Source: Candidatus Aenigmatarchaeota archaeon
Lineage (GTDB): Archaea; Aenigmatarchaeota; Aenigmatarchaeia; GW2011-AR5
NCBI GenBank assembly: GCA_016198685.1
Contig: JACQID010000006.1
Coordinates: forward strand, 64,001 to 128,000
Length of the DNA stretch: 64,000 bases
Direction of reading: 5' to 3'
Part shown: one piece after another, positions 1-64,000 of the stretch
Numbering within the stretch: position 1 is the stretch's first letter
Layout: every line of letters starts with the position of its first letter
The notes under the pieces: generated by a model
The model's database searches: none
What the model was told of the DNA's origin: nothing
The model's input: only the letters and a program-made list of their open reading frames with translations
Position numbers and translations under genes: made by a program

Positions 1-786
1 CTGATGGGCGCTGCTGACCAGGAATGGGAGGCAGGAATCGGTCTGACATTCCCAGGACTTTATGCTCTCATGGCACGGGCTCACATGGCCAAATACGGCA
101 CTACTTTAGAGCAGATTTCTTCTGTTTCTGTAATTAACCATAAACACGGAGCCAAGAACAAGAAAGCCCAGTATCCGTATGAAATCACGCTTGAACAGGC
201 CATGAATTCCCAGCTTGTGGCAGATCCTCTACGCCTTATGGACTGTTCTCCAATAACAGACGGTGCGGCCTCGGTCATAGTGGCTTCTGAAGAAATTGCC
301 AAAAAACTCGACCCTGTATGGGTTCTTTCAGTCCAGCAGGCCTCAGATACCATAGCCTTGCATGACCGAAAATCGCTTACCGAGCTTGCAGCAGCCAAGA
401 TAGCGGCAAAAAAGGCGTATGAGGAAGCGGGCATTACAGCCAATAAAATGGATGTTACTGAAGTTCATGACTGCTTTTCCATAAATGAGATTCTGTCCGT
501 GGAAGCGCTTGCTTATTGTCCTGAAGGTAGAGGTGGAAAATTCGTGCAAGACGGCAAGGTTGCTGTAGGCGGCGAAAGGCCCGTCAATACAACAGGAGGC
601 CTCAAAGCAGGCGGCCACCCGGTAGGGGCCACAGGCATCAGGCAGATAGGAGATATATATCTGCAGCTCAAAGGCAAAAGCTGCAACCAGGTAAAGGGTG
701 CTTCTGCCGGTCTCGCATTGAATGTCGGCGGTTCAGGCGCTACTGCTAATTTGGCTATCTTAGGAAGGGAGTTAAGGAGGAAATAA
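1..786 (+). CDS. Thiolase (acetyl-CoA C-acetyltransferase, archaeal/SCP2 type), 5' end outside window
   Basis: Motifs CSPITDGAA, EVHDCFS, GGLKAGGHPVGATG, NVGGSG; followed immediately by DUF35 as in archaeal thiolase-DUF35 pairs. Confidence 0.92.
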   Translation: MMGAADQEWEAGIGLTFPGLYALMARAHMAKYGTTLEQISSVSVINHKHGAKNKKAQYPYEITLEQAMNSQLVADPLRLMDCSPITDGAASVIVASEEIAKKLDPVWVLSVQQASDTIALHDRKSLTELAAAKIAAKKAYEEAGITANKMDVTEVHDCFSINEILSVEALAYCPEGRGGKFVQDGKVAVGGERPVNTTGGLKAGGHPVGATGIRQIGDIYLQLKGKSCNQVKGASAGLALNVGGSGATANLAILGRELRRK

Positions 787-788
787 AC

Positions 789-1184
789 ATGCCGCATAGA
801 ACAGCAGTTGCACCGGAATGGAGGCTCAAAGAAGGCCGATATAATCTTGTGGGAAGCAGTTGTGCCTGTGGCGAACTTCATTTCCCGGCAAGGCGATACT
901 GCCCTTCTTGTAAAAAGGAAACTGTACCTCATAAGTTCTTAGGTAAGGGTGAAATCGTCACTTATACTGTCATAAGAAGCGCTCCGGCAGGATTTGAGGA
1001 ATACGCTCCTTACGCTGTTGCCATAATAAAGCTTCAGGAAGGCCCTATGATTTCCGGCCAACTAATAAACCATCCGGAAGAGGTCAAGATCGGGAAGCGG
1101 GTAAGTCCTGTTTTCAGGAAGCTTACTGAAGACGGTGCAGGCGGAATCATCCACTACGGCATTAAGTTCGAGCTTGAAGAATGA
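789..1184 (+). CDS. DUF35 Zn-ribbon/OB-fold protein (thiolase partner)
   Basis: CAC...FPARRYCPSC Zn ribbon, then GEIVTYTVI...PYAVAIIKLQEGP OB fold and YGIKF terminus; 2 nt after the thiolase stop. Confidence 0.9.
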   Translation: MPHRTAVAPEWRLKEGRYNLVGSSCACGELHFPARRYCPSCKKETVPHKFLGKGEIVTYTVIRSAPAGFEEYAPYAVAIIKLQEGPMISGQLINHPEEVKIGKRVSPVFRKLTEDGAGGIIHYGIKFELEE

Positions 1185-1199
1185 TATTTTGCCATAATT

Positions 1200-1575
1200 T
1201 TTATTCGAATATTTTGTTACGTTTTCTATAACAATGGCGCCATAACGCTGTTATTTCTAGTTTCTATTAACCTTTACAGGAAATAAGGGGGTTATCGAAC
1301 CCACTCACCCCTATATTTCTTGTGGAGATTATTAGAAAAGCTAGAAAACTATTAACCTATACTTCATATAACAATGTTATTAAAAATAAATTAATTATAT
1401 ATGCCTTTCCATAGGAAATGAAGGGGTGTTAGATATTACAAGGAATATATTTTGCTGAATTAACCTTTCAAGTAGCAATAACTATATAAGGCGGCCAGAA
1501 GATTATAGTATCTTCATAAGAAACGGGGGTTCCTTCATTTCTTATGAAGCTTTCTATTTTGGGGAATAGAAAGTT
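1200..1575. other. Probable chromosomal replication origin (oriC) with ORB-like boxes and AT-rich unwinding element
   Basis: Non-coding AT-rich region directly upstream of cdc6. ORB-like boxes: TTTACAGGAAATAAGGGGGT (1273-1292,+), CTCCACAAGAAATATAGGGGT (1307-1327,-), TTCCATAGGAAATGAAGGGGT (1407-1427,+), CTTCATAAGAAACGGGGGT (1512-1530,+), CTTCATAAGAAATGAAGG (1532-1549,-). Nearly pure A/T stretch at about 1376-1402. Confidence 0.85.
1550..1573. repeat. Perfect 9-bp inverted repeat just upstream of cdc6
   Basis: CTTTCTATT-TTGGGG-AATAGAAAG. Confidence 0.6.
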
Positions 1576-1595
1576 TTTTAATGGGGGTGTGGTAC

Positions 1596-2849
1596 ATGGA
1601 AGCAGATCAGGAGTTAGTTTTAAGCAATTCAGCAACAAGCGGCAATATATTCTCGCAGTATATTGAAAGCCCGAGTATTTTCACAGATAAGCGCGTTTTA
1701 ACCTCTTCTTTTGTTCCTGGTAGCATACCGCACAGGGAAGAAGAAATAAAGCACATAAGCTCCGTTCTTGCCCCTATGCTCAGGGGTTATCATGCCAATA
1801 ACGTCTTTGTTTATGGGACATGCGGCACAGGAAAAACTATCTGCTGCAGATTCGTTGTTTCCCAATTACAAGAAGCGGTCAAAGCCGCAGCAACACAAAT
1901 TAAGGTCATATACATAAATTGCAAGATGGAGCGGGTTTCCGATACCGAGTACAGGCTTTTTGCCCAAATGCTCAAGCAACTTGGTGAGGAAGTGCCGTAC
2001 ACAGGATTACCAACTGACGTAATCTATAGGAAGTTCTTTGCTAAGGTTGCTGAAAAGAAGCAGAGTGTCATCATCATATTAGATGAGATAGACGCGCTTT
2101 ACAAGAAAGTTGGTGATGATTTCCTTTACAACATAACCCGTGCCAACAATGAATTAGGAGAGGCAAACTTGAGCATAATAGGCATAACCAACGACATATC
2201 TTTCAGGGACAATCTTGACGTGAGAGTGAAATCATCATTAAGCGAAGAAGAAGTGATGTTCAGGCCTTACAATGCCGTGCAGTTAAGGGACATATTGTCA
2301 TCCCGTGCCAAGGACGGTTTTGTCAAAGGGGCCGTGAGCGAGAGCGTCATAAATAAGTGTGCGGCTCTGGCAGCTCAGGAGCACGGCGATGCGCGCAGGG
2401 CTTTGGATTTGTTGAGGGTTGCCGGGGAAGTTGCTGAAAGAATGGGGGAAACAGTCGTCAAGGAAAGGCATGTTGACGTAGCCGAAGAAAAAATAGATCT
2501 TGACAGGATAACCGAGACCGTTAAATCCCAGCCGGCACAATCCCAGCTTGTGCTTTACACGATAATAAAGATGAATGAGGAAGCCAAGCAGAAGGAAAAA
2601 TGGGCCGACAGAAGGCTGCTCACAGGAGACATATTCTCTAAATATGAGGAACTTTGCAGGGCCAATGGCGCAAAGGTTCTTACGCAGCGCAGGATAAGCG
2701 ATCTCATAGGTGAACTGGATATGTTCGGCATAATAAATGCCAAGGTCATATCTAAGGGAAGGCACGGCAGGACCCGAGAGATATCCTTAGCCATGAACGA
2801 AACCGCATTAGGCAAAGTAAGAAACTACCTTATGAACAGGTTTGGATGA
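1596..2849 (+). CDS. cdc6: Cdc6/Orc1 replication initiator (AAA+ and winged helix)
   Basis: Walker A YGTCGTGKT, Walker B ILDEID, GDARRALDLLR, wH region LTQRRISDLIGELDMFGII...SKGRHGRTREI. The ORF track start is 1581; ATG 1596 follows a GGGGTG SD-like site. Confidence 0.97.
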   Translation: MEADQELVLSNSATSGNIFSQYIESPSIFTDKRVLTSSFVPGSIPHREEEIKHISSVLAPMLRGYHANNVFVYGTCGTGKTICCRFVVSQLQEAVKAAATQIKVIYINCKMERVSDTEYRLFAQMLKQLGEEVPYTGLPTDVIYRKFFAKVAEKKQSVIIILDEIDALYKKVGDDFLYNITRANNELGEANLSIIGITNDISFRDNLDVRVKSSLSEEEVMFRPYNAVQLRDILSSRAKDGFVKGAVSESVINKCAALAAQEHGDARRALDLLRVAGEVAERMGETVVKERHVDVAEEKIDLDRITETVKSQPAQSQLVLYTIIKMNEEAKQKEKWADRRLLTGDIFSKYEELCRANGAKVLTQRRISDLIGELDMFGIINAKVISKGRHGRTREISLAMNETALGKVRNYLMNRFG

Positions 2850-3913
2850 TGGACAAAGCTGATATCGTACGGCATTATTTTGACCGGCAGCAGCTTCTGA
2901 CTCCGGCGGCGCTTGATAAGCTATCTGCTGCAGGCAGGCTGCCGGAAACAGATTCCGGGCTTTTTGTCATTGATAAAAGCGATCTTGAGCAGGACAACAT
3001 ACGGATTCTTAAGTGTCTCCAGAGCAGGCCGAAGGAGGTAGACACGGATATGTTCCTGAAATTTTATACGTCCAAATACAACAAAATGCGCGATATATTT
3101 ACTGCGCGTTTCAACAAGAATTTTATCTCCTTGAATAAGGTAGACGCTTCGCGTTCTGAAATAGCGGTATTCGGCATAGTCAAGGATGTGAAAGACAAGA
3201 CAATAGAGCTTGAGGATATGACATCCTCGGTCTCTGTAGTTTTTGAAACTCCGTTGGAAAAAGTGGAGCGCGATGACGCCATTGCAGTCGAGGGTGTAAG
3301 CGGCGGCAAAGTAATCTACGGCAAAAAAATAATGTTTGCAGATGTTCCATTGAGGCAGCCGGCGACGGGCACAGGCAAGGCGTGTTTTATTTCCGATTTG
3401 AGGCTTAGCGAAGCTCCGCGCAAGGAAGCTGAGAAATTCTTTTCGTGGTTCCAGAACCAGGACATCAGGAACCTTTTCATTTGCGGAGACACAGGGGATC
3501 TTGCCGCGCTTGAGGCTATAGTACGCAGATATTGTAGCGGAAAGAATATCTTTGTCGCCCCGGGCGAAGCGGATGACAAAGAGTATCCGCGCTTGCCGCT
3601 TAAGACGCCTAGTGTCACAGCACTTTCGGATCCCGCTATCGTTGAAATCAACGGCATAAAGATACTTGTTATTCATAACTTTGAGATAGGGATGCTGCGC
3701 AAGCGTTACTTGGGCAGGAGCAAGTCTATCTTGCCAGATGACTACTTGGTCTTGGAAGATGTTCCTGATATAGTGCATTGCGGCCATACAGGAAAACCGT
3801 TTGTCCAGAATTACAAGGCCATAACCATAGTCAACAGCGGGTCAATACTGGAGGAATTCAAGCCCGTTGTCATAGATTTTGCCACACGCGAGGTAAGGCA
3901 GGCTGCTTTGTGA
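2846..3913 (+). CDS. DNA polymerase D small subunit (DP1)/B-subunit homologue, predicted nuclease-dead
   Basis: DP1 architecture: N-terminal helical LLTPAA segment, OB fold (EIAVFGIVKD...IELEDMTSSVSV), calcineurin-like fold with degenerate motifs ISDLRL, ICGDTGD, APGEAD, IHNF, VPDIVHCGHTG. Start overlaps the cdc6 stop (ATGA). Confidence 0.88.
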   Translation: MMDKADIVRHYFDRQQLLTPAALDKLSAAGRLPETDSGLFVIDKSDLEQDNIRILKCLQSRPKEVDTDMFLKFYTSKYNKMRDIFTARFNKNFISLNKVDASRSEIAVFGIVKDVKDKTIELEDMTSSVSVVFETPLEKVERDDAIAVEGVSGGKVIYGKKIMFADVPLRQPATGTGKACFISDLRLSEAPRKEAEKFFSWFQNQDIRNLFICGDTGDLAALEAIVRRYCSGKNIFVAPGEADDKEYPRLPLKTPSVTALSDPAIVEINGIKILVIHNFEIGMLRKRYLGRSKSILPDDYLVLEDVPDIVHCGHTGKPFVQNYKAITIVNSGSILEEFKPVVIDFATREVRQAAL

Positions 3914-3950
3914 GACAAACCCGGAAGGCTTTAAGGAGGAGAACGCCCCT

Positions 3951-3964
3951 CCAAAATTTAAATA
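3951..3964 (+). promoter_or_regulatory. BRE/TATA box for polB (likely leaderless transcript)
   Basis: CCAAAA-TTTAAATA ending 22 nt before ATG 3986; preceded by a GGAGG/CCTCC hairpin (3935-3952). Confidence 0.55.
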
Positions 3965-3985
3965 AGCTCGCGGCAAGCTAATTGA

Positions 3986-6658
3986 ATGGCACTTGTTTTT
4001 CAGATACTTGATGTGGATTATTTTCTCAATGGCGATAAGCCTGTAGTCCGCCTCTTTGGAAGAAGTGACGCCGGCAATGCCGTATGCGTATTATGCAGGG
4101 ATTTTCTTCCTTATTTTTACATAAGGCCGAAGAATGAAGAGGCTTTGGATGACGTAAAGGAGATCCTTTCCATAGAAGAAGCGGAAAAATTATTGGCAAT
4201 AGGATATTCAACCAAGAAAACAAGGCTTTTGAAAATCACCATATCGAAGCCGCAGGATGTTCCCATGATTAAGGAACAGCTCCTCAGCCAAGGCATAGCA
4301 GAAGAAGTCTTTGAAGCCGATATATTATTCAAGAACAGGTTTCTGGTTGACCATGACCTGCACGGCATGCAGTGGGCAGAAGCAGACGTTGTCAAGACCA
4401 GTACCAGCACGGTAAAGGTTCCTGCCTTTGAGATGAAATCCATAAAGCCGATGGACAGGAAAGACAACGCCAAACTTTCAATACTATCATTTGATATAGA
4501 GTGCGTGCCATCCGATCCCAACAGGCCACTGGATTCCAAGAAAGACCCTGTAGTCATCATATCACTCTCATTCAACGTTCCTTACAGGGGAACCACGAGC
4601 ATAGTGCAGGTCGCCAAGCCTGTCAACGGAAAAGGGCTGCAGGGATTTCCCAATGAAAAAGACATGCTGGAAGGGTTTCTGCGCGTTATTGACGAATATA
4701 ATCCGGACATAATCACAGGCTACAACATAAACACATTCGACATACCCTACATACTGGAGCGAATGCGGGTGCACGGAATACCGCCCATGCTTGGCAGATG
4801 CAAGGACAAGCCGGCTTATAATAAAAGCACAGGAGTCACGCAGGAATCCATAATTCCGGGCAGGGTGGTTGCGGATCCTTACCAGATATTGAAGAGGGAC
4901 CCAAGAATCAAGTTCAGCCGTTATGACTTAAACACAATATGCAAAGTCCTGCTTGGCGACACCAAAATGGACGTTGAGTACAGGGAGATGCCCAAGCTTT
5001 GGAACGGGCCTCTCGAAGGCGTCTTGCGTTTTGCAGAATATGCACGCAAGGACGCAGAGCTTAATCTGCGTCTTGTGGTTGAAAAGGACATGCTATCCAA
5101 TTTCATAGAAATAGCCAAAGTTTCAGGTACTGTGATGCAGGACACATTCGGCGGCCAGACTTTGCGAATAGACAATATGCTCCTCTATGAGTTCAGGAAG
5201 CGCGGTTATGTTTTACCGGCCAAACCTGATGCCAATTTAATGAATAAACGTACCAATGAAAGGGAAAAAGCAGGGCTCAAAGGCGCAACAGTTCTTGAGC
5301 CGAAGAAAGGATTGCATGCCGAAGGCTGCATACTGGTCATGGACTTCAAGAGCCTATATCCAAGCATAATGAGAACGTTCAATACGTCTCCCGATTCGCT
5401 TCTTGTCGATGATTCGGTCGGCGAGTTTTATACGTCGCCGACCGGCGCGAAGTTCGTGCCTGCATCTGTACACGAAGGAGTGTTTCCGTACATCGTCGGA
5501 AAGCTGCTTGACAGCAGATCAGAAGTCAAGGGGCAGATGAAGGATGCTGACGGCGAAATGAAAAAAATATTGAATGCAAGGCAATATGCGTTAAAAGACC
5601 TTGCCAATTCGTTCTACGGATACACAGGCTATCTGCGGGCGCGCGTTTATGACATACGGGTTGCGAGCACGATAACGGCCATAGGAAGGGAGAACATAGA
5701 GAAGACAAAGGACTTGATTGAAAACAACTTCGACATTGAGGTCGTATATGGCGATACTGACTCGGTTTTCATCAAGACCAAGACCACGAACCTTGAGGAT
5801 GCAAAAAAAATCGGCGAGGATATATCCAAGTTCGTGAGTGAAAGATTGCCAGGTTTTCTTACCCTGGACTTTGAAAAGATATACAGAACGTTCCTTATTC
5901 TTACAAAGAAAAGATATGCCGGATGGAAGTTCGAATTCGGGAAGAATGGATGGGAAGATTCTATAGAGATGAAAGGGATAGAGACGGTGAGACGCGATTG
6001 GTGCAAGCTCGTTTCTGAAACGATGAGAACCGTGCTTGACATAATACTGAAGGAAGGAGACCTGCAGAAGGCGGTCAATGAAACAAAGAGGGTCATAATA
6101 CAGCTCCGCAACAATGAAATAGATTTCGACAAGCTGACCGTTGTAAAAGGAATAACAAAATCTCTTGGAAGTTATGACGGCATGTTGCCGCACATAGAGC
6201 TGGCAAGGAAACTTGCGCAGAGAAACCCCCACGACCCGCCGAAGATCGGCGACCGCCTCGGGTTTGTCATAATCAAGGGCAATCAGATGCTGTCGAAACG
6301 GGCGGAAGATACGAAATATGCAAAGGACAACAAGCTTCAGATAGATTCTGACTACTATATTAATTCCCAAGTCTTCCCCCCTGTAGAGAGGATACTTTCT
6401 TCGGTCGGGGTCGAAAAGAGCGAAGTGTTCGGCTCTGGCCGTCAGTCAACGATAGCAGACATCATGTTCGGAACAAAGCGCAAAATGAAGCATGAAATAG
6501 CCATCAATTACGGCACAGTAGCCGGCTGGGAGGGTCTGGTTTGCCAGAAATGCGCGAAGTCGCATCCGAGAATGCCTTTAAGCGGCAGATGCGAATGCGG
6601 CGGCCCGCTTCTTTTTTCATATCAGGGAAGCGCCGCGCAGAAAGTAGTGACCGAATAG
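3986..6658 (+). CDS. polB: Family B DNA polymerase with intact exonuclease and polymerase motifs, Pol-delta-like core, C-terminal Cys4 zinc finger
   Basis: ExoI SFDIEC, ExoII GYNINTFDIPY, ExoIII YARKD, motif A DFKSLYPS, motif B KDLANSFYG, motif C YGDTDS, KKRYAG, KGIETVRRDWC; PIP-like QSTIADIM (6443-6466); CQKC-x12-CEC (6542-6598). Confidence 0.97.
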   Translation: MALVFQILDVDYFLNGDKPVVRLFGRSDAGNAVCVLCRDFLPYFYIRPKNEEALDDVKEILSIEEAEKLLAIGYSTKKTRLLKITISKPQDVPMIKEQLLSQGIAEEVFEADILFKNRFLVDHDLHGMQWAEADVVKTSTSTVKVPAFEMKSIKPMDRKDNAKLSILSFDIECVPSDPNRPLDSKKDPVVIISLSFNVPYRGTTSIVQVAKPVNGKGLQGFPNEKDMLEGFLRVIDEYNPDIITGYNINTFDIPYILERMRVHGIPPMLGRCKDKPAYNKSTGVTQESIIPGRVVADPYQILKRDPRIKFSRYDLNTICKVLLGDTKMDVEYREMPKLWNGPLEGVLRFAEYARKDAELNLRLVVEKDMLSNFIEIAKVSGTVMQDTFGGQTLRIDNMLLYEFRKRGYVLPAKPDANLMNKRTNEREKAGLKGATVLEPKKGLHAEGCILVMDFKSLYPSIMRTFNTSPDSLLVDDSVGEFYTSPTGAKFVPASVHEGVFPYIVGKLLDSRSEVKGQMKDADGEMKKILNARQYALKDLANSFYGYTGYLRARVYDIRVASTITAIGRENIEKTKDLIENNFDIEVVYGDTDSVFIKTKTTNLEDAKKIGEDISKFVSERLPGFLTLDFEKIYRTFLILTKKRYAGWKFEFGKNGWEDSIEMKGIETVRRDWCKLVSETMRTVLDIILKEGDLQKAVNETKRVIIQLRNNEIDFDKLTVVKGITKSLGSYDGMLPHIELARKLAQRNPHDPPKIGDRLGFVIIKGNQMLSKRAEDTKYAKDNKLQIDSDYYINSQVFPPVERILSSVGVEKSEVFGSGRQSTIADIMFGTKRKMKHEIAINYGTVAGWEGLVCQKCAKSHPRMPLSGRCECGGPLLFSYQGSAAQKVVTE

Positions 6659-6697
6659 CGGAAATTTTTATATAATGGCCAAGACTAAGTAATGGTT

Positions 6698-6895
6698 ATG
6701 TCCAACAAGCACGTCAAGACGATAAACGGCAAGAAATATTACTACGAGTCCGTTCGTAAAGGCAGGAAAGTCACATCGCGCTACATCGGCCCGGCAGAAG
6801 AAACAAAAGAGCAGATCAGTGAAAGTGTAGTTGCAGATAAAAAGCCTATCAAGGAAGAAGACCTCATTACGCCGGATGATCATTATATCGGCTGA
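6698..6895 (+). CDS. Small basic protein with KTINGKKYYY...KVTSRYIG three-strand motif, possible nucleic-acid binder
   Basis: Own TATA (TTTTTATATA 6665-6674) about 24 nt before ATG 6698; Lys/Arg/Tyr-rich beta-type N-terminus and acidic tail. The ORF track start is 6692. Confidence 0.6.
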   Translation: MSNKHVKTINGKKYYYESVRKGRKVTSRYIGPAEETKEQISESVVADKKPIKEEDLITPDDHYIG

Positions 6896-7048
6896 CTCTG
6901 CCTGTGGCAACCCATGAGGGATTAGCCAGCGAGATAAATTAAAGCGTTTTCCGATAATTTACGATCAAGAGAAAATAAAGAAAATAAAAATTGAAGAACT
7001 TATAGTAAATAACATTTATTTTGCAACATTTTATAATGCAATTTACTA

Positions 7049-7225
7049 TTAGATGTGTCTTGCCTTCAAAGTGCCTTCTTTCCTGTACTTGGCTCTTTCA
7101 ACCGCCTTGTCTATCAGGTGCATGACTTCCTTGTTCAGGATTTCAAGGGCATCCGATCCCATTCGCAGCTTCTTCTTCGCCGCGTATTCTTTCACTTTAC
7201 TTCTTACGACAAGCATTTCTGCCAT
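7049..7225 (-). CDS. Single histone-fold protein, 58 aa, short non-nucleosomal type (absent from the ORF track)
   Basis: Manual translation MAEMLVVRSKVKEYAAKKKLRMGSDALEILNKEVMHLIDKAVERAKYRKEGTLKARHI; SD GGTGA 7 nt upstream; TATA-like TTATATAA at 7261-7268; three consecutive stops (TAA TAG TAA). Confidence 0.85.
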   Translation of the reverse strand: MAEMLVVRSKVKEYAAKKKLRMGSDALEILNKEVMHLIDKAVERAKYRKEGTLKARHI

Positions 7226-7306
7226 TTCTAAATCACCTTTTCCTAATTTCCGTTGGAAGTTTATATAACTTATGCCAAGGCCCGTTTTAAGCGGTTTTAG
7301 CGCATT

Positions 7307-8470
7307 TTATGCCGCATAGAACAAAATGACAGGCACCATGAGGGAGCCCATCAGTAACCCGCGTCTAACGCCAGCTTTGGCGGCAAAAAATCCCAGTGCA
7401 GTGCACGTGAATAACACGAGGATTCCATATGCCCCCGAGGTTCCAGTAACCGCGAGAAGAATGAAAGCAATAATGCTTATTCTTAGTTTCTGCTGATTTT
7501 GAAATATCTCCAGAAATTTTTTAGCAATACGAAGAGTGATAACGGAAGCAATAGATGCAGCAATCAATGAGGCAAAGACCATTGCCATAAATTCGTGCAC
7601 GGTGATTTCGGCAAAATTGCCTATCGCCACAGCAATGCCACTGCGGCCCCTCTCAATTAGCCATAATGCGAGTATAGAAACCATTATGTTCGTTGTTGTT
7701 ATAGCGCCCATCATTGCAAGAAATTTATGGTCATCCTGCGATGAAGAAAGCAGAGCAGCTATCTGGCTTGCGCCAACGCCGGGCAAAAAGCCCGATGCTA
7801 TGCCTCCTGCGATGCCGGATATTATGCCACTCCGTGCGCTTGCCATTGACACAGACGCTTCATTTTTCTGCACAGGTAGGGAAGCGTTACCTGCGATCAG
7901 TAAACCTCCAATGCCGAAAAACCCCGACATCATGGGGAAAAGAATTATTGTTGTGTCTACAGGAAGCTTCAGTGAAAGAACGCCGGTGATTCCGGCGGCA
8001 AGGAAAACGAAAAATCCTATTGCGCGGCTTTTTTCAGCAAGTATCATGTATGCGGCTATTGCGCCCACAAGTATATGCGTGTATGCCTGAACTGCGTGAA
8101 AAAGTGGCGGTATGAAATAAAAAAGCATCGGGACCAGAGGCAATAAAAGCACGGCCGAAGCGAGACTGCCAACCACAGTAAGTTTCACGGCATCGTATCC
8201 GCATCCTGCAAGAAGCATTTTATGGCCAGGCATTGCGTTCAATGCGTTATCACCGTCAGGTGCACCAAGAAAGATTGATGGTATTGCATCAACTATGCTG
8301 TTGCTTACCCCCATGGCAACAATTAAAACTATCAGATTAAGCGGCATGATCCCGAGCGAAGAAATAATAGGCACGAATAAAATCACCATATTCGGGTGAA
8401 GCCCCGGAACAATGCCCGCAAGAACGCCAAGCCCGATGCCTATTGCAAGAAAGAGTAATACGTCTAGCAT
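7307..8470 (-). CDS. TctA/DUF112 family tripartite tricarboxylate transporter-like membrane protein
   Basis: GIVPGLHPN, DAIPSIFLGAPD, MPGH...GCG, FLPGVG motifs; many TM segments. Likely start MLDVLLF at 8470, which avoids overlap with the divergent gene. Confidence 0.85.
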   Translation of the reverse strand: MLDVLLFLAIGIGLGVLAGIVPGLHPNMVILFVPIISSLGIMPLNLIVLIVAMGVSNSIVDAIPSIFLGAPDGDNALNAMPGHKMLLAGCGYDAVKLTVVGSLASAVLLLPLVPMLFYFIPPLFHAVQAYTHILVGAIAAYMILAEKSRAIGFFVFLAAGITGVLSLKLPVDTTIILFPMMSGFFGIGGLLIAGNASLPVQKNEASVSMASARSGIISGIAGGIASGFLPGVGASQIAALLSSSQDDHKFLAMMGAITTTNIMVSILALWLIERGRSGIAVAIGNFAEITVHEFMAMVFASLIAASIASVITLRIAKKFLEIFQNQQKLRISIIAFILLAVTGTSGAYGILVLFTCTALGFFAAKAGVRRGLLMGSLMVPVILFYAA

Positions 8471-8519
8471 AAAAAGCGGTGCATCATGCGCCTTAAATAT
8501 GTGAGGTAAAAAACTGATT

Positions 8520-9197
8520 ATGCCTGTTTTTGAACTCAAAAGCTGCGGGAAGTGCGGAGGCGACACCTACATAGAAGAGGATCGTAACAGCATTTATAGG
8601 ACATGCCTGCATTGTGGTACTCTGGATGATATCATAGTCAAGTCAGAATCAGGGTATCGTGCAAGATTTCCTACATCGAGCGTGGATGACGACGAAACTG
8701 AGAAATACGTTTCTCCCAAAGACTCGTTGCATGGGCTGAAAAAATACATGGACGTTCTAAGCATGCTTGAAAAAGGCAAGGCATGCAGGGACGATATTCT
8801 TGCAGTTCTAGGCGGGGAGGGCAGTGACAAAGGAAAAGGCACATTTTGGGCCATGATGAAGCAAGGCTATGTGGCTCAAGAAAAGCACGGCAGGCGGGGA
8901 ACGAACTACACAATCACAAAGCAAGGCTTGCATGCCGTTCAGTTTTATAGGGAATGGAAGGACAAAGGCGCTGATATGAATATTCTGCTTTCCGCACTCT
9001 GCGTTATGAGTCTTGTGAGTGAAGAAGGCTATTCGTCTCTGAATGAAAGGGGACGGCTAATCGCATATAAGATGGAAACAAGGAAAATGATAGCCAGAGG
9101 AACGCTGGTTGATCAAGCGCAGAAAGAACTTGAGAAGTACCGTCCGCTTGTGCCGATAGCGATGCATGAATACGGACCCATATATCGTTTGCGATGA
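8520..9197 (+). CDS. Hypothetical protein: N-terminal Zn ribbon plus winged-helix-like domain
   Basis: CGKC-x16-CLHC; central DVLSMLEKG...MMKQGYV...RRGTNYTITKQG resembles a wHTH recognition helix and wing. Confidence 0.65.
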   Translation: MPVFELKSCGKCGGDTYIEEDRNSIYRTCLHCGTLDDIIVKSESGYRARFPTSSVDDDETEKYVSPKDSLHGLKKYMDVLSMLEKGKACRDDILAVLGGEGSDKGKGTFWAMMKQGYVAQEKHGRRGTNYTITKQGLHAVQFYREWKDKGADMNILLSALCVMSLVSEEGYSSLNERGRLIAYKMETRKMIARGTLVDQAQKELEKYRPLVPIAMHEYGPIYRLR

Positions 9198-9226
9198 TTT
9201 TAATATCTTTCAGAAGAGATATACTT

Positions 9227-9565
9227 ATGTTTCCAGGAATGGGCAATGTCGATCCGAAGAAGATGCAGCAGCTTATGAAAAAGCTGAACATGAACGTCAA
9301 GGACATAGATGCTGAAGAAGTCATAATCAGATGCAAAGACAAGGACATACGCATAACAAGCCCTGAAGTCATGGTTACCAACATGATGGGACGAGATGTC
9401 TATCAGATAAGCGGCCAGGTTTCGGAGTCATCGAAAGGCGCGAACGAAGAGGACATAAAAATGGTCATGGAGCAAACCGGCAAGGATAGAGAAACCGTTG
9501 CCAGAAAACTTGAGGACCTCAATAATGACCTTGCGCGCGCGATAATGGAACTGAAGGAGAAGTAA
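9227..9565 (+). CDS. nac: Nascent polypeptide-associated complex protein
   Basis: MFPGM..DPKKMQQLMKKL, IDAEEVII, YQISG, C-terminal UBA-like EEDIKMVMEQTG...DLARAIMEL. Confidence 0.95.
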   Translation: MFPGMGNVDPKKMQQLMKKLNMNVKDIDAEEVIIRCKDKDIRITSPEVMVTNMMGRDVYQISGQVSESSKGANEEDIKMVMEQTGKDRETVARKLEDLNNDLARAIMELKEK

Positions 9566-9815
9566 ATTTTTTTAAAACAACTGCCGGCACATATTCGACC
9601 TCTACATCTTTTCCCAGGATATATGAGCCCCCTCTTTCAAAATGTTTTATCGGAGAATAAGCGCACCGAAGGCGGATCTCGGTAGACTCATATCCGTCTT
9701 GGATGTATTTTCTTTTGGCGGATATGTAGAAAATATCGAATTCACTATAGCGTATAAAAGCTCCTTCAGGAAACGTTCCTAAGGGCGCCCTTTTTCGATG
9801 ACTAACGGTAGTCAA
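9519..9815 (-). CDS. Possible small hypothetical protein
   Basis: 98-aa ORF filling the nac-secD gap with a TATA-like TTTTATA upstream, but it has a TTG start and overlaps the nac 3' end by 47 nt. Confidence 0.25.
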   Translation of the reverse strand: MTTVSHRKRAPLGTFPEGAFIRYSEFDIFYISAKRKYIQDGYESTEIRLRCAYSPIKHFERGGSYILGKDVEVEYVPAVVLKKFTSPSVPLSRAQGHY

Positions 9816-9856
9816 ATATACACCAAATCTATATGAAAGGACTGGTATAAAAGCCT

Positions 9857-11437
9857 TCAGTCCTTGATGATTTTCTCGATCATGGCGCCGAAAGCAGGTC
9901 GTGTTATCAATATCCCTATCAGTACGCCAAGTATGGTTGTTATGGCAAACCCGCGCAGCGATGCCATGCCAAGGAGCGGAAGCATGGACGCTATGAGTAC
10001 GCCGCCCGCCCCGAATATAATGAAGAAGGCTTTCTTCAGTTTCTCCTTAAGCGTCTCCTCTTTTCGTTTTGCAGACTGGTCGAGTATTATTATCTGGCTG
10101 TCAACGCCTGTTCCGATGGCCGCAACTATTCCTGCAAGCGCAGGAAGGTCAAGAGTTGCCCCAAGCGGCACAGAAATCCCTAAGATTATAAGGACCTCTG
10201 AAAGAGAAACGGCGAGCATGGGGAGTATTATCTTCGGCTTTCTGTAGCGGGCAAGAACTATCAATGCTACGCCCACTGCGCCTGCGGCGCCCGCTGCAAG
10301 CACGCTACCTATAAAGGCGCTTCCGAGAGTCGGCGAAACCTGCTGGATCTGCAGGATTTCAATGGACGTGGGAAGCGAGCCGGATCTTAGGATGCTTGTG
10401 ATCTCCCGTCTTTCCTGTATGGCCTGGTCGCGGGTTTCTGCACCACCGGATATCTGTATAGTCGTTTCAGCGCGGCCCTTCAATGTTGATGATATGTCAA
10501 ACGAGTTCATGAGCGTGTCATCGAGGAACAGGCTTATCTGGCTCTCAAGGTATGCCGTGCCGGCGCGTAGAGGTATATTCTTCGTCACATGAGCGAATTT
10601 CTGCGCCGCTTCCTGCGAGAGTTCAAGTGAAAAGTCCCATAGATAGCCGTTGTCTGCCCTTCTTATTGATGCGCGCTGGGAATCAAGATAAACCGCCTTT
10701 ATGTCCGTGCCCCTGTATACCGTAGCCACGATTTCTGCGCCCTGTGCGCTTACGTTGCCGACTTGGAAAGGTATGCCATCCAGCGTGAATGACTCTCCGG
10801 TCACGTATGATTTGCCGTCAATTGCGACTGCATCGCTTATGGTAAGTGAATAGCTGTTTTGCAATTCTATAGTGCGGTTGCCCTTTGCAAGGAACATAGG
10901 AATTTTAGCTTCGAACTTTCCTTCATGCGAAAGCAAACGGGTAATCTCTTCTTTGGTGCCGCCGGCTATGGAAACTTCCACATATTCAATGCCTTCGAAT
11001 ACAATAGGCCTGAAACTGGCTTCCTTCAATCCGTAAAAGTTTATTCTTTCTTGGAGGACAGGTATCAGTTCTCCTGAAAGCCCTTGCTCCTTAGGTTCCA
11101 CTATCGCGGAAATCCCGCCCTTTACATCAAGGCCGAAATGCAGATTAGTTGAATCTGCTCTCTGCGCAGAGAACGGCAGCGAGCCGTTAGCTTCAATATA
11201 GACCTTGCCTTTTGAAAGCTGCACTTCGGTAAGGCCGCTATAGTTTCTAGCCAAAATATCCTCATTTACGGGAAAGCCGGCAACTGCAATTATCGTATCG
11301 CCAGACGATATTTCAGGCGTAGCCGAGGCAAGAACTTCAAAGCCTGCGCCCGCCCCGAGGAAAATGGCCAAGACCGATAACAATACAGCCGCGAGCCATA
11401 GTGTTATTTTCCAATTTTTCAGAATTTTACTAAGCAT
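9857..11437 (-). CDS. secD: Protein translocase subunit SecD
   Basis: FGLDVKGG, LQERINFYGL, LRSGSLP, VSPTLG, GTGVDSQIII motifs; likely start MLSK at 11437. Confidence 0.93.
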   Translation of the reverse strand: MLSKILKNWKITLWLAAVLLSVLAIFLGAGAGFEVLASATPEISSGDTIIAVAGFPVNEDILARNYSGLTEVQLSKGKVYIEANGSLPFSAQRADSTNLHFGLDVKGGISAIVEPKEQGLSGELIPVLQERINFYGLKEASFRPIVFEGIEYVEVSIAGGTKEEITRLLSHEGKFEAKIPMFLAKGNRTIELQNSYSLTISDAVAIDGKSYVTGESFTLDGIPFQVGNVSAQGAEIVATVYRGTDIKAVYLDSQRASIRRADNGYLWDFSLELSQEAAQKFAHVTKNIPLRAGTAYLESQISLFLDDTLMNSFDISSTLKGRAETTIQISGGAETRDQAIQERREITSILRSGSLPTSIEILQIQQVSPTLGSAFIGSVLAAGAAGAVGVALIVLARYRKPKIILPMLAVSLSEVLIILGISVPLGATLDLPALAGIVAAIGTGVDSQIIILDQSAKRKEETLKEKLKKAFFIIFGAGGVLIASMLPLLGMASLRGFAITTILGVLIGILITRPAFGAMIEKIIKD

Positions 11438-11438
11438 A

Positions 11439-12266
11439 TCAGTTACCTTTTTTTGACTTTCTTTCAAGCCATATCCTTAAAAGCCCCGCATTGGTGAACC
11501 ATGTTACAGGAATGTCTACGAGAATGCCTACCATGAGAACCAGCGCCATCGTCTGAAGCAAGGCCGAGCCGCTTATGAAATACAATGCCAGGAGTGCTGC
11601 AAAAGTGGCAGAAGTCATCGTGAGTCCGGTTTTCATGGCTTCCCATGCCGTGCCGCCGGCTAGTTTAAGCATTGAGGATGTCAGGAGTATATCTGTGTCC
11701 ACCGAGTAGGCCACTATCATTATCATGGCTGCCAGAACAGGCAGTGAAAGCGGGATGCCCAAAAGACTGAGTATAGCCATGGTACCTGTCATGTCGGTTA
11801 TTGCAGATATCAGGACAATGAGAGACGGAACAAAGGACCTGAACAGAAGGAATACTACTATTGACATGAATATGAATGACATAATCATGGTTGTTTGCGC
11901 CTGCTGCCAGAACACCTCACCGATGGCAGGACCTATGGTCTGGCTTGTCGGCTCCCCTCTAATTGGAAAATTATTCTTGATAGCCTCAATCACGGAATTT
12001 TCATCCGCCTCATATGGCATGGTTATAACGAGGCTGTTATCGGTTCCCTTGTACAGGCGAACTTCATAATCAGGAAATAACTCCTCGACCTTGCTTAGGT
12101 CTATAGCGTCGGTAATAAACGAAACTCGTTTGCCTCCTGTCAATTCAATATCCCTTTCCATAGGGAAGCCCGTAGATGCCACGTTTCCAGCCAGAATCAC
12201 AAGAGAAATGACTAATATAAACAGGGATGCCAGAGTCATGGACTTCCAATAACGGTCAAAAATCAT
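11439..12266 (-). CDS. secF: Protein translocase subunit SecF
   Basis: DIELTGG, IGPAIG, AYSVDTDILLT, KTGLTMTSAT. Confidence 0.93.
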   Translation of the reverse strand: MIFDRYWKSMTLASLFILVISLVILAGNVASTGFPMERDIELTGGKRVSFITDAIDLSKVEELFPDYEVRLYKGTDNSLVITMPYEADENSVIEAIKNNFPIRGEPTSQTIGPAIGEVFWQQAQTTMIMSFIFMSIVVFLLFRSFVPSLIVLISAITDMTGTMAILSLLGIPLSLPVLAAMIMIVAYSVDTDILLTSSMLKLAGGTAWEAMKTGLTMTSATFAALLALYFISGSALLQTMALVLMVGILVDIPVTWFTNAGLLRIWLERKSKKGN

Positions 12267-12347
12267 GCTTGTTATAACGCTTTAAATTTTTAATGCTTTT
12301 GATTTGTCATGGTGGGGGTAGTTTTTGTCCCCAAGGAAGGCTTTTGC

Positions 12348-13436
12348 ATGCATGATGTCATCATAGTTGGAAGCGGCCCTGCAGGAGGAACTCTTGCTTC
12401 CTTACTTGAAGGATTGGATGTTCTTGTGCTTGAGAAGGAAAAAAATGCCGTGCTCAAGGATTCAGGACTTGTTTCATCGCACTTTACCAAATTCGTTGAA
12501 GATGAAAGCCTCATAGAGGCCGAAGTAACAAGGATGGAAGCAGTGTCGCCATCGGGCAAGACGTTCTGGCTGCAATCAAACGAGCCTTTTGCGTATATCC
12601 TCAAAAGAAAACGATTTTCATATTACCTCAGAATTGAAGCCAAGAAAAACGCCGATATGAAATACGAGAGAGCGCGCGGCTTTGCGCGGACAAGCGGCGG
12701 CGTTGCAGTGGAAACGTCAAAAGGGATGCACGAGGCCAAGATGGTTATAGGATGTGATGGCACGCTTTCAGATATACGCAAGAGCATGGGAATAGAAAAA
12801 CCTCCTATGGTCCCCGGAATATTTTCCAGAACCAAGAATAGGCTTCAGGCAGATGAGATAAAAGTGTTCCTTAACAAATTCTATTCCCCGGATTTCTTTT
12901 CATGGATTATACCCCAGGTAAACGAATACGGTCTCATGACATCAGTAAGACCGAGAGAGAATTTCGAGTATTTCAAGAAAAGCATTGGCGCGCCTGACGG
13001 CGAACTGCACTCATATATGATACCGATGGGCACGACTAAATCGTATTCTGAAAGGGCGCTGCTTGTAGGCGAAGCCTGCGGACAGACCAAGCCTCTTACA
13101 GGAGGCGGAATTATATTCGGGATGAGAGCGGCCCATATGGCCGCTTCAGTCGTGAAGCAGGCGATCGAGAAAAATGATTTTTCTTCCGGGTTTCTTTCTA
13201 GATATGAAAAGTCATGGAAAAGCGAGGTTTCTTGGGAAATAAAGAAGCAGCTCTTTCTGAGGAAAGCCTACAGGAAGATGTCTAACCGGGATATAGACGG
13301 TCTTTTCAGGTCTTTCGGGAGCGACATAGAATCCGTGAACACATTCGACTACGACAAGATTACGCGTTCATGGAAAAATTTGCCGAAGCTGAAGGCTGTG
13401 AATTTCATCCTGAAGAATGCCCATCTGTTTATTTGA
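12348..13436 (+). CDS. Geranylgeranyl reductase family FAD oxidoreductase (DGGGPL reductase-like)
   Basis: DVIIVGSGPAG, IGCDG, PDFFSWIIP, LVGEACGQTKPLTGGGI. Confidence 0.85.
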   Translation: MHDVIIVGSGPAGGTLASLLEGLDVLVLEKEKNAVLKDSGLVSSHFTKFVEDESLIEAEVTRMEAVSPSGKTFWLQSNEPFAYILKRKRFSYYLRIEAKKNADMKYERARGFARTSGGVAVETSKGMHEAKMVIGCDGTLSDIRKSMGIEKPPMVPGIFSRTKNRLQADEIKVFLNKFYSPDFFSWIIPQVNEYGLMTSVRPRENFEYFKKSIGAPDGELHSYMIPMGTTKSYSERALLVGEACGQTKPLTGGGIIFGMRAAHMAASVVKQAIEKNDFSSGFLSRYEKSWKSEVSWEIKKQLFLRKAYRKMSNRDIDGLFRSFGSDIESVNTFDYDKITRSWKNLPKLKAVNFILKNAHLFI

Positions 13437-14376
13437 TAAGACGCTCTGCTTGCATATCGTATTTTCTGCTTATGTAAATGAAGGATAACGCACCCAGCAA
13501 GCTTCCGAACCAAAATGTGGCCGCGCGGAAAATTAATATTGCGGCAACGGCTGTAACGCTGTTAACGCCCAGAGACGCAAGGAGCAGTGAGGCGACAGCT
13601 TCCATCGATCCTATCCCTCCGGGAAGAGAGCTTGCAACTCCTATGATTGTGGAAATTGATATGACGCCGGCGAGAGCAATGAGGGGAAGTTCTTGGCCGA
13701 GCGAGAGAAGCACAAGATAGAGAACAATAGCGTCAAGAACCCAAGGAACTATCGTTGCAAGGAAACTTTTGATAAGCACAGATTTTGAAAATGAAGTTCC
13801 GTAGAATGTTTCAAGAAAACCTGAAGAAATGCCTCTGAGCGGCGGCAGCGTTCTAAGCATCCCGAAAAATTTCTCTCCGAACTTCCTGCGTGTCAAGACA
13901 AGGAGCAAAGTTAGAAAGGCTGCGGCGAATATGCCTATGCCGGCGTAAGAGAAACGCAATAAGTCAGCGCTAAGCGACGCGCTTTGCATGAATGCTGCTG
14001 ACAAGAGTAGCAGGACAAGTATATCCATGATTCTTTCCCACATGATTGTAGGAAGGCTTTTTGCAATCGGAATTCCTGTCACGGTTTTCAAGGCCAGAGA
14101 CTTTGCCGGCTCGCCGGCTTTCCCTGGTGTGAAGTTGCTTATCGTCATGCCGAAGAGCTGCACCGGAAAGAGCGTGAAGTAATCCACCCCTACAAGAATT
14201 TTCCATTTCAGGACGCGGAAGCATACTGAAAGTGCGGAAGCGGCAAGCGCCGCGCCTATATAGACCTTGTTCGCCTCCGATACCGTGCGCAAAAGCGCCG
14301 CCGGATCGGAAAGCCATATGACAGCAGCCAGAAGGCCTATGCTGGCAGCGCTTGCAATAATTTTGAGTTTATTCAT
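13429..14376 (-). CDS. UPF0104/lysylphosphatidylglycerol synthase TM-domain (flippase-like) protein
   Basis: SNFTPGKAGE, ERIMD, LPGGIGSME, IFRAATFW. Confidence 0.88.
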   Translation of the reverse strand: MNKLKIIASAASIGLLAAVIWLSDPAALLRTVSEANKVYIGAALAASALSVCFRVLKWKILVGVDYFTLFPVQLFGMTISNFTPGKAGEPAKSLALKTVTGIPIAKSLPTIMWERIMDILVLLLLSAAFMQSASLSADLLRFSYAGIGIFAAAFLTLLLVLTRRKFGEKFFGMLRTLPPLRGISSGFLETFYGTSFSKSVLIKSFLATIVPWVLDAIVLYLVLLSLGQELPLIALAGVISISTIIGVASSLPGGIGSMEAVASLLLASLGVNSVTAVAAILIFRAATFWFGSLLGALSFIYISRKYDMQAERLIK

Positions 14377-14465
14377 GCTTGGAATCCCGCATAATCCTTA
14401 AATCTATTCCTTATAATTGTGATTTCATATAATTAATAACTGGTGATGCCGGAGGGGCGGTTTTT

Positions 14466-15161
14466 GTGCTGGCAGTGATGATACCTACCTATAACGAGAA
14501 GGATAACATACGGCCGCTAGTGGATGAGATATTCCGCGCAGCCGGGCCGAAAACGATGGTAATCATTATAGACGATAGTTCTCCTGACGGAACCGGGGAA
14601 GTCGCCGACGAGATTGCAAGAAAGCGAAAGGGCGTGGTCGTCATACATCGCACAGAGCGTGGCCGCGGCAGTGCAGGCATACGTGGCTTCCAGGAGGCCC
14701 TGAAGTACAGTCCTGAATGCGTCATTGAGATGGACGCGGATTTTTCTCATGACCCTTCGTATATACCCGCTTTTCTTCGCGAGATAAAATATTCTGACGT
14801 TGTCATAGGCTCCAGAATGGTCGGAGGCGGAATGACAGTTCAGCGAGGTTTTGTAAGAAATGCTATCACATCCTTTGCAGGGTTCGTCACAAGAATTATA
14901 CTTGGCATGAGGGTCATGGATATTCAGAGCGGGTACAAGTGCTATAGGGCAAATGTCCTCAAAAGCATGGATTTTTCACGTTTCATTTCCAAAGGTTATT
15001 CGATAGGTGCGGAGACGCTTTATAGGGCGCACAGGAAAGGATTCTACATGAAAGAGATCCCGATAATATTCAGGAACAGGAAAAAAGGGAAGTCAAAACT
15101 CAGCGTTCAGGAGCTGTTTTCGTTCTTCTTTAATGTTGTCAGAATAAGGATAGGTGTTTAA
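14466..15161 (+). CDS. Polyprenol/dolichol-phosphate mannose synthase-like GT2
   Basis: IPTYNEKDNI, IDDSSPDGT, EMDADFSHDP, VIGSR, SGYKCYR, EIPIIFRNR..GKSK. Confidence 0.92.
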   Translation: MLAVMIPTYNEKDNIRPLVDEIFRAAGPKTMVIIIDDSSPDGTGEVADEIARKRKGVVVIHRTERGRGSAGIRGFQEALKYSPECVIEMDADFSHDPSYIPAFLREIKYSDVVIGSRMVGGGMTVQRGFVRNAITSFAGFVTRIILGMRVMDIQSGYKCYRANVLKSMDFSRFISKGYSIGAETLYRAHRKGFYMKEIPIIFRNRKKGKSKLSVQELFSFFFNVVRIRIGV

Positions 15162-15162
15162 G

Positions 15163-16320
15163 ATGCTTGGCGCCGCGCGCGAATTATGGAAGGACGCGAG
15201 TTTCAGAAAGGTTCTGAAGGTCTTTGTTGCCGTCAAAATAATACTGATTATTGTGGCTGCAGGAGCGCAATTCATACCGCAGGAATACACGAACCGGCAG
15301 GATCGGGCAAACTTTATTATTAACGGATGGGCGCAATATGATGCAGCCGCTTACGTTGACATAGCGATGAATGGATATAATCAGGCGTTTGCTGAAGGCC
15401 GCGGCAACTACGGTTGGTTCCCGCTCTACCCATTGCTCATACTCATATTCGGCTTCCTCGGCCCCTATGAGGCAGGGTTTCTGATATCGAATGTGCTCTC
15501 GATTATAGCGATAGGGCTCATATATATGATTGTAAAAGAAGAATTCGGACCTAGCATAGCATATGATACTGTACTGCTGATGTCTTTCTTTCCGACTGCA
15601 TATTTCCTCAATGCGGTGTACACCGAGTCTCTTTTCCTTCTTGAAACCGCTGCATTCTTCTGGTTCATGGGCAAGGGCCGTTATCTTGAAGGAAGTCTCG
15701 CAGGGTTCTTTGCGGCACTGACAAGAACGCAAGGCGCGCTGCTTCTGCTGCCTGCTATCATTATATACTATATGCAGCGGATGAAAAAAGACGGCAAGCT
15801 TGGTTTCGATGCGCTATGGCTGCTGCTGATACCGGCAGGCACGGCAGTTTTCATGGGATATCAGTTCCTTGTAACTGGAAATGCCCTTGCGCAGTTCCAG
15901 ACGCATTCGGAATTCCAGCGCCATCTTTCGCTGCCGACAGACGCGATAATGAACGGCATCAGCGGCCTCATGCAAGGCATTGCAGCATCTGACATTTCAG
16001 GCACGTTCTACCATTCATTCAATCTGTTCATCCTTGTGTTTTTTGCGGGCCTGTTATGGATATGTTATAAAAAATTGAAGCCCGAATACACGGTTTATTT
16101 TGCAGTTTCGCTGATATTGCCGCTTCTCTCGGCGCGTCTTGAGGCCATAAGCAGGTTTTATCTGATGATATTCCCGGCTTTCATAGCGTTATCGCTGGTT
16201 TCAAAGGAAAGGCGGCCATATCTCATGATGCTTTACGGAGTCTTTGCCGTGTTGTTGATACTTTTCACCATAAGGCATGCCAATGAAGACATATTTCTTT
16301 CGGCTATAGCGCCTTTTTAA
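15163..16320 (+). CDS. GT-C mannosyltransferase of PIG-V/Mannosyl_trans2 type
   Basis: QYDAAAYVDIAMNGY, WFPLYPLLI, FFPTAYFLNAVYTESLF, TRTQG, SRFYLMIFP; AGGTG SD before ATG 15163. Confidence 0.82.
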   Translation: MLGAARELWKDASFRKVLKVFVAVKIILIIVAAGAQFIPQEYTNRQDRANFIINGWAQYDAAAYVDIAMNGYNQAFAEGRGNYGWFPLYPLLILIFGFLGPYEAGFLISNVLSIIAIGLIYMIVKEEFGPSIAYDTVLLMSFFPTAYFLNAVYTESLFLLETAAFFWFMGKGRYLEGSLAGFFAALTRTQGALLLLPAIIIYYMQRMKKDGKLGFDALWLLLIPAGTAVFMGYQFLVTGNALAQFQTHSEFQRHLSLPTDAIMNGISGLMQGIAASDISGTFYHSFNLFILVFFAGLLWICYKKLKPEYTVYFAVSLILPLLSARLEAISRFYLMIFPAFIALSLVSKERRPYLMMLYGVFAVLLILFTIRHANEDIFLSAIAPF

Positions 16321-16349
16321 GTTTTGAGGAAAAGGGACTTATAGGTATT

Positions 16350-17741
16350 ATGGAATTCAATGATAAATGGCCTGTTTTTCTGGCCAGTTTAATAATATTT
16401 GCGGATTTTCTGCTTTACTACGAAGGACAACTGCTTGTTCTGGCAGGGTTAACCGCAATTGCATCTTTAGCATTGCTTTATCGCATTGACGACACAAAAA
16501 AATCTTTTGCAAAGTACTGGCCGATTGCCGCGCTTGTTTTTATCTTCCTTTTTGGAATACATGCAAGAATAGACGGTTATGACTTCCAGTATCTGAGAAA
16601 CATAGACTCATACGCTTTCATGCGCGAGATGCAGATGATAGTGGACAACGGAATACTCCAAACGACCGATCCGCTCTTCTTCCGTTCGCCTTATGAAGAA
16701 ACGCTCACCGCGCCTTTGGATTTCAATCCGCTCTGGGTATTGAGAGCTCCGTACCAGTATCTGGGCGCATATTCATTCATGCTTGTCCGGTCTTTCATGC
16801 CGATGCTTGAATTATGGCAATACCTGATAGTCTTCCCGCCGGTTTTGGCAAGCCTCGCAGCTATACCAATGTATTTCATAGGCAGGGAAATGTACGACAG
16901 AAGAGCAGGCATAATGGCAGCACTGTTGTACATATTTGACATATCCAACTTCCAGCGTTCTTTGGGCGGCGACCCCGATACTGATGCGATAGTAATACTG
17001 ATGCCGGCCCTTGTGATGGCATTCTATCTTTTGATGTACAAGCGGATTGATGCCGGCGGCTTTGACAAGTTCGCCGTCTTGTTTGCAGCGCTGGGCGGAG
17101 TTTGTCTTGCGCTCTTCCATAATGTTTGGGCGGGATACTGGTATACCGTATGGATAATAGCAGGATTCCTTGTCATAAAATTCATAGTAAGCGCAGTGCG
17201 CCTTGGCAGCTTCCAAAAGATGCTTCAGAGCGCAAAGCCGCAACTGCTGGGTTTTGGATTGTTCTTCATGGCCTACTTGATAGTCAACCTGCAGTTCTTC
17301 GGAGCAGATGCCATAATCTCAACTGTTTACGGGCCATTTGAGTATAGCGGATTGAAAAATGAAGAGGGTCGCGCCTTCCCGAATGTTTATGTCTCTGTCG
17401 CTGAACTTCAGCAGGCCGGTGACGTAGTTTCCATAATAAAAAGAGTCACTGGCGTTGATGGTATAGCGTTATGGTTCTCGCCTTTCATGCTTACGCTTTA
17501 TGCGCTCTTTGGGCTCGTTATGCTCGCAGCTTCCGGCCACAAGAGACATCTGGACGGGCTGATAATACTTTTCCTGTGGTTTATTGGCCCCATGCTCGCA
17601 ACACTTGTTGCCATAAGATTCACAATACTTTTCTCGGCTCCGATGTCCATAGGCACGGCAATATTATTTTCCATTGCATACGGCTATGTACTGGGAGAAT
17701 TTGCCAAGCCCGAGCCTGCCAAAACGGAGGGAACTGCATGA
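16350..17741 (+). CDS. aglB: Oligosaccharyltransferase AglB/STT3, N-terminal transmembrane half
   Basis: IDSYAFMRE (EL1 Asp), FPPVLASL, GDPDTD (DxD-type), SVAE (EL5), IRF; no C-terminal globular domain. Confidence 0.88.
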   Translation: MEFNDKWPVFLASLIIFADFLLYYEGQLLVLAGLTAIASLALLYRIDDTKKSFAKYWPIAALVFIFLFGIHARIDGYDFQYLRNIDSYAFMREMQMIVDNGILQTTDPLFFRSPYEETLTAPLDFNPLWVLRAPYQYLGAYSFMLVRSFMPMLELWQYLIVFPPVLASLAAIPMYFIGREMYDRRAGIMAALLYIFDISNFQRSLGGDPDTDAIVILMPALVMAFYLLMYKRIDAGGFDKFAVLFAALGGVCLALFHNVWAGYWYTVWIIAGFLVIKFIVSAVRLGSFQKMLQSAKPQLLGFGLFFMAYLIVNLQFFGADAIISTVYGPFEYSGLKNEEGRAFPNVYVSVAELQQAGDVVSIIKRVTGVDGIALWFSPFMLTLYALFGLVMLAASGHKRHLDGLIILFLWFIGPMLATLVAIRFTILFSAPMSIGTAILFSIAYGYVLGEFAKPEPAKTEGTA

Positions 17742-18895
17742 AGGAAGATCACAAAAAAGCTGCTCAAGTTATCGTGAAAGCAACTGCGCCTTTTGCCATA
17801 TGCTTGATAATTGTAGTCGTGATGCGGTATTTCAATCTTGACATGTTTCAGTGGCTATTGCTCGGGATTGCCATAGCCGGCGTCAGCGCGGGCCTCATGT
17901 CCCTAAAGCTGATGGACAGGAAAGTTGCGGGAGCAACAGGGGTATTTTTCATTTCAGTATCGCTCATATTCTTGTTTTACATCTACCCTTCCGGCTACAT
18001 CGCGCAGAGTGGAACTGTTCTTAATGATAATTGGTTTGAGGCGCTGAAGTGGATAAACGAGAACACACCTGAATGCTCGACAGTGGCTACTTATTGGGAT
18101 CCGGGCCATTTCATACGAGCGATAGGCAACAGGACAGTCGTCTTTGACGGCGGCTCGCAAAATCATCTATTCCAGATAAATGAAAGTGGCCCGGACGGAT
18201 TGACAATAGAGAATTATGATAATGGCATCACGCATCTTGTGCAGCACAAAAACGGCATAAGGACCACGGCAAGAATACAGGATATATCGACTACTCTAAT
18301 GACAAGTAATGAATCGCTTGCCGTAGATATACTGAAGGATTACAGGAAATCCGGCTGCGACGAAATCTATTATATAGCCTCTGCCGATCTCATGAGCAAA
18401 TCGGCGTGGTGGACGTATTTCGCGACATGGGCTCCAAACAAGAACGGCAACTGCAGGGTAGGAGGCATTACAGAGCCTAAAGGAGATTGTTACAGTTACA
18501 GTCTTCTTTCGCTTTCCGGAGCCACGCCTAACGGCGAATCCATAATCTATACTTATAGCGCCGGCCAGAATCAGGCGTTCCTGCTGAACTATGATCCGCA
18601 ACAAGACAGATTGCAGGCATATCTTTCCGAAAACAACAATTTATTCAGAATAAAACAAACCTTCTACTTTACCAAAGACGGCAGCGGAGTCCTCTATACA
18701 GTGCCGGATGCAGAGGTTCCGGGAACCGTGTGGGCTGATACCACGAGAAACATTATTATCTACATGCCCCCGCAAATCGAGAACGCGGTATATACAAAAC
18801 TCATGCTTTACAACGGAGTGGGACTTGAGAAGTTTGAATTCGTCAAGGATTGGGGAAGCGAAATCAAGCTTTACAAGGTAAAAATAGAAGAATAG
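17738..18895 (+). CDS. aglB: Oligosaccharyltransferase AglB/STT3, C-terminal half (about 3 TM plus soluble WWD/DK domain)
   Basis: WFEALKWINENT, TYWDPGHFI...NRTVVFDG, DLMSK (DK motif). ATG 17738 overlaps the upstream TGA and has a GGAGG SD 7 nt before it; the 17471 start in the ORF track is probably spurious. Confidence 0.88.
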   Translation: MKEDHKKAAQVIVKATAPFAICLIIVVVMRYFNLDMFQWLLLGIAIAGVSAGLMSLKLMDRKVAGATGVFFISVSLIFLFYIYPSGYIAQSGTVLNDNWFEALKWINENTPECSTVATYWDPGHFIRAIGNRTVVFDGGSQNHLFQINESGPDGLTIENYDNGITHLVQHKNGIRTTARIQDISTTLMTSNESLAVDILKDYRKSGCDEIYYIASADLMSKSAWWTYFATWAPNKNGNCRVGGITEPKGDCYSYSLLSLSGATPNGESIIYTYSAGQNQAFLLNYDPQQDRLQAYLSENNNLFRIKQTFYFTKDGSGVLYTVPDAEVPGTVWADTTRNIIIYMPPQIENAVYTKLMLYNGVGLEKFEFVKDWGSEIKLYKVKIEE

Positions 18896-19957
18896 TCAGT
18901 GTTTGATCTCCTTGTATATTTTTTCTATCTGTCTTGCAATCTGCGAGGGGTCATATTTCTTCGCAACCTTTCTTGCGTTTGAAGAAATTCGGCGTATTGC
19001 AGTCGGGGTCAGCGATGCTATGGCATCGCACATGGCTTCTGCATCGTCTGCAAGTATCCCCGTTTTGTTATCTTCTATGAGTTCTGGTATGGCGCCCTTT
19101 TTCGTGGCAATCACAACGCAGCCATTGGCCTGGCCTTCTGCGACTACCCGTCCGAATCCTTCTTCCCATTGGGACGGAACGATAAGGAGCGGCGCTTTTG
19201 CATAGTACTTGCCTGTATTTTCAGTAAAACCTTCCAAAGATATGTTGGCGACCTTCTCAAGAAGCGGGCGTTCCGGACCTTCGCCCAAAACGACAAGTGT
19301 TTTTCTGCCTATGCAGGCAGCAATTGCAGGTAGCAGGCGGGTACCTTTCTGTTCGGTTAAAGAACCCACAAAAAGCACTATATCACTGTCTTTTTTCGCG
19401 ATCTTTGCCGGCTCTATAGGATTGTAAACCGTATATATCTTTTCGTCAAAAACAGGAATATATTTTTTCTTTAGAAAATCGCTTATTGCTATGTAGTGCA
19501 TTCCACTAATGCGCTTCCTTAAGAGCCTTGTATCCCTGAGATGCGCTATTTTATGGGCGCTGATTTTTGCTCCGGACAACGCCAATGCCGATTCGTAATT
19601 ATTCGCGTGAACTATATCAACGTTTTCCTTTTTGCAGAATTTTTCCAGTTCTGCCGCCATTTCGTGGATGAATATCTTTACAGCTCCGCCTAATAAAAAT
19701 GAAAATATGCGCCTGTTGGCGGCGTAAACTGCACGCGAGAGGTTTTTGCCCCGGAAGAACAAGCGTCTGATGCTTGAAAATTCGTGTATGTGAACTTTTC
19801 CGTCCATCCGTTCGGCATTTCCTGAATTCTGATAATTGGGCGTGAGCACATGAACTTCATGGCGTTTTGACAGTTCACGGGCAAGAATAGGAAGACTGAT
19901 TTCAGCGCCGCCCTGAATCACCGGAGGATAATATTCGGCAAGGAACAGTATTCGCAT
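18896..19957 (-). CDS. GT4 glycosyltransferase
   Basis: YYPPVIQGGAE, PSQWEEGFGRVVAEGQANG. Confidence 0.9.
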   Translation of the reverse strand: MRILFLAEYYPPVIQGGAEISLPILARELSKRHEVHVLTPNYQNSGNAERMDGKVHIHEFSSIRRLFFRGKNLSRAVYAANRRIFSFLLGGAVKIFIHEMAAELEKFCKKENVDIVHANNYESALALSGAKISAHKIAHLRDTRLLRKRISGMHYIAISDFLKKKYIPVFDEKIYTVYNPIEPAKIAKKDSDIVLFVGSLTEQKGTRLLPAIAACIGRKTLVVLGEGPERPLLEKVANISLEGFTENTGKYYAKAPLLIVPSQWEEGFGRVVAEGQANGCVVIATKKGAIPELIEDNKTGILADDAEAMCDAIASLTPTAIRRISSNARKVAKKYDPSQIARQIEKIYKEIKH

Positions 19958-20076
19958 GCTTACAAATACCGGATTACGCTTAAAACGTCAACCCATAACG
20001 ATACCCCACAACCCGACGCGCAAAATGCTTGCCTTCAAGCAGTGGATTTTTAAAGCATTAGGCGTCAACTTGTTCC

Positions 20077-21009
20077 ATGAAACCGCTCATAAGCGTCATA
20101 GTGCCTGCCTACAACTGCCGTGCCACGATAGAAAGGTGCATGGGCGCAATGAAACGCCTGAATTACGGGAATTGCGAGATCATTATTGTTGATGACGGTT
20201 CTACCGACGGTACGCATGACATGATCAAGAAGGCATGTTCCGGACGAATAAGATGGATAAGGCAGGATAACGCCGGGCCTGCGGCAGCAAGAAATGCGGG
20301 AGCAGAGGCTGCGAAAGGAGACATACTTGCTTTCACCGATTCTGACTGCGTTCCTTACAGCGATTGGCTCGATCATGTACCGCAACATTTCATAAACAAG
20401 AACATCGTAGGCGTAGAAGGGGAAATAGAAACTGACAGGCTTGGAGTCTTCACGCAATCGGTCAGGAGCGAAGGCGGCAGATACCTTACCGCCAATATAT
20501 TTTACAAGAGAAAGGAATTTCTTGCTGAAGGCGGATTTGATGAAAGATTCAGGCGTGCGTTCAGGGAAGATACGGACATGGCAATACGCATGATGGCTCG
20601 CGGGCGCATTGTTTACGAATCCGCATCCAAAGTGTACCATATACCCCGCAACGTAAGTTTGTTTTCCCTTATCAAGCGCCAGGAGCTATATTTCTACGAG
20701 CCCTTATTTTTCAAGAAGCACGGCTCGCATGCCGTTCGTTATTCAACGCATGGCATAACAAGCAGCCCATTCGTAAGATCCGCAATAGCAGGAGTTGCGC
20801 TTCTTTCCCTCGTACTTGGCTCAATAGAGAGTATGTTCTTTGCGGTTCCGGCTGCATTATGGGCAGCTTCAACTCTGTATTTTTTTGGCGTGATGGTGAA
20901 GGAGAACAAATGGAACGGTCCTAATATCGCTGCATTGCCGTTTTCTTTCCTTCTGCCTCTGGCAACGCTTTATTGGCTGCTGCGAGGAGCTATTTTTTGG
21001 AGGGGATAG
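20077..21009 (+). CDS. GT2 glycosyltransferase with C-terminal TM segments
   Basis: ISVIVPAYN, VDDGSTDGT, GPAAARN, FTDSDC, GGFDE...EDTD. Confidence 0.92.
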   Translation: MKPLISVIVPAYNCRATIERCMGAMKRLNYGNCEIIIVDDGSTDGTHDMIKKACSGRIRWIRQDNAGPAAARNAGAEAAKGDILAFTDSDCVPYSDWLDHVPQHFINKNIVGVEGEIETDRLGVFTQSVRSEGGRYLTANIFYKRKEFLAEGGFDERFRRAFREDTDMAIRMMARGRIVYESASKVYHIPRNVSLFSLIKRQELYFYEPLFFKKHGSHAVRYSTHGITSSPFVRSAIAGVALLSLVLGSIESMFFAVPAALWAASTLYFFGVMVKENKWNGPNIAALPFSFLLPLATLYWLLRGAIFWRG

Positions 21010-22535
21010 ACACGGGCAAATACGCAGAAGCTGTAGGCAGGGGCACGTTCCTCATATTCATATTTTCCATGGCCGCCGCCGCGATAGGATACGGCTTCCG
21101 GATATTCCTTTCACGATCGCTCACGGTGGACGAGTTTGGTCTTTTTTACAGCGTTGTTGCATTCATTGCGACGATTGGAGTTTTCCGCGAACTTGGCCTT
21201 GCAACTTCGCTTGTAAAATACATATCTGAACTGAAATCAAAACAGGATTTTGCAAGAATAAAATCTTCGATAATCATGGTATTCCTTGCGCAGACTATAC
21301 TTAGCGTGATCATATTTACGCCGTTGATATTCCTCTCGGACATTCTGGCCTCGCAATATTTTGGCATGCCGCAAGCCTCTGCAGTCCTGTTCTTCCTTCT
21401 GATAGAGGCCATCGTGAACATGGGCATATATTCTGCCGTTTTCCAAGGCATGCAAAAATTCAGGATATTCGGCCTTATAGAAATATTCAGGGTATCTATA
21501 TTATTTGCATTCGCGATTCCTCTGGTTTCCAACGGGGCAGCGGGCATAGCCCTTGCGCAGCTTCTGACGACAGTCGCCATGAACATCATTTTTGTCGGCA
21601 TCGCCCTCAAGGAAATGCCGTTCCTTGGACCGGCGAAATTCGTCCTTGACACGACGCTTCTGAAGAATATATTCAAATTCGGACTGACCCTTTGGCTTGG
21701 AAATATAATTGTCATGCTTGTGAGCAGGCTTGACGTGATATTCATCACCTATTTCCGCGTCTTGAAAGAAGTTGCATGGTACAATGTTTCGCTTCCTACT
21801 GCTATGCTGCTCACGACGTTTTCCGCGGCAGTAAATAACACTCTTTATCCTACCGTTGCAGAACTCTGGTCCAAGGGAAGGAAGGAAGACGTGGCAAAGG
21901 GAATGGAATCTGTCATCAAATTCTTTTTTGTCCTCATGCTCCCGCCGGCTCTTCTATTTCTTGCCTATCCGGATATCATAATACGCATACTCTTCGGTGA
22001 ATCATATCTTCCGGCGGCATTGTCACTTCAAGTGTTGTCAATCGGCATGTTATTCTCTTCCATATCCTCAATATTTCTCGGAGTAATCAACGGAATAGGC
22101 AGTCCCGGCATGAATGCCAAAGTCGTTTCCGTAGTCGCTGGGGCAAACTTTGTGTTGAACCTGCTGCTCGTGCCTTTATACGGTCTTGACGGAGCCGCAG
22201 TGGCAACTGCAATTTCATTTGGCATAATGTTCCTCATGACGTTCATATTTTTGAGAAACAGAATCAAGATGAGCATACGTTTCACGGACGTAGGAAGGAT
22301 ATTCCTTGGCGGGCTGCTCGCGTTGCTGGCAGTTGCGGCAGCAAAGCATGCGCTTGTAATCGAGGATGCGGTCATAGAGTCAGCGGTAACATTCATAATT
22401 GCCATGGCTTTCTATGTCGTTTATCTTGTCATGGCAAGGGTAATCGTAAAGAGCGATATTCAGCTTCTTGAAACGTCCGGCTTCCGCCTGCCTGCCGCAG
22501 CAAAGAAATTACTGCTTCGCATATTGAAAGATTAG
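20997..22535 (+). CDS. Wzx/MATE-like oligosaccharide flippase
   Basis: About 14 TM segments, LSRSLTVDEFG, LVSRLD, LYPTVAE, LVPLYGLDGAAVAT; GAGGAG SD before TTG 20997. Confidence 0.88.
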   Translation: MEGIDTGKYAEAVGRGTFLIFIFSMAAAAIGYGFRIFLSRSLTVDEFGLFYSVVAFIATIGVFRELGLATSLVKYISELKSKQDFARIKSSIIMVFLAQTILSVIIFTPLIFLSDILASQYFGMPQASAVLFFLLIEAIVNMGIYSAVFQGMQKFRIFGLIEIFRVSILFAFAIPLVSNGAAGIALAQLLTTVAMNIIFVGIALKEMPFLGPAKFVLDTTLLKNIFKFGLTLWLGNIIVMLVSRLDVIFITYFRVLKEVAWYNVSLPTAMLLTTFSAAVNNTLYPTVAELWSKGRKEDVAKGMESVIKFFFVLMLPPALLFLAYPDIIIRILFGESYLPAALSLQVLSIGMLFSSISSIFLGVINGIGSPGMNAKVVSVVAGANFVLNLLLVPLYGLDGAAVATAISFGIMFLMTFIFLRNRIKMSIRFTDVGRIFLGGLLALLAVAAAKHALVIEDAVIESAVTFIIAMAFYVVYLVMARVIVKSDIQLLETSGFRLPAAAKKLLLRILKD

Positions 22536-23506
22536 TGCATCTTTTTTACGATGACATCAAATTTTTCCATTACCTGCTCCGGCGTTATGGTCTTTATGCA
22601 TCTCATGTCGCCGTAATGGCAGTAATTGTCATTGCATCTTGTGTTGCAGAATTGCCTTCCGCCCATGCAGGTTGCTTTGGAGTTGTGAGGATTCCATTCC
22701 GGCAATGAAGGGCCATTGAGGGCGATTTGCGGCTTGGCCAAAGCCGCTGCCACATGCATGGGCCCGCCGTTTATGGAAATAAACACATCACACTGATTTA
22801 TCGCGCATGTGAGGCCATCCATGCCGGTTTTGCCGACAAGATTGACTACGTCGCCCGCTTCCCGTTCGATGTATTGTGCCCTGAGAGCGTTATCCTTGCC
22901 GCCTAAAAGAAGAATAGTTGATGGATATTTTTTCTTGATCATTTTTATCAAAGAAACCCAGCCTTCGTCGTTCCATGCCCTGCAAAGATTGTCATCCTTG
23001 CCTGCGTTTATTCCGACTACTATGCCTCGGGTTTTAATTTTCTCGCACTTCTCGGGAACGGGCATTTCCATTTTCCCATCGCTTTTTATGCCAAGCTTTT
23101 CTAATACCCGAGCTTCGAGTTCAACTGCATCTCCGCCCGTCTCAACAGCTACGTTATAGAGAGACGATGCTGCGTTTCTTGGGTTCCTGTAGCTGGCAGT
23201 TAAAGACGCTCCGAGGAGTAGTGATAAAACAGAAGACATGAAAGTATTGGGAAATCCATCTATAACAATGTCGAGTTTCTGGGACCGAATCTTAGCAAGA
23301 TTCCGCAAGCCGGAGGCGCTGAAGTTTATTATGACGTCCTCGTCTATGTAAGGCGAGGATTTGAGAAGTTGTACGCCGCTGCCACTGTAATTATGCACAA
23401 GATATATCTTGCTGTCCGGCCATTTTTTCTTGAGACTGCGCAGCATGGGAATTCCGGTAAGAATATCGCCCATGCTTGAGCCTTTGATCACGGCTATCTT
23501 TTTCAT
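22532..23506 (-). CDS. GT9 (heptosyltransferase family) glycosyltransferase
   Basis: SSMGDIL, NLVGKT, FISINGGPMHVAAAL. Confidence 0.88.
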   Translation of the reverse strand: MKKIAVIKGSSMGDILTGIPMLRSLKKKWPDSKIYLVHNYSGSGVQLLKSSPYIDEDVIINFSASGLRNLAKIRSQKLDIVIDGFPNTFMSSVLSLLLGASLTASYRNPRNAASSLYNVAVETGGDAVELEARVLEKLGIKSDGKMEMPVPEKCEKIKTRGIVVGINAGKDDNLCRAWNDEGWVSLIKMIKKKYPSTILLLGGKDNALRAQYIEREAGDVVNLVGKTGMDGLTCAINQCDVFISINGGPMHVAAALAKPQIALNGPSLPEWNPHNSKATCMGGRQFCNTRCNDNYCHYGDMRCIKTITPEQVMEKFDVIVKKMH

Positions 23507-24504
23507 AGGATCGCTTCAAGCTTATTCATAACTTCTTCAGGGATTATCTCTGATGTGAGAGGATGATTAGAGCAGTATTTTCCGTAAAGTTCGCATTTAG
23601 TGCAATCACTGCCTCTCCACAGCCATGCCGATTTGCCGTTTAGCGGAGCCTTTCTTCTTGGATCGGTAGGCCCGAATATTGATACAACCGGTATGCCCAC
23701 GGCACTCGCGATATGCATCAAGCCTGAATCGCCCGTTACAATCGCATCACACACGCTCAAGATTGCTGCAGCCTCTTTTATTGTCGTCTCGCCTGCAAGG
23801 TTCTGGACATTCCTGCCGGCAATGTTGCCCGCCTTGCCAAGGCATACAATCTTCCAGTCCTTGGAGCTTGCCATCTCCGCCAGTCTCGCAAAGTTTTCAA
23901 ATGGCCAGTTTCTTGGAGATGCATCCTGGCCGGGATTGCCTCCACCGAGTGCAAATGCAAGAAGTTTTCCGGTTCCGGCTCTTCTTCTTACCTGTCCTGC
24001 CAGTTTTTTGTCTTCTTGTGAAATAGCAATTCTCATATCTGTGCTGCAGTTTTCTTTTGTGAAATAGGCTAGAAGGTCAATATAATATTGGATTTCATGT
24101 TTTACCCTTTCGTATATCACAGTCTTTGTAAGGAATATGCCTTCCCAGCCTCTCGCGAATCCGATTCTTTCCGGTATACCGCAAGCACGGGCAAAGAAAC
24201 CTGCAATCCAGGATTTGTCCATGACAAAGCACATATCAAATTCTTCTTCTATTATGCGGGCGCGAAGTTTTTTGAAAAGGGAGATTTTTTTGAGAAATGA
24301 GCCTCGAAACAACGCATCCTGGTCGAATGCTATTATGCGATCAACATCCGGATTATCCTCCAGTATTCCGGCACTCCATTTGCCCGTGATATAGCAGATT
24401 TCAGCTCCCGGAAAGGTCCTTCTCAGGCACGCAAGAAAAGGCGTAGTCATAAGCACATCGCCTATAGCGCCTGATTTTATGACCGCTATTTTATTGTAAG
24501 CCAT
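23503..24504 (-). CDS. GT9 (heptosyltransferase family) glycosyltransferase
   Basis: GAIGDVLMTTP, RNWPFENF, NLAGETT, VTGDSGLMHIASAVG, FGPTDP; real start MAYNK at 24504. Confidence 0.92.
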   Translation of the reverse strand: MAYNKIAVIKSGAIGDVLMTTPFLACLRRTFPGAEICYITGKWSAGILEDNPDVDRIIAFDQDALFRGSFLKKISLFKKLRARIIEEEFDMCFVMDKSWIAGFFARACGIPERIGFARGWEGIFLTKTVIYERVKHEIQYYIDLLAYFTKENCSTDMRIAISQEDKKLAGQVRRRAGTGKLLAFALGGGNPGQDASPRNWPFENFARLAEMASSKDWKIVCLGKAGNIAGRNVQNLAGETTIKEAAAILSVCDAIVTGDSGLMHIASAVGIPVVSIFGPTDPRRKAPLNGKSAWLWRGSDCTKCELYGKYCSNHPLTSEIIPEEVMNKLEAIL

Positions 24505-24538
24505 TATCACACGAACATAATCAATACGAAAACAATTT

Positions 24539-24559
24539 AAGTATGAAATATGCATACTT
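24539..24559. promoter_or_regulatory. Inverted repeat overlapping the TATA/start of the RHH-fusion gene (candidate operator)
   Basis: AAGTATG-AAATATG-CATACTT; TATA TTTAAGTA at 24536-24543; ATG at 24563. Confidence 0.5.
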
Positions 24560-24562
24560 CGT

Positions 24563-25330
24563 ATGCGCAAGCAAAAAATAGCCATTTCTTTGAGCAAAGA
24601 GCTCTTGGAGAATATAGACCGCAGTGTTGATGGAAAAAGTGTTCGAAGCAGGAGCCAGTATATAGAAACCATGATCAGAAAAGGTATGGAATCGCAGAGT
24701 GCGCAAATGGCCGTAATAATGCTAAGGAAAGAGCATCACTCTGTTGCCCTATCACGATTCAAGAATGGTACTCTGCTTTCTTCACAGGCCGATTTTCTAT
24801 CCAGACACGGCGTATCGGAAATACTCATAGTCACCCAGAAAGGGCCTCAGCTGGCAGAGCTTGAAGCCTATGCGCAGCGTATGGAACACCCGGCAAAAAC
24901 AATAGTCACGGATAAACCCGGAAACGCGGATGCGCTGAAATTAGTAAGGGATCGCATGGATTCAAATTTTGTTGTTCTTTCCGGTGATGTATATAACGAC
25001 TTCGATCTGAAGAAAATGATGGAGAAGCATGCCCAGAAAGGCGTAATGATGACGATGGCGCTCATGAGCAGGGCATCGCCTTCGAAATACGGAAACGTGA
25101 TACTTGATGGCGATATGGTTGTCAGCTTTCAGGAGAAACCGTCATCGGCGGTTTCGCATCTTGTTAACGCAGGCCTTTACGTTTTCAGCCCGGCTGTGTT
25201 CAGTGCCATGGAAGGATGCCATTTCTTGGAGAAGGAACTTTTCCCCAAGCTGGCTTCCATGAGGCAGCTTACAGGCTACTTCACTATGGGCGACTATTAC
25301 CACGCCCAAGAAGCTTCGCCGCGGCCCTGA
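24563..25330 (+). CDS. Ribbon-helix-helix domain fused to a degenerate sugar-phosphate nucleotidyltransferase domain
   Basis: KQKIAISLSKELLENID...SRSQYIETMIRK (RHH); then VVLSGDVYNDFDL, YGNVILDG, FQEKP, VNAGLYVF, LEKELFPKLA. The GGxGTRL/PKP signature is absent. Confidence 0.8.
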   Translation: MRKQKIAISLSKELLENIDRSVDGKSVRSRSQYIETMIRKGMESQSAQMAVIMLRKEHHSVALSRFKNGTLLSSQADFLSRHGVSEILIVTQKGPQLAELEAYAQRMEHPAKTIVTDKPGNADALKLVRDRMDSNFVVLSGDVYNDFDLKKMMEKHAQKGVMMTMALMSRASPSKYGNVILDGDMVVSFQEKPSSAVSHLVNAGLYVFSPAVFSAMEGCHFLEKELFPKLASMRQLTGYFTMGDYYHAQEASPRP

Positions 25331-26384
25331 CAACTTCCTGAACGGTTATTTTGTTCACGTCATATTCGGGCTTATATTTTTCGGGGAATCGCGCTTCGAA
25401 CGGTTTTATATATGGTTCTTCAGGACCTTTGTAAAGGCCAATGCAGTCTCGTCCATATGGCCCGTAAAGTTCAGGTTTATTGGGGCCAAACAATCCTATT
25501 GTAGGCACTTTCATGGCAGATGCAAGATGCATCGGGCCGGAATCGTTTGCCACAAAGAGCGACATTTTTTCCATGCATGCGGCAAGAGTTTCAAGGTCGA
25601 TTTTGCCAGCAAGATTAATGGGATTGCTCTTCATAAGCTTTTCGACTTTTGATGCGGCTTGGGTGTCCAGTCTTCCCCCTATTATGGCAATTGTGGCGTT
25701 GTGCTTTGATGCGAGCGTATCGGCGAGCTTTGCAAAATTATTTTCATTCCATCTGCGTATCTTAGACGAAGAAGAAGATCCTGCATGGATGCCGATAATT
25801 CTGCCTTTAGGAAGAATATTATTTGCACTGGATTTGGCTTTAGCCGAAACTTTAAGCTTGACGAGCGCCGTCGGGTCATGCGCACGCACAAGGAACCGTG
25901 CAAGATTCATGAAATTATGAACAGCATGCATTTTTTGAGGTCTTGCACTTTCTGTGTAAAGAATCTTCCTGCTGGAAAAGCCTATGCGTTTTGAGGCTCT
26001 GGTAAGGGCTGAAAACGAGGCGCTCATGTAAGCGAAAGGCTCGAAATCAACGCAGACTGAGAATCCTTTTGCAAGAGTGACCATAGTCTTTATGATGTTT
26101 ATAGGATTTCCATAATCAAGTACGATAATCCGGTCAGCGATACCGGAAAGCTCGAATACTGCAGCGTTGTTTTTGGTACACAGAACCGTTATCTCATGGT
26201 CATGCATGCCTTTGCGAATTGCTGCGAGCGCCGGCAGCATATCCAAAGTGTCGCCAAGTGCCCAGAATTTTATTGCAAGTATGCGCTTTTTGCGGCTCTT
26301 TGGAAGTAACGTAAATATCCATGACACGCCATAAAATAGCCGTCCAATCGTACCGTCCAGAAGCCGGAGGAAACCGCCCTGCAT
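25284..26384 (-). CDS. GT9 (heptosyltransferase family) glycosyltransferase
   Basis: WALGDTL, RRWNENNF, NLAGK, FVANDSGPMHLASA, FGPNKP; TATA about 26 nt before ATG 26384. Confidence 0.92.
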   Translation of the reverse strand: MQGGFLRLLDGTIGRLFYGVSWIFTLLPKSRKKRILAIKFWALGDTLDMLPALAAIRKGMHDHEITVLCTKNNAAVFELSGIADRIIVLDYGNPINIIKTMVTLAKGFSVCVDFEPFAYMSASFSALTRASKRIGFSSRKILYTESARPQKMHAVHNFMNLARFLVRAHDPTALVKLKVSAKAKSSANNILPKGRIIGIHAGSSSSSKIRRWNENNFAKLADTLASKHNATIAIIGGRLDTQAASKVEKLMKSNPINLAGKIDLETLAACMEKMSLFVANDSGPMHLASAMKVPTIGLFGPNKPELYGPYGRDCIGLYKGPEEPYIKPFEARFPEKYKPEYDVNKITVQEVVRAAAKLLGRGNSRP

Positions 26385-26540
26385 AGGAATATCCTTGCGC
26401 CGCCAGAGCTTTAAATCCCTGCCGAGGGGGTTTATCGCAGGACGATATTTGTACATCCTATGGAAATAATTCAGTCTTCGGTCCGAAGTATTTATATTTT
26501 GCAGGAAGAAGTGTATGAGTTACTTACGAGGAATCGATAA

Positions 26541-27497
26541 ATGACTGTCATGGTTACCGGAGGATGCGGTTTCATAGGTAGCCATGTCATTGATATGCTA
26601 ATTTCAAAGGGATACAATGTCGAAGTTATAGGGCTCAAGTGCGATTTGCAGAATCTTCAAGGTGATGCGAGCAAGGTCAAATTTCACCGTACAGACATTC
26701 AGGACAGAAAAGCTGTAATGAGTGCCATAGGAAAGGATACAGAAGCAATACTTCATCTTGCCGCCTTGATAAACGTTGATGAATCGATAGATACCCCCGA
26801 ACCTTTCTGGAACGTGAATGTCCTTGGCACGTTCAACATGCTTGAAGCGGCAAGGCAAAGAAACATTCCGAAGCTCGTATTCATGGGTACCTGCGAAGTT
26901 TACGGAAACATACCCAAGGGTAGGGCAGATGAGAATCATCCTACCAATCCGTTATCTCCTTATGCCGCCAGCAAGTTTGCAGCTGAACGTTATCTTCTAT
27001 CTTATGCGACAACTTACGGCGATCAGCCAAATATTGCCATGATACGCGGTTTCAATCAGTACGGTCCGAGGCAGAACTCCGGAGCGAGAGGCGCTGTCAT
27101 AGCCAAATTCATGAACTGGATGCTTGACGGAAAAAAGCTTCAGATAAACGGCGACGGGGCACAGACCCGTGATTATGTATACGTGAAGGACACTGTTCGT
27201 GCAGTGGTTGCGGCTATGGAAAAGAAGGTTCCAAGCGGCGAGATATTCAACGCGGCGAGCGAACGTGATATAAGCATCCGCGAGATTGCAGAAAAAATAT
27301 GCGAGATAACAGGCAGAGACTTTGACAAAAGCGTGCAATTCAATCTAGGAAGACCCGGGGAACTCATGAGAAGCATAGGGTCTTCCGACAAGGCAAGAAA
27401 GATGCTTGGCTGGTCTCCGTCGGTAAGCATTGATGAAGGTCTTCGCATGACGTATGACTGGTACAAGCAGAACCGCGGCAAGTATGCGACTCGATAA
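26541..27497 (+). CDS. NAD-dependent NDP-sugar epimerase/dehydratase (RmlB/GalE-like extended SDR)
   Basis: VTGGCGFIGSH, HLAA, PLSPYAASK, FNQYGPRQ, RDYVYVKD. Confidence 0.9.
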   Translation: MTVMVTGGCGFIGSHVIDMLISKGYNVEVIGLKCDLQNLQGDASKVKFHRTDIQDRKAVMSAIGKDTEAILHLAALINVDESIDTPEPFWNVNVLGTFNMLEAARQRNIPKLVFMGTCEVYGNIPKGRADENHPTNPLSPYAASKFAAERYLLSYATTYGDQPNIAMIRGFNQYGPRQNSGARGAVIAKFMNWMLDGKKLQINGDGAQTRDYVYVKDTVRAVVAAMEKKVPSGEIFNAASERDISIREIAEKICEITGRDFDKSVQFNLGRPGELMRSIGSSDKARKMLGWSPSVSIDEGLRMTYDWYKQNRGKYATR

Positions 27498-28157
27498 TTA
27501 CTTCTTGGATTCAAGAACGCTGTGCATTATAAGGGGCGTCCTGCCGATATCAAGCAGTTGATAATTCCTACCTTCATGGTATACGTGTCTTTCATTGATT
27601 ATTTTAGGGATATACTCAGGCTTTATGAAAACTATCGCAGTGTGTTCCCACGCATCTGTGTTCGGATAGCCGGCAGTGCGTATTGCCCGGCGCGCCTCGG
27701 CTTCAGGTGCGCCTTTGAGTTTTTCTCTTTGGTAAACATCGAATGCTTCCCTATGCAACTCCTGTACCTGCGCAGAGCTTCTGCCGGCGTTGGCGTGGAA
27801 AACAAAATTCACGCCTTTTGTTAATTCAGGATCTGTCTGCCAGCCGTAGAGCAAAACATTGTCCAATTCATCGCTTCTGATACCCAGTTCTTCGATCATT
27901 TCCTGCCACAAGCCATCGTAAAGAGGACTATCGGTATAGGGGATCGCTCCTGCCGGAGCTATGCAAGCGGCATCTCGCATGACATTTCCGCCGCGAATGC
28001 CAAAGACATATTCCGCATCTGCTGTCAGCGTAAGGCATGAAATGGAAGCAGGGATTCCATTGGCGTTTCCTCTGCGTATGGCCTGCATACGATAACTTGT
28101 TGCAGGCTCAAGCAGTATGGCTCCCGGGGTTATTTCAGAAGCGGGAACGCTTGACAT
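27498..28157 (-). CDS. NUDIX-fold hydrolase, NUDT22-like; 5' end possibly extended through a homopolymer frameshift
   Basis: TSYR, CLTLTAD.YVF..R, degenerate Nudix box PAGA...LWQEMIEELGI, SSAQV, EHTAIVF. Confidence 0.6.
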   Translation of the reverse strand: MSSVPASEITPGAILLEPATSYRMQAIRRGNANGIPASISCLTLTADAEYVFGIRGGNVMRDAACIAPAGAIPYTDSPLYDGLWQEMIEELGIRSDELDNVLLYGWQTDPELTKGVNFVFHANAGRSSAQVQELHREAFDVYQREKLKGAPEAEARRAIRTAGYPNTDAWEHTAIVFIKPEYIPKIINERHVYHEGRNYQLLDIGRTPLIMHSVLESKK

Positions 28158-28409
28158 GGCAACAACCTCTTTCCAATCCGGAAGGTAGATAGAATCAGAA
28201 TATTTTTCGTACTCTTCGAGAAGAAGCGAATGCGGGCTTTCAAGAGTTTTTTTTAATCGCCCTGACGTGCCCCTCGTTTAACGGCTCGTCGAGAAGACAT
28301 ATTTCCTGCTCCTTTCCGGAAAGGGTCGTTTGGGTCATGCGCATTTGATTGCATTGAAGTTTTGTATATTTAAAGCTTCATGTTTTTGTTACCTATAAAT
28401 AGCGACATT

Positions 28410-29471
28410 TTACTTCTTGAGAAGCTCATTATAGAGGTCTTCGTACCTCTTTGCAAGCACGCGCCAATCGAAGCGTTTCATTGCATATTTCCTGCATTCT
28501 GCAGACATTCTTTTCACTATCGTGCGGTTTTTCTCGAGCTTAGCTATGATTTTGGCGGCGGTTTTAGGATTCCTGTCGGTGAAGAAGCCGACTTTTTCGT
28601 TTATCACATCGATTATGCCGCCTACTTTTGTTGCTATAAGCGGAAGGCCGCAGCTTAACGCCTCAAGCAATGTCCCCGGCATGCCTTCGGACTTAGATGT
28701 TGTTATGAATACGTCAGCAGCAGAATAGTAATTTTTCGCTTCCTCGTTCGGCAGCCTGCCCAGCTTAATGACGTTCTTGGCTTCCATGCTGCATAGAGGC
28801 TCTATTTCGCTTATGCCTATGAGAATGAAAATTACGGTTTTCGGAGACGCTGCAATGACATCACGGAGCATTTGCGGGTCTTTTATTGCGTCAGGCCTTG
28901 ACATGGCAAGCACTGCAAGCTTATTGCCTATGCCAAGTTTTTTTCGCAGGTCGCGCCTGACAGATTCCTTCCTCTGGAAAATTTCAGTATCGACACCATT
29001 GGGAATGATATCGATATCCTCTACGCCCAAATGACTATAGATGCCGTGAGATACAGAGGCAAGTGCCACGCTTTTGTCGGCCAGTGCTCCTGTTCTCCAC
29101 TCCTTGTCAAGGACGCCGCCGAAGGTATACACGCTTTTGGCGCCCCTGGTTTTCGCTGCGAGAAACGGCAGGAAAGAGTCCACGTAAAAGAAGCCATGAA
29201 CTATGTCATATTTGCGGGTAACTATTCGGGCGGCCGCGAACATGGAAAAGGTTAACATCATCGAGAGATATTTCAAATGGCGTATGGGCATAGGGATGTA
29301 AGGCAGCCTGATCACATTCACGCTGTCCTTGAAGCGGATGTTGCCCTCATTCGTATATATGTCGATTACATGGCCGGCCTCGGCAAGTTTATATGCAAGG
29401 CTCTTCGCGAGGGTCTCAGAGCCGCCTTCCCTTACGCCGGCCAAAAAATGTATCATTGCTATTCTCATCAT
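28410..29471 (-). CDS. GT4 glycosyltransferase
   Basis: GGSE, IIPNGVD, TSKSEGMPGTLLEALSCGLP. Confidence 0.92.
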   Translation of the reverse strand: MMRIAMIHFLAGVREGGSETLAKSLAYKLAEAGHVIDIYTNEGNIRFKDSVNVIRLPYIPMPIRHLKYLSMMLTFSMFAAARIVTRKYDIVHGFFYVDSFLPFLAAKTRGAKSVYTFGGVLDKEWRTGALADKSVALASVSHGIYSHLGVEDIDIIPNGVDTEIFQRKESVRRDLRKKLGIGNKLAVLAMSRPDAIKDPQMLRDVIAASPKTVIFILIGISEIEPLCSMEAKNVIKLGRLPNEEAKNYYSAADVFITTSKSEGMPGTLLEALSCGLPLIATKVGGIIDVINEKVGFFTDRNPKTAAKIIAKLEKNRTIVKRMSAECRKYAMKRFDWRVLAKRYEDLYNELLKK

Positions 29472-29473
29472 GT

Positions 29474-30331
29474 TCACCAGTTGACTGGACGGAGTTTTTT
29501 CATGGCTTCAGTTGCGGTCATGCTGACGAATTCATGTTCGCTCATGTACCTGACAAATTTTCTCCACCATGTCAGCATCTTGGGATTTATGTCGAATTCC
29601 CAGTGATGATTCGTCATTATGAAAAGGCTTGATTTATCGAACTTCTCGCAGGCATAACGGAAGCTCTCTTCGAGATCCCAGAAAGGGGAGAATAAATACG
29701 GCTCCATGCAGCCGAGCTCCTTTGCGGATCTGTATTTCACAAGGCCGTTATAACCGTAGAAAAATTCCTTCCTCGCATGCCTTAATCCGTATTGCGATAC
29801 CGGCACTGTATAGACGATGTCCTTGAGAGGTCTTATGATATTTCTGAATAGCTGCATTCCGTTGTCATTGACAACCTGCCATCCGGCTTTAGAAAGCCTT
29901 TCATGCGGCGGAACAAACGTATTGATTCTTTTGCCTATCGCACTTTCCACTGTTTTTCTGCCCTCATGAAGAAGGGATCTTATGCGGGCCTTGTCTGCAG
30001 ACGCAAAATCGGAAAGAGAATGCGAATAACCGTGCAGGCATGTTTCGACGCTTTTAGTTGAAGATAACCACTTCGCCACTGCGGCGTTTTTTCCAAAAGA
30101 ATGGAAACCGGTGTTCACTCTATCTTTGGGTATGAACGGTTCGTGAATATAGCCTCTTCGGACGAACGGATTGTTAGTGCCTTTTATCTGTACGGACGTG
30201 TCCATGTTCGGTATGACTGAGAGAGAAAGTTTAAAGCCCGCGTCGAAAAACCTGGTATTGTAGACTTTCTTCAGCGTTTCAAGAGGCGTGAAGGCATGGA
30301 CATCATCGTCCCTTATTATGATAGTTTTCAT
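29474..30331 (-). CDS. DUF2334/polysaccharide deacetylase-like protein
   Basis: IIIRDDD, LSVIP, LHGYSH, FVPPHE, NHHWEF; divergent TATA pair at 30353-30390. Confidence 0.75.
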   Translation of the reverse strand: MKTIIIRDDDVHAFTPLETLKKVYNTRFFDAGFKLSLSVIPNMDTSVQIKGTNNPFVRRGYIHEPFIPKDRVNTGFHSFGKNAAVAKWLSSTKSVETCLHGYSHSLSDFASADKARIRSLLHEGRKTVESAIGKRINTFVPPHERLSKAGWQVVNDNGMQLFRNIIRPLKDIVYTVPVSQYGLRHARKEFFYGYNGLVKYRSAKELGCMEPYLFSPFWDLEESFRYACEKFDKSSLFIMTNHHWEFDINPKMLTWWRKFVRYMSEHEFVSMTATEAMKKLRPVNW

Positions 30332-30411
30332 CAATAACCTTTTCCCGGCTAGTTTTAAAGCGTTCAAGAAGGAGCGCCAACGCTTTTAAGGCATGCGGTT
30401 ATTTACATAAG

Positions 30412-31326
30412 ATGAACATTTTGATAACAGGCGGCAACGGGTTCATCGGAAGTCATTTAGCCGAAAAACTCATGGAAGAAGGGGACGATGTGGTCCTTTT
30501 TGATAATGTATTCAACGACAATAGCAAAGGAATCAAGTGCAGGAAGATAAAGGCCGACATACGTGACTATGACGCGGTCAAGAGCGCAGTCAATGGGATG
30601 GATGCCGTTATACATTTTGCAGCTGTATCGCGCGTGGCATGGGGCCAGGAACGGCCCCGGGAATGCATAGAGACAAATTCCGTGGGCACGGCAAATATTT
30701 TGGAAGCGGTGCGCGAAACCGGAAACACGGCTTATACTTTTCTTGGGTCAAGCAGGGAAGTTTACGGCGAGCCGGAGTCCTTGCCTGTCAATGAAACGCA
30801 ACCCAAGAGTCCTATTTCGATATACGGAATTTCAAAGCTCAGTGGCGAGAAACTCGCGCTTTCCTACAGGAAATACTTTAACACAAAAATAATCATTTTC
30901 AGGTTTTCCAATGTTTATGGTTCGCACCGTGATCTGCCGGAAAGAGTCGTGCCTAATTTTGTGATAAATGCCATCAAAGATAATCCCCTGAAAATAAACG
31001 GAGGTTCTCAGGTGCTAGACTTCACGTTTCTTGGAGATACTATTGACGGCATAATTAAGGCCCTTAGGGCGAAGGAAAGAATAGAAGGCAGCGATTTTCA
31101 TTTTGTGACGGGCCGGGGCACGAGCGTGAAAGAGCTTGCCGATATTGTTCTTGAAATTTCGGGTTCTTCCTCGACGCTTGAGATAAAATCCGACAAGTCG
31201 TTTGACGTTCGCAAGTTTGTAGGAGATTATTCGAAAGCGAAATCAATTCTTGGATGGTCCCCTAAAACATCTCTGGAGGAAGGAATAAAGAAGACTATTG
31301 AGGCTTATAGCAGACTTGGACAATAG
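30412..31326 (+). CDS. NAD-dependent NDP-sugar epimerase/dehydratase
   Basis: ITGGNGFIGSH, SSREVYG, YGISK, FSNVYG. Confidence 0.9.
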   Translation: MNILITGGNGFIGSHLAEKLMEEGDDVVLFDNVFNDNSKGIKCRKIKADIRDYDAVKSAVNGMDAVIHFAAVSRVAWGQERPRECIETNSVGTANILEAVRETGNTAYTFLGSSREVYGEPESLPVNETQPKSPISIYGISKLSGEKLALSYRKYFNTKIIIFRFSNVYGSHRDLPERVVPNFVINAIKDNPLKINGGSQVLDFTFLGDTIDGIIKALRAKERIEGSDFHFVTGRGTSVKELADIVLEISGSSSTLEIKSDKSFDVRKFVGDYSKAKSILGWSPKTSLEEGIKKTIEAYSRLGQ

Positions 31327-31385
31327 CAGAACGTTTCAACTCGACCGCCTGTACCGCACATCCGGCATAAAATGCCGCATGCCAA

Positions 31386-32468
31386 TTATATCTTATTATT
31401 CAAAAAATACATGACATCCTCGGCAACTTTTCGCACTTCCTCTTCTCTCAGTTCAGGAAACATAGGCAACGACAGGATATCTTTCGCATTTCTTTCTGCC
31501 TTGGGATAATTTCCCGGCAGTGAAAATGCCTTCTGCATATGTATAGGCACAGGGTAGTGTATTCCGGTGCCTATGCCCCTTTCCTTAAGATATGCCATGA
31601 GTGCGTCTCGTTGCTTTATGCGAATTACATAAAGATGATAGGCGTGTTTTCTCCCCGTTTTTTCTTCAGGAATAATCACGCCTGATAGAAGTTCATTGTA
31701 TAACTTTGCGATATGCCGTCTAGCCTTTATCCATGATTCAAGGCGCTTGAGTTTGACGCGCAATATCGCCGCCTGAATTTCATCCAGCCGGCTGTTGTAT
31801 CCGAAGAACAAGCTGTCATAAGTCTTCTTTTGACCGTAAAAGCGGAGCATTCTTAGTTTTTCTGCAAGCTCGTCGTCATCCGTGACAATTGCGCCTCCGT
31901 CCCCATATGCGCCGAGATTCTTAGTCGGATAAAATGAAAAGCATCCTATGCCGGAAAATCCCACTTTTTTGCCGGAATATTCTGCTCCGTGGGCCTGAGC
32001 GCAATCTTCTATTATTTTCAGGCTGTGTTTGTTTGCTATGCTGCGTATCTCTTTCATGTCGCACGGTTGGCCGTAAAGATGGACTGGTATTATGGCCTTT
32101 GTCTTGCGTGTTATCTTTTGCTCAATGAGAGCGGTATCTATATTGTAATGACTATCGCAGTCAGCAAGTATTGGGGTAGCCCCGACACTCATTATTGCCA
32201 TGACCGTAGGAGATGCAGTGTTCGCAACAGTAATCACTTCGTCTCCCGGGCCTATGTCGAGAGCCCGGAGCGATAGGATAAGCGCGTCTGTACCCGATGC
32301 AACGCCAATGCAATGCTTGTTGCCGTTGTAGGCGGCGAATTCTTTCTCGAAAGCAACGACATTCTCTCCCAGGACGAAAACGCCGTTCTCAAGCACGGAG
32401 AATACAGCGCTATCTATTTCATTTTTGATGGTAGCGTACTGCCTTTTCAGGTCAAACACAGGTATCAT
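31386..32468 (-). CDS. DegT/DnrJ/EryC1/StrS PLP aminotransferase (FdtB/QdtB-like sugar 3-aminotransferase)
   Basis: [24 protein letters not shown] (catalytic Lys present), [11 protein letters not shown]; adjacent to an FdtA-type cupin. Confidence 0.92.
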
Positions 32469-32860
32469 TATTTTCCGCCTCTGAACGAATCATAATCCTT
32501 AAGATAATCATCGGCATTATAATGCTCTGAGCACAGAACCATTATCACAGCGCCTTGCGAAATGTTTTGCATCTCGACCCAGATGCGTTGTGGAACGTAA
32601 AGCCCCTTCGCCGGACCATTAAAACTATGCACTGCCTTAACACTGCCATCATCGGTGATTATATCGGCGTTGCCCTGCAGGACTATAAACATCTGCTCGC
32701 ACTTCTTGTGGGCATGGCCTCCCCTTTTCGCCCCGCGAGGAACTCCGTATATGTAGAATATTCTTTTCACATCAAAAGGTATATCTTTTCCAGCTTCTAC
32801 AAATCCAAGACTCCCGCGAGCATCAGTTACTTCAGGGAGTTGTATAATTTTTACGCTCAC
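32468..32860 (-). CDS. FdtA/QdtA-type dTDP-4-keto-6-deoxyglucose 3,4-ketoisomerase (cupin)
   Basis: [40 protein letters not shown]. Confidence 0.92.
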
Positions 32861-33834
32861 TCAAACCACCATCTGTTTTGTCTGCACCACGCAATCATTT
32901 CCCTAATGCCTTCCTCAAGAGAAGTCGTTGCTTCCCAGCCGAGCATGGCCTTCGCCTTGCCTGCGTCAGGCACACGCCTGGGAATGTCTTCATAGATGCT
33001 TCCATAAAGCTTTCTCGTATCAACATACTCTACGCCAAGATCTTCCCGGCCCGCGGCCTTGAGCATCAGTTGAGCCGTCTCATTGAGAGTTCGCTCTTTC
33101 ATGCTGCCGATATTGAACGCATGTCCTTCTGCTTTCTTGGATTCCGCTGCGAGCAAAGTTCCTTCAATGGCGTCCTTTACATATGTGAAACAGCGTGTCG
33201 GAGTTCCTCCGTCATATATGAGAGGTCTTTCATTTCGCAATATCCTGCGCAGACATGCGGGTATCATGAATATCGGCGCCTGCCTTGGGCCGTAGACGTT
33301 AAAATAGCGGACTATTGTCACAGGCAATCCATGCATGCGGTTCAATGCAAATAGCATATGCTCACTCATGCTCTTGCTGGTGCTGTATGTCCACCTGTCA
33401 ACTTTGGTGCTGCCTACCACACGGTCATCGTCCTCTTTCCACGGCACTTTTGGATTCTTTCCAAACACTTCACTCGTACTCGTGTATATGACCTTCGTTC
33501 CATGCTTCATTGCAGCTTCAGCCACGTTTTTTGTGCCCAATATATTGACGCTTACAGTGCCTAAAGGATCCTCACAGTAATTTTTCACCCCGACTACAGC
33601 GGCAAGATGGTAGACGACATCAATATCCTCTGTTATAACATCCTTCATGCCATTGCCTGTTATGTCTCCTTTGACAAAATGGAATCTTTCGTTTGTCTTC
33701 AGATGCTGTATATTCCGCAATTTTTCCAGTTCTGCGTTGTCAAAAACCGTTACCTCATGGCCTCTTTGCAGAAGCTCTTCAGTCAAATGACTGCCTATGA
33801 AACCGCCCCCTCCGGTGATTACAAGATTAGCCAT
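32857..33834 (-). CDS. Extended SDR, NDP-hexuronate decarboxylase/epimerase-like
   Basis: ITGGGGFIGSH, STSEVFG, RWTYSTSK, FNVYGPRQ, RRVPD; next to a nucleotide-sugar dehydrogenase. Confidence 0.8.
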   Translation of the reverse strand: MANLVITGGGGFIGSHLTEELLQRGHEVTVFDNAELEKLRNIQHLKTNERFHFVKGDITGNGMKDVITEDIDVVYHLAAVVGVKNYCEDPLGTVSVNILGTKNVAEAAMKHGTKVIYTSTSEVFGKNPKVPWKEDDDRVVGSTKVDRWTYSTSKSMSEHMLFALNRMHGLPVTIVRYFNVYGPRQAPIFMIPACLRRILRNERPLIYDGGTPTRCFTYVKDAIEGTLLAAESKKAEGHAFNIGSMKERTLNETAQLMLKAAGREDLGVEYVDTRKLYGSIYEDIPRRVPDAGKAKAMLGWEATTSLEEGIREMIAWCRQNRWWFE

Positions 33835-35218
33835 GTATCCTGCCTCCTTGAGGTTTGCCTATTCCTGCATATCCGAACCCATTCTCCGCCGCCTTGACCG
33901 GGCCAAATATAATTCTCCCCTCCACAATCGAACAGCCTTCAGCTGCAATGCCGTGCAGTTTTTTGAGATCGAGCGACTTGAATTGAGGATGATCGGCGCC
34001 TATCAATATACAGTCCGCATTTTCTATTGCGCTTTCGGGGGTTTTTGCGACATTCCCTGCAATCATCCGGGCATCGTTTTCAGTAACCCAAGGGTCATAT
34101 GCAGTCACGATACAATTTTCAGCCTCCAGCAGTTTCACTATTTCTTTCATCGGCGTATTGCGCACGTCTCCAGTCCCGCCCTTGAAAGCGAGACCGAGAA
34201 CTGCGATTCTGCTGCCTTTGATTTTTTTGTTCGCATATGCAAGGCAGCTTTTGACAAGATCTACGGTATGGGCAGGCATGGCTTCATTTACTTCCCGTGA
34301 CGTCTTCGGAGTCTTGAGATTCAGCCCTGCCTTTTTGCCAAGATGATACACAAACCATGGGTCTTTAGTAAGGCAGCTGCCGCCAACGCCGCATCCCGGA
34401 TATAATATATTGACCATGCTCCTGCCTTTGGGCAGGCTATTTGCCGCGTCTATTACTTCTGAGGCATCCAGCCCCATCCTTTCGCATAGCATTGCAAGCT
34501 CATTGGCCAGTGCGATATTCGCGTCTATCCAGAGGTTATCGGCAAGCTTGGCCATCTCTGCGGCTTTTGCCGAAGAGACTTTTGTTGTGACAAACCCGTT
34601 TGACCGCCAGAATGATTCGGCTTTCTTGCCGCTTTCTGCGTCTATGCCGCCTATAATTATAGGAAGCTTTTTCAGGTCTTGGATTGCAGACCCTTCAGCC
34701 AGGCGCTCCGGGCAAAACGCAAGTCCGAAGTCCTTTCCTGCCTTGAGATTGGATTTCTTTTCTAACATTATCTTGACAAGCTCTTCGGTCGTGCCGGGAG
34801 TAACAGTGCTTTTGAGTATGATCATAGCGCCTTTTCCGACCAACGAACCTAATTTTTCAGAAACTTCATTTATGTATTCAAGGTTAGGCTCGTAATTTTT
34901 GCCTAGCGGAGTGCCGACAGTCACAAGAATTACATCGGCATCGGCGACTTCCGATATTTGTGCCGTAGCCCGTATGTTTCCTTTCTTAAGGGCATCCGAG
35001 ATGAGTCCTTCGACTTCAGGCTCGTTTATCGGCGACTTTCCGTTATTTACAGCGTTTATTATTGCAGGATTGACATCAATTGCAATCACCTTGTTATTTC
35101 TGGCAAGTAGAGAGCCGATGCTGGCGCCCACATAGCCAAAGCCTATGACAGCAACTACCGTCTTCCCCGTTTTTGTCTGTTCCATTATCTGTTCTTCATC
35201 GAGAGAAAATATTTTCAT
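33827..35218 (-). CDS. Nucleotide-sugar 6-dehydrogenase (WecC/WbpA-like)
   Basis: GFGYVG, TVGTP, KSTVTPGTT, CPERLAEG, GVGGSCLTKD, GLAFK..DVR. Confidence 0.92.
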   Translation of the reverse strand: MKIFSLDEEQIMEQTKTGKTVVAVIGFGYVGASIGSLLARNNKVIAIDVNPAIINAVNNGKSPINEPEVEGLISDALKKGNIRATAQISEVADADVILVTVGTPLGKNYEPNLEYINEVSEKLGSLVGKGAMIILKSTVTPGTTEELVKIMLEKKSNLKAGKDFGLAFCPERLAEGSAIQDLKKLPIIIGGIDAESGKKAESFWRSNGFVTTKVSSAKAAEMAKLADNLWIDANIALANELAMLCERMGLDASEVIDAANSLPKGRSMVNILYPGCGVGGSCLTKDPWFVYHLGKKAGLNLKTPKTSREVNEAMPAHTVDLVKSCLAYANKKIKGSRIAVLGLAFKGGTGDVRNTPMKEIVKLLEAENCIVTAYDPWVTENDARMIAGNVAKTPESAIENADCILIGADHPQFKSLDLKKLHGIAAEGCSIVEGRIIFGPVKAAENGFGYAGIGKPQGGRIHG

Positions 35219-35226
35219 TATATCAC

Positions 35227-36288
35227 CTAAACGCTTATGTCAGAATCTTCCCCTATCATGAGCCTCATCGTATCCCCGTTCCTTATTTTCGAATTCTTCC
35301 CCAAAAGGCTGCCTGATATTTTTTTAGCTCCTATGTCAATGAAGCAACCTGACATGAGTATGGAAGATTCCACAGTTCCGCTGATTATTTCGGATAAATC
35401 ACCGATTGATGTGTAAGGTCCGATGGAAGCGTTTGCTATAGTGCAATTGTCTCCTATTTTGACAGGCCCTATTATCTTCGCCCCCTTCCTCACTACTGTT
35501 CCTTTCCCGATTTCAACCGCGCCGTGAATAGACGCGCCTTCTTCGACGGTTCCTGCATTATATGGTTTAAGCGCCGAAAGTATCATTTCATTGGCATGAA
35601 GGACATCTTCGCCTGTTCCTGCGTCATCCCACCATCCGCTTATCGTATGGTGCAGTACTTTTCTGCCGGACGATAGCAAGCCCTGTATGGCGTGCGTTAT
35701 TTCAAGCTCATTTCTCGCCGAAGGCGACAAGACATCTATTTGCCTCATAATAGATGGCCGGAATATGTACACGCCTACAATCACCGTATCGCTTTTGGGT
35801 TTGACAGGTTTCTCTTCTACGCTTACTATGTTATTATCCTTTATCTCGGCAACCCCGAATCTTTCCGGCGTCCTAGACTTTGCAAGGAGAAGGCTCGCAT
35901 CGGCGTCTGACGCAAAAAACTCCTTCACGAATTTCCCTATGCCGCCGCTAATGATATTATCTCCAAGATACATTACAAAAGAGTCCTGTCCGAGGAAATC
36001 GCGTGCCGTCCATACCGCGTGAGCGAGGCCTCTCGGCGCATCCTGCTCTATATAAGTTATTTTTGCGTTCCATTTACTTCCGTCTCCGCACGCGTCTTTG
36101 ATAGCGTTTATTCTCTCGGCGGAATAGCCAACTATTATGCCTATTTCTATTACTCCGGAAGCTACAAGATCCTCTATCGCATAATGAATGACAGGCTTGT
36201 TGGCTATAGGGATTAACTGCTTTGGGCCTGCATGGGTCAGAGGGCGGAGGCGTTTGCCCAACCCGCCGGCCAGAATGATGCCCTTCAT
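35227..36288 (-). CDS. Glucose-1-phosphate thymidylyltransferase, long form with C-terminal beta-helix
   Basis: ILAGGLGKRLRPLT..PKQLIP, GLAHA, YLGDN, EKP, SARNELEIT. Confidence 0.92.
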   Translation of the reverse strand: MKGIILAGGLGKRLRPLTHAGPKQLIPIANKPVIHYAIEDLVASGVIEIGIIVGYSAERINAIKDACGDGSKWNAKITYIEQDAPRGLAHAVWTARDFLGQDSFVMYLGDNIISGGIGKFVKEFFASDADASLLLAKSRTPERFGVAEIKDNNIVSVEEKPVKPKSDTVIVGVYIFRPSIMRQIDVLSPSARNELEITHAIQGLLSSGRKVLHHTISGWWDDAGTGEDVLHANEMILSALKPYNAGTVEEGASIHGAVEIGKGTVVRKGAKIIGPVKIGDNCTIANASIGPYTSIGDLSEIISGTVESSILMSGCFIDIGAKKISGSLLGKNSKIRNGDTMRLMIGEDSDISV

Positions 36289-37097
36289 TTCACCAGCCTC
36301 CTTGCGGCTTCTGCATCCTGCTTTGTATGGATGTTGACGAATTTTCCGGATAGTATTGCGCCGCCCAAAACGCCCTTTTTGCTGAGTTCAGGAAACAAAT
36401 CCTTGTGAAGCGAGAATTTCCTGTCGGGTATCATTGTAAATATTTCAGGCTCCGCAAAAGCTATCATCGTGGAAACAAGGGTAGTCTTCTCAACAGAGGG
36501 CGTATCCCAGTAATTTATAATGTCGTTCCCGTCCAATTCGACCACAGAACTGCGGTTGCCGTCATGCCTTATGCCTCCATAAATGGCAAGCGTGGCAGGA
36601 TAGCCGCTGCGCCTGTGGACATTTTCCAGTTTTCTTAAATCAAAATCAAAATAGTGGTCGCATGGAACGAAAAGGAATGTACCCCTCACTTTCGCGCTCG
36701 CGAGTTTCAAAGTATTCGCGCTATCGCCCCTTGCCTTTTCCTCGATATATGCAACAGAACATCCCAGCGACTCGCCGTTCGCCAGTATCCCGAAGCATCT
36801 TGTCACAACTTCTTTGGTGCCTATTATAATTATGTTTCTGTAGCTCTGGCCCACGACTTTTTCCACGATGCGCTGAATCAAGGTTCTGCCTCCTATGTCC
36901 ATGAAGGGCCTGTATTCGCCGTCCGTAATCAGATAATCGCCCCCGCCTGCAAGAATAACACAGTACCTGCCCGCATCCATGTATTCCTGAAGAATTGATT
37001 CTATGGCGCCTGATCGTGTGTCAGAGAGCGCTTCCGCGTATGCGTCCACGCTTTTTATCATCTTGTCCGGAAGGGAGAGCGAGATTCTTTTGCGCAT
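36285..37097 (-). CDS. Second RHH-degenerate nucleotidyltransferase fusion
   Basis: RKRISLSLPDKMIKSVD...TRSGAIESILQEY (RHH); CVILAGGGDYL (no TR), YRP instead of PKP, FVPCDHYFDFDL. The ORF track start is GTG 37106. Confidence 0.8.
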   Translation of the reverse strand: MRKRISLSLPDKMIKSVDAYAEALSDTRSGAIESILQEYMDAGRYCVILAGGGDYLITDGEYRPFMDIGGRTLIQRIVEKVVGQSYRNIIIIGTKEVVTRCFGILANGESLGCSVAYIEEKARGDSANTLKLASAKVRGTFLFVPCDHYFDFDLRKLENVHRRSGYPATLAIYGGIRHDGNRSSVVELDGNDIINYWDTPSVEKTTLVSTMIAFAEPEIFTMIPDRKFSLHKDLFPELSKKGVLGGAILSGKFVNIHTKQDAEAARRLVK

Positions 37098-37132
37098 AGT
37101 AATCACGTAATAAAACGTAATACTATCGTAAT
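37098..37132. promoter_or_regulatory. Four GTAAT repeats between TATA and start of the RHH fusion 2 gene (candidate operator)
   Basis: GTAAT at 37099, 37107, 37117, 37128; ATAGTA/TACTAT inverted pair at 37096-37126; minus-strand TATA TTAAATAT at 37133-37140. Confidence 0.5.
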
Positions 37133-37142
37133 ATATTTAAGC

Positions 37143-37826
37143 CTAATTAAAGGTTCTTTTAAGAACGACGACATAGCTAAGAGCCACGCGCCGCAGAAGC
37201 CTTCCAGGCATGATTTTTTCGACCATTTCAAAGAAATGAAGGGCAAATCTTGGAAGCTTGGAAACAAGTACAATGGGCTGGAATGTTTCGCATTCGAAGA
37301 AGGGCTGGGCAGCTTCCTCAAGTTCGGGGAAAGGCACTTTATTCTCTTTTCCCGGTATCTTCAACCCGATTGCGGCCATGATATCAATTAGCCATATCAT
37401 ACCGGGGTTAGGATATGTAATAAATAGTCTGCCACCGGGTTTGAGTATTCGGGAAATTTCAGAAAGATTGTTCTTGTAGCCGTCCATGTGTTCTATGACA
37501 TCAAGCATAGTGACAAGATCGAAGGATGCATCTTTGAAAGGGAGTTCTATGCTTCCTGTGAGCACCATATTTCTCAGGTTCTTTGCTCTCGCCGTTTCCA
37601 GCAAAGTCCTCGATATGTCAGAACCGCAGACATTGCTAAATCCATGCTGGTGCAAAAACTCAACATTTATGCCTGTACCGCATCCTACATCAAGTATGTT
37701 GGCTTCTTTTGATGTGTTCTCAAGGATCTTTTTCAGTTCGCGTACGCGGCGCTCAAAGTAGTATTTGTCCCTTCTGTCATCATAATCCTTCTTTGCGTCG
37801 AATAACTTCCTTACAGACTCATTCAT
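37143..37826 (-). CDS. Class I SAM-dependent methyltransferase
   Basis: ILDVGCGTG, GSDIS, LPFKDASFDLV, RILKPGG. Confidence 0.9.
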   Translation of the reverse strand: MNESVRKLFDAKKDYDDRRDKYYFERRVRELKKILENTSKEANILDVGCGTGINVEFLHQHGFSNVCGSDISRTLLETARAKNLRNMVLTGSIELPFKDASFDLVTMLDVIEHMDGYKNNLSEISRILKPGGRLFITYPNPGMIWLIDIMAAIGLKIPGKENKVPFPELEEAAQPFFECETFQPIVLVSKLPRFALHFFEMVEKIMPGRLLRRVALSYVVVLKRTFN

Positions 37827-39585
37827 GCGATTTCACCCTGTAAACGGTTCTCATATGGCCCTCGAACACTTTTTCTCCGCTAAAACTTTCAGGCAGAGAG
37901 ACAGGAATCCTTAGGATACTGTCGTTGTGGAGCACTATGTATTCCACGCCGTATTTTTCCATGTAGCTGTAAAAGTCTGCCTCATTCGTGTAATACGGGA
38001 ATTGTAGCACATTCATGGAAGCTTGAGAATAATACTCATAGAAATACGGAAATGAGTCCACCATGAGCGTCGCGTTTTTGAGGCCGGTAGGAATTATAAA
38101 ATCCTGGAAAAGCCTGTATGTGTTCAGGGAACTCTCGCCTTTTGCGTCAAGATCCGCATATGCAAACGATATAAAAAGCAAGTCAACTGCTATTATGAAA
38201 AGCATTGCAAGGATCATGAGATTCTTTCTTATTTTTTCTGTCAATACAGGAAGGTTCGATAAATTGATTATGCCTATTGCTGAAAAGAGGGCAAATATCG
38301 GTATTAGATGAAAGAGATACCTTGCAACAGGAAGCGTGATAGAGAGCGTGATATAAGTCATCGCGACATAGGCGAATAGTGCGGCTGCGTATTTCTTGCG
38401 AAGCCCGGATTTCCATGCCCCTAAAATCGCCAAGAGAAACAACAGTGGATTCCCAAAAACCAAAACCGGCGTCTGGTATATATAGCCGGCCATGGTATTG
38501 GCGTATTCTTTTATGACCATGGCGGGATCGCGGAGTGCCACATCGACGAAGGTTTCAGGTACTGTATCAAGTGAATATACATAATGGCTGAAATCGCGCC
38601 CTCCATATGCTCCTACTATAAGATATCCAAGATCGCTGGCAAATGGCCCTCCTGCAACCTCCATATTGCGCATAAGCCAGGGTGAAACGATGATGACAAA
38701 TATGGCAATTATTGCCGCGGTTCTTATCATGGCAGTTTTAAGCGAGCCGGTTTCGGACCAGAGATAAGCGGTTATCGCCAAGGGGAAGGCGTATATGGCC
38801 TGATAACGTACAAGATAAGAAACCGCAAGCATCATGCCGGCGAATATATAATCAATAGGACTCTCTTTCAGCCGGAAAACGGCAAGGAGGAAAAGCGTGC
38901 CGGCAAGCATGAATGCAAGTTCTGTATGGACAACACGGGAGTTGGCAAAGACAGTCCAATCGAAAGAAAGTAATACTGCGCCAAGGATGGACGCCTTATC
39001 TCCAGAGACTTTCCTGAAAAAAAGATATCCGGCCACCGGAACAAGAGAACTTAATATGACAGATAAAAACTTCTCGACAAAAAACGAAACTCCAAGAAGC
39101 TTGTAAAATAACGCTATGGCGTACGGCATGAGCGGAGCCCGGGATGTCTCTGGGAAAGGGATTGAATCTTTTCTAAGCATGACATCCCATAAAGAGCTAG
39201 AAATGAAACCTTCGCCGCGATAAATATGCATTGCTATTGAAGAATAGTGGGCGCCATCATGATAATAGAAGCTCTCTGGAACATAGAACGAGAGAGCAAG
39301 CTTCATTGCAAAATTAGCCAAGAATATGATGCATATTATGACAATAGGGTTTGCTTTTTCTGCGGCTGTAAGAATTTTTGAAACCTCAACTCGCAGTGAT
39401 TGAAATATATCGGGAAATGATATTGCCGCAGCTGCCGCGAAAGAGAATAGCGATATCAAGGCGCTTAGTGCTCTTCCCATCTCAGGCGTAAGCAAATCCG
39501 TAGTAACGATCCGGTTGGGCAGGTCGTTAAGAGCTAAAAATGCCAGTCCGGCTATGATGAAAAGAATGACTGCATTTATTTTCGT
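37819..39585 (-). CDS. GT-C (ArnT/PMT-like) membrane glycosyltransferase; start uncertain (39495 TTG, or non-canonical ACG 39585)
   Basis: YHDGAHY, RAPLMP, HTELAF, YLVRYQ, SPWLMRN, ARYLFHLIP; the frame stays open for 31 more codons upstream, encoding an extra TM helix. Confidence 0.75.
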   Translation of the reverse strand, partial: TKINAVILFIIAGLAFLALNDLPNRIVTTDLLTPEMGRALSALISLFSFAAAAAISFPDIFQSLRVEVSKILTAAEKANPIVIICIIFLANFAMKLALSFYVPESFYYHDGAHYSSIAMHIYRGEGFISSSLWDVMLRKDSIPFPETSRAPLMPYAIALFYKLLGVSFFVEKFLSVILSSLVPVAGYLFFRKVSGDKASILGAVLLSFDWTVFANSRVVHTELAFMLAGTLFLLAVFRLKESPIDYIFAGMMLAVSYLVRYQAIYAFPLAITAYLWSETGSLKTAMIRTAAIIAIFVIIVSPWLMRNMEVAGGPFASDLGYLIVGAYGGRDFSHYVYSLDTVPETFVDVALRDPAMVIKEYANTMAGYIYQTPVLVFGNPLLFLLAILGAWKSGLRKKYAAALFAYVAMTYITLSITLPVARYLFHLIPIFALFSAIGIINLSNLPVLTEKIRKNLMILAMLFIIAVDLLFISFAYADLDAKGESSLNTYRLFQDFIIPTGLKNATLMVDSFPYFYEYYSQASMNVLQFPYYTNEADFYSYMEKYGVEYIVLHNDSILRIPVSLPESFSGEKVFEGHMRTVYRVKSHE

Positions 39586-39588
39586 GGT

Positions 39589-40371
39589 TCACACCTCTGT
39601 TGCGAATTTACGGCTCTTGACAAGCCCGCGGCTGCTCAGGGTATACTCAAGCAATGTTTTCAGGATGGAAAGGGAATATTTCACGCTTTCCGTGAAAGGT
39701 ATCCCGTATCCGCTGTCAGGTCCGTAGTATGTGGGTATAGGTATCTCCTTTATAACAAACTTTTTCTGCACTATCTGAATGAGTATTTCTGTATCGAAAA
39801 AATACCTGTCTGTCAGTTTCTCAAAATTGATCTGCTTAAGGTGGGCGCAACTGTATGCGCGAAAGCCGGAATGGAACTCAGTTAGCTTGGTGCCGAGGAC
39901 AAGATTCTCTATTGCCGTCAATACTTTGCTCCCTATGAGCTTATAGAAAGGCATACCGCCCTTGCGCGGGTTTCCCAGCATACGCGATCCATATACCAGA
40001 GCGCATGTACCGTCCATAAGCGACAGGGCTTCTATTATTTTTTCGTTGCCCGGGTGCTGCTTGTCGCCATGCACCATAAAAACTATTGCATAGCCGTTGT
40101 CTATCGCGTACCTGTAAGCGACTTTCTGCGTGCCGCCGTATCCGAGATTATGGGGATTTTTCTTAAGAATCAAGTTGCTCATGGTGTGCTGCTTTTTGTA
40201 TTGTAAAACGGCATCGGATGTGTTATCAGCACTGCCGTCGTCTATGACAAGTATGGTTGCGTTCTTTCTAATGCCTGAGGGAATATCATCTATGACCCTG
40301 GCAACAGTCCTTTCGCAGTTATATGCGGGTATGAAGATGCAAACTTTGGCTGTAGCTTTCATTTTCGCCAC
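39589..40371 (-). CDS. GT2 glycosyltransferase (polyprenol-phosphate glycosyltransferase-like)
   Basis: IPAYNCE, IDDGSADNT, NLGYGG, HGDKQH, GSR, HSGFRAYS, FDTE, EIPIPTYY. Confidence 0.92.
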   Translation of the reverse strand: MAKMKATAKVCIFIPAYNCERTVARVIDDIPSGIRKNATILVIDDGSADNTSDAVLQYKKQHTMSNLILKKNPHNLGYGGTQKVAYRYAIDNGYAIVFMVHGDKQHPGNEKIIEALSLMDGTCALVYGSRMLGNPRKGGMPFYKLIGSKVLTAIENLVLGTKLTEFHSGFRAYSCAHLKQINFEKLTDRYFFDTEILIQIVQKKFVIKEIPIPTYYGPDSGYGIPFTESVKYSLSILKTLLEYTLSSRGLVKSRKFATEV

Positions 40372-40372
40372 T

Positions 40373-41113
40373 TCATTCGGAAATATGTAATTTTCCCCAA
40401 CGATTGCTGTCGAGGGTCATGTCCTGCGTGAGTTTCACTCCACCCTTTTTTAGATAATCGGCATAAGAAATCGGCTTCACATCAGGCGTTGTAATTTTAG
40501 CAAGTTCATACATGCTCATTTTTCTGTCACCGGCTATGTGAAGTATGCCTGTCCTGTTTTCGTCCAGCGCTTTCTTTATTCCTTTAGCCAGATCGTCGGC
40601 AAAGAGATAAGTGCCCCACCTGTCCGTGAACGCGCCTTCATATGGCCATTTTTCCCGGGGGACGAAGTTGCCGCGAACTATAAGTGTCTTAAGAGATGCT
40701 GCCTGAACTGCAGCTTCGGCCATGGCCTTAGTGGCGCCGTAAAAATTATCGGGGTCAGGCGTATCGTCCTCCGTGTACATTCCTTTATCGCCCCTGAAAA
40801 CGCATGGCGTTGACATGAGCATGAAATAGCATGCAGGATTTGCAGACTGGCATGCTCCCAGCATGTTTATTGTGCCCTTTACATTGACGGTCCATGCCTT
40901 GCTCTTGTCGCGTTCGCACTCAGGCACGCTGGTCATGGCGGCAAGATGTATAACGATATCCGGCATAGCCTTGGCAATATATTTGCGTACAGAATCTTCC
41001 CGGTTTACGTCAAGATCTCGGCTCGAAGGCTTCAGCGCCCCGGGAAATAAAATCGACAACTCCCGGCCCAGCCGTCCGCCAGAGCCAGTGATGAGCATCA
41101 TTTTGGCAGCCAT
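40373..41113 (-). CDS. RmlD-like dTDP-4-dehydrorhamnose reductase family SDR
   Basis: ITGSGGRLG, HLAAMTSV..CE, STPCVF, FYGATK. Confidence 0.82.
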   Translation of the reverse strand: MAAKMMLITGSGGRLGRELSILFPGALKPSSRDLDVNREDSVRKYIAKAMPDIVIHLAAMTSVPECERDKSKAWTVNVKGTINMLGACQSANPACYFMLMSTPCVFRGDKGMYTEDDTPDPDNFYGATKAMAEAAVQAASLKTLIVRGNFVPREKWPYEGAFTDRWGTYLFADDLAKGIKKALDENRTGILHIAGDRKMSMYELAKITTPDVKPISYADYLKKGGVKLTQDMTLDSNRWGKLHISE

Positions 41114-42084
41114 CCTGTTTTTTGCAGCAACGCTTTTATTCCCGTCCCATCCAGAAGCCTGGTGTTGGCTGACGTATATTCCAATACCTGGCCAGTCTTT
41201 CCGGGATCCATCTTCCTATAAGGAGCGATATCATAATAGTCTTCTGATTCAACTATCCGGTTCATCTCGTCTTCGGATACAAGAACCTCATGGGTCTTTT
41301 CGCCCGGTCGCATGCCGGTGTAAACTATCTTTCCTTTTCCGCCAAGTTCCTTTATCATGGCATTGGCAAGATCGACTATCTTGCAGGAAGGCGCTTTTTT
41401 GACAAGTATATGCCCATCGTCGGCGTCAGTGGCTTTTAGCACAAGGTCTATTGCATCATCGAGCGTCAAAAGGAATCTTGTCATCTCAGGATGCGTGACA
41501 GGCACGTTTTTGCCCTGTAATATGCGCTCCTTAAAGAAGGGGATAACACTGCCCCGGCTTCCTATGACGTTGCCGTAGCGGACGCACACAAATTTAGTGC
41601 CGCCCTTGCCTGAACTGTCTGAAACCATTATCCGCTCCTGTATAGCCTTGGTCATGCCCATGACATTAACAGGCTTGACCGCCTTATCAGTGCTTATGGC
41701 TATGACACGCTCTACGTTGTTTGCTATGGCTGCCGTCTTGACGTTGGAAGCGCCCAAGATATTGGTTTTGACGGCTTCCATGGGATGATATTCGCATCTG
41801 GGAACCTGCTTTATTGCAGCGGCATGATAGATTACCTGTATCCCACGGGAAGCATCAAGGATACGATCATAATCCCTCACGTCGCCAAGGACGAATTTGA
41901 TCAGGCTTAGATATTCTTCAAATTCCTCTTCCATCTGCCTCTGCTTTTCTTCGTCACGGGAAAAGACGGTTATCGAAGCAGTGCCCATAGTAAGCAGGCG
42001 CTTTACAATATGGCGTCCGAAGCTTCCGGTCCCGCCAGTGATGAGGACGTTTTTGCCCTTGATGTTAGGTGTTTGGGTTACCAT
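41098..42084 (-). CDS. UDP-N-acetylglucosamine 4,6-dehydratase (CapD/FnlA/PseB family)
   Basis: ITGGTGSFG, SRDEEKQ, GDVRD, HAAAIKQVP, STDKAVKPVNVMGMTK, VRYGNVIGSRGSVIP, RPGEK.HE. Confidence 0.93.
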   Translation of the reverse strand: MVTQTPNIKGKNVLITGGTGSFGRHIVKRLLTMGTASITVFSRDEEKQRQMEEEFEEYLSLIKFVLGDVRDYDRILDASRGIQVIYHAAAIKQVPRCEYHPMEAVKTNILGASNVKTAAIANNVERVIAISTDKAVKPVNVMGMTKAIQERIMVSDSSGKGGTKFVCVRYGNVIGSRGSVIPFFKERILQGKNVPVTHPEMTRFLLTLDDAIDLVLKATDADDGHILVKKAPSCKIVDLANAMIKELGGKGKIVYTGMRPGEKTHEVLVSEDEMNRIVESEDYYDIAPYRKMDPGKTGQVLEYTSANTRLLDGTGIKALLQKTGWLPK

Positions 42085-42103
42085 TCGGTATAATTGACGG
42101 AAA

Positions 42104-42802
42104 ATGTTTTTAAATCAAGGAAAAGTGCAGGAATTTAACGTTTTGCCGGAAGTTATTCAAATGGATTCCAAGAACAGGCACTGGGGCAGCAAACCGGTGC
42201 ATACAAACTCTTCTGACAAAAGGCGCGACATAATCATATCCATGATACCGTCGTCGGGAAGGATACTCGATGTAGCTTGTGGGGACGGGGCAACGCTTTC
42301 GCGGATTACCGCAGAAGAAAAGCATGGCGTGGATATAAACTCTGAGAACGTGCGAGAAGCCAAAAAACACGGCATAAAAGCTATTCAGCGTGACGTGGAT
42401 GAAGGGCTTCCATATCAGGATGGGTATTTCGATACCGTAATTACAGAAGGCCTTATACAACATTTATATTCCCCAGAAAATCTGATAGAGGAAATAGCAA
42501 GGGTTCTAAGACCAGGAGGGCTGTATATAGGCAGCATGACTAACAATTATCATTTATGGCACAGGGTAATGTATTTATTGGCAAGGCCCGAAGATTCGTT
42601 CCTTTTCCGGAATAGAGCATGGCAGATATCCTCCAGTTTCTTTACATTAAACGGGTTCAAAAAACTGCTTTCTAAACATTTTGAGATAATCAGCTGTACC
42701 GCAAAACCCGGAAGATTTTCATCAGTATTTCCATCCGTTTTCGGCTGGGATATTGTATGGAAAGTCAGGAAATGTGCAGAGAGAAGAAAAACGCACTTAT
42801 AA
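42104..42802 (+). CDS. Class I SAM-dependent methyltransferase (start uncertain, 42143 or 42161)
   Basis: ILDVACGDG, GVDIN, LPYQDGYFD, RVLRPGG. Confidence 0.88.
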   Translation: MFLNQGKVQEFNVLPEVIQMDSKNRHWGSKPVHTNSSDKRRDIIISMIPSSGRILDVACGDGATLSRITAEEKHGVDINSENVREAKKHGIKAIQRDVDEGLPYQDGYFDTVITEGLIQHLYSPENLIEEIARVLRPGGLYIGSMTNNYHLWHRVMYLLARPEDSFLFRNRAWQISSSFFTLNGFKKLLSKHFEIISCTAKPGRFSSVFPSVFGWDIVWKVRKCAERRKTHL

Positions 42803-42838
42803 TAACCAGTTTTTAAGTTTTTGCCACATCAATACAGT

Positions 42839-43903
42839 ATGGGTTATAGCAGTGGCAAGGTTGCCGTAGATTGCATATTTTTCCGGGGAGACGTGCCGTG
42901 CAAACCGCATAAAGAAAAAGGCGCAAAATGCAAGTGCGAATTCTATATAAAACGCGGCAAAAGGATACTCATAATAAAGCTGGGCGCCATGGGCGATGTT
43001 TTGCGTTCAACACCAATCACTGAAAGGCTTAGAAAGCTCTATCCCGGGTGTGAAGTCACGTGGATAAGCAATTATCCCGATCTTGCTAGGAAAGCCGCGG
43101 ATATAGTCATGGGATTCAATGAAAGGACTGTCGTGACCCTGATGGCAGACGAATTCGACATATTATACAATTTTGACAAGGACAAGGAAGCATGTGCATT
43201 AGCTTCGCTCGTAAAAGCGAAAATGAAAAAAGGCTTTGTGCTCCAAGACGGTAAATGTGCTCCTGCAGATAAGGATGCCGAACACAAGTTTGTGACAGGC
43301 GTTTTCGACGATGAGAGCAAGAAGAATACCAAGACATATCAGGAGGAAATGTTTGAAATCGCGGGTCTTGATTACGAAGGCGAAAAATATGCCATGGAGT
43401 CCGAGGAATTCAATGGAAATATCCCTCAGGGGAAGCTCATAGGCCTGAATACCGGCGGGGCAGAAAGATGGACTGCGCGTCTTTGGCCGGAATCCCAATG
43501 GCAGCAGCTAGCTCTTTTGCTAAAGAAGAAGGGATATATTCCTCTGCTTCTAGGTGGAGAAGCCGAAGATCAGAAGAATAAAAGAATCGCCGCCACGACC
43601 GGGGCGGTTTATTTGGGCTATTTTTCTTTCAGCCAGTTTGCAGGCCTTGTCAAGAAATGCGAAGCAGTCGTAACCTGCGTAACTCTTGGTTTCCACGTTG
43701 CGGTCGGTATGGAAAGAAAAATAATACTTCTCAATAATATATTCAACAAGCACGAATTTGACCTCTACGGAAAGGGCGTGATAATAGAGCCGCCCAAGGC
43801 ATGCGCGTGCTTCTATAAGAGCGAGTGCGTCTATGGAAGAAGCTGCATGAATGATATAACGGCCGAAACTGTTGCCGCTGCCGTGGAAAAATTAGGGGCG
43901 TGA
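42839..43903 (+). CDS. GT9 family glycosyltransferase with Cys-rich termini
   Basis: IKLGAMGDVLRSTP, LNTGG...RLWPE, Cys-rich N-terminus DC.FFRGDVPCKPH and C-terminus CACF...C...C. Confidence 0.85.
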   Translation: MGYSSGKVAVDCIFFRGDVPCKPHKEKGAKCKCEFYIKRGKRILIIKLGAMGDVLRSTPITERLRKLYPGCEVTWISNYPDLARKAADIVMGFNERTVVTLMADEFDILYNFDKDKEACALASLVKAKMKKGFVLQDGKCAPADKDAEHKFVTGVFDDESKKNTKTYQEEMFEIAGLDYEGEKYAMESEEFNGNIPQGKLIGLNTGGAERWTARLWPESQWQQLALLLKKKGYIPLLLGGEAEDQKNKRIAATTGAVYLGYFSFSQFAGLVKKCEAVVTCVTLGFHVAVGMERKIILLNNIFNKHEFDLYGKGVIIEPPKACACFYKSECVYGRSCMNDITAETVAAAVEKLGA

Positions 43904-45117
43904 ACATGGAAAAAATAGATCACCAGATAGGAATAGGATGCCTGGAAATTACCGATAAGGAAAAAGAGTATGTTATGGATACGCTGGACAAAAAGAGACT
44001 CAGCCATGGCCCTTATCTGACAAAGCTTGAAAATACTATTGCTTCATTGCATGGGTGCAAATACGGAATTTCGATGAACAGCGGAACGAGCGCGCTGCGT
44101 ACAGCAGTCGCATGCCTGAAAGAAACAGAAGGCTGGAAGGACGGGGACGAGATACTCGTGCCTGCAGTGACGTTCATAGCGACCTCGAACGTCATAATAA
44201 GCAACGGCTTGAAGCCTGTTTTCGTGGATGTGGAGCCTGACTATTACAATATTGACCCGGTAAAGATAGAAGAGAAAATAACTGAAAGGACAAAAGGCAT
44301 GATAATAGTCCATCAATTCGGCCTTGCTTGCGACATGGATCCTATCATGGAACTTGTAAGGAAGCATAAGCTGAAACTGATAGAAGATACATGCGAGACT
44401 ATGTTCGTAGGTTATGGCGGAAAGCCTGTAGGGTCTTTTGCCGACATATCCTGCTTCTCCACGTATGTTGCGCATCTTATAACGACAGGGGTCGGCGGCA
44501 TAGCAACTACCAATAATCCTGAATATGCCGTCATACTCAAGAGCCTTGCAAACCATGGACGCGATTCGATATACATAAACATAGACGATGACAGGACCAG
44601 TGACGAGAAGAAGCTCTTTGATATTGTTGAGAGGCGATTCAAATTCGTGCGATTGGGTTATAGCTATCGGATAACTGAAATGGAAGGGGCTATAGGTGTA
44701 GCACAACTTGAGAGAAAAGATGAAATACTTCGCAAGCGACAGAACAATGCCGCTTACCTGACAGAACATTTGAAACAATACGGCGATTTTATCCAGCTTC
44801 CGGCCACGCGGCCCAAATGCGAGCATGCATTCATGATGTATCCCATAGTGGTAAAAGCGGGAAGCTTTACTAAGAGGGATATTGTAAATTTCCTTGAGAA
44901 GAATAATATTGAAACGCGTGACATGAATCCGCTGATAAACCAGCCCGTCTACATCAGATTATTCGGCAATATAGAAGACCAGTATCCTGTATCCAAATGG
45001 ATAAACGAGAACGGATTCTACATAGGATGCCACCAGGAAATCACGCAAAAAGAACTGGAATATATAATTATCAAGTTCGGGGAATTCTTTGCTCAGCTTA
45101 AAAATACTGGAGTATAG
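43900..45117 (+). CDS. DegT-family PLP enzyme with His in place of the catalytic Lys (ColD-like sugar 3-dehydratase)
   Basis: NSGTSAL, EDTCET, FSTYVAHLITTGVGG (His at 44473), HGR, FKFVRLGYSYR. Confidence 0.8.
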   Translation: MNMEKIDHQIGIGCLEITDKEKEYVMDTLDKKRLSHGPYLTKLENTIASLHGCKYGISMNSGTSALRTAVACLKETEGWKDGDEILVPAVTFIATSNVIISNGLKPVFVDVEPDYYNIDPVKIEEKITERTKGMIIVHQFGLACDMDPIMELVRKHKLKLIEDTCETMFVGYGGKPVGSFADISCFSTYVAHLITTGVGGIATTNNPEYAVILKSLANHGRDSIYINIDDDRTSDEKKLFDIVERRFKFVRLGYSYRITEMEGAIGVAQLERKDEILRKRQNNAAYLTEHLKQYGDFIQLPATRPKCEHAFMMYPIVVKAGSFTKRDIVNFLEKNNIETRDMNPLINQPVYIRLFGNIEDQYPVSKWINENGFYIGCHQEITQKELEYIIIKFGEFFAQLKNTGV

Positions 45118-45125
45118 TGGTATTG

Positions 45126-46085
45126 ATGCGTGCACTTATAACCGGAGTAACAGGTTTTGTAGGCAGCCACATGGCGGAATTTCTCTTAAATAAGGGCGTA
45201 GAAGTTCATGGCGCCAAAAGATGGCGAAGCCCCATGGACAATATAAAACACATCCGGAATGAGATAACGCTTGAAGAATGCGAGCTCCGTGATTTTGCAT
45301 CAATAAACAGGGTTATTTCCAAAGTCCGGCCGGACGTTATTTATCATCTTGCAGCCCAGTCATACGTGCCGGCAAGCTTCATATTGCCGGGCGACACGTT
45401 GGCCGTGAACGTCATAGGCACGGCCAATCTTCTTGAAGCCATACGACTGAATAAAATTGATCCTATAGTGCATATATGCAGCTCCTCTGAAGTATACGGG
45501 CAAGTGCGCCCCGAGGAAGTGCCGATAAAAGAAACCAATCCGCTAAGGCCCGTTTCTCCATATGCTGTAAGCAAAGTAGGGGAAGACATGCTCGGTTATC
45601 AGTATTTTGTTTCATACGGCATAAGGACCATAAGAACACGGATGTTCACGCACACGGGAGCTCGCCGAGGAGAATTTTTCGTTGAATCCTCTTTCGCAAA
45701 ACAGATTGCGGAAATAGAAAAGGGCGTGAAGAAAGAGCCATTCGTAAACGTCGGCAATCTTGAGTCTATAAGGACTTTTGCTGACGTAAGGGATGCCGTG
45801 CGTGCATACTGGTTGCTGACCGAAAAATGCAGGCCGGGTGAAGTCTATAACATCGGCGGCAATGCTACGATGAAAGTGGGCGAGATGTTGCAGAAGCTCA
45901 TAGCGATGTCAGAGATGAAGGATATTATAAAGCCGCGTATTGATCCTTCCCTGCTCAGGCCAAGCGACGTGACGCTCCAGATACCTGACACTACTAAATT
46001 CTCCAAGGAAACGGGATGGAAACCTGAAATTCCGTTTGAAAAGACCATGAAAGATATACTTGACTATTGGCGGGCAAGGGTGTAA
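45126..46085 (+). CDS. gmd: GDP-mannose 4,6-dehydratase-like SDR
   Basis: ITGVTGFVGSH, HLAAQSYV, SSSEVYG, PVSPYAVSK, GNLESIR, RPSD, WKPEIPF. Confidence 0.8.
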   Translation: MRALITGVTGFVGSHMAEFLLNKGVEVHGAKRWRSPMDNIKHIRNEITLEECELRDFASINRVISKVRPDVIYHLAAQSYVPASFILPGDTLAVNVIGTANLLEAIRLNKIDPIVHICSSSEVYGQVRPEEVPIKETNPLRPVSPYAVSKVGEDMLGYQYFVSYGIRTIRTRMFTHTGARRGEFFVESSFAKQIAEIEKGVKKEPFVNVGNLESIRTFADVRDAVRAYWLLTEKCRPGEVYNIGGNATMKVGEMLQKLIAMSEMKDIIKPRIDPSLLRPSDVTLQIPDTTKFSKETGWKPEIPFEKTMKDILDYWRARV

Positions 46086-46087
46086 TT

Positions 46088-46792
46088 GTGGATGTTTCTG
46101 TAGTTCTTCCTACCCTCAATGAAGCGCAGAACATAGAGAGCCTTGTAGATAGCCTGGAAGCGGTCTTGAAGAAGGCTAAACTAACAAGCGAACTCATAAT
46201 CGTGGATGATGAAAGTGAAGACGGAACTGCCGCGATAGCACGTAAGCTGAATACAAGATACGGAAATATCAAGACACTCGTCAGGACTGTTCGCGATGGA
46301 GCGGGAGCCGCGCATCTTCACGGCTACAAAAATGCGCGCGGTAAAATCGTGATTTCTATGGAATCTGACAATTCATGTGATGTCAACGATTTGCCAACAA
46401 TAGTGCAAAAAATAAACGCAGGCTATGATTTAGTCGTTGCCTCGCGATACGCCAAGGCCGGAAGCACCAACAAATCTGCAGCTAACATGATCATAAGCAG
46501 ATTAGGCAATATTTTCATTTCTACAATATCGGGAATAAGAATAAGCGACTTTACCATCGCATATCGCGGATTTCGCCGTGAAATAATCGAGAGAGTCGAA
46601 TGCAGGGAAAAGGACGGTAATCCCTTCCTCATGGAATTCATATTGAAAGCGAATAGAGCCGGATACAAAAAAATAACGGAGATACCTACGGTATACAGGG
46701 AAAGAGAATTCGGCGTGAGCAAGAACAAACTCATAAAAGCAATACCCCGTACGTTCTTCGCTGCAGTAAGGATAACGCTTACAGGCGCATGA
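46088..46792 (+). CDS. GT2 glycosyltransferase (DPM synthase-like)
   Basis: LPTLNE, VDDESEDGT, MESD, VASRY, EIPTVYREREFGVSK. Confidence 0.88.
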   Translation: MDVSVVLPTLNEAQNIESLVDSLEAVLKKAKLTSELIIVDDESEDGTAAIARKLNTRYGNIKTLVRTVRDGAGAAHLHGYKNARGKIVISMESDNSCDVNDLPTIVQKINAGYDLVVASRYAKAGSTNKSAANMIISRLGNIFISTISGIRISDFTIAYRGFRREIIERVECREKDGNPFLMEFILKANRAGYKKITEIPTVYREREFGVSKNKLIKAIPRTFFAAVRITLTGA

Positions 46793-46793
46793 A

Positions 46794-47639
46794 ATGGGAC
46801 AAATTCTTATCACGGGCTGCGGAGGTTATATAGGCTCCCGGCTCGCTGCGTTTCTTCTGAAAAAGGGCCATAAAATTGTCGGCATTTCGCGTCACGGTAT
46901 GAATGCATCGTTTCCTTTCTATGAAGGGGATATCCGCGACAAAAAGCTTCTGGGAACCATAATGAGCAAAGAGTATATTTCCGTCGTGTTTCATCTTGCA
47001 GCTCTGCTGAAAAGCGATGATGAAAAAGAGACTTGGGACATAAACGTCAACGGCACAAAAAGCGTAGCGATGGCCTTTTCGGAAAGCAGCGCGAAAAAAA
47101 TCATATTCGCCAGCTCGGCGAAGGCATACGGAAAAATGGATGCAGTCCCGGTTAGAGAAGAAGACAAACTGAACCCGCGTTCGCCCTACGGTAAATCGAA
47201 AGCCGAGGCGGAGAACGTGCTTCGCGGCATTGCCGGCAAACAGGTTATCGTATTCAGGCAAACTTACCTTTATGGCAAGGGGATGCCTGCCGGATTTCTC
47301 ATTCCGGATATTATACGGCAGATGGATTCCGGAGCAGTCACTTTGCGGAATGCGGATGTTAAAAGGGATTTCATACACATAGACGATCTTATCGGGGTCT
47401 ATTTCAAAGCCCTTGAAACGCCGGTGGAAGGCACATTCAACATAAGCTGCGGAAAATCCATCACGCTTCGCGATGCGGCGCATCTTCTTGCTGCGGCCGC
47501 AGGGAAGAAAATCACGGTAAAGAGCCTAGACCTGCCTGAGGATAATCAGGAAGAGCTTCTTGACATTGAGAAAATCAAGCGCGTTCTTGGCTGGGATCCT
47601 TCAGTAGGGTATAAAGAAGGATTCAGGCGCTGCGTCTGA
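46794..47639 (+). CDS. NAD-dependent NDP-sugar epimerase/reductase
   Basis: ITGCGGYIG, SSAKAYG, PYGKSK, RDFIHIDD. Confidence 0.85.
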   Translation: MGQILITGCGGYIGSRLAAFLLKKGHKIVGISRHGMNASFPFYEGDIRDKKLLGTIMSKEYISVVFHLAALLKSDDEKETWDINVNGTKSVAMAFSESSAKKIIFASSAKAYGKMDAVPVREEDKLNPRSPYGKSKAEAENVLRGIAGKQVIVFRQTYLYGKGMPAGFLIPDIIRQMDSGAVTLRNADVKRDFIHIDDLIGVYFKALETPVEGTFNISCGKSITLRDAAHLLAAAAGKKITVKSLDLPEDNQEELLDIEKIKRVLGWDPSVGYKEGFRRCV

Positions 47640-47640
47640 A

Positions 47641-49131
47641 TCACATATACCCTAAATCGCGCAATTTTTTCTTTACAAGCTCTTCTTCGCCTTTTTCCAT
47701 GTCAGTGCTTCCTTCGGGTTTCAAAGAGTCAAAATAACGCGTTTGCTTGTTTTCTTTAAGCATATCGTACAGCACTTTGCCGTCGCAATCGCGGGGGACT
47801 GGAACTTCCATGTTGTGGAGAATCGTCGGAGCAATGTCCATGATTGACGCATCCAGGTGCATTGATTCCTTTATGTCCGGGCCAAAGCAGAGCATAATTC
47901 CTTCCGGTGCAAATGTGTGGTAGCCTTTCCAGACTGCCGTGCCTGCCGGAGAAATAATGGACGTTGAGAAATTCGTATTTATCGCGTAATTCTCGTTCAT
48001 GAGAAATACTATCTCAGGCATATTATCAGCCAATGCGCCGGTGTAGGCTTCCGTTTTTATATTCACTTCCCTGAATACGGGGATTCCCTGATCCAGAACA
48101 AGCTTCAGCTTGTCTCTAATCTCAATGATATGTTCCTTGTTCCTTACAAATAAGCTGAAATTATTGAAACCGAGAAAATCCGGCTTCTCCTGAATATTCT
48201 TTATTATATTTTCCTGATGAGGCACAAAGCGCTTCATCCATGCGGGCACTTCGCCTTCCTTGGCGAGCCATCCAAGGAGTTTCTTGCCCAGGGGGTAGAG
48301 CAGTATCTTTATTCTTTCAAAAAGCCCGACTTTTATGTATCCGTTTTCCATGAGCCATGTGTTTATGTGGAAGTATTTTTTTGGCGCCGCATGGAAGCCG
48401 TGATCGGAGATTATGAAGAAGTTGGCTGAAGGGAACTCGTCGTATATTTTCTGCAATGACGCGTCAAGCACCGAATAATAATCGCCTAAAGCTTCAGGAT
48501 CATCCCAGAAAAAATGCTGGAAGCGATCGTTCTCATCAAGAAGTATAAAACCGAATTCCGGCGAATATTTCCTCATCATTTCGATGAAGAAATCCGTCTT
48601 CTTCACGGTCATTGCGGCTATTTTCTCTCGTGTGGCATCCCTGCCGTTTTCTTTCATATATTCAATCGTATTCATGTCTTCCAGCATATCCCTTGCGCGT
48701 GCCGCGTCTTCCTCGGGCAAAATCATGTTTTCATTGATGGACGGCCTGCCTATGCCGGAGACATAAAATCCATTGACATGTTTAGGAGGGAAGGATATAG
48801 GCGGGCACATTACCCCGACCCTCAGACCATTAGAAGAAATAATATCCCATATTTCCATTTCCCTGATATCGCCTGTGCCGGCTATTTTTTCAGAGAATGG
48901 CTTTATTTCCCATGAGATTATGCCGTGTTTTCCTGGATTTTTGCCTGTAGCAAAAGACGTCCATGCCGCTGCCGAGCCCGTAGGCATCACGCTTCTGAGA
49001 ACACCGCGGCATCCCTTCGCCTTCATTGACGAAAGAAACGGCATCTTTTCGCTGAACTGGTCAAAAGAGCTCCAAGTGCCGCCGTCTATGCCTATAACCA
49101 TGTGCATAGGCAGAATATGAACGGAATGCAT
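47641..49131 (-). CDS. Alkaline phosphatase superfamily protein (type I phosphodiesterase/NPP-like; start probably 49107)
   Basis: VIGIDGGTW, SAAAWTSFATGKNPGKHGI, DRFQHFFW, ISDHGF, GYH, DIAPTILH; C-terminus KKKLRDLGYM. Confidence 0.88.
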   Translation of the reverse strand: MHSVHILPMHMVIGIDGGTWSSFDQFSEKMPFLSSMKAKGCRGVLRSVMPTGSAAAWTSFATGKNPGKHGIISWEIKPFSEKIAGTGDIREMEIWDIISSNGLRVGVMCPPISFPPKHVNGFYVSGIGRPSINENMILPEEDAARARDMLEDMNTIEYMKENGRDATREKIAAMTVKKTDFFIEMMRKYSPEFGFILLDENDRFQHFFWDDPEALGDYYSVLDASLQKIYDEFPSANFFIISDHGFHAAPKKYFHINTWLMENGYIKVGLFERIKILLYPLGKKLLGWLAKEGEVPAWMKRFVPHQENIIKNIQEKPDFLGFNNFSLFVRNKEHIIEIRDKLKLVLDQGIPVFREVNIKTEAYTGALADNMPEIVFLMNENYAINTNFSTSIISPAGTAVWKGYHTFAPEGIMLCFGPDIKESMHLDASIMDIAPTILHNMEVPVPRDCDGKVLYDMLKENKQTRYFDSLKPEGSTDMEKGEEELVKKKLRDLGYM

Positions 49132-49179
49132 TTAATAGTAAATGGCATATTTTGGGACATATATTTATTCATTTTCTCT

Positions 49180-50262
49180 CTATAATCCGTACCGCTTCTT
49201 CAATTCAGCCATAAGAAACTTTTCCGCCTCGCCGAACGGTTTTTCCGAAGGCATTGTCTCGTCCGGGTCATTTTTCAAGTCATAGAACTCCCATTTATCG
49301 GGCGTTTTGTAGTAAACTGCCTTCGCCTGCGGCAAGCGCGCGCAAAAAACATTATGGTTCTTATGCGATGGCCACGGCCCGCCAAGCCCGCCGGTTTCGG
49401 AAAAGACAAGGCGATGCTCATCCAAGGAAAGAAGCGGCTCGCCGTCAGGCTTTTCAAAATTGCTTTCAAGCTTGATGCCCAAAAGCTTCAATATTGTCGG
49501 CATTATATCCACGCTGCTCGCCTGATAATGATTCTCGGCAGGGGTTTGCCCCGGCATACTGATTACACAAAAAGTTTTGAGCGTGTAGTCAAAAACAAAA
49601 CAGCCGTACATCCGCTCGCCGTTCTTTTCCCCGAGGCTCACGCCATGGTCGGACAAAATAATAATGATCGAATTACTGTCATATCCGAGCTGCGATATCT
49701 TGCCTAATATCCTCTCAAGATAGGCATTGCAGCCGGCCATATAACCCTCGTAGCGTTGCTTATTTTCTTTCGACATTGCAAAGAACTCCGGTCCCATGTC
49801 AGTATAGCGCTTCTGAACATCCTTTATCAATCCTGTGTGAATGTTGCTGTAATGCAGATAAAGGAAGAACTTGCCGTTCATGGATTCAAGGAGAGTTTCG
49901 TGGCGCTCGGCAAGGTCATCCTTGTTCTCATCGTGAATACCGAAAGCGTCAAAGCCGTCGCGCGGGAGTATGCTGTCATTGATTACATCGGCAGTGCAAT
50001 TGTAACCCGCATCCTTGAGATACTGCGTCAGCGTCTTGAATTTGTTTTTCTTGAACCGGAACATGTTATAATAGGAATCAACCCCGTTCCTTGACGGGTA
50101 GGTTCCGGAAAAAACCGCATGCATTGATGCAATAGTATATGGCGCGGCCGTTATGATGCCGGAGTAGAACTTTGATCTGGCTATGAATGAATTAAGAGAT
50201 TTTATCTTGCTTACATGGTCGCGCCTTAGCCCGTCCATGGTTATCATGATGACATTCATCAT
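49180..50262 (-). CDS. Sulfatase-like hydrolase/transferase with Thr nucleophile
   Basis: ITMDGLRRDH, APYTIASM, YLHY..IH, SDHG, VDIMPT, YDLKNDPDE. Confidence 0.85.
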   Translation of the reverse strand: MMNVIMITMDGLRRDHVSKIKSLNSFIARSKFYSGIITAAPYTIASMHAVFSGTYPSRNGVDSYYNMFRFKKNKFKTLTQYLKDAGYNCTADVINDSILPRDGFDAFGIHDENKDDLAERHETLLESMNGKFFLYLHYSNIHTGLIKDVQKRYTDMGPEFFAMSKENKQRYEGYMAGCNAYLERILGKISQLGYDSNSIIIILSDHGVSLGEKNGERMYGCFVFDYTLKTFCVISMPGQTPAENHYQASSVDIMPTILKLLGIKLESNFEKPDGEPLLSLDEHRLVFSETGGLGGPWPSHKNHNVFCARLPQAKAVYYKTPDKWEFYDLKNDPDETMPSEKPFGEAEKFLMAELKKRYGL

Positions 50263-51011
50263 TTTTCCCCTATCGCGAATGCGGCGTTGGTGTCTATGAG
50301 GATTCGGCCCCCTGCAGTCCTTACATTATAGTGCTTCTTGAATTCTTCGCTCCCATTGACATGAAGATATACTATGCGTTTTTTCACTTCCTCGCTCAGA
50401 GTTCCGTCATTGTCAAGCCAGTTTATCAGATCAAAATCAGGATCCTTGACTATTTCTACAGAGGCTTTCGCAAACCCGGCATCGCGCAGAAGTTTTTTCA
50501 TTTCCTCCGGGACAAACGTGACGCGCGTTTCTTTGAGTGCAAATATCCTTTCAAAATCGCTCTTAAGGCTAGGGTGCGGCGGCACGCCTTCCTGGAGTAT
50601 AAATTTACCGCCTTTCTTGAGCACGCGCAGGCATTCCTTTGCGGCTTTGAGCCTGTCTTCTGCAGAAAGTATATTGTGGAAGACATTCCTTGCAGTGACC
50701 CTGTCGTAATATCCATCGGCAATATTCATGCTTCGTATATCCCCTTCCTTATAGAAAACATTCTTGCAGCCGTTGAATGCCAGAGAAAGCATTTCCGGCG
50801 ATATATCTATTCCATGGACTTCCTTTACATGAGGGGCTATGGTAACGGCAATTGCGCCTGTTCCCGTGCCCGCATCAAGCACTATCTGATTCGGAGCAAA
50901 ATCGCCGTGTTTCAGAATAGCCTTTTTTAAATTGTCGTTGTTGACCCACTTTAGATTATTATAAGTCTTAGCTCTCGCTTTCCATACTTTTTTCTGATCA
51001 GTTTCCAGCAT
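50259..51011 (-). CDS. Class I SAM-dependent methyltransferase
   Basis: VLDAGTGTG, GIDISPEML, RVLKKGG. Confidence 0.9.
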   Translation of the reverse strand: MLETDQKKVWKARAKTYNNLKWVNNDNLKKAILKHGDFAPNQIVLDAGTGTGAIAVTIAPHVKEVHGIDISPEMLSLAFNGCKNVFYKEGDIRSMNIADGYYDRVTARNVFHNILSAEDRLKAAKECLRVLKKGGKFILQEGVPPHPSLKSDFERIFALKETRVTFVPEEMKKLLRDAGFAKASVEIVKDPDFDLINWLDNDGTLSEEVKKRIVYLHVNGSEEFKKHYNVRTAGGRILIDTNAAFAIGEK

Positions 51012-51239
51012 TTACTCACCCAAATAACCGAGGGACTTTAGCCTCGATTTTATTTTTCTTTCCATAGTCTTATCCATAGTCTTTTCGTTTTCGGAAAGTA
51101 TCATCCTCATTACAAATACCACGAATTGCGAAACGTTGGGAAATCCGGTTTCTGCAATGAGGGCTTCGAGCTTTTCGTAAAGATTCTTAGGGATGGAAAC
51201 GGTCTTGTAGCCTATCTTTCTCGTGCTCTTTACTTTCAT
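51012..51239 (-). CDS. CopG-like ribbon-helix-helix regulator with RLKSLGYL tail
   Basis: YKTVSIPKNLYEKLE...GFPNVSQFVVFVMR; C-terminus KIKSRLKSLGYLGE. Confidence 0.85.
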   Translation of the reverse strand: MKVKSTRKIGYKTVSIPKNLYEKLEALIAETGFPNVSQFVVFVMRMILSENEKTMDKTMERKIKSRLKSLGYLGE

Positions 51240-51258
51240 AATAGATAATAATAGATAA
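51240..51258. promoter_or_regulatory. AATAGATAA direct repeat (10-bp period) abutting the RHH start codon
   Basis: AATAGATAA at 51240-51248 and 51250-51258. Confidence 0.45.
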
Positions 51259-51331
51259 CGTCAAAAATATAAAGGCGCTCGATGGCGAAAAAACTCAATA
51301 AACTTTAATACGTTAAAGCGAACTGTTTCCT

Positions 51332-52465
51332 ATGGGTATGAAATACGTTCATTCTGTCTGTTCCGAGATACCGCGCGGAGGGGTGGGCGGAATCGCATAT
51401 CATGCCATGGATCAGATGAACAGGCGTGGATTTTTGAAAAAAGGCTTCATCATGAACCAGAACAAAGGCGGAAATATAGGGCCTCTCACTAAATTTTTCT
51501 TCCCGCCCAAACCGCCTTATTTCCCCATAGACAGCTATTATTCCATAAGAAACACGATTTTTGATAATTTCGTTGCGCAAATGATGCCTAAAGATGCCGA
51601 CATATTTCACGGTTGGATAGGCCACGGAATGAAATCCTTCGAAAGGGCGAAGGCCATGGGAATAAGGACCGTGACGCACGGCGCATCCCTCCATCCGGTA
51701 GACCAGAACAAGATACTCGTGGAAGAGTTCGCTAAATACAAAGTAAACGATGCGCCCTTGTCCGCGAAGACCGTAGACAAATACGTAAAGGAACTCAGGA
51801 ATGTGGAATACATAGCTGCGTCGTGCGACGTCTCAAAGGACAGCTTCATACAAAACGGTTATCCTGAAGAAAATGTTTTTGAAACGCCTTTTGGCGTAGA
51901 CACTGAAAAGTATACTCCGGGAGAAAAGACAGATGACATTTTCAGGGCAATATTCATAGGCACGGTCGGCTTGAGAAAAGGCCCGCAATATCTGCTTGAT
52001 GCATGGACCAAATGGAAGGCGAATAACAAGGAACTTGTTATTCTCGGTCCCATCGAAAGCACTATAGCGCCAATAATGGCGCCTTTCCGCAATTCCAAAG
52101 ACGTCAGATGGGTCAAATGGAGCGATGATCTGAAGAAGATGTGCAATGACTCATCCGTATTCATATTGCCTGCGCTCGAGGAAGGAGGGACTACGCTTGC
52201 GCAGATGACTGCCATGGCATGCGGCCTTCCGTGCATAGTGACGCATGCGACTTACTTTCCCGTAAGGGACGGAAAAGAAGGATTGATAATAGACGAAAGA
52301 GACTTGACGCAGATTAAAGAAGCACTGAAATATTTCAAGGACAATCCTTCCGAAGTCAAGCGCATGGGCAAGAATGCAAGAAAACGCGCAGAAAAATACA
52401 CATGGGATTATTACGGGCAGACGCTCGAAAAAATGTTCAAGGAGATTATGGAGAGAGGTTCATGA
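51332..52465 (+). CDS. GT4 glycosyltransferase
   Basis: PFGVD, FIGTVGLRKG, LPALEEGG...AMACGLP. Confidence 0.9.
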   Translation: MGMKYVHSVCSEIPRGGVGGIAYHAMDQMNRRGFLKKGFIMNQNKGGNIGPLTKFFFPPKPPYFPIDSYYSIRNTIFDNFVAQMMPKDADIFHGWIGHGMKSFERAKAMGIRTVTHGASLHPVDQNKILVEEFAKYKVNDAPLSAKTVDKYVKELRNVEYIAASCDVSKDSFIQNGYPEENVFETPFGVDTEKYTPGEKTDDIFRAIFIGTVGLRKGPQYLLDAWTKWKANNKELVILGPIESTIAPIMAPFRNSKDVRWVKWSDDLKKMCNDSSVFILPALEEGGTTLAQMTAMACGLPCIVTHATYFPVRDGKEGLIIDERDLTQIKEALKYFKDNPSEVKRMGKNARKRAEKYTWDYYGQTLEKMFKEIMERGS

Positions 52466-53964
52466 TAACTTTAGGAATAAGCATGCATCATGACAGCAGT
52501 GCTGCTCTTGTGGACGACGGGCAGGTTCTTGATGCGGCGGCCGAGGAAAGGTTTACGCGCGTAAAGCACGATGGGAATGTTCCTGTAAAGGCCATTGAAT
52601 GGCTCTTGCAAAAGCATGCACTCAAGGCGGAAGATCTTGTTGTCACGCTTTCCGAAAACAGGCCTAACCCGTTGTATAATATGGGAAATCATTATGGCAA
52701 TTTGCTTCATATGCCGTTTTACGTCAAGGAGACCGTGCTGAAGACGAATGTGCCGGCTTATCTCAAAAAATTCAAGAAAACAGTTTTCGTTCCGCATGAA
52801 CTCGGGCACGCAAGAAGCGCGTTTGGGAGCTCTTCTTTCAATAAAGCCGCGATAATAGTCATGGATGGCGCCGGAACCGACCATGCAAAAGCCGTTTCAG
52901 GGGGCATATTCCATGGCAACGGCAAGGAGATAGAGCCCATTGAATACATGGACATCAAGAGAAGCTTAGGATTTTTCTATGGCGGGCTGACCGTTGCCCT
53001 TGACTTCCAGTTCAACGACGGCGAATGGAAAACAATGGGTCTTGCGCCTTATGGAGGGAATTACATCCAGGAACTGGAAGATTTATGGAGGAAAGAGAAG
53101 TGGGACACTTATTACAGGAACATGCCAAAGATGAAAGCAATCGTGGCCAAGCACAGAAAGGAGGACATAGCTTTCACGGCCCAGAAAATACTTGAGGATG
53201 AAGTTGTCAGGCTTTGCGACAGGGCAGTTGAGTTAACGGGGACAAAAAACATCTGCATTGCCGGCGGAGTGGGCCTCAATGTCAAGGCGAATATGCTGCT
53301 TGTAGAAAAAGGATACGATGTCTTTGTCTATCCGAATCCCGGAGACAGCGGACTTGCCGTCGGCACGGCGCTGGAGTTCCAACAGGAGAAAAGAGAGATA
53401 GATGCAATTTATTACGGCCCTGATTATGACTTCATTGCGGGCGAAAAAATCGATCCTTCCCAGACGGCGGCAGACCTTCTTGAGAAGGGCAAAGTCATAG
53501 GCTGGTTTCAGGGAAAGATGGAATGGGGCCCAAGGGCATTGGGAAACAGAAGCATTCTTGCAGATCCCAGCAAAGCTGACATGAAGGACGTAGTGAACAG
53601 AAAAGTCAAGTATAGGGAAGCATGGAGGCCTTTTGCGCCTTCTATGCTGGAAGAAAAGGCAGGCATGTACGTCGAGAATGCAAAAAAATCCCCCTATATG
53701 ATCATAGGATTCAGGGCCAAAAACGCAGAAGAGATACCTGCAGTCGTCCACGTTGATGGAACAACAAGGCCTCAAACTGTGAACAGGAGCCAGAACAGAA
53801 GATACTATGATCTTATCAAGGCATTCAAGATTCCGGTGGTCATGAATACGTCTTTCAACCTTGCAGGAGAGCCGATAGTATGCACTCCGCAGGATGCTGT
53901 AAATACTTTCAGAAAATCGGGCTTGGACGCATTGATTGTGAACGACCGGCTTCTTGAGAAATAA
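52462..53964 (+). CDS. O-carbamoyltransferase, NodU/CmcH family
   Basis: HDSSAA, EERFTRVKH, GEWKTMGLAPYG, GGVGLN, GDSG, EWGPRALGNRSIL, RPFAPS, HVDGT, NTSFN. Confidence 0.93.
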   Translation: MITLGISMHHDSSAALVDDGQVLDAAAEERFTRVKHDGNVPVKAIEWLLQKHALKAEDLVVTLSENRPNPLYNMGNHYGNLLHMPFYVKETVLKTNVPAYLKKFKKTVFVPHELGHARSAFGSSSFNKAAIIVMDGAGTDHAKAVSGGIFHGNGKEIEPIEYMDIKRSLGFFYGGLTVALDFQFNDGEWKTMGLAPYGGNYIQELEDLWRKEKWDTYYRNMPKMKAIVAKHRKEDIAFTAQKILEDEVVRLCDRAVELTGTKNICIAGGVGLNVKANMLLVEKGYDVFVYPNPGDSGLAVGTALEFQQEKREIDAIYYGPDYDFIAGEKIDPSQTAADLLEKGKVIGWFQGKMEWGPRALGNRSILADPSKADMKDVVNRKVKYREAWRPFAPSMLEEKAGMYVENAKKSPYMIIGFRAKNAEEIPAVVHVDGTTRPQTVNRSQNRRYYDLIKAFKIPVVMNTSFNLAGEPIVCTPQDAVNTFRKSGLDALIVNDRLLEK

Positions 53965-53966
53965 GG

Positions 53967-54956
53967 CTATTCAAGATCCTTAAGCATCTGTTTGATTCTG
54001 TGAACATACGTATGCTTTTGGATGGCTTTCTTCCTTGCTCTTTGCGCCATAGTTTTTCTTTCTTTTTCATTACGCAAGTAATAGTCTATAAGATTTAACA
54101 TTTCTTTCTTTGTCCTGTATGATGCCATCTCGTTCTTCGCGTAGAATAGCCGAAGGTCCGGCCTGTCGTCAACAAGCATGAAGCCCCCGCAGGCCGGCGC
54201 CTCAAATGCGCGCATGGTGAGGCTTCCCATTGACTGCTCCTGATGAGTTCCTATCGCTATCTTAGAAGCGGTGAACACACGGGACATGTTCTGGCCGTTA
54301 GCGGGGCGCATGGTGGCGGATTTTTTCAGGGATTCACTTTCGCAGTTCTGCCACTCGTTGCCCCATATCTTAAGTCCGAATCTTTCCAGCCCAGAAAGAA
54401 GCGCTTCCCTTTCCGGGTAATATGTGCCTACAAAGCATAGGTTGCTCCCGAATGCTTCGTGTTCGGCTCCTGAAAGCTCAGCGGGCTTGTGAATTTCAGG
54501 GTCGCATGCAAACGGTAGGAAACGCGCATTGTCAAAACCTAATGCCATCAGGCGCTTTTCCATATCTTTTACCGGAGTGAAGAATGAATCATACAGTCGT
54601 ATGCTTCTGGCGACTTTCGGCGACGAATAAAGCGGATGGAAGGGTGAATCCATGCACCAGTTGGCTGTCTTTATGCCGCGTTTTTTGAGTGATTCTATGG
54701 TAAAAGGCTCGAGTACTTCACCCTTGAGGACAAGCACAAGATCAGGCTTCTCTTTTTTTGCAAGAGAAAGAAGTCGTCTGTTAGGAAGAGCGTCGCCCAG
54801 CACGAGCTTGGAAACAGCATGGCCGGGCAGTCCGTATTTGTGGGCTGATGCCAGATAATCATGCGGAATTATTTCATGGCCGAGCTTGGCCAATGCCCTC
54901 ATGCAATAATCCCCAAGCGACCAAGGGGCCTTGGAGTGAGATACAATTATGCGCAT
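53967..54956 (-). CDS. CgeB/YkvP-like glycosyltransferase (Glyco_trans_1_2)
   Basis: LPFACDPEIH, FVGTYYPERE, MRAFEAPACGGF, HTYVHR. Confidence 0.85.
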   Translation of the reverse strand: MRIIVSHSKAPWSLGDYCMRALAKLGHEIIPHDYLASAHKYGLPGHAVSKLVLGDALPNRRLLSLAKKEKPDLVLVLKGEVLEPFTIESLKKRGIKTANWCMDSPFHPLYSSPKVARSIRLYDSFFTPVKDMEKRLMALGFDNARFLPFACDPEIHKPAELSGAEHEAFGSNLCFVGTYYPEREALLSGLERFGLKIWGNEWQNCESESLKKSATMRPANGQNMSRVFTASKIAIGTHQEQSMGSLTMRAFEAPACGGFMLVDDRPDLRLFYAKNEMASYRTKKEMLNLIDYYLRNEKERKTMAQRARKKAIQKHTYVHRIKQMLKDLE

Positions 54957-55006
54957 TATTAATCGGATGTTGGCATCCTTTTAAACTTTACACCATAACC
55001 AGAAAA

Positions 55007-56461
55007 ATGGAGGACCGGAAATACATCATAATGGCGCTGCTTTACGCTCTTTTGCTCTTTCCGGCGTATTATGGGTACAAATCCTTCGGATTACCGGAAA
55101 CTTCGGTTCTTGCTGTAGATAATGATGCAACATACCTTGGGACGGTGAAATCCGCTTTATGGGGATTTGCGACGCCATGGCCTTCGCCGGATGTGAGCAT
55201 TTTTACCGATGTAACCCTTGGCTCGGCATTCGCGTTCCTTCCTGTAACAGCGGCTTGGCTTGTCACGGGAATTGATCCGTGGCCTATAATCATATTCCTT
55301 AATACGGCGTTCACCTTTGGCTATCTCGTTGTCATACTGAAAATCATGCAGCGTCTGCTTCCCGCGGGCGAGTGGAAATATGCATTTCCTATCCTGCTCT
55401 TTGCCAATGGGATAGGCGGACTGCTTTATTTTCCTTTGCGGGAGTTTGGCGGCTTCACGGAAGCAGGACTGGGCAATCTTTTCTGGGGCTGGATGACGAG
55501 CTCGGCGTTTTATCAAATCTTCACGCTTTTCACCGGTTTTGCCGCCTTGCTTCTTTTTATGGAAGGCCGGAACTATGCAACTACAGCGTTGCTTTTCCTC
55601 ACGTTTCTTATATATCCTATAGCAGGCGCGCTTTTTTCCTGCCTTATAATCGCTTATTCGTTTTTTGATAATCGTTTCCCGGCTTCCTTAAAGCTGGTTG
55701 CACCCTCGCTTCTTGCGACTGTTCCCTGGGGATATTTTATTTTATTGAATAGCGCGCCTTACGAAAAATTGTCTGCTTTTTACTCTACCGCTATATCATT
55801 CCCGCAGAGTTTCATGATGACAGTTGCGATTAATTCAGGAATTGCGATACTTCTTGCCATCTATGCCGTTTCACAGAAAGGTTTCTTTGACGACAAAAAC
55901 AGGAAATTCCTGTGCGCATGGGCCGTCACACTGCTTATTGGCATATTGCTTCAAACGGCAATCAAGAAAATTGATGTTGCGAAACTGCTTGTAATGTATT
56001 GGGTGCCTGTCTCGATTCTGGCCGGCATAGGTTTGCCAGGACTTGCGGCCCGACTAAGGCTCAAGGCTGAGATTATATTTATTGCAATAATGATACTTTC
56101 ATTGCCATCGCTCATCCTCTTTTACGCTAATAATGGCGTGGTGGTTGCATCGGAAATGGACCGGGACGTTTATGCTTCGCTAATATTTCTGCGTTCGCAG
56201 CCTCAAGGCATAGTGCTGACCGATCCTCGCACCGGAAGATATGTGCCTTATCTTGCGGAAAAGCGGTCTTTGACAGGCGCGCCTCTGCCTGACAATGATG
56301 CAGAAACTGCATATGAGAACTTTCTTGAGGGTGACATGCGCATATTAGAAACAAGGAATATCACTTACATAATGACAGACAGCATGCTTGCCGGCAATGG
56401 CATCGAGAAAATATATTCATCTGGAAATCGGTCTGTTTACGTTTTCAAGAAAGTTGTATAG
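55007..56461 (+). CDS. Polytopic membrane protein, GT-C-like
   Basis: About 11-13 TM segments, luminal DNDA acidic motif near the N-terminus, soluble C-terminal domain; TATA 22-28 nt before ATG 55007. Confidence 0.55.
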   Translation: MEDRKYIIMALLYALLLFPAYYGYKSFGLPETSVLAVDNDATYLGTVKSALWGFATPWPSPDVSIFTDVTLGSAFAFLPVTAAWLVTGIDPWPIIIFLNTAFTFGYLVVILKIMQRLLPAGEWKYAFPILLFANGIGGLLYFPLREFGGFTEAGLGNLFWGWMTSSAFYQIFTLFTGFAALLLFMEGRNYATTALLFLTFLIYPIAGALFSCLIIAYSFFDNRFPASLKLVAPSLLATVPWGYFILLNSAPYEKLSAFYSTAISFPQSFMMTVAINSGIAILLAIYAVSQKGFFDDKNRKFLCAWAVTLLIGILLQTAIKKIDVAKLLVMYWVPVSILAGIGLPGLAARLRLKAEIIFIAIMILSLPSLILFYANNGVVVASEMDRDVYASLIFLRSQPQGIVLTDPRTGRYVPYLAEKRSLTGAPLPDNDAETAYENFLEGDMRILETRNITYIMTDSMLAGNGIEKIYSSGNRSVYVFKKVV

Positions 56462-57469
56462 TTTTTTCCTGAGAATCTTGAAATCATAAACTTTCTCTGC
56501 TCTTTCCCTCGCTTTGCGCCCCATCTCTCGTCTTATGGCGGGTTTTTTTTGAAGCGATCTTATTTTCATGACAAACCCATGAGAATCTTCGGCTAGCATG
56601 CCGCATTTTCCGTTATCAAGATCGGTTATATTCTCGCCGATTCTTGTCGCAACAATAGCCTTGCCCATGGACATGAACTCCTTCATTTTGACCGAGCTTC
56701 TTGTTTCTGACGTAAAGAACCTGCCAAAAGGAACGAGGCAGATGTCCATCAGGTCTATGTATTTCGGTATCTCTTCGTGTTTGACATAATCTACGAATCG
56801 GAATCTGGATTCCAAGCCGTGCGTTCTCACATGTGTCTTGAAATCCCGTACACCCTTCCCGTAGCCGACAACAAGGAATTGAGCATCCTTTATTTCCTGC
56901 GCTATCTCGGTCATTTCCTGATAAGCAAACTTTTTGCCTATTTTGCCCACATATCCTGTTATGCCTATGACCAAGCGGCCATTACTTGCATTTTTGTGAC
57001 TTTTGAATTTTTCCGTATCGACGCCGTTAGGTATGTAAATTACGTTGTCTCTGCCTTTAATCGAGACAGCTATTTCTTCAAGCTTCTTGCTAACAACGAC
57101 AACCTTATCGGCCATTTCCAGGCACTTGAGTTCCCAATAATGTGGGCTCAAAAGTGAAGGCGCATTCAAACGGAAGTCCGTGAATGCGTCATCCCAATCC
57201 GCAACAAGAATGCTGCCCTTCAGCTTCTTGACTATGATAGCGGGAATCGCAGAAGCTGCAAGCGGCGCTGAAGCATAGATTATTTCATCACCGCGTATTT
57301 TCATAAAAGAGACAACAGCCTGCCTGAGAATCATGATGAGTTTCAGAGGGAAAAACGAAGGCCACCAAGGCTGGCTGATCTTCTTTGCGCCTTGCGGAAA
57401 GAGACCGGAAAGCCTTATCGAGGTCGCGTACTTTTCAGGGAGCGCGTATATGACCGCAACATTCGTCAT
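56417..57469 (-). CDS. GT4 glycosyltransferase
   Basis: DWDD, IPNGVD, KMKEFMSMGKAIV. Confidence 0.88.
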   Translation of the reverse strand: MTNVAVIYALPEKYATSIRLSGLFPQGAKKISQPWWPSFFPLKLIMILRQAVVSFMKIRGDEIIYASAPLAASAIPAIIVKKLKGSILVADWDDAFTDFRLNAPSLLSPHYWELKCLEMADKVVVVSKKLEEIAVSIKGRDNVIYIPNGVDTEKFKSHKNASNGRLVIGITGYVGKIGKKFAYQEMTEIAQEIKDAQFLVVGYGKGVRDFKTHVRTHGLESRFRFVDYVKHEEIPKYIDLMDICLVPFGRFFTSETRSSVKMKEFMSMGKAIVATRIGENITDLDNGKCGMLAEDSHGFVMKIRSLQKKPAIRREMGRKARERAEKVYDFKILRKKLYNFLENVNRPISR

Positions 57470-57471
57470 AG

Positions 57472-58425
57472 TTATGCCCCCTCAAAGCATATAGATTTCC
57501 TGTTCTTCTCCCATTGCTCCTTGTACCAGGTTGCTGTTTCGCGCAATCCGTCTTCTATTGAATATCGGGATTTCCAGTTCAGGAGTTTCAATGCTTTATT
57601 GCTGTCCGAATGCATCTGCCATATTTCGTTCTCCCTATACGGAAGCGAAGCTTCGGCCTGGATAGGATGGCCCATTATATCAAGTATTTTTTCTACCACA
57701 TCCTTTATGGGGATGCCCTTTCCGCATCCTACGTTTATTATCTCGCCTTTTGCTTTTCCGGTCTTTGCCGCTGCAATGAGTGCATCGACTATGTCTTTGA
57801 CGTAATTGAATTCTCGTGTCTGCTCGCCTTTAGTCATGCGGAATGTCTGTTTCTTCAGGCACGAGACTATGAGTTCCGGTATTATCCTGTTTGGCGTCTG
57901 CCACGAACCATAGATATTGAATAATCTCAGAACGGTTGCTGGAAACCCGTAAGTATCATGATAGAGCATGGAATAATGCTCCCCTGCCAGCTTGCCTGCC
58001 GAATACGGGGAAGTGGGCCTCGGGACCATATCCTCCCTGAAAGGGGCCTTGTTTACCGAGCCGTATATTTCGGAGCTTGACGCATATATGAAGCTCTTCA
58101 CGTTTGTGTTTTCCAGTGCTTCAAGAAGCGAAACAGTGCCAAAGATATTGGATTCCATACTCGTGCGAAGGAAGCTTTTTTCCCGAAACGGCAGCGTGAA
58201 CGCTCCAAGATGAAATATAGTATCCGGCTCAAACTGATTTATTGCGTCCTTAAGCTGGGGGTCGGTAAGGCTCATTCTTATGATTTGCAGGCTCTTCTTT
58301 ACGTCTTCTACCCTTTCCTCCGATTTTCCTTCATCGACTATAAGTATCTCATAGTTGCCTGCAAGTTCGCGTGCAAGGTGACTGCCCAGAAACCCAAGAC
58401 CGCCTGTTATAAGAGCTCTATTCAT
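57472..58425 (-). CDS. Extended SDR, CDP-sugar reductase/epimerase-like
   Basis: ITGGLGFLG, SSSEIYG, PYSAGK, FNIYGSWQ, REFNYVKD; in an operon with rfbF/rfbG. Confidence 0.8.
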   Translation of the reverse strand: MNRALITGGLGFLGSHLARELAGNYEILIVDEGKSEERVEDVKKSLQIIRMSLTDPQLKDAINQFEPDTIFHLGAFTLPFREKSFLRTSMESNIFGTVSLLEALENTNVKSFIYASSSEIYGSVNKAPFREDMVPRPTSPYSAGKLAGEHYSMLYHDTYGFPATVLRLFNIYGSWQTPNRIIPELIVSCLKKQTFRMTKGEQTREFNYVKDIVDALIAAAKTGKAKGEIINVGCGKGIPIKDVVEKILDIMGHPIQAEASLPYRENEIWQMHSDSNKALKLLNWKSRYSIEDGLRETATWYKEQWEKNRKSICFEGA

Positions 58426-59374
58426 TTCCAACACCGGTATATTTCCTGTACCATGCGATTGTTTTCTTCAGAGAATCTTCCATGGCAAAAGCTGGTTTCC
58501 ATCCAAGCATTTTCAGTGCTTTGTCGCTGGAAAGATATTGGGAATGGATTTCGCCTTTAATTGACTCCCCCCTGATTATTGGCTCGCCCTTCATGTTTGC
58601 GGCATTCATCATCGCCTTTACAATATCATAAACAGTCATAGGCTTTGAGGATCCGAAATTGAACGCCTCGCCGGCGACATCGTCAATTTTTTCTATGATT
58701 TTCATATATGCCCGTACTGCGTCTTCCACGTATATGTATTGTCTTACGGGTGTTCCGTCGGTCCTTATTACAGGCGCTTCGTTTCGTGCTATAGACACGG
58801 CTGCCGAAGGCACTATGCGGCTCATGTTCATGTCGCCGCCTCCAAAGATATTGGCAAGCCTCGTTATGACGACAGTCACCCCGTATGTATTATGATATGC
58901 CTGCGCTATGAGATCTGCGCAAGACTTGGAAGCGTCATAAGGATGAAGACCCCTGAGAGGCGTCTCTTCTGTATACGGTAGTTCCTTCTGATAGCCGTAT
59001 GCCTTGTCGCTGGATGCCACTACTACTTTGATTCCAAGAAGCCTCGCGCATTCGAGAACATTATAAGTTCCGCGAATATTGGTTTCCAGAGTTACCACGG
59101 GATTTTTATTCGCCTCAGAAACTATCGTTTGTGCCGCAAGATGCACGCAGATATTGATATTATTTTTTTCGATGGTTTTTTTCACGAACGTCATATCCCG
59201 GATATCGCCCTTTATTGCTGTTGAAAGGCGGGAATCAAAAACCGATCCGGGGTTATCTTTATCAAACAGGGCAAAGACGGTGGCCCCCTTATTGGCCAAT
59301 TCATTGGACAACCAGGACCCAAGGAATCCATTGCCGCCAGTCACGAGAATATTCAAGCCTTCCATATTTTCCAC
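58418..59374 (-). CDS. rfbG: CDP-glucose 4,6-dehydratase-like SDR
   Basis: VTGGNGFLGSWL, HLAAQ, SSDKAY, PYDASKSCADL, NIFGGGD...RIVP. Confidence 0.8.
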   Translation of the reverse strand: MENMEGLNILVTGGNGFLGSWLSNELANKGATVFALFDKDNPGSVFDSRLSTAIKGDIRDMTFVKKTIEKNNINICVHLAAQTIVSEANKNPVVTLETNIRGTYNVLECARLLGIKVVVASSDKAYGYQKELPYTEETPLRGLHPYDASKSCADLIAQAYHNTYGVTVVITRLANIFGGGDMNMSRIVPSAAVSIARNEAPVIRTDGTPVRQYIYVEDAVRAYMKIIEKIDDVAGEAFNFGSSKPMTVYDIVKAMMNAANMKGEPIIRGESIKGEIHSQYLSSDKALKMLGWKPAFAMEDSLKKTIAWYRKYTGVGNE

Positions 59375-60051
59375 TCCGCCTTACCTTTGCTCCAAAGATC
59401 GTTAAGCATTATATTGTCCTGGTGAGTATTCATGCTTGCCCAGAAGCCATCATGCCTGAAGGCATAGAGCCTTCCCATGGCAGCTATTCTCGGAAGAACA
59501 TCTTTTTCGAGATCATCCCCATCCTTCATCATGTTGAGGACCGATTTGTCCATGACAAAAAATCCGCCATTGATATAATGATCAAGCACGGGCTTTTCCT
59601 TGAAATCAATTATTTTTCCACGAGAGTCCATTTTTATTATGCCGTAGGGGGATACGAGCCTTACAGCCGTCACGGTCACCAGCGCATTGTTTTTCTTGTG
59701 GAATGCGTAGAGATCTTCTAGGTTTACTGTAGAAAGATCGTCTCCATAACTCAAAAAGAAGCTATCGCCTTTTATCAATTCAGCGATTTTTTTCAGTCTC
59801 TCCGACTTTGAGGTTTCCTCGCCTGTATCCACGAGTTTTATATCCCATTCGCTGTTATTGAAATAGCTTTCAATTGCTTCTTTCCTGTACCCTAGACAGG
59901 CAATGAATTTAGTATGGCCGAAATATAAGAAATATTTCATCAGATGCTCCATGATAGGCATGTCACCGACGCTCATCATGGGCTTGGGAATATTTTCAGT
60001 ATGCGGTCTCATGCGCATCCCTTTACCGCCGCACAGCATGACGACTTCCAT
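59353..60051 (-). CDS. rfbF: Glucose-1-phosphate cytidylyltransferase
   Basis: LCGGKGMR...PKPM, VDTG, SYGD, INGGFFV, FRHDGFWASM, W..GKAEWK.W. Confidence 0.88.
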   Translation of the reverse strand: MEVVMLCGGKGMRMRPHTENIPKPMMSVGDMPIMEHLMKYFLYFGHTKFIACLGYRKEAIESYFNNSEWDIKLVDTGEETSKSERLKKIAELIKGDSFFLSYGDDLSTVNLEDLYAFHKKNNALVTVTAVRLVSPYGIIKMDSRGKIIDFKEKPVLDHYINGGFFVMDKSVLNMMKDGDDLEKDVLPRIAAMGRLYAFRHDGFWASMNTHQDNIMLNDLWSKGKAEWKIWKA

Positions 60052-60074
60052 ATCTAAAGCTAATAATAAGCCTT

Positions 60075-61154
60075 TTAATGCCTAACGCGAAGAACGGAAT
60101 CGTACAGCTTTTCAAGTTTACCGGCCTGAACTTTCTCGTTGAATTCCCTTTTGATTTTGCGGTTTGCCGCCCTGCCGAAAGCTATCCTTTTTTTGGCATC
60201 AAGAGCAAGCTCTTTCATGCGATCTGCTAATTTTTCTATATCCTTCTCAGGGACCAGAAAGCCCGTTTTTCCGTCATCTATTATTTCTGGAATATCGCTG
60301 TGAAGCGTGGATATGCAAGGAAGGGAAAGAGACGAGGCTTCCATCAGGGTCACAGGCGTTCCTTCCATATCGCCATTCGATGCTCTGATACTCGGAAGGA
60401 CAAAAACGTCTGCTGAAAGCATCTCGTTTCTTACAATTGTTCTTGGCTCTAGAGACGAAAAATTATCAATGAATTTAATGTCCGGATAGCCAGCTGCGAT
60501 CGTTTTGAGCCTTTTTTCCAAGGGTCCATTTCCGACAATCCTTAATTCACAATGTATATTTTTCCTGACTTCAAGAAACGCTTTTATAACATATTCAAGG
60601 CCTTTCTTTTCCACAAATCTTGCAACAGACAGGAAAAATATCCTGGATTTCTTTTTTCGTTGAATATATTTTTCGTTTTTAACGCCGAGATGATGAATTT
60701 TTATTTTATCTGGAGGGCAACCGAGGGAAATAAGGCGATCTTTCATGTGGTTGCCAAGAGCTAAAAAAAGCTCACCTTGCTTAAACAACTCGTTGTATCC
60801 ATTGGGGCTTTTTTCCGGAAACCCATAGCAATCATAGCCATAGAATGACGTAATCATGGGTATTGCCGCCTTCTTTTTTATGGCTACAATAGCGCGGCCT
60901 GCCATACCAAAATGCGAATGTATGATTTTTATCCCTTCATGCTCTATTGCGCTTTGGAAGGTTTTTGAAAGGCCAAAGACCTTGAGTCCAATTCTCTCGG
61001 CCGTTGAAAGTGAATATATTTTTGCCTCAGGGAAGTGTTTAGTGGATTGGGCGGCAAGAATGATCGGGCTGTAACGTTTTGCGTTCTTCACTTGCGAATA
61101 GATGAAAGTCTCGGATGGGTTCAGCCATTTGTGAACAAAATGTGCGACTTTCAA
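60075..61154 (-). CDS. GT4 glycosyltransferase (WcaL-like)
   Basis: HSHFG, FYGYD, VARFVEKKG, GDMEGTPVTLMEA, HSDIPE. Confidence 0.92.
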   Translation of the reverse strand: MKVAHFVHKWLNPSETFIYSQVKNAKRYSPIILAAQSTKHFPEAKIYSLSTAERIGLKVFGLSKTFQSAIEHEGIKIIHSHFGMAGRAIVAIKKKAAIPMITSFYGYDCYGFPEKSPNGYNELFKQGELFLALGNHMKDRLISLGCPPDKIKIHHLGVKNEKYIQRKKKSRIFFLSVARFVEKKGLEYVIKAFLEVRKNIHCELRIVGNGPLEKRLKTIAAGYPDIKFIDNFSSLEPRTIVRNEMLSADVFVLPSIRASNGDMEGTPVTLMEASSLSLPCISTLHSDIPEIIDDGKTGFLVPEKDIEKLADRMKELALDAKKRIAFGRAANRKIKREFNEKVQAGKLEKLYDSVLRVRH

Positions 61155-61972
61155 CTTTTACCACCCTTATCAGTCATAGGCGGTGGTATTATCGTTCCTT
61201 GCAGTGCCGTCTTTTCAGCCTTCAGGTATGATTCCATATCCCCTATGTCTATCCAGAACGGAAGCTTGGTAACGAAAGCCGCAAGCTTCTTAGTTTTTAC
61301 CAAAGCCGGAAATACTGATCTTTCCACTTTCTCCTTGCCGCGTGGCAGAATATCATAAACATCGGAGAGTTCCAAGACATAATAACCCGCATTTGCAAGT
61401 TTCGATGCGGAGGATGTGGGTTTTTCAACAAAGCTTTTCACAAGGTCGCATCCGGCCGCCTTTTCGATCTCAGCAATGCCGAATCTTGATATGTCTTCTT
61501 TAGGAACATCGAAAAGCGCAACAGTAGCCGATATCCCTAACTTCTTCCTGCAAGCATCGTGATATTTCAGCATGCCTGCAATGTCGATGTCTGTTATATT
61601 ATCTCCATATGCAACAATTATCTTCTGGCCTTGCAAATGGGTTTTTTCTATTATATGTTTAAGATCGCCGCCTGTCTCTCTTTGCGGGGTCTTGATAGTT
61701 TTTATTAATCCCGCAAATTCCTTTATGTGCTTCACATAATTTTCTATGCTTTTTGCATGGCTCTCGGCCACGTTTTTTTCATCGATGTCCTCTTCCTCGG
61801 ATCCATCCGCTATGCCAAGCAAGATTTCATCGATACCAGGGCATTTTGAGATGTTAGTCACGACCCAGTTCAGCACAGGAACCCCGTGCACAGGTATAAG
61901 AGGCTTGGGTATGCCGTAAGTGAGAGGTCTTAGTCTCGTGCCTTTTCCTGCGGCGAGTATGATTGCCTTCAT
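61151..61972 (-). CDS. Sugar-1-phosphate nucleotidyltransferase (mannose-1-phosphate guanylyltransferase-like)
   Basis: ILAAGKGTRLRPLT..PKPLIP, ETGG, AYGD, FVEKP, WIDIG. Confidence 0.9.
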   Translation of the reverse strand: MKAIILAAGKGTRLRPLTYGIPKPLIPVHGVPVLNWVVTNISKCPGIDEILLGIADGSEEEDIDEKNVAESHAKSIENYVKHIKEFAGLIKTIKTPQRETGGDLKHIIEKTHLQGQKIIVAYGDNITDIDIAGMLKYHDACRKKLGISATVALFDVPKEDISRFGIAEIEKAAGCDLVKSFVEKPTSSASKLANAGYYVLELSDVYDILPRGKEKVERSVFPALVKTKKLAAFVTKLPFWIDIGDMESYLKAEKTALQGTIIPPPMTDKGGKS

Positions 61973-61976
61973 GGAA

Positions 61977-63245
61977 TCACCAGCAGATGCCCTCGAAGTC
62001 TTTGACTTTGGATGCATCCAGCACTTTCTTCGCTTCTATGATAATTCTGCCCTTCATGGCTGCAAAATCGCGGTCTGTCAAGGAAGAGAATTCCTTCCAT
62101 TTGGCAAGTATTAGGCATGCTTCAGCGTCCTTCAGGGCGCTGGCGATGCTGCAGTATGTGACTTCCGGATGGATACGTTTCATGTTGTCTGCGGCTTTCG
62201 GATCATATGCATAAACAGAAGCGCCCTCTTTTTTCAGCATCTCTATGATGGCTATTGCCGGAGATTCACGGATATCGTCTGTGTCTTCCTTAAACGCAAG
62301 ACCAAGAATCGCGATTTTTTTGCCTTTTATAGGAGTTTTCTTCTTCAAAAGCTCCACCAGAACCTTTCTCTGCATTGCGTTGGTTTTCAGTATCTGTTTC
62401 ATCATGCCGGTTTCGCATCCTATCTCTTCGGCTCTGTGTTGCAATGCCGAAACATCTTTCGGGAAGCAGGAACCTCCAAATCCTGCGCCAGCTTCTAGGA
62501 AATGAGGTCCTATGCGCTTGTCCTTGCCAATGGCGTTTGCCACGTCATAGGCATCTATCCCCAGCTTCTTGCATATATTGCCGATTTCGTTTATCATGGA
62601 TATTCTTGATGCAAGAAAAACATTTGATGCGTATTTTATCATTTCCGCTGCAGATAATTTCGTTCTTATGACCGGTGCGCCAAAGCTCTCGTAAAGCTTT
62701 GAGAGAGCATCTCCGGATTTCTTGTCCAATTCGCCTATAACTATCCTATCCGGATGGAGGAAATCTTCAAGCGCCTTGCCCTCCCTAAGAAATTCAGGAT
62801 TCATGCAAAGACCGAAATTTTTTGAATGCTTCTGAAGTATTGGAAGAACAATGGTTTCCGTTGTGCCCGGAACAACAGTCGATTTCACAACAACAATGTG
62901 GTCTTGCTTGGCTTTCATCGCAATGCCCACTTCTGCGCTTGCATCCTTAATGTAATCAAGGTTTATCTTGCCTGAATCATCTGACGGCGTGCCTACGCAG
63001 ATGAATGTTATATCACTGTTTTCAACTGCGTAGGAAGTGTCGGAAGTCGCTTCAAGGAGTCTTTTCGAAAGAGCTTCAGAAAGCGCCTCCTCTATTCCCT
63101 CCTCATAAAAATAAGATTTCCCCTTGCTTACAGCATCAAGTTTGGACTGATCCCTGTCCACGCATATTACCCGATGGCCCTTGCTGGCAAAGCCCGCCGC
63201 CGTCGAGAGACCGACATAGCCTGTACCAATAATGGATATATTCAT
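61977..63245 (-). CDS. ugd: UDP-glucose/GDP-mannose 6-dehydrogenase
   Basis: IGTGYVG, CVGTP, KSTVVPGT, NPEFLREG, GFGGSCFPKD, GLAFK.DTDD.R.SP. Confidence 0.93.
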   Translation of the reverse strand: MNISIIGTGYVGLSTAAGFASKGHRVICVDRDQSKLDAVSKGKSYFYEEGIEEALSEALSKRLLEATSDTSYAVENSDITFICVGTPSDDSGKINLDYIKDASAEVGIAMKAKQDHIVVVKSTVVPGTTETIVLPILQKHSKNFGLCMNPEFLREGKALEDFLHPDRIVIGELDKKSGDALSKLYESFGAPVIRTKLSAAEMIKYASNVFLASRISMINEIGNICKKLGIDAYDVANAIGKDKRIGPHFLEAGAGFGGSCFPKDVSALQHRAEEIGCETGMMKQILKTNAMQRKVLVELLKKKTPIKGKKIAILGLAFKEDTDDIRESPAIAIIEMLKKEGASVYAYDPKAADNMKRIHPEVTYCSIASALKDAEACLILAKWKEFSSLTDRDFAAMKGRIIIEAKKVLDASKVKDFEGICW

Positions 63246-63291
63246 GAATATCCTTTTTGCGAAAAGGTTTTTATAGCATCAGAGAGTGGCC

Positions 63292-63774
63292 TTACTGATT
63301 GCAATAGATGGATTTTATTTTATCTATCATGCTGGTTGTTGATTTGCCCGGAACTGCGGGAATTAGAACTACGTTGCCGCCGTTTTTCTCAACCGCATCC
63401 TGTTCAAGAAGAGGAAGCTTATAATCGCCGCCCTTAGCGTGTATAGCAGGCTTGATCTTTGCAAGCCAAGTCCTTGGATCTTTTTCCGCAAATGGAAAGA
63501 CGTAATCAACGAATTCCAGCGCAGACAAAAGCTCCATGCGGTCTTCGAGGGCCACTATAGGCCTTTTATCGCTTTTGTATGCCTTTACAGATTCATCGGT
63601 ATTAACGCCGACTATAAGAATATCGCCTAGTTTTTTGGCTTCCTTAAGGTATCGCACATGGCCCGCATGTAGAATATCAAATGCCCCGTTTGTTGTTATT
63701 ATTTTTTTCCCTTGGGCTTTCAGATTTGCCGCCATCCCGGCAATTTCGTCCACAGTGCCTATTTTGCCGTTCAT
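63292..63774 (-). CDS. hldC: D-glycero-beta-D-manno-heptose 1-phosphate adenylyltransferase (HldC/RfaE domain II)
   Basis: TNGAFDILHAGHVRYL, VGVNTD, RPI, KGGDY, GKSTT. Confidence 0.9.
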   Translation of the reverse strand: MNGKIGTVDEIAGMAANLKAQGKKIITTNGAFDILHAGHVRYLKEAKKLGDILIVGVNTDESVKAYKSDKRPIVALEDRMELLSALEFVDYVFPFAEKDPRTWLAKIKPAIHAKGGDYKLPLLEQDAVEKNGGNVVLIPAVPGKSTTSMIDKIKSIYCNQ

Positions 63775-64000
63775 GCGGTAGCCATCCCGTAAAGTTCCTT
63801 TTCCATCATTTCACAGGCTATATGAATTATCGCGGTATGGGATTCCTGTATTCTTGGGGTGCTGTCTGAAGGCACGCGTATCTCCACATCGCAAAGTCCT
63901 GCCGCCTTGCCGCCGGTCCTTCCAGTCAGGCATGCCGTTCTTGTACCCATATATTTTGCCTTTGCAAGGCCTTTCAGTACATTCTCGGAATTGCCGCTTG
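63771..64000 (-). CDS. gmhA: Sedoheptulose-7-phosphate isomerase, C-terminal part (not in ORF track; 5' end outside window)
   Basis: Manual translation SGNSENVLKGLAKAKYMGTRTACLTGRTGGKAAGLCDVEIRVPSDSTPRIQESHTAIIHIACEMMEKELYGMATA*; stop overlaps the hldC ATG. Confidence 0.92.
   Translation of the reverse strand, partial: SGNSENVLKGLAKAKYMGTRTACLTGRTGGKAAGLCDVEIRVPSDSTPRIQESHTAIIHIACEMMEKELYGMATA

Follow-up and report, generated by a model that had tools for sequence, protein, structure and literature searches.

Family B DNA polymerase bearing a DP2-like finger, and a nuclease-inactivated DP1 homologue, beside a candidate replication origin of an Aenigmatarchaeota genome

Introduction

Ideas on the origin of eukaryotic replicases from archaeal PolB and PolD centre on an architecture in which PolB borrowed the DP1-docking finger of PolD, while a nuclease-dead DP1 was kept as B-subunit. 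For the Aenigmarchaeota, this architecture goes back to Kazlauskas et al. 2020 (PMC7544198), who reported PolBs of a group B6-aenigma1, a group of inactive DP1 proteins and the absence of DP2 from most members, and drew the same evolutionary inference. The B6-aenigma1-type PolB of Aenigmatarchaeota was later named PolB-DP2CTD (PMC12680538), and its C-terminal domain (CTD) was described there as shortened and ‘degenerate’, with one Cys4 motif, unlike the two-motif eukaryotic CTD. The same study now proposes PolB3 of Baldrarchaeia, not the Aenigmatarchaeota enzyme, as the closer Pol delta-like form (PMC12680538).

Here we describe a locus of this kind in a 64,000-nucleotide stretch of DNA, hereafter the window, from the genome of a small DPANN archaeon whose close homologues carry the names Aenigmarchaeota or Aenigmatarchaeota. 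A precedent for its gene order is the oriC-cdc6-DP1-DP2 cluster that Myllykallio and colleagues reportedly found in Pyrococcus/Thermococcales in 2000.

Results

Layout of the locus and a candidate origin

The locus consists of an AT-rich spacer followed by three genes on one strand, reading oriC-cdc6-DP1-PolB as the initial annotation had proposed. Its elements, numbered from the first letter of the window, are:

1185–1580, no strand assigned: ORB-bearing AT-rich intergenic spacer, candidate oriC (GC content and repeats)
1278–1292 (+), 1413–1427 (+) and 1307–1321 (−): ORB-like elements of the AGGAAAT(A/G)A(A/G)GGGGT type
near 1516–1533: a fourth, looser ORB-like copy
1581–2849, + strand: orc1/cdc6 initiator gene, 422 aa (TIGR02928, E 2.9e-124; Cdc6_C and Cdc6_lid domains)
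2846–3913, + strand: inactivated DP1/B-subunit homologue, 355 aa (N-terminal helical domain, OB fold and eroded phosphodiesterase domain)
3957–3964, + strand: TATA-like TTTAAATA, read directly from the sequence, in the 72-bp gap before polB
3986–6658, + strand: family B DNA polymerase, 890 aa, with a C-terminal extension (PF00136 and PF03104)

Upstream of cdc6, the 396-bp spacer is poorer in GC (37%) than its flanks (~46%) and contains three close ORB-like copies, which lie within 150 bp and occur in both orientations. The whole 64-kb window holds four matches with at most two mismatches, and three of them lie inside this spacer. An AT-rich spacer with inverted ORB-like repeats beside orc1/cdc6 is the pattern expected of an Orc1/Cdc6-dependent origin, and positions 1185–1580 are on this pattern a candidate origin of replication. 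The cdc6 stop and the start of the DP1-like gene overlap by 4 bp (ATGA). The TATA-like TTTAAATA, previously annotated as the TATA box of polB and indeed read at that place, sits 22 nt ahead of the polB ATG as a putative promoter element, so co-transcription of polB with the DP1-like gene is unproven. A scan for sigma-70 promoters and terminators was disregarded as uninformative for an archaeon.

The arrangement of cdc6, DP1-like gene and finger-bearing polB recurs in 17 of the 19 genomes of the same taxonomic order and in the majority of 14 loci sampled from further families, bearing out the expectation that the DP1-like/polB neighbourhood would be conserved. One could suppose that the genes were brought together by chance, or by an integrated mobile element, and form no functional origin-linked replicase module; among the relatives, polB is indeed unlinked in one genome (G134) and the order is rearranged in another (G117). 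Against this stand the persistence of the arrangement in the majority of the phylum's families, at 24–60% protein identity, the overlap of cdc6 with the DP1-like gene, and the annotated neighbours, which show neither an integrase nor repeat borders. We therefore consider such an origin of the neighbourhood extremely improbable.

The 355-aa protein keeps the DP1 fold and has lost the nuclease site

Profile searches matched the 355-aa protein only to DP1 models and Metallophos_2, the best DP1 model (NF003118) scoring 109 bits, far below the NCBIfam equivalog cut-off of 445. Neither PF04042 nor PF03833 found a match in profile searches of its own genome; there, the NCBIfam DP1 models and Metallophos_2 alone detect the DP1 homologue. 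An AF2 model (pLDDT 95.9) ranked P. abyssi DP1 first among structures (E 7e-24, TM 0.72), followed by the human B-subunits of Pol epsilon, delta and alpha. The N-terminus aligns with the N-terminal helical domain of canonical DP1, and together with the OB fold and the calcineurin-like phosphodiesterase fold of the model it completes the canonical DP1 fold.

The Mre11-like site of P. abyssi DP1 is built from D360, H362, D404, N450, H451, H497, H560 and H562 (residue roles: PMC10721889). Aligned with canonical DP1s of the same phylum as reference, the homologue has lost four of these eight P. abyssi residues, with H362 replaced by R186, N450 by E241, the catalytic H451 by A242 and H562 by G316, and retains the other four as D184, D215, H277 and H314 of its own numbering. 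The earlier description of its nuclease motifs as destroyed is thus accurate, and the losses fall in three motifs:

3395–3403, + strand: phosphodiesterase motif I, D-L-R for canonical D-x-H (alignment to canonical DP1s)
3563–3574, + strand: motif III, G-E-A-D for canonical G-N-H-D, lacking the metal-binding Asn as well as the catalytic His (P. abyssi H451)
3782–3793, + strand: motif V, G-H-T-G for canonical G-H-x-H (alignment to canonical DP1s)

All seven metal ligands are intact in 40 of 117 close homologues, and metal binding may persist in some of these relatives, which leaves some room for a DP1 homologue that still has phosphoesterase or nuclease activity at a remodelled site, beyond any structural role. 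We regard this as highly improbable. The protein of the window lacks three metal ligands as well as the catalytic His, which none of the 117 homologues has kept, and the H451A substitution is sufficient to abolish exonuclease activity in P. abyssi (PMC10721889; PDB 6hmf title); moreover, large parts of the phosphodiesterase domain are deleted in other families of the phylum. The alignments point to mosaic decay of the nuclease site, in which the catalytic His is gone from every close homologue and the metal ligands disappear piecemeal.

PolB combines an intact core with a short DP2-like tail

The polymerase matches PF00136 (E 1.9e-108) and PF03104 (E 1.1e-35), and its Exo I–III motifs (FDIE, NxxxFD, YxxxD) and motifs A, B and C (DFKSLYPS, KxxxNSFYG, YGDTDS) are intact. 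Among solved structures, human Pol delta p125 matches this core best (E 4.3e-108), marginally ahead of PolBs of Thermococcales. PolB would thus be able to supply proofreading, as had been suggested; since the nuclease site of the small subunit is dead here, unlike in PolD, the PolB exonuclease domain must be the source of proofreading. Two elements mark the tail that follows the thumb:

6443–6469, + strand: PIP-like box QSTIADIMF (Q820–F828), between the thumb domain and the finger (conservation in tails)
6542–6598, + strand: Cys4 finger C853-x2-C856-x12-C869-x-C871 of DP2 Zn-III type (match to DP2)

Across 30 PolB tails of the phylum, Q820 of the PIP-like box is present in 29 and L, I or M stands at position 823 in all; the box may bind PCNA. 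The four cysteines of the finger are invariant (30/30). The finger matches positions 1043–1078 of the DP2 model (E 0.003 in one search, 1.1e-4 in another) and aligns to residues 1130–1165 of T. kodakarensis DP2, and the strongly conserved tail has an R-x-P-L-x-G core resembling DP2 Zn-III. The tail alone, compared with solved structures by phmmer, gave only a weak DP2 match (E 0.66). The T. kodakarensis alignment itself is convincing, which the statistic alone is not, and it agrees with the initial annotation of a DP2-type Cys4 finger. With ~75 residues and one Cys4 motif, the tail differs from the eukaryotic form, in which a helical bundle accompanies two Cys-rich motifs, CysA and CysB.

The finger is predicted to dock on the DP1 homologue

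Complex prediction for the PolB finger and the DP1 homologue gave an ipSAE of 0.61, compared with 0.12 for the best control, in agreement with the docking proposed before; 58 of 80 solved complexes attained this mark, as did 2 of 110 mismatched pairs, in a calibration that did not include alignments of our own, as were used here. The runs share at least 83% of contacts, with a partner pLDDT of at least 55, and the core of the predicted interface is formed by residues 861–867 within the finger. The score may reflect likeness to DP1-DP2 and Pol-B-subunit complexes whose structures are already solved. For the same lineage, though not for this genome, AlphaFold3 and yeast two-hybrid data indicate that Aenigmatarchaeota DP1 binds PolB-DP2CTD and not the CTD-less PolBs (PMC12680538, 2025). 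In this particular organism, the subunit contact is predicted.

PolD is missing from the genome and rare in the phylum

Profile searches of the genome (935 kb, 93.7% complete) found, besides the 355-aa homologue, neither DP2 nor a second, canonical DP1, in agreement with the initial reading; at 93.7% completeness, the absence of DP2 is not absolute. DP2 is likewise missing from 19 relatives of the same order, and among 151 sampled Aenigmatarchaeota genomes it occurs in only eight, seven of them in one family. The four DP2-bearing genomes checked in that family (f9; G005, G016, G027 and G097) encode a canonical DP1 of 450–494 aa with all motifs, and their PolB is only of the CTD-less kind (~770 aa). 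Over the 151 genomes, PolD and the pair of finger-PolB and DP1-like protein are almost mutually exclusive.

Elsewhere in the genome lies a second, tail-less PolB of 764 aa, which looks active from its intact Exo I, motif A and motif C. This enzyme could be the main replicase, leaving finger-PolB and the DP1-like protein an accessory or specialised task, for example in initiation, lagging-strand synthesis or repair. Besides its preserved motifs, such a role could draw on the occurrence of CTD-less PolB in the PolD-bearing family too, so that it may be the older resident enzyme. However, it is finger-PolB that replaces PolD in distribution and that lies at the origin beside cdc6 in most lineages, and PolD is, according to published abstracts, the essential replicase in other archaea. 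We consider the accessory role unlikely, and favour the finger-PolB/DP1-like pair as the probable main replicase.

Discussion

We read the locus as encoding a two-subunit family B replicase in its Aenigmatarchaeota form, with the PolB-DP2CTD/B6-aenigma1 architecture, at a probability of about 0.87; its putative placement in clade B6, the sister of Pol alpha/delta/zeta, is by features. PolB would be the catalytic subunit, providing polymerase activity and 3'-5' proofreading. Its short tail after the thumb would carry the PIP-like box, as a presumed PCNA binder, and one zinc ribbon derived from DP2 Zn-III, which with the last PolB residues would dock on the OB fold and an adjacent helix of the DP1 homologue. 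The latter, with its Mre11-like nuclease site dead, would persist in a structural role as B-subunit and would probably tether the polymerase to the replisome through the N-terminal helical domain that it retains. In Thermococcus, GINS is bound by the N-terminal helical domain of DP1, and by analogy the DP1 homologue may bind GINS as well.

The structural claims of the initial annotation, an origin-linked PolB in the DP2 slot with a finger predicted to dock on DP1, an inactive DP1 and no DP2, all hold. Its proposal of an intermediate toward the eukaryotic replicase is supported with two refinements, that the tail has one motif only and that Baldrarchaeia PolB3 has been put forward as closer (PMC12680538). 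Its caveat that novelty needed a check of the literature proved decisive: the architecture is real and was already published for the lineage in 2020 (PMC7544198), and the contact was tested by two-hybrid in 2025 (PMC12680538). The window thus adds a further example rather than a discovery. Three modest increments are the conserved origin-linked gene order, the PIP-like box before the finger and the mosaic decay of the DP1 site, none of which is mentioned in the main texts or searchable supplement text of PMC7544198 and PMC12680538; they are useful as annotation and as leads.

In the Pyrococcus/Thermococcales cluster, as here, an origin is followed by an initiator gene and then by the genes for the small and large replicase subunits, and the difference is that polB stands here in the position of DP2. 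The conserved order may be a positional footprint, left when a PolB gene took the place of the DP2 catalytic body in an ancestral oriC-cdc6-DP1-DP2 cluster, with the Zn-III finger as a 3' remnant of the DP2 gene. Such in-situ replacement, if true, would be physical, gene-order evidence for the origin of the eukaryote-type replicase architecture, but we hold it to be rather improbable. Looked for within the phylum, it found no support: in the fragmented metagenome-assembled genomes of the PolD-bearing family, DP1, DP2, cdc6 and PolB lie on different contigs. With cdc6, DP1 and DP2 on separate contigs, the Thermococcales parallel is unsupported inside the phylum.

Compared with archaeal PolD (P. 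abyssi 6t8h, T. kodakarensis 6knb), the locus shares the small-subunit fold (TM 0.69–0.72), the N-terminal helical domain and the sequence of the DP1-docking Zn-III finger, whereas its catalytic subunit is PolB and that of PolD is the two-barrel DP2. With eukaryotic Pol delta (p125/Pol3 and p50/Pol31), Pol alpha and Pol epsilon it has in common a PolB whose C-terminal Cys-rich module sits, here by prediction, on an inactivated DP1 homologue. Eukaryotic CTDs, however, contain CysA, CysB and a helical bundle, and CysB of Pol delta and zeta holds an Fe-S cluster (PMC7544198); the PolB of the window has a single finger and lacks the bundle, and the DP1 homologue is structurally nearer to DP1 than to eukaryotic B-subunits. 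Baldrarchaeia PolB3-DP2CTD with DP1 (PMC12680538) likewise shows PolB fused to a DP2-derived CTD, loss of DP2 and a retained DP1 that binds the CTD, but this CTD is full-length, like those of DP2 and eukaryotes, in contrast to the short one-motif tail of the window.

The nearest system is B6-aenigma1 with its inactive DP1 (‘Aenigma_GB_GCA_002789635-like’, PMC7544198). No link to the published accessions OIN85950 and GCA_002789635 was found in the supplement text of PMC7544198, so membership is assigned by features and not by identity to a listed sequence; those found here are the PolB motifs, a single DP2 Zn-III-like Cys4, an Aenigmatarchaeota host without DP2 and predicted docking. B6-aenigma1 shares with the locus one C-terminal metal-binding motif nearest to DP2 Zn-III, the absence of DP2, a co-occurring DP1 that is inactive, and a PolB core near that of Pol delta; it belongs to the same lineage, and nothing essential differs.

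Gene layout at the putative origin

The initial annotation had described an origin followed by orc1/cdc6, a DP1 homologue and a PolB ending in a Cys4 finger, a layout that is borne out by the ORFs, ORB-like repeats and finger that we located in the window:

4-786, +, thiolase ORF
789-1184, +, ChsH2-type OB/zinc-ribbon protein ORF
1278-1292, +, AGGAAAT(A/G)A(A/G)GGGGT-type element
1307-1321, -, element of the same type
1413-1427, +, element of the same type
near 1516-1533, looser copy of the element
1581-2849, +, Orc1/Cdc6 initiator (TIGR02928, E 2.9e-124)
2846-3913, +, DP1-like ORF, 355 aa
3986-6658, +, polB ORF

The 396-bp spacer upstream of orc1/cdc6 has a GC content of 37%, compared with ~46% in its surroundings, and a repeat-bearing spacer before cdc6 is the arrangement that an archaeal ORB-type origin would be expected to show. 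The cdc6 and DP1-like genes overlap by 4 bp (ATGA), and polB is preceded by a 72-bp gap containing the TATA-like TTTAAATA at 3957-3964. A short ORF of 71 aa (7053-7268, +) lies directly downstream of polB; further on, a 225-aa ORF (8520-9197, +), with no credible Pfam match, sits between a TctA-family transporter gene and a NAC gene.

Synteny is widely kept, with cdc6, the DP1-like gene and finger-bearing polB following one another on one strand in 17/19 genomes of the same order. These include one locus whose contig begins within the DP1-like gene, one with a gap of ~870 bp ahead of polB and one with polB broken by a 1.4-kb insert. The exceptions are G134 (locus L048), where polB is on a different contig (C23), and G117 (L060), where polB is ahead of the DP1-like gene and cdc6 is divergent on the opposite strand. 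Among 14 loci in other families, most place the DP1-like gene next to finger-bearing polB, usually with cdc6 upstream.

The DP1-like protein has a DP1 fold and an eroded active site

Profile matches of the 355-aa protein are confined to DP1 models, at scores far under their cut-offs (109 bits against 445 for NF003118), and Metallophos_2. An AlphaFold2 model built on 117 homologues (pLDDT 95.9) most closely matches P. abyssi DP1 (E 7e-24, TM 0.72, 20% identity), followed by the B-subunits of human Pol epsilon, delta and alpha (E ~1e-17, TM 0.61-0.65). The N-terminal helical domain is alignable with that of canonical DP1, which binds Gins51 in Thermococcus according to PMC9023282.

Using the ligand list of PMC10721889 and P. 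abyssi numbering, we compared the active site with canonical DP1s of the phylum's PolD-bearing family. Destruction of the nuclease motifs, as originally claimed, is evident: the 355-aa protein retains D184, D215, H277 and H314, while H362, N450, H451 and H562 are replaced by R186, E241, A242 and G316, and the phosphodiesterase domain carries two ~20-residue deletions. H451 is catalytically essential in P. abyssi DP1 (PMC10721889), and its equivalent is kept in 0/117 close homologues; all seven metal ligands are kept in 40/117. Decay across this alignment is mosaic, with the window's copy among the more eroded. In more distant families of the phylum, most of the phosphodiesterase domain is deleted.

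PolB carries a DP2-type finger predicted to dock on the DP1-like protein

All PolB catalytic motifs are present: Exo I (FDIE), Exo II, Exo III, A (DFKSLYPS), B (KxxxNSFYG) and C (YGDTDS). Among solved structures, human Pol delta p125 ranks first (E 4.3e-108), narrowly above Thermococcales PolBs. The thumb domain is followed by a PIP-like box (QSTIADIMF, 820-828), then a basic stretch and the finger, C853-x2-C856-x12-C869-x-C871. The proposed DP2 type of the finger holds: its sequence can be aligned to residues 1130-1165 of T. kodakarensis DP2 and to positions 1043-1078 of the DP2 model. Thirty phylum-wide tails share G-x-G-R-Q-x-x-L-x-D and W-E-x-F-V-C-x-K-C-x-K-S-Y-R-R-x-P-L-x-G-x-C-x-C-G-G, with all four cysteines invariant.

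In two relatives (L047, at G105:C2:350500-359000, and G063:C4:105195-109178), finger-bearing PolB is a single long frame (1390 aa and 1339 aa). One match is split around residues 539-547, in the region of motif B, and the other around 585-592, in that of motif C, by inserts of 1.2 to 1.4 kb that are probably inteins occupying classical insertion sites of PolB.

The DP1-like protein (with the 117-protein alignment, A2) was co-folded with a zinc ion and residues 796-890 of PolB (alignment A1). The suggested docking was reproduced in prediction, with a score of 0.61 (runs 0.61, 0.66, 0.61) against 0.12 for the best control; the score mark is reached by 58/80 solved complexes and 2/110 mismatched pairs. 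Contact agreement between runs was at least 83%, and partner pLDDT at least 55. The predicted interface comprises W848, L851, 861-867 (P-R-M-P-L-S-G within the finger), 874-877 and 885-890 of PolB, and the 61-78 helix, OB-fold residues 111-143 and 294-295 of the DP1-like protein. Because DP1-DP2 and polymerase-B-subunit complexes have already been solved, this pass may reflect likeness to them rather than independent evidence.

PolD is found in few sampled genomes of the phylum

The window's genome (935 kb, 8 contigs) is 93.7% complete, and searches of it for a canonical PolD elsewhere found no DP2 (profiles PF03833, NF003103) and no DP1 other than the DP1-like gene. It encodes a second PolB of 764 aa without the finger tail (L002:1447-3741, minus strand, on G000:C1, ~41 kb past the window's end), active-looking by its motifs (DIE, DFRSLYPS, YADTDS) and ~33% identical to PolBs of the PolD-bearing family.

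Close DP1-like homologues are named Aenigmarchaeota or Aenigmatarchaeota, and a DP1-like match occurs in 140/151 sampled genomes of the phylum, DP2 in only 8/151. Seven of these eight make up one family, f9 (G005, G016, G027, G059, G097, G137, G138; DP2 in 7/7). In the four f9 genomes checked (G005, G016, G027, G097), DP1 is canonical (450-494 aa, all five motifs, 4/4) and the sole PolB type is CTD-less, of ~770 aa. G090, from another family, has adjacent DP1 and DP2 genes on a 3-kb contig (G090:C64:998-3058) and a finger-type PolB split across two contig ends (G090:C30, G090:C11), reflecting either real co-occurrence or binning contamination.

The conserved gene order may, with low probability, record in-situ replacement of DP2. 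The PolD-bearing family lends this no support, with cdc6, DP1 and DP2 unlinked there and, like PolB, on separate contigs in the genomes examined. The published relationship to Baldrarchaeia PolB3 suggests that the PolB-finger fusion either predates the Aenigmatarchaeota lineage or entered it by transfer.

Comparison with published systems

Our analysis confirms the observation and supports its interpretation as a eukaryote-like replicase. The annotation's caution that novelty needed a literature check was warranted, as the system is already known and the same inferences stand in PMC7544198. There, Kazlauskas et al. (2020) described PolB group B6, mostly from Aenigmarchaeota, noted that most of these lack DP2, defined an inactive DP1 group co-occurring with B6 PolBs and proposed that PolB proofreading made DP1 inactivation affordable. 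AlphaFold3 and yeast two-hybrid data indicate that DP1 binds PolB-DP2CTD, not CTD-less PolBs, in Aenigmatarchaeota and Baldrarchaeia (PMC12680538); the same study regards the Aenigmatarchaeota CTD as a shorter, degenerate form, and treats the two-motif 'B6-aenigma2' sequences as contamination from Baldrarchaeia. The main texts and searchable supplement text of both papers do not mention gene adjacency, cdc6/origin linkage or the PIP-like box. To these known systems our data add small increments: an origin-linked gene order that extends across the phylum, conservation of the PIP-like box, and the order in which the DP1 active site has decayed.

Follow-up and report, generated by a model that had tools for sequence, protein, structure and literature searches.

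An Aenigmatarchaeota family-B DNA polymerase with a C-terminal finger homologous to DP2 Zn-III, encoded next to a DP1-like protein that lacks nuclease ligands

The product of the family-B DNA polymerase (PolB) gene studied here is the main family-B polymerase of a small Aenigmatarchaeota genome. It ends in a finger that is homologous to, and derived from, the Zn-III ribbon of DP2, the large subunit of PolD. Very probably, it belongs to a two-subunit, eukaryote-like replicative polymerase, in which a PolB core with a DP2 Zn-III-type ribbon docks an inactivated DP1-like protein and from which DP2 has been lost. The analysis shows that the finger is homologous to DP2 Zn-III, that DP2 is absent, that DP1 ligands have been lost, that the genes are linked, and that tail and DP2 are distributed across the phylum in a complementary way. 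The polymerase is already known in kind, as it is an orthologue of the published B6-aenigma1 / PolB-DP2CTD enzyme.

The polymerase gene and its catalytic core

The gene lies in a 64,000-nucleotide stretch of contig JACQID010000006.1, referred to here as the window (Table 1). The contig is long, and the reading frame contains no internal stop codon. Pfam identifies an exonuclease domain (DNA_pol_B_exo1, PF03104, E 1.1e-35) and a polymerase domain (DNA_pol_B, PF00136, E 1.9e-108). The exonuclease motifs (FDIE, NxxxFD, and YxxxD) and the polymerase motifs (DxxSLYPS, KxxxNSxYG, and YGDTDS) are all intact in the translation. Among PDB entries, human Pol delta p125 matches the whole protein best (4.3e-108), and the HMMER alignment extends to p125 residue 1030; Thermococcales PolB matches at about 1e-105. 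The protein is 54-88% identical to PolBs from genomes named Aenigmatarchaeota.

Table 1. Features of the window discussed in the text
Feature	Position	Strand	Basis and remarks
orc1/cdc6 initiator gene, 422 aa	1581..2849	+	Cdc6_C, Cdc6_lid, and AAA domains
DP1-like small subunit, 355 aa	2846..3913	+	NCBIfam PolD small-subunit models (E 2.5e-31), Metallophos_2, PDB DP1 matches
Family-B DNA polymerase catalytic subunit, 890 aa	3986..6658	+	Translation; Pfam and NCBIfam matches
Degenerate PIP-like box QSTIADIM, aa 820-827	6443..6466	+	Translation, alignments
Basic linker of variable length, aa 828-850	6467..6535	+	Predicted disordered; homologue comparison, model
Four-cysteine zinc ribbon homologous to DP2 Zn-III, aa 851-882	6536..6631	+	Profile matches, alignments
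Short C-terminal tail, aa 883-890, and stop codon	6632..6658	+	Without helical bundle or terminal PIP box, unlike DP2

A PIP-like box at the former PolB terminus

The initial annotation placed the motif QSTIADIM where archaeal PolBs normally end, and two comparisons bear this out. The alignment with P. furiosus PolB (3a2f_A, 775 aa) stops at query aa 814, which corresponds to Pfu residue 756, and the box therefore falls in what would be the final ~20 residues of an ordinary PolB. In PolD-bearing Aenigmatarchaeota, the tail-less PolBs terminate at the same spot with Q-x-x-L-x-x-F. Measured from the end of the thumb domain, the box occupies the same place as the canonical C-terminal PIP box of archaeal PolB (P. 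furiosus PolB-PCNA, 3a2f). It keeps the Gln and the aliphatic residue at +3, whereas both aromatic positions are aliphatic and the box is internal rather than terminal. Of the canonical pattern Q-x-x-[L/I/M]-x-x-[F/Y/W]-[F/Y/W/L], Q820 and I823 fit, and positions 7-8 are I-M.

The motif is no chance occurrence. Among 31 representatives of 50%-identity clusters, the consensus is Q-x-x-L(27/31)-x-[D/E](24/31)-aliphatic-[F/I/L/M/V]; the residue at position 7 is aliphatic, and just seven have F at position 8. All 25 tails compared, drawn from many families of the phylum, have the Gln. An AF2 model places a short helix at the box with modest confidence, and the genome contains a PCNA gene. PMC7544198 and PMC12680538 make no mention of a PCNA interaction of the B6-aenigma1 / PolB-DP2CTD polymerase. 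That the internal Q-x-x-L-x-[D/E]-aliphatic-hydrophobic motif is a working, non-aromatic PCNA-binding box is a tentative proposal, with the odds somewhat against it, and PCNA binding through it is a prediction. The conserved motif is a small addition to the published picture as a putative PCNA site.

Linker and zinc ribbon

After the box, the initial annotation had counted about 60 extra residues; there are 63, up to the stop codon at 6656-6658. The linker differs in length and sequence among homologues, and pLDDT falls below 50 at model residues 35-44. The mean pLDDT of the AF2 tail model is 67.7, with values of 81-86 across the ribbon. The only cysteines of the tail are Cys853, 856, 869, and 871, in the CxxC-x12-CxC spacing originally described; the second pair is thus CxC and not CxxC. 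This single four-Cys motif differs from the eukaryotic layout, in which two motifs (CysA and CysB) are separated by helices. The ribbon would most likely coordinate a single Zn ion.

For comparison, 25 tails with 36-59% identity to the window were collected across many of the phylum's families. All four Cys are invariant in 25/25, as are the P, G, and CG(G) of the finger. The docking loop reads K-S-H-P-R-M-P in the window, compared with a family consensus of K-S-Y-R-R-x-P, so that one Arg has been lost.

Homology of the finger to DP2 Zn-III

The initial annotation likened the finger to DP2 Zn-III and to the eukaryotic Cys domain, and gave a DP2 pattern, FRCxKCxxKYRRxPLxGKCxxCGGxLxL. The pattern is correct: T. 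kodakarensis DP2 aa 1130-1165 aligns residue by residue with the window finger. When the profile of 25 tails was compared with the PDB, only DP2 Zn-III was significant (6knb_B, 2e-7; 6hms_B and 6t8h_B, 4.2e-6), and the next family was the adenylate kinase lid at E 0.017. Generic ribbons such as TFIIB or RPB9, named beforehand as the competing outcome, were not among these matches. An hhalign comparison of the PolB tails with those of DP2 from PolD-bearing Aenigmatarchaeota gave 96.9% probability (E 1.9e-10) over 37 columns. The NCBIfam DP2 model matches PolB aa 852-886 at profile positions 1043-1078, and in a genome-wide search with this model the PolB tail was the only near-significant match (sole other, E 0.066). 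A profile search of 1.84 billion proteins gave long finger-only matches, of which the ten scanned were all bona fide DP2. The window tail alone matches the DP2 ORF of another genome, G137. The motif common to tail and DP2 exceeds the cysteines: F-x-C-x-K-C-x-x-x-Y-R-R-x-P-L-x-G-x-C-x-C-G-G.

Searches with one sequence or with structure were less discriminating. Single-sequence phmmer of the tail against the PDB put DP2 on top but weakly (E 0.64 and 1.3), and no Pfam model matched the tail at E up to 0.1. A structure search of the AF2 tail model against 48,161 PDB representatives returned generic zinc ribbons, all at Z <=3.5, with the DP2 chain 6t8h_B ranked 15th at Z 2.5; structure therefore does not discriminate among ribbons. 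The eukaryotic half of the original comparison was not directly detectable. No CTD of Pol alpha, delta, or epsilon occurred among the PDB profile matches of the tails at E up to 10. Pfam zf-DPOE was the commonest sub-threshold match (11/25 tails, best E 0.021, window 0.14).

The finger is homologous to DP2 Zn-III, and only the ribbon of ~37 residues was taken over, not the entire DP2 C-terminal domain. The DP2 helices that flank Zn-III, and also touch DP1, are missing: 37 columns align, and 19 residues follow the last Cys, compared with ~60-65 residues after the finger in DP2 itself. The initial proposal of a PolD-derived module appended past the PolB terminus is supported, with the module limited to the Zn-III ribbon.

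An inactivated DP1-like neighbor in a genome without DP2

The gene order is orc1/cdc6, DP1-like, PolB, with the DP1-like gene directly upstream of PolB. The stop of orc1/cdc6 and the start of the DP1-like gene overlap by 4 nt (ATGA). The DP1-like protein retains an N-terminal helical region and an OB fold, and its phosphoesterase fold is shortened. Its motifs are D-L-R, GDTGD, GEAD, IHN, and GHTG, compared with D-L-H, GDxxDG, GNHD, YHG, and GHLH in PolD-bearing relatives. Of the nuclease ligands, motif I no longer has its His, motif III has neither its Asn nor its His, and motif V is without its second His. DP2, including its N-terminal domain, was not found in this genome, an absence that holds within the limit of 93.7% completeness.

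In PolD, the KxRRxP loop of Zn-III docks in the groove between the OB and PDE domains of DP1, and nanomolar binding by a 20-residue Zn-III peptide is cited (PMC6355029). The DP1 N-terminal domain binds Gins51 (PMC9023282). An aenigmatarchaeal PolB-DP2CTD interacts with DP1 in yeast two-hybrid (PMC12680538). A complex prediction for the DP1-like protein, Zn, and the PolB tail with alignments gave a median of 0.50, with one control at 0.40, and is evidence for neither side. The absence of DP2, the inactivated DP1 directly upstream, and the mutual exclusion of tail and DP2 lend contextual support to the DP1-binding role originally suggested for the finger. We infer that the PolB finger most likely holds the neighboring inactivated DP1-like subunit; for orthologues, yeast two-hybrid showed DP1 binding (PMC12680538).

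The assembled enzyme may be pictured as follows. PolB comprises an intact exonuclease and polymerase core, a degenerate PIP-like motif, a variable basic linker, and a ribbon of ~35-40 residues. The ribbon most likely docks in the groove between the OB and phosphoesterase domains of the DP1-like protein, in the way that DP2 Zn-III engages DP1. The DP1-like protein, its nuclease ligands gone, would act as a B-subunit-like scaffold, and its retained N-terminal domain could plausibly link the polymerase to GINS. Proofreading would fall to the PolB exonuclease. DP2 has been lost. Against this picture stand the absent helices, the lost loop Arg, the CxC pair, the generic ribbon fold, the contact of Zn-III with the DNA duplex in PolD (PMC6355029), and the missing aromatic pair of the PIP-like box.

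Distribution across the phylum

The phylum was sampled through 151 Aenigmatarchaeota genomes. The tail occurs in 138 of them and DP2 in eight, namely all seven genomes of one PolD-bearing family (f9) and one 3-kb contig; the two are complementary and mutually exclusive across the sample. In f9, the tail query matched once only, inside a DP2 ORF. The DP1-like gene is present in 140/151 genomes. It lies <=6.5 kb from PolB in 116 of 122 genomes, and in 88 of those 116 it is upstream and co-directional, usually directly adjacent.

Two simple routes to this arrangement were considered. In-place replacement of DP2 beside DP1 is unsupported, as DP1 and DP2 are on different contigs in the six f9 genomes inspected (6/6). 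The f9 genomes carry only a second, tail-less type of PolB that is 27-29% identical to the tailed PolB of the window. The tailed PolB is therefore not simply the resident f9 PolB plus a finger.

Alternative explanations

Zn-III also lines the DNA duplex in PolD (PMC6355029), and a DNA-contact role is therefore possible for the finger. A DP2-derived finger could mainly contact the nascent duplex in a clamp-like manner, as PolD Zn-III and clamp-1 do, leaving the DP1-like protein recruited otherwise or independent. The missing Arg of the window docking loop and the missing helical portion of the DP1 interface are in keeping with such a role. We nevertheless consider it improbable, given the near-universal linkage of the DP1-like gene to the tailed PolB and the strict complementarity of the tail with DP2. 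In yeast two-hybrid, moreover, DP1 binding within the phylum was seen only for the tail-bearing PolB (PMC12680538), and the flexible linker of ~25 residues makes a fixed DNA-clamp geometry unlikely.

Less probable still, and indeed very unlikely, is convergence, in which a generic zinc ribbon would have come to look like DP2 Zn-III while serving an unrelated purpose, such as stability or the binding of another partner. Profile searches single out DP2 five orders of magnitude before other ribbons, the common motif reaches well beyond the cysteines, and the tail is confined to genomes without DP2 but with DP1. These results outweigh the weak single-sequence searches (E 0.64) and the structure search, in which Nob1, ribosomal proteins, TFIIE alpha, and RpoP/Rpb12 scored at Z 2-3.5 and DP2 no higher. 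An assembly or gene-calling artefact that joined PolB to a DP2 fragment would be conceivable for a multi-contig assembly from a phylum known largely through metagenome-assembled genomes. Its probability is close to nil: the same continuous frame of ~880-930 aa recurs in 138/151 genomes, which span many families and assemblies, as well as in public protein sets that are independent, and the window frame is free of stop codons on a long contig. Docking of the DP1-like protein by the ribbon is thus the preferred explanation.

Relation to known polymerases

Kazlauskas 2020 (PMC7544198) described the B6-aenigma1 group, in which DP2 is absent, DP1 is inactive, and the C-terminal motif was acquired from DP2 zf-III. 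PMC12680538 (Nat Ecol Evol 2025) described the Aenigmatarchaeota PolB CTD as a degenerate DP2CTD that is shorter than that of Baldrarchaeia, in line with the tail described here. The window polymerase shares with B6-aenigma1 the phylum, the family-B core, one four-Cys C-terminal motif nearest to DP2 Zn-III, a lack of DP2, and a retained but inactivated DP1. There is no substantive difference. The details added are the CxC second pair, the docking-loop Arg lost here, the conserved internal PIP-like box, on which both papers are silent, and quantified synteny and complementarity over 151 genomes.

With the DP2 C-terminal domain (6hms, 6t8h, 6knb), the tail has in common a Zn-III ribbon sequence conserved over ~37 residues and a presumed DP1-homologue partner. 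The K-x-R-R-x-P-L-x-G-x-C docking loop is whole in the family consensus and mostly kept here, with one Arg gone. Unlike DP2, the PolB tail has no flanking helices and carries a PIP-type motif upstream of the finger instead of at the very C-terminus. A family-B catalytic core stands in place of the double-psi beta-barrel, and the partner nuclease is inactivated. Baldrarchaeia PolB3 with a full-length DP2CTD (formerly 'B6-aenigma2') is a related PolB fused to a DP2-derived C-terminus, and it binds DP1 in yeast two-hybrid (PMC12680538). Its CTD exceeds the window tail in length and contains helices and two metal motifs, whereas the window protein is a minimal version. Two search representatives, P0051 and P0064, resemble the Baldrarchaeia PolB3 type.

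The eukaryotic Pol delta, alpha, and epsilon follow a common logic with the window enzyme, namely a family-B core, a C-terminal metal module, and a DP1-derived subunit without nuclease ligands. In contrast to their CTDs (CysA/CysB), there is one Cys motif here and no helical bundle, and direct sequence matches are not significant, with zf-DPOE below threshold. The combination of a DP2-derived docking finger and a nuclease-dead DP1 is an archaeal counterpart of the eukaryotic design of catalytic subunit and B-subunit. A PolD core could be swapped for a PolB core inside the archaea, a point made before for this phylum (PMC7544198). Since that point has been made and binding has been tested (PMC12680538), the window adds one well-assembled example. 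It contributes quantitative support through the complementarity with DP2, the near-universal DP1-PolB linkage, and the orc1/cdc6-DP1-PolB order. The conservation of the PIP-like box and the minimal finger, whose docking loop is weakened, offer testable detail. If the PIP-like box works, the enzyme would be tethered twice, to PCNA via the old PolB terminus and to an inactive DP1 via a finger consisting of Zn-III only. This would be the smallest natural version of the thumb, PCNA-motif, and metal-module layout of a eukaryotic replicative polymerase, and the ribbon alone would be enough to hold a B-subunit.

The finger at the polymerase C-terminus

The window PolB matches the exonuclease (PF03104, 1.1e-35) and polymerase (PF00136, 1.9e-108) domains of family B. 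Its translation contains intact exonuclease (FDIE, NxxxFD, YxxxD) and polymerase (DxxSLYPS, KxxxNSxYG, YGDTDS) motifs. In the PDB the full-length protein scores about as well against human Pol delta (4.3e-108) as against Thermococcales PolB (1.8e-105), and its relatives carry the name Candidatus Aenigmatarchaeota. The initial annotation had described a PIP-like box followed by a DP2-like finger at its C-terminus, and translation reproduced the coordinates and quoted strings exactly.

The only tail cysteines (853, 856, 869 and 871) form CxxC-x12-CxC. Judged by sequence, this finger is Zn-III of DP2, the large PolD subunit, as initially proposed, on five lines of evidence. Positions 1043-1078 of the NCBIfam DP2 model (1125 in all) align with aa 852-886; when the genome was searched in six frames with this model, the finger was the sole near-significant match (one other, E 0.066). 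A single-sequence PDB search with the tail ranks T. kodakarensis DP2 (aa 1130-1165) first, weakly (E 0.64). A profile of 25 PolB tails finds DP2 in the PDB (6knb_B, 2e-7; 6hms_B and 6t8h_B, 4.2e-6), always at Zn-III, and the next family is the adenylate kinase lid (0.017). The same profile aligns over 37 columns with a profile of DP2 tails from Aenigmatarchaeota that have PolD (96.9% probability, E 1.9e-10). Exhaustive profile searching of 1.84 billion representatives gave 107 matches; those spanning the whole profile are PolB tails, and long proteins matched at the finger only have PolC_DP2 domains in 10 of 10 scanned, with the match ~85 residues ahead of the C-terminus. The motif common to both groups, F-x-C-x-K-C-x-x-x-Y-R-R-x-P-L-x-G-x-C-x-C-G-G, extends well past the cysteines.

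That the tail is instead a generic zinc ribbon, for example of the TFIIB or RPB9 kind, is unlikely. The ribbon fold is indeed generic in a structure search (best Z 3.5, DP2 Z 2.5), in agreement with a published remark that likens DP2 fingers to RpoP, TFIIE alpha and Nop10 (PMC7544198). However, the tail profile finds DP2, and both TFIIB and RPB9 are absent from its PDB matches. For the further suggested likeness to eukaryotic C-terminal Cys domains, direct similarity is below significance. Within the Zn-III assignment, the ribbon is the only part of the DP2 C-terminal domain common to the PolB tail. In DP2, helices flank Zn-III on both sides and a PIP box is terminal, whereas in the PolB tail the linker leading to the finger is variable and probably disordered, and 19 residues follow the last cysteine. 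The docking loop reads K-S-H-P-R-M-P in the window; the family consensus has both arginines, and R-R occurs in 14/25 tails. By homology with DP2, the metal is expected to be zinc rather than Fe-S.

Many tailed orthologues are 1300-1840 aa long (P0005, P0008-P0010, P0039, P0057; genomes G105 and G118). P0005 contains intein and LAGLIDADG domains; the window copy has no intein. Four family-B polymerases of about 780 aa (P0068, P0079, P0089, P0113), whose thumb end differs and whose exonuclease match is of the RNase_H_2 type, also end in a DP2-like finger (Y/V/H-R-R-P-x-L-x-G-x-C-x-C-G-G), preceded in two by Q-Q-T-L; from their sequences, they may be a second finger-carrying lineage. P0051 and P0064, of about 1000 aa, have tails with two Cys motifs and helices between and after them, P0051 ending in a canonical Q-x-x-L-x-x-F-I box. 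Both resemble the full-length DP2CTD type that has been assigned to Baldrarchaeia.

The PIP-like box

The box is followed by 63 residues. Alignment with P. furiosus PolB (3a2f_A, 775 aa) ends at aa 814, Pfu residue 756, so the box lies where a normal PolB has its final ~20 residues. Tail-less PolBs of PolD-bearing phylum members end here with Q-x-x-L-x-x-F, 8-12 residues past the conserved thumb end. Both observations bear out the proposal that the box occupies the ordinary PolB terminus. The glutamine is invariant in 25/25 tails from many families, and 31 representatives of 50%-identity clusters give Q-x-x-L(27/31)-x-[D/E](24/31)-aliphatic-[F/I/L/M/V]. We call the box PIP-like because the window copy lacks the canonical aromatic pair. 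A PCNA gene is present in the genome; the texts of PMC7544198 and PMC12680538 do not mention PCNA interaction for this polymerase.

The DP1-like gene and genome context

Features of the window and the second PolB
Feature	Position	Strand	Description
orc1/cdc6	1581-2849	+	stop codon overlaps DP1-like start codon by 4 nt (ATGA)
DP1-like	2846-3913	+	355 aa, directly upstream of tailed PolB; NCBIfam PolD small subunit 2.5e-31, Metallophos_2
PolB	3986-6658	+	890 aa, open frame (translation)
PIP-like box	6443-6466	+	Q820-STIADI-M827 (translation)
ORF	6692-6895	+	67 aa, 34 nt 3' of PolB stop codon; G-K-K-Y-Y-Y-E-S-V-R-K-G-R-K-V; no Pfam family (best match chance-level, E 0.059)
Second PolB	L002 1447-3741 (G000:C1 about 168.7-171.0 kb)	-	764 aa, tail-less

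The DP1-like stop codon and the PolB start are 72 nt apart, and orc1/cdc6, DP1-like and PolB look like one transcription unit. Aligned with canonical DP1 of the PolD-bearing family f9, the DP1-like protein has altered phosphoesterase motifs: D-L-R for D-L-H (I), GDTGD for GDxxDG (II), GEAD for GNHD (III), IHN for YHG (IV) and GHTG for GHLH (V). Three internal segments are deleted; the OB fold and N-terminal helical region are retained.

The DP2 N-terminal domain was not found in the assembly (935 kb, 8 contigs, 93.7% complete). The second PolB ends in L-L-A-N-G-L-K-R-F-G, with the terminal PIP Leu and Phe in place and another residue instead of the Gln; in relatives that have PolD, orthologues of this PolB show the complete Q-x-x-L-x-x-F.

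Distribution across the phylum

The tail occurs in 138 of 151 sampled genomes, nearly always ending an 880-930-aa frame. DP2 occurs in eight: all seven of f9, and a 3-kb contig of another genome (L039, G090:C64), where it lies beside a DP1 fragment. That genome also has a tailed PolB, and its DP2 is probably a contaminant or a foreign fragment. In f9 the tailed PolB is absent; the tail query has one match there, Zn-III of a 1102-aa DP2, and the only PolB is of the second type, which shares 27-29% identity with the tailed PolB. Complete PolD is kept in f9 (7/7 sampled; L045-L049 and L064-L069 in G005, G016, G027, G059, G097 and G137), with DP1 and DP2 not adjacent. DP2 there spans 1100-1600 aa, includes Zn-III and helices and has Q-x-S-L-x-x-F as its terminal box, and DP1 (460-523 aa) has every phosphoesterase motif intact.

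A DP1 homologue is present in 140/151 genomes and is short (about 300-400 aa) in those with tailed PolB. The DP1-like and PolB genes lie <=6.5 kb apart in 116 of the 122 genomes having both; in the other six they are on separate contigs. DP1-like is upstream and co-directional in 88 of the 116, mostly directly adjacent.

Published counterpart and proposed role

The window feature is already known. Kazlauskas et al. 2020 defined PolB group B6-aenigma1 and proposed that its motif was acquired from DP2 zf-III (PMC7544198); the window PolB, a presumptive B6 member, matches each feature tested. A 2025 study, in which this tail is termed a degenerate DP2CTD, reports DP1 interaction: in yeast two-hybrid, DP1 binds tailed PolB and not other PolBs among aenigmatarchaeal orthologues (PMC12680538). 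The overall interpretation in the initial annotation is supported. Modest additions to this picture are the complementarity and synteny numbers, the CxC variant and weakened docking loop of this lineage, and the conserved internal PIP-like box.

The Zn-III loop of PolD, K-x-R-R-x-P, occupies an electronegative groove between the DP1 OB and phosphoesterase domains, and nanomolar affinity for DP1 is reported for a 20-residue Zn-III peptide (PMC6355029). A ribbon-only tail would thus plausibly suffice to hold the DP1-like subunit. In Thermococcus, the DP1 N-terminal domain binds Gins51 (PMC9023282). By analogy, this suggests that the nuclease-dead DP1 may have been kept as a bridge between the polymerase and the helicase.
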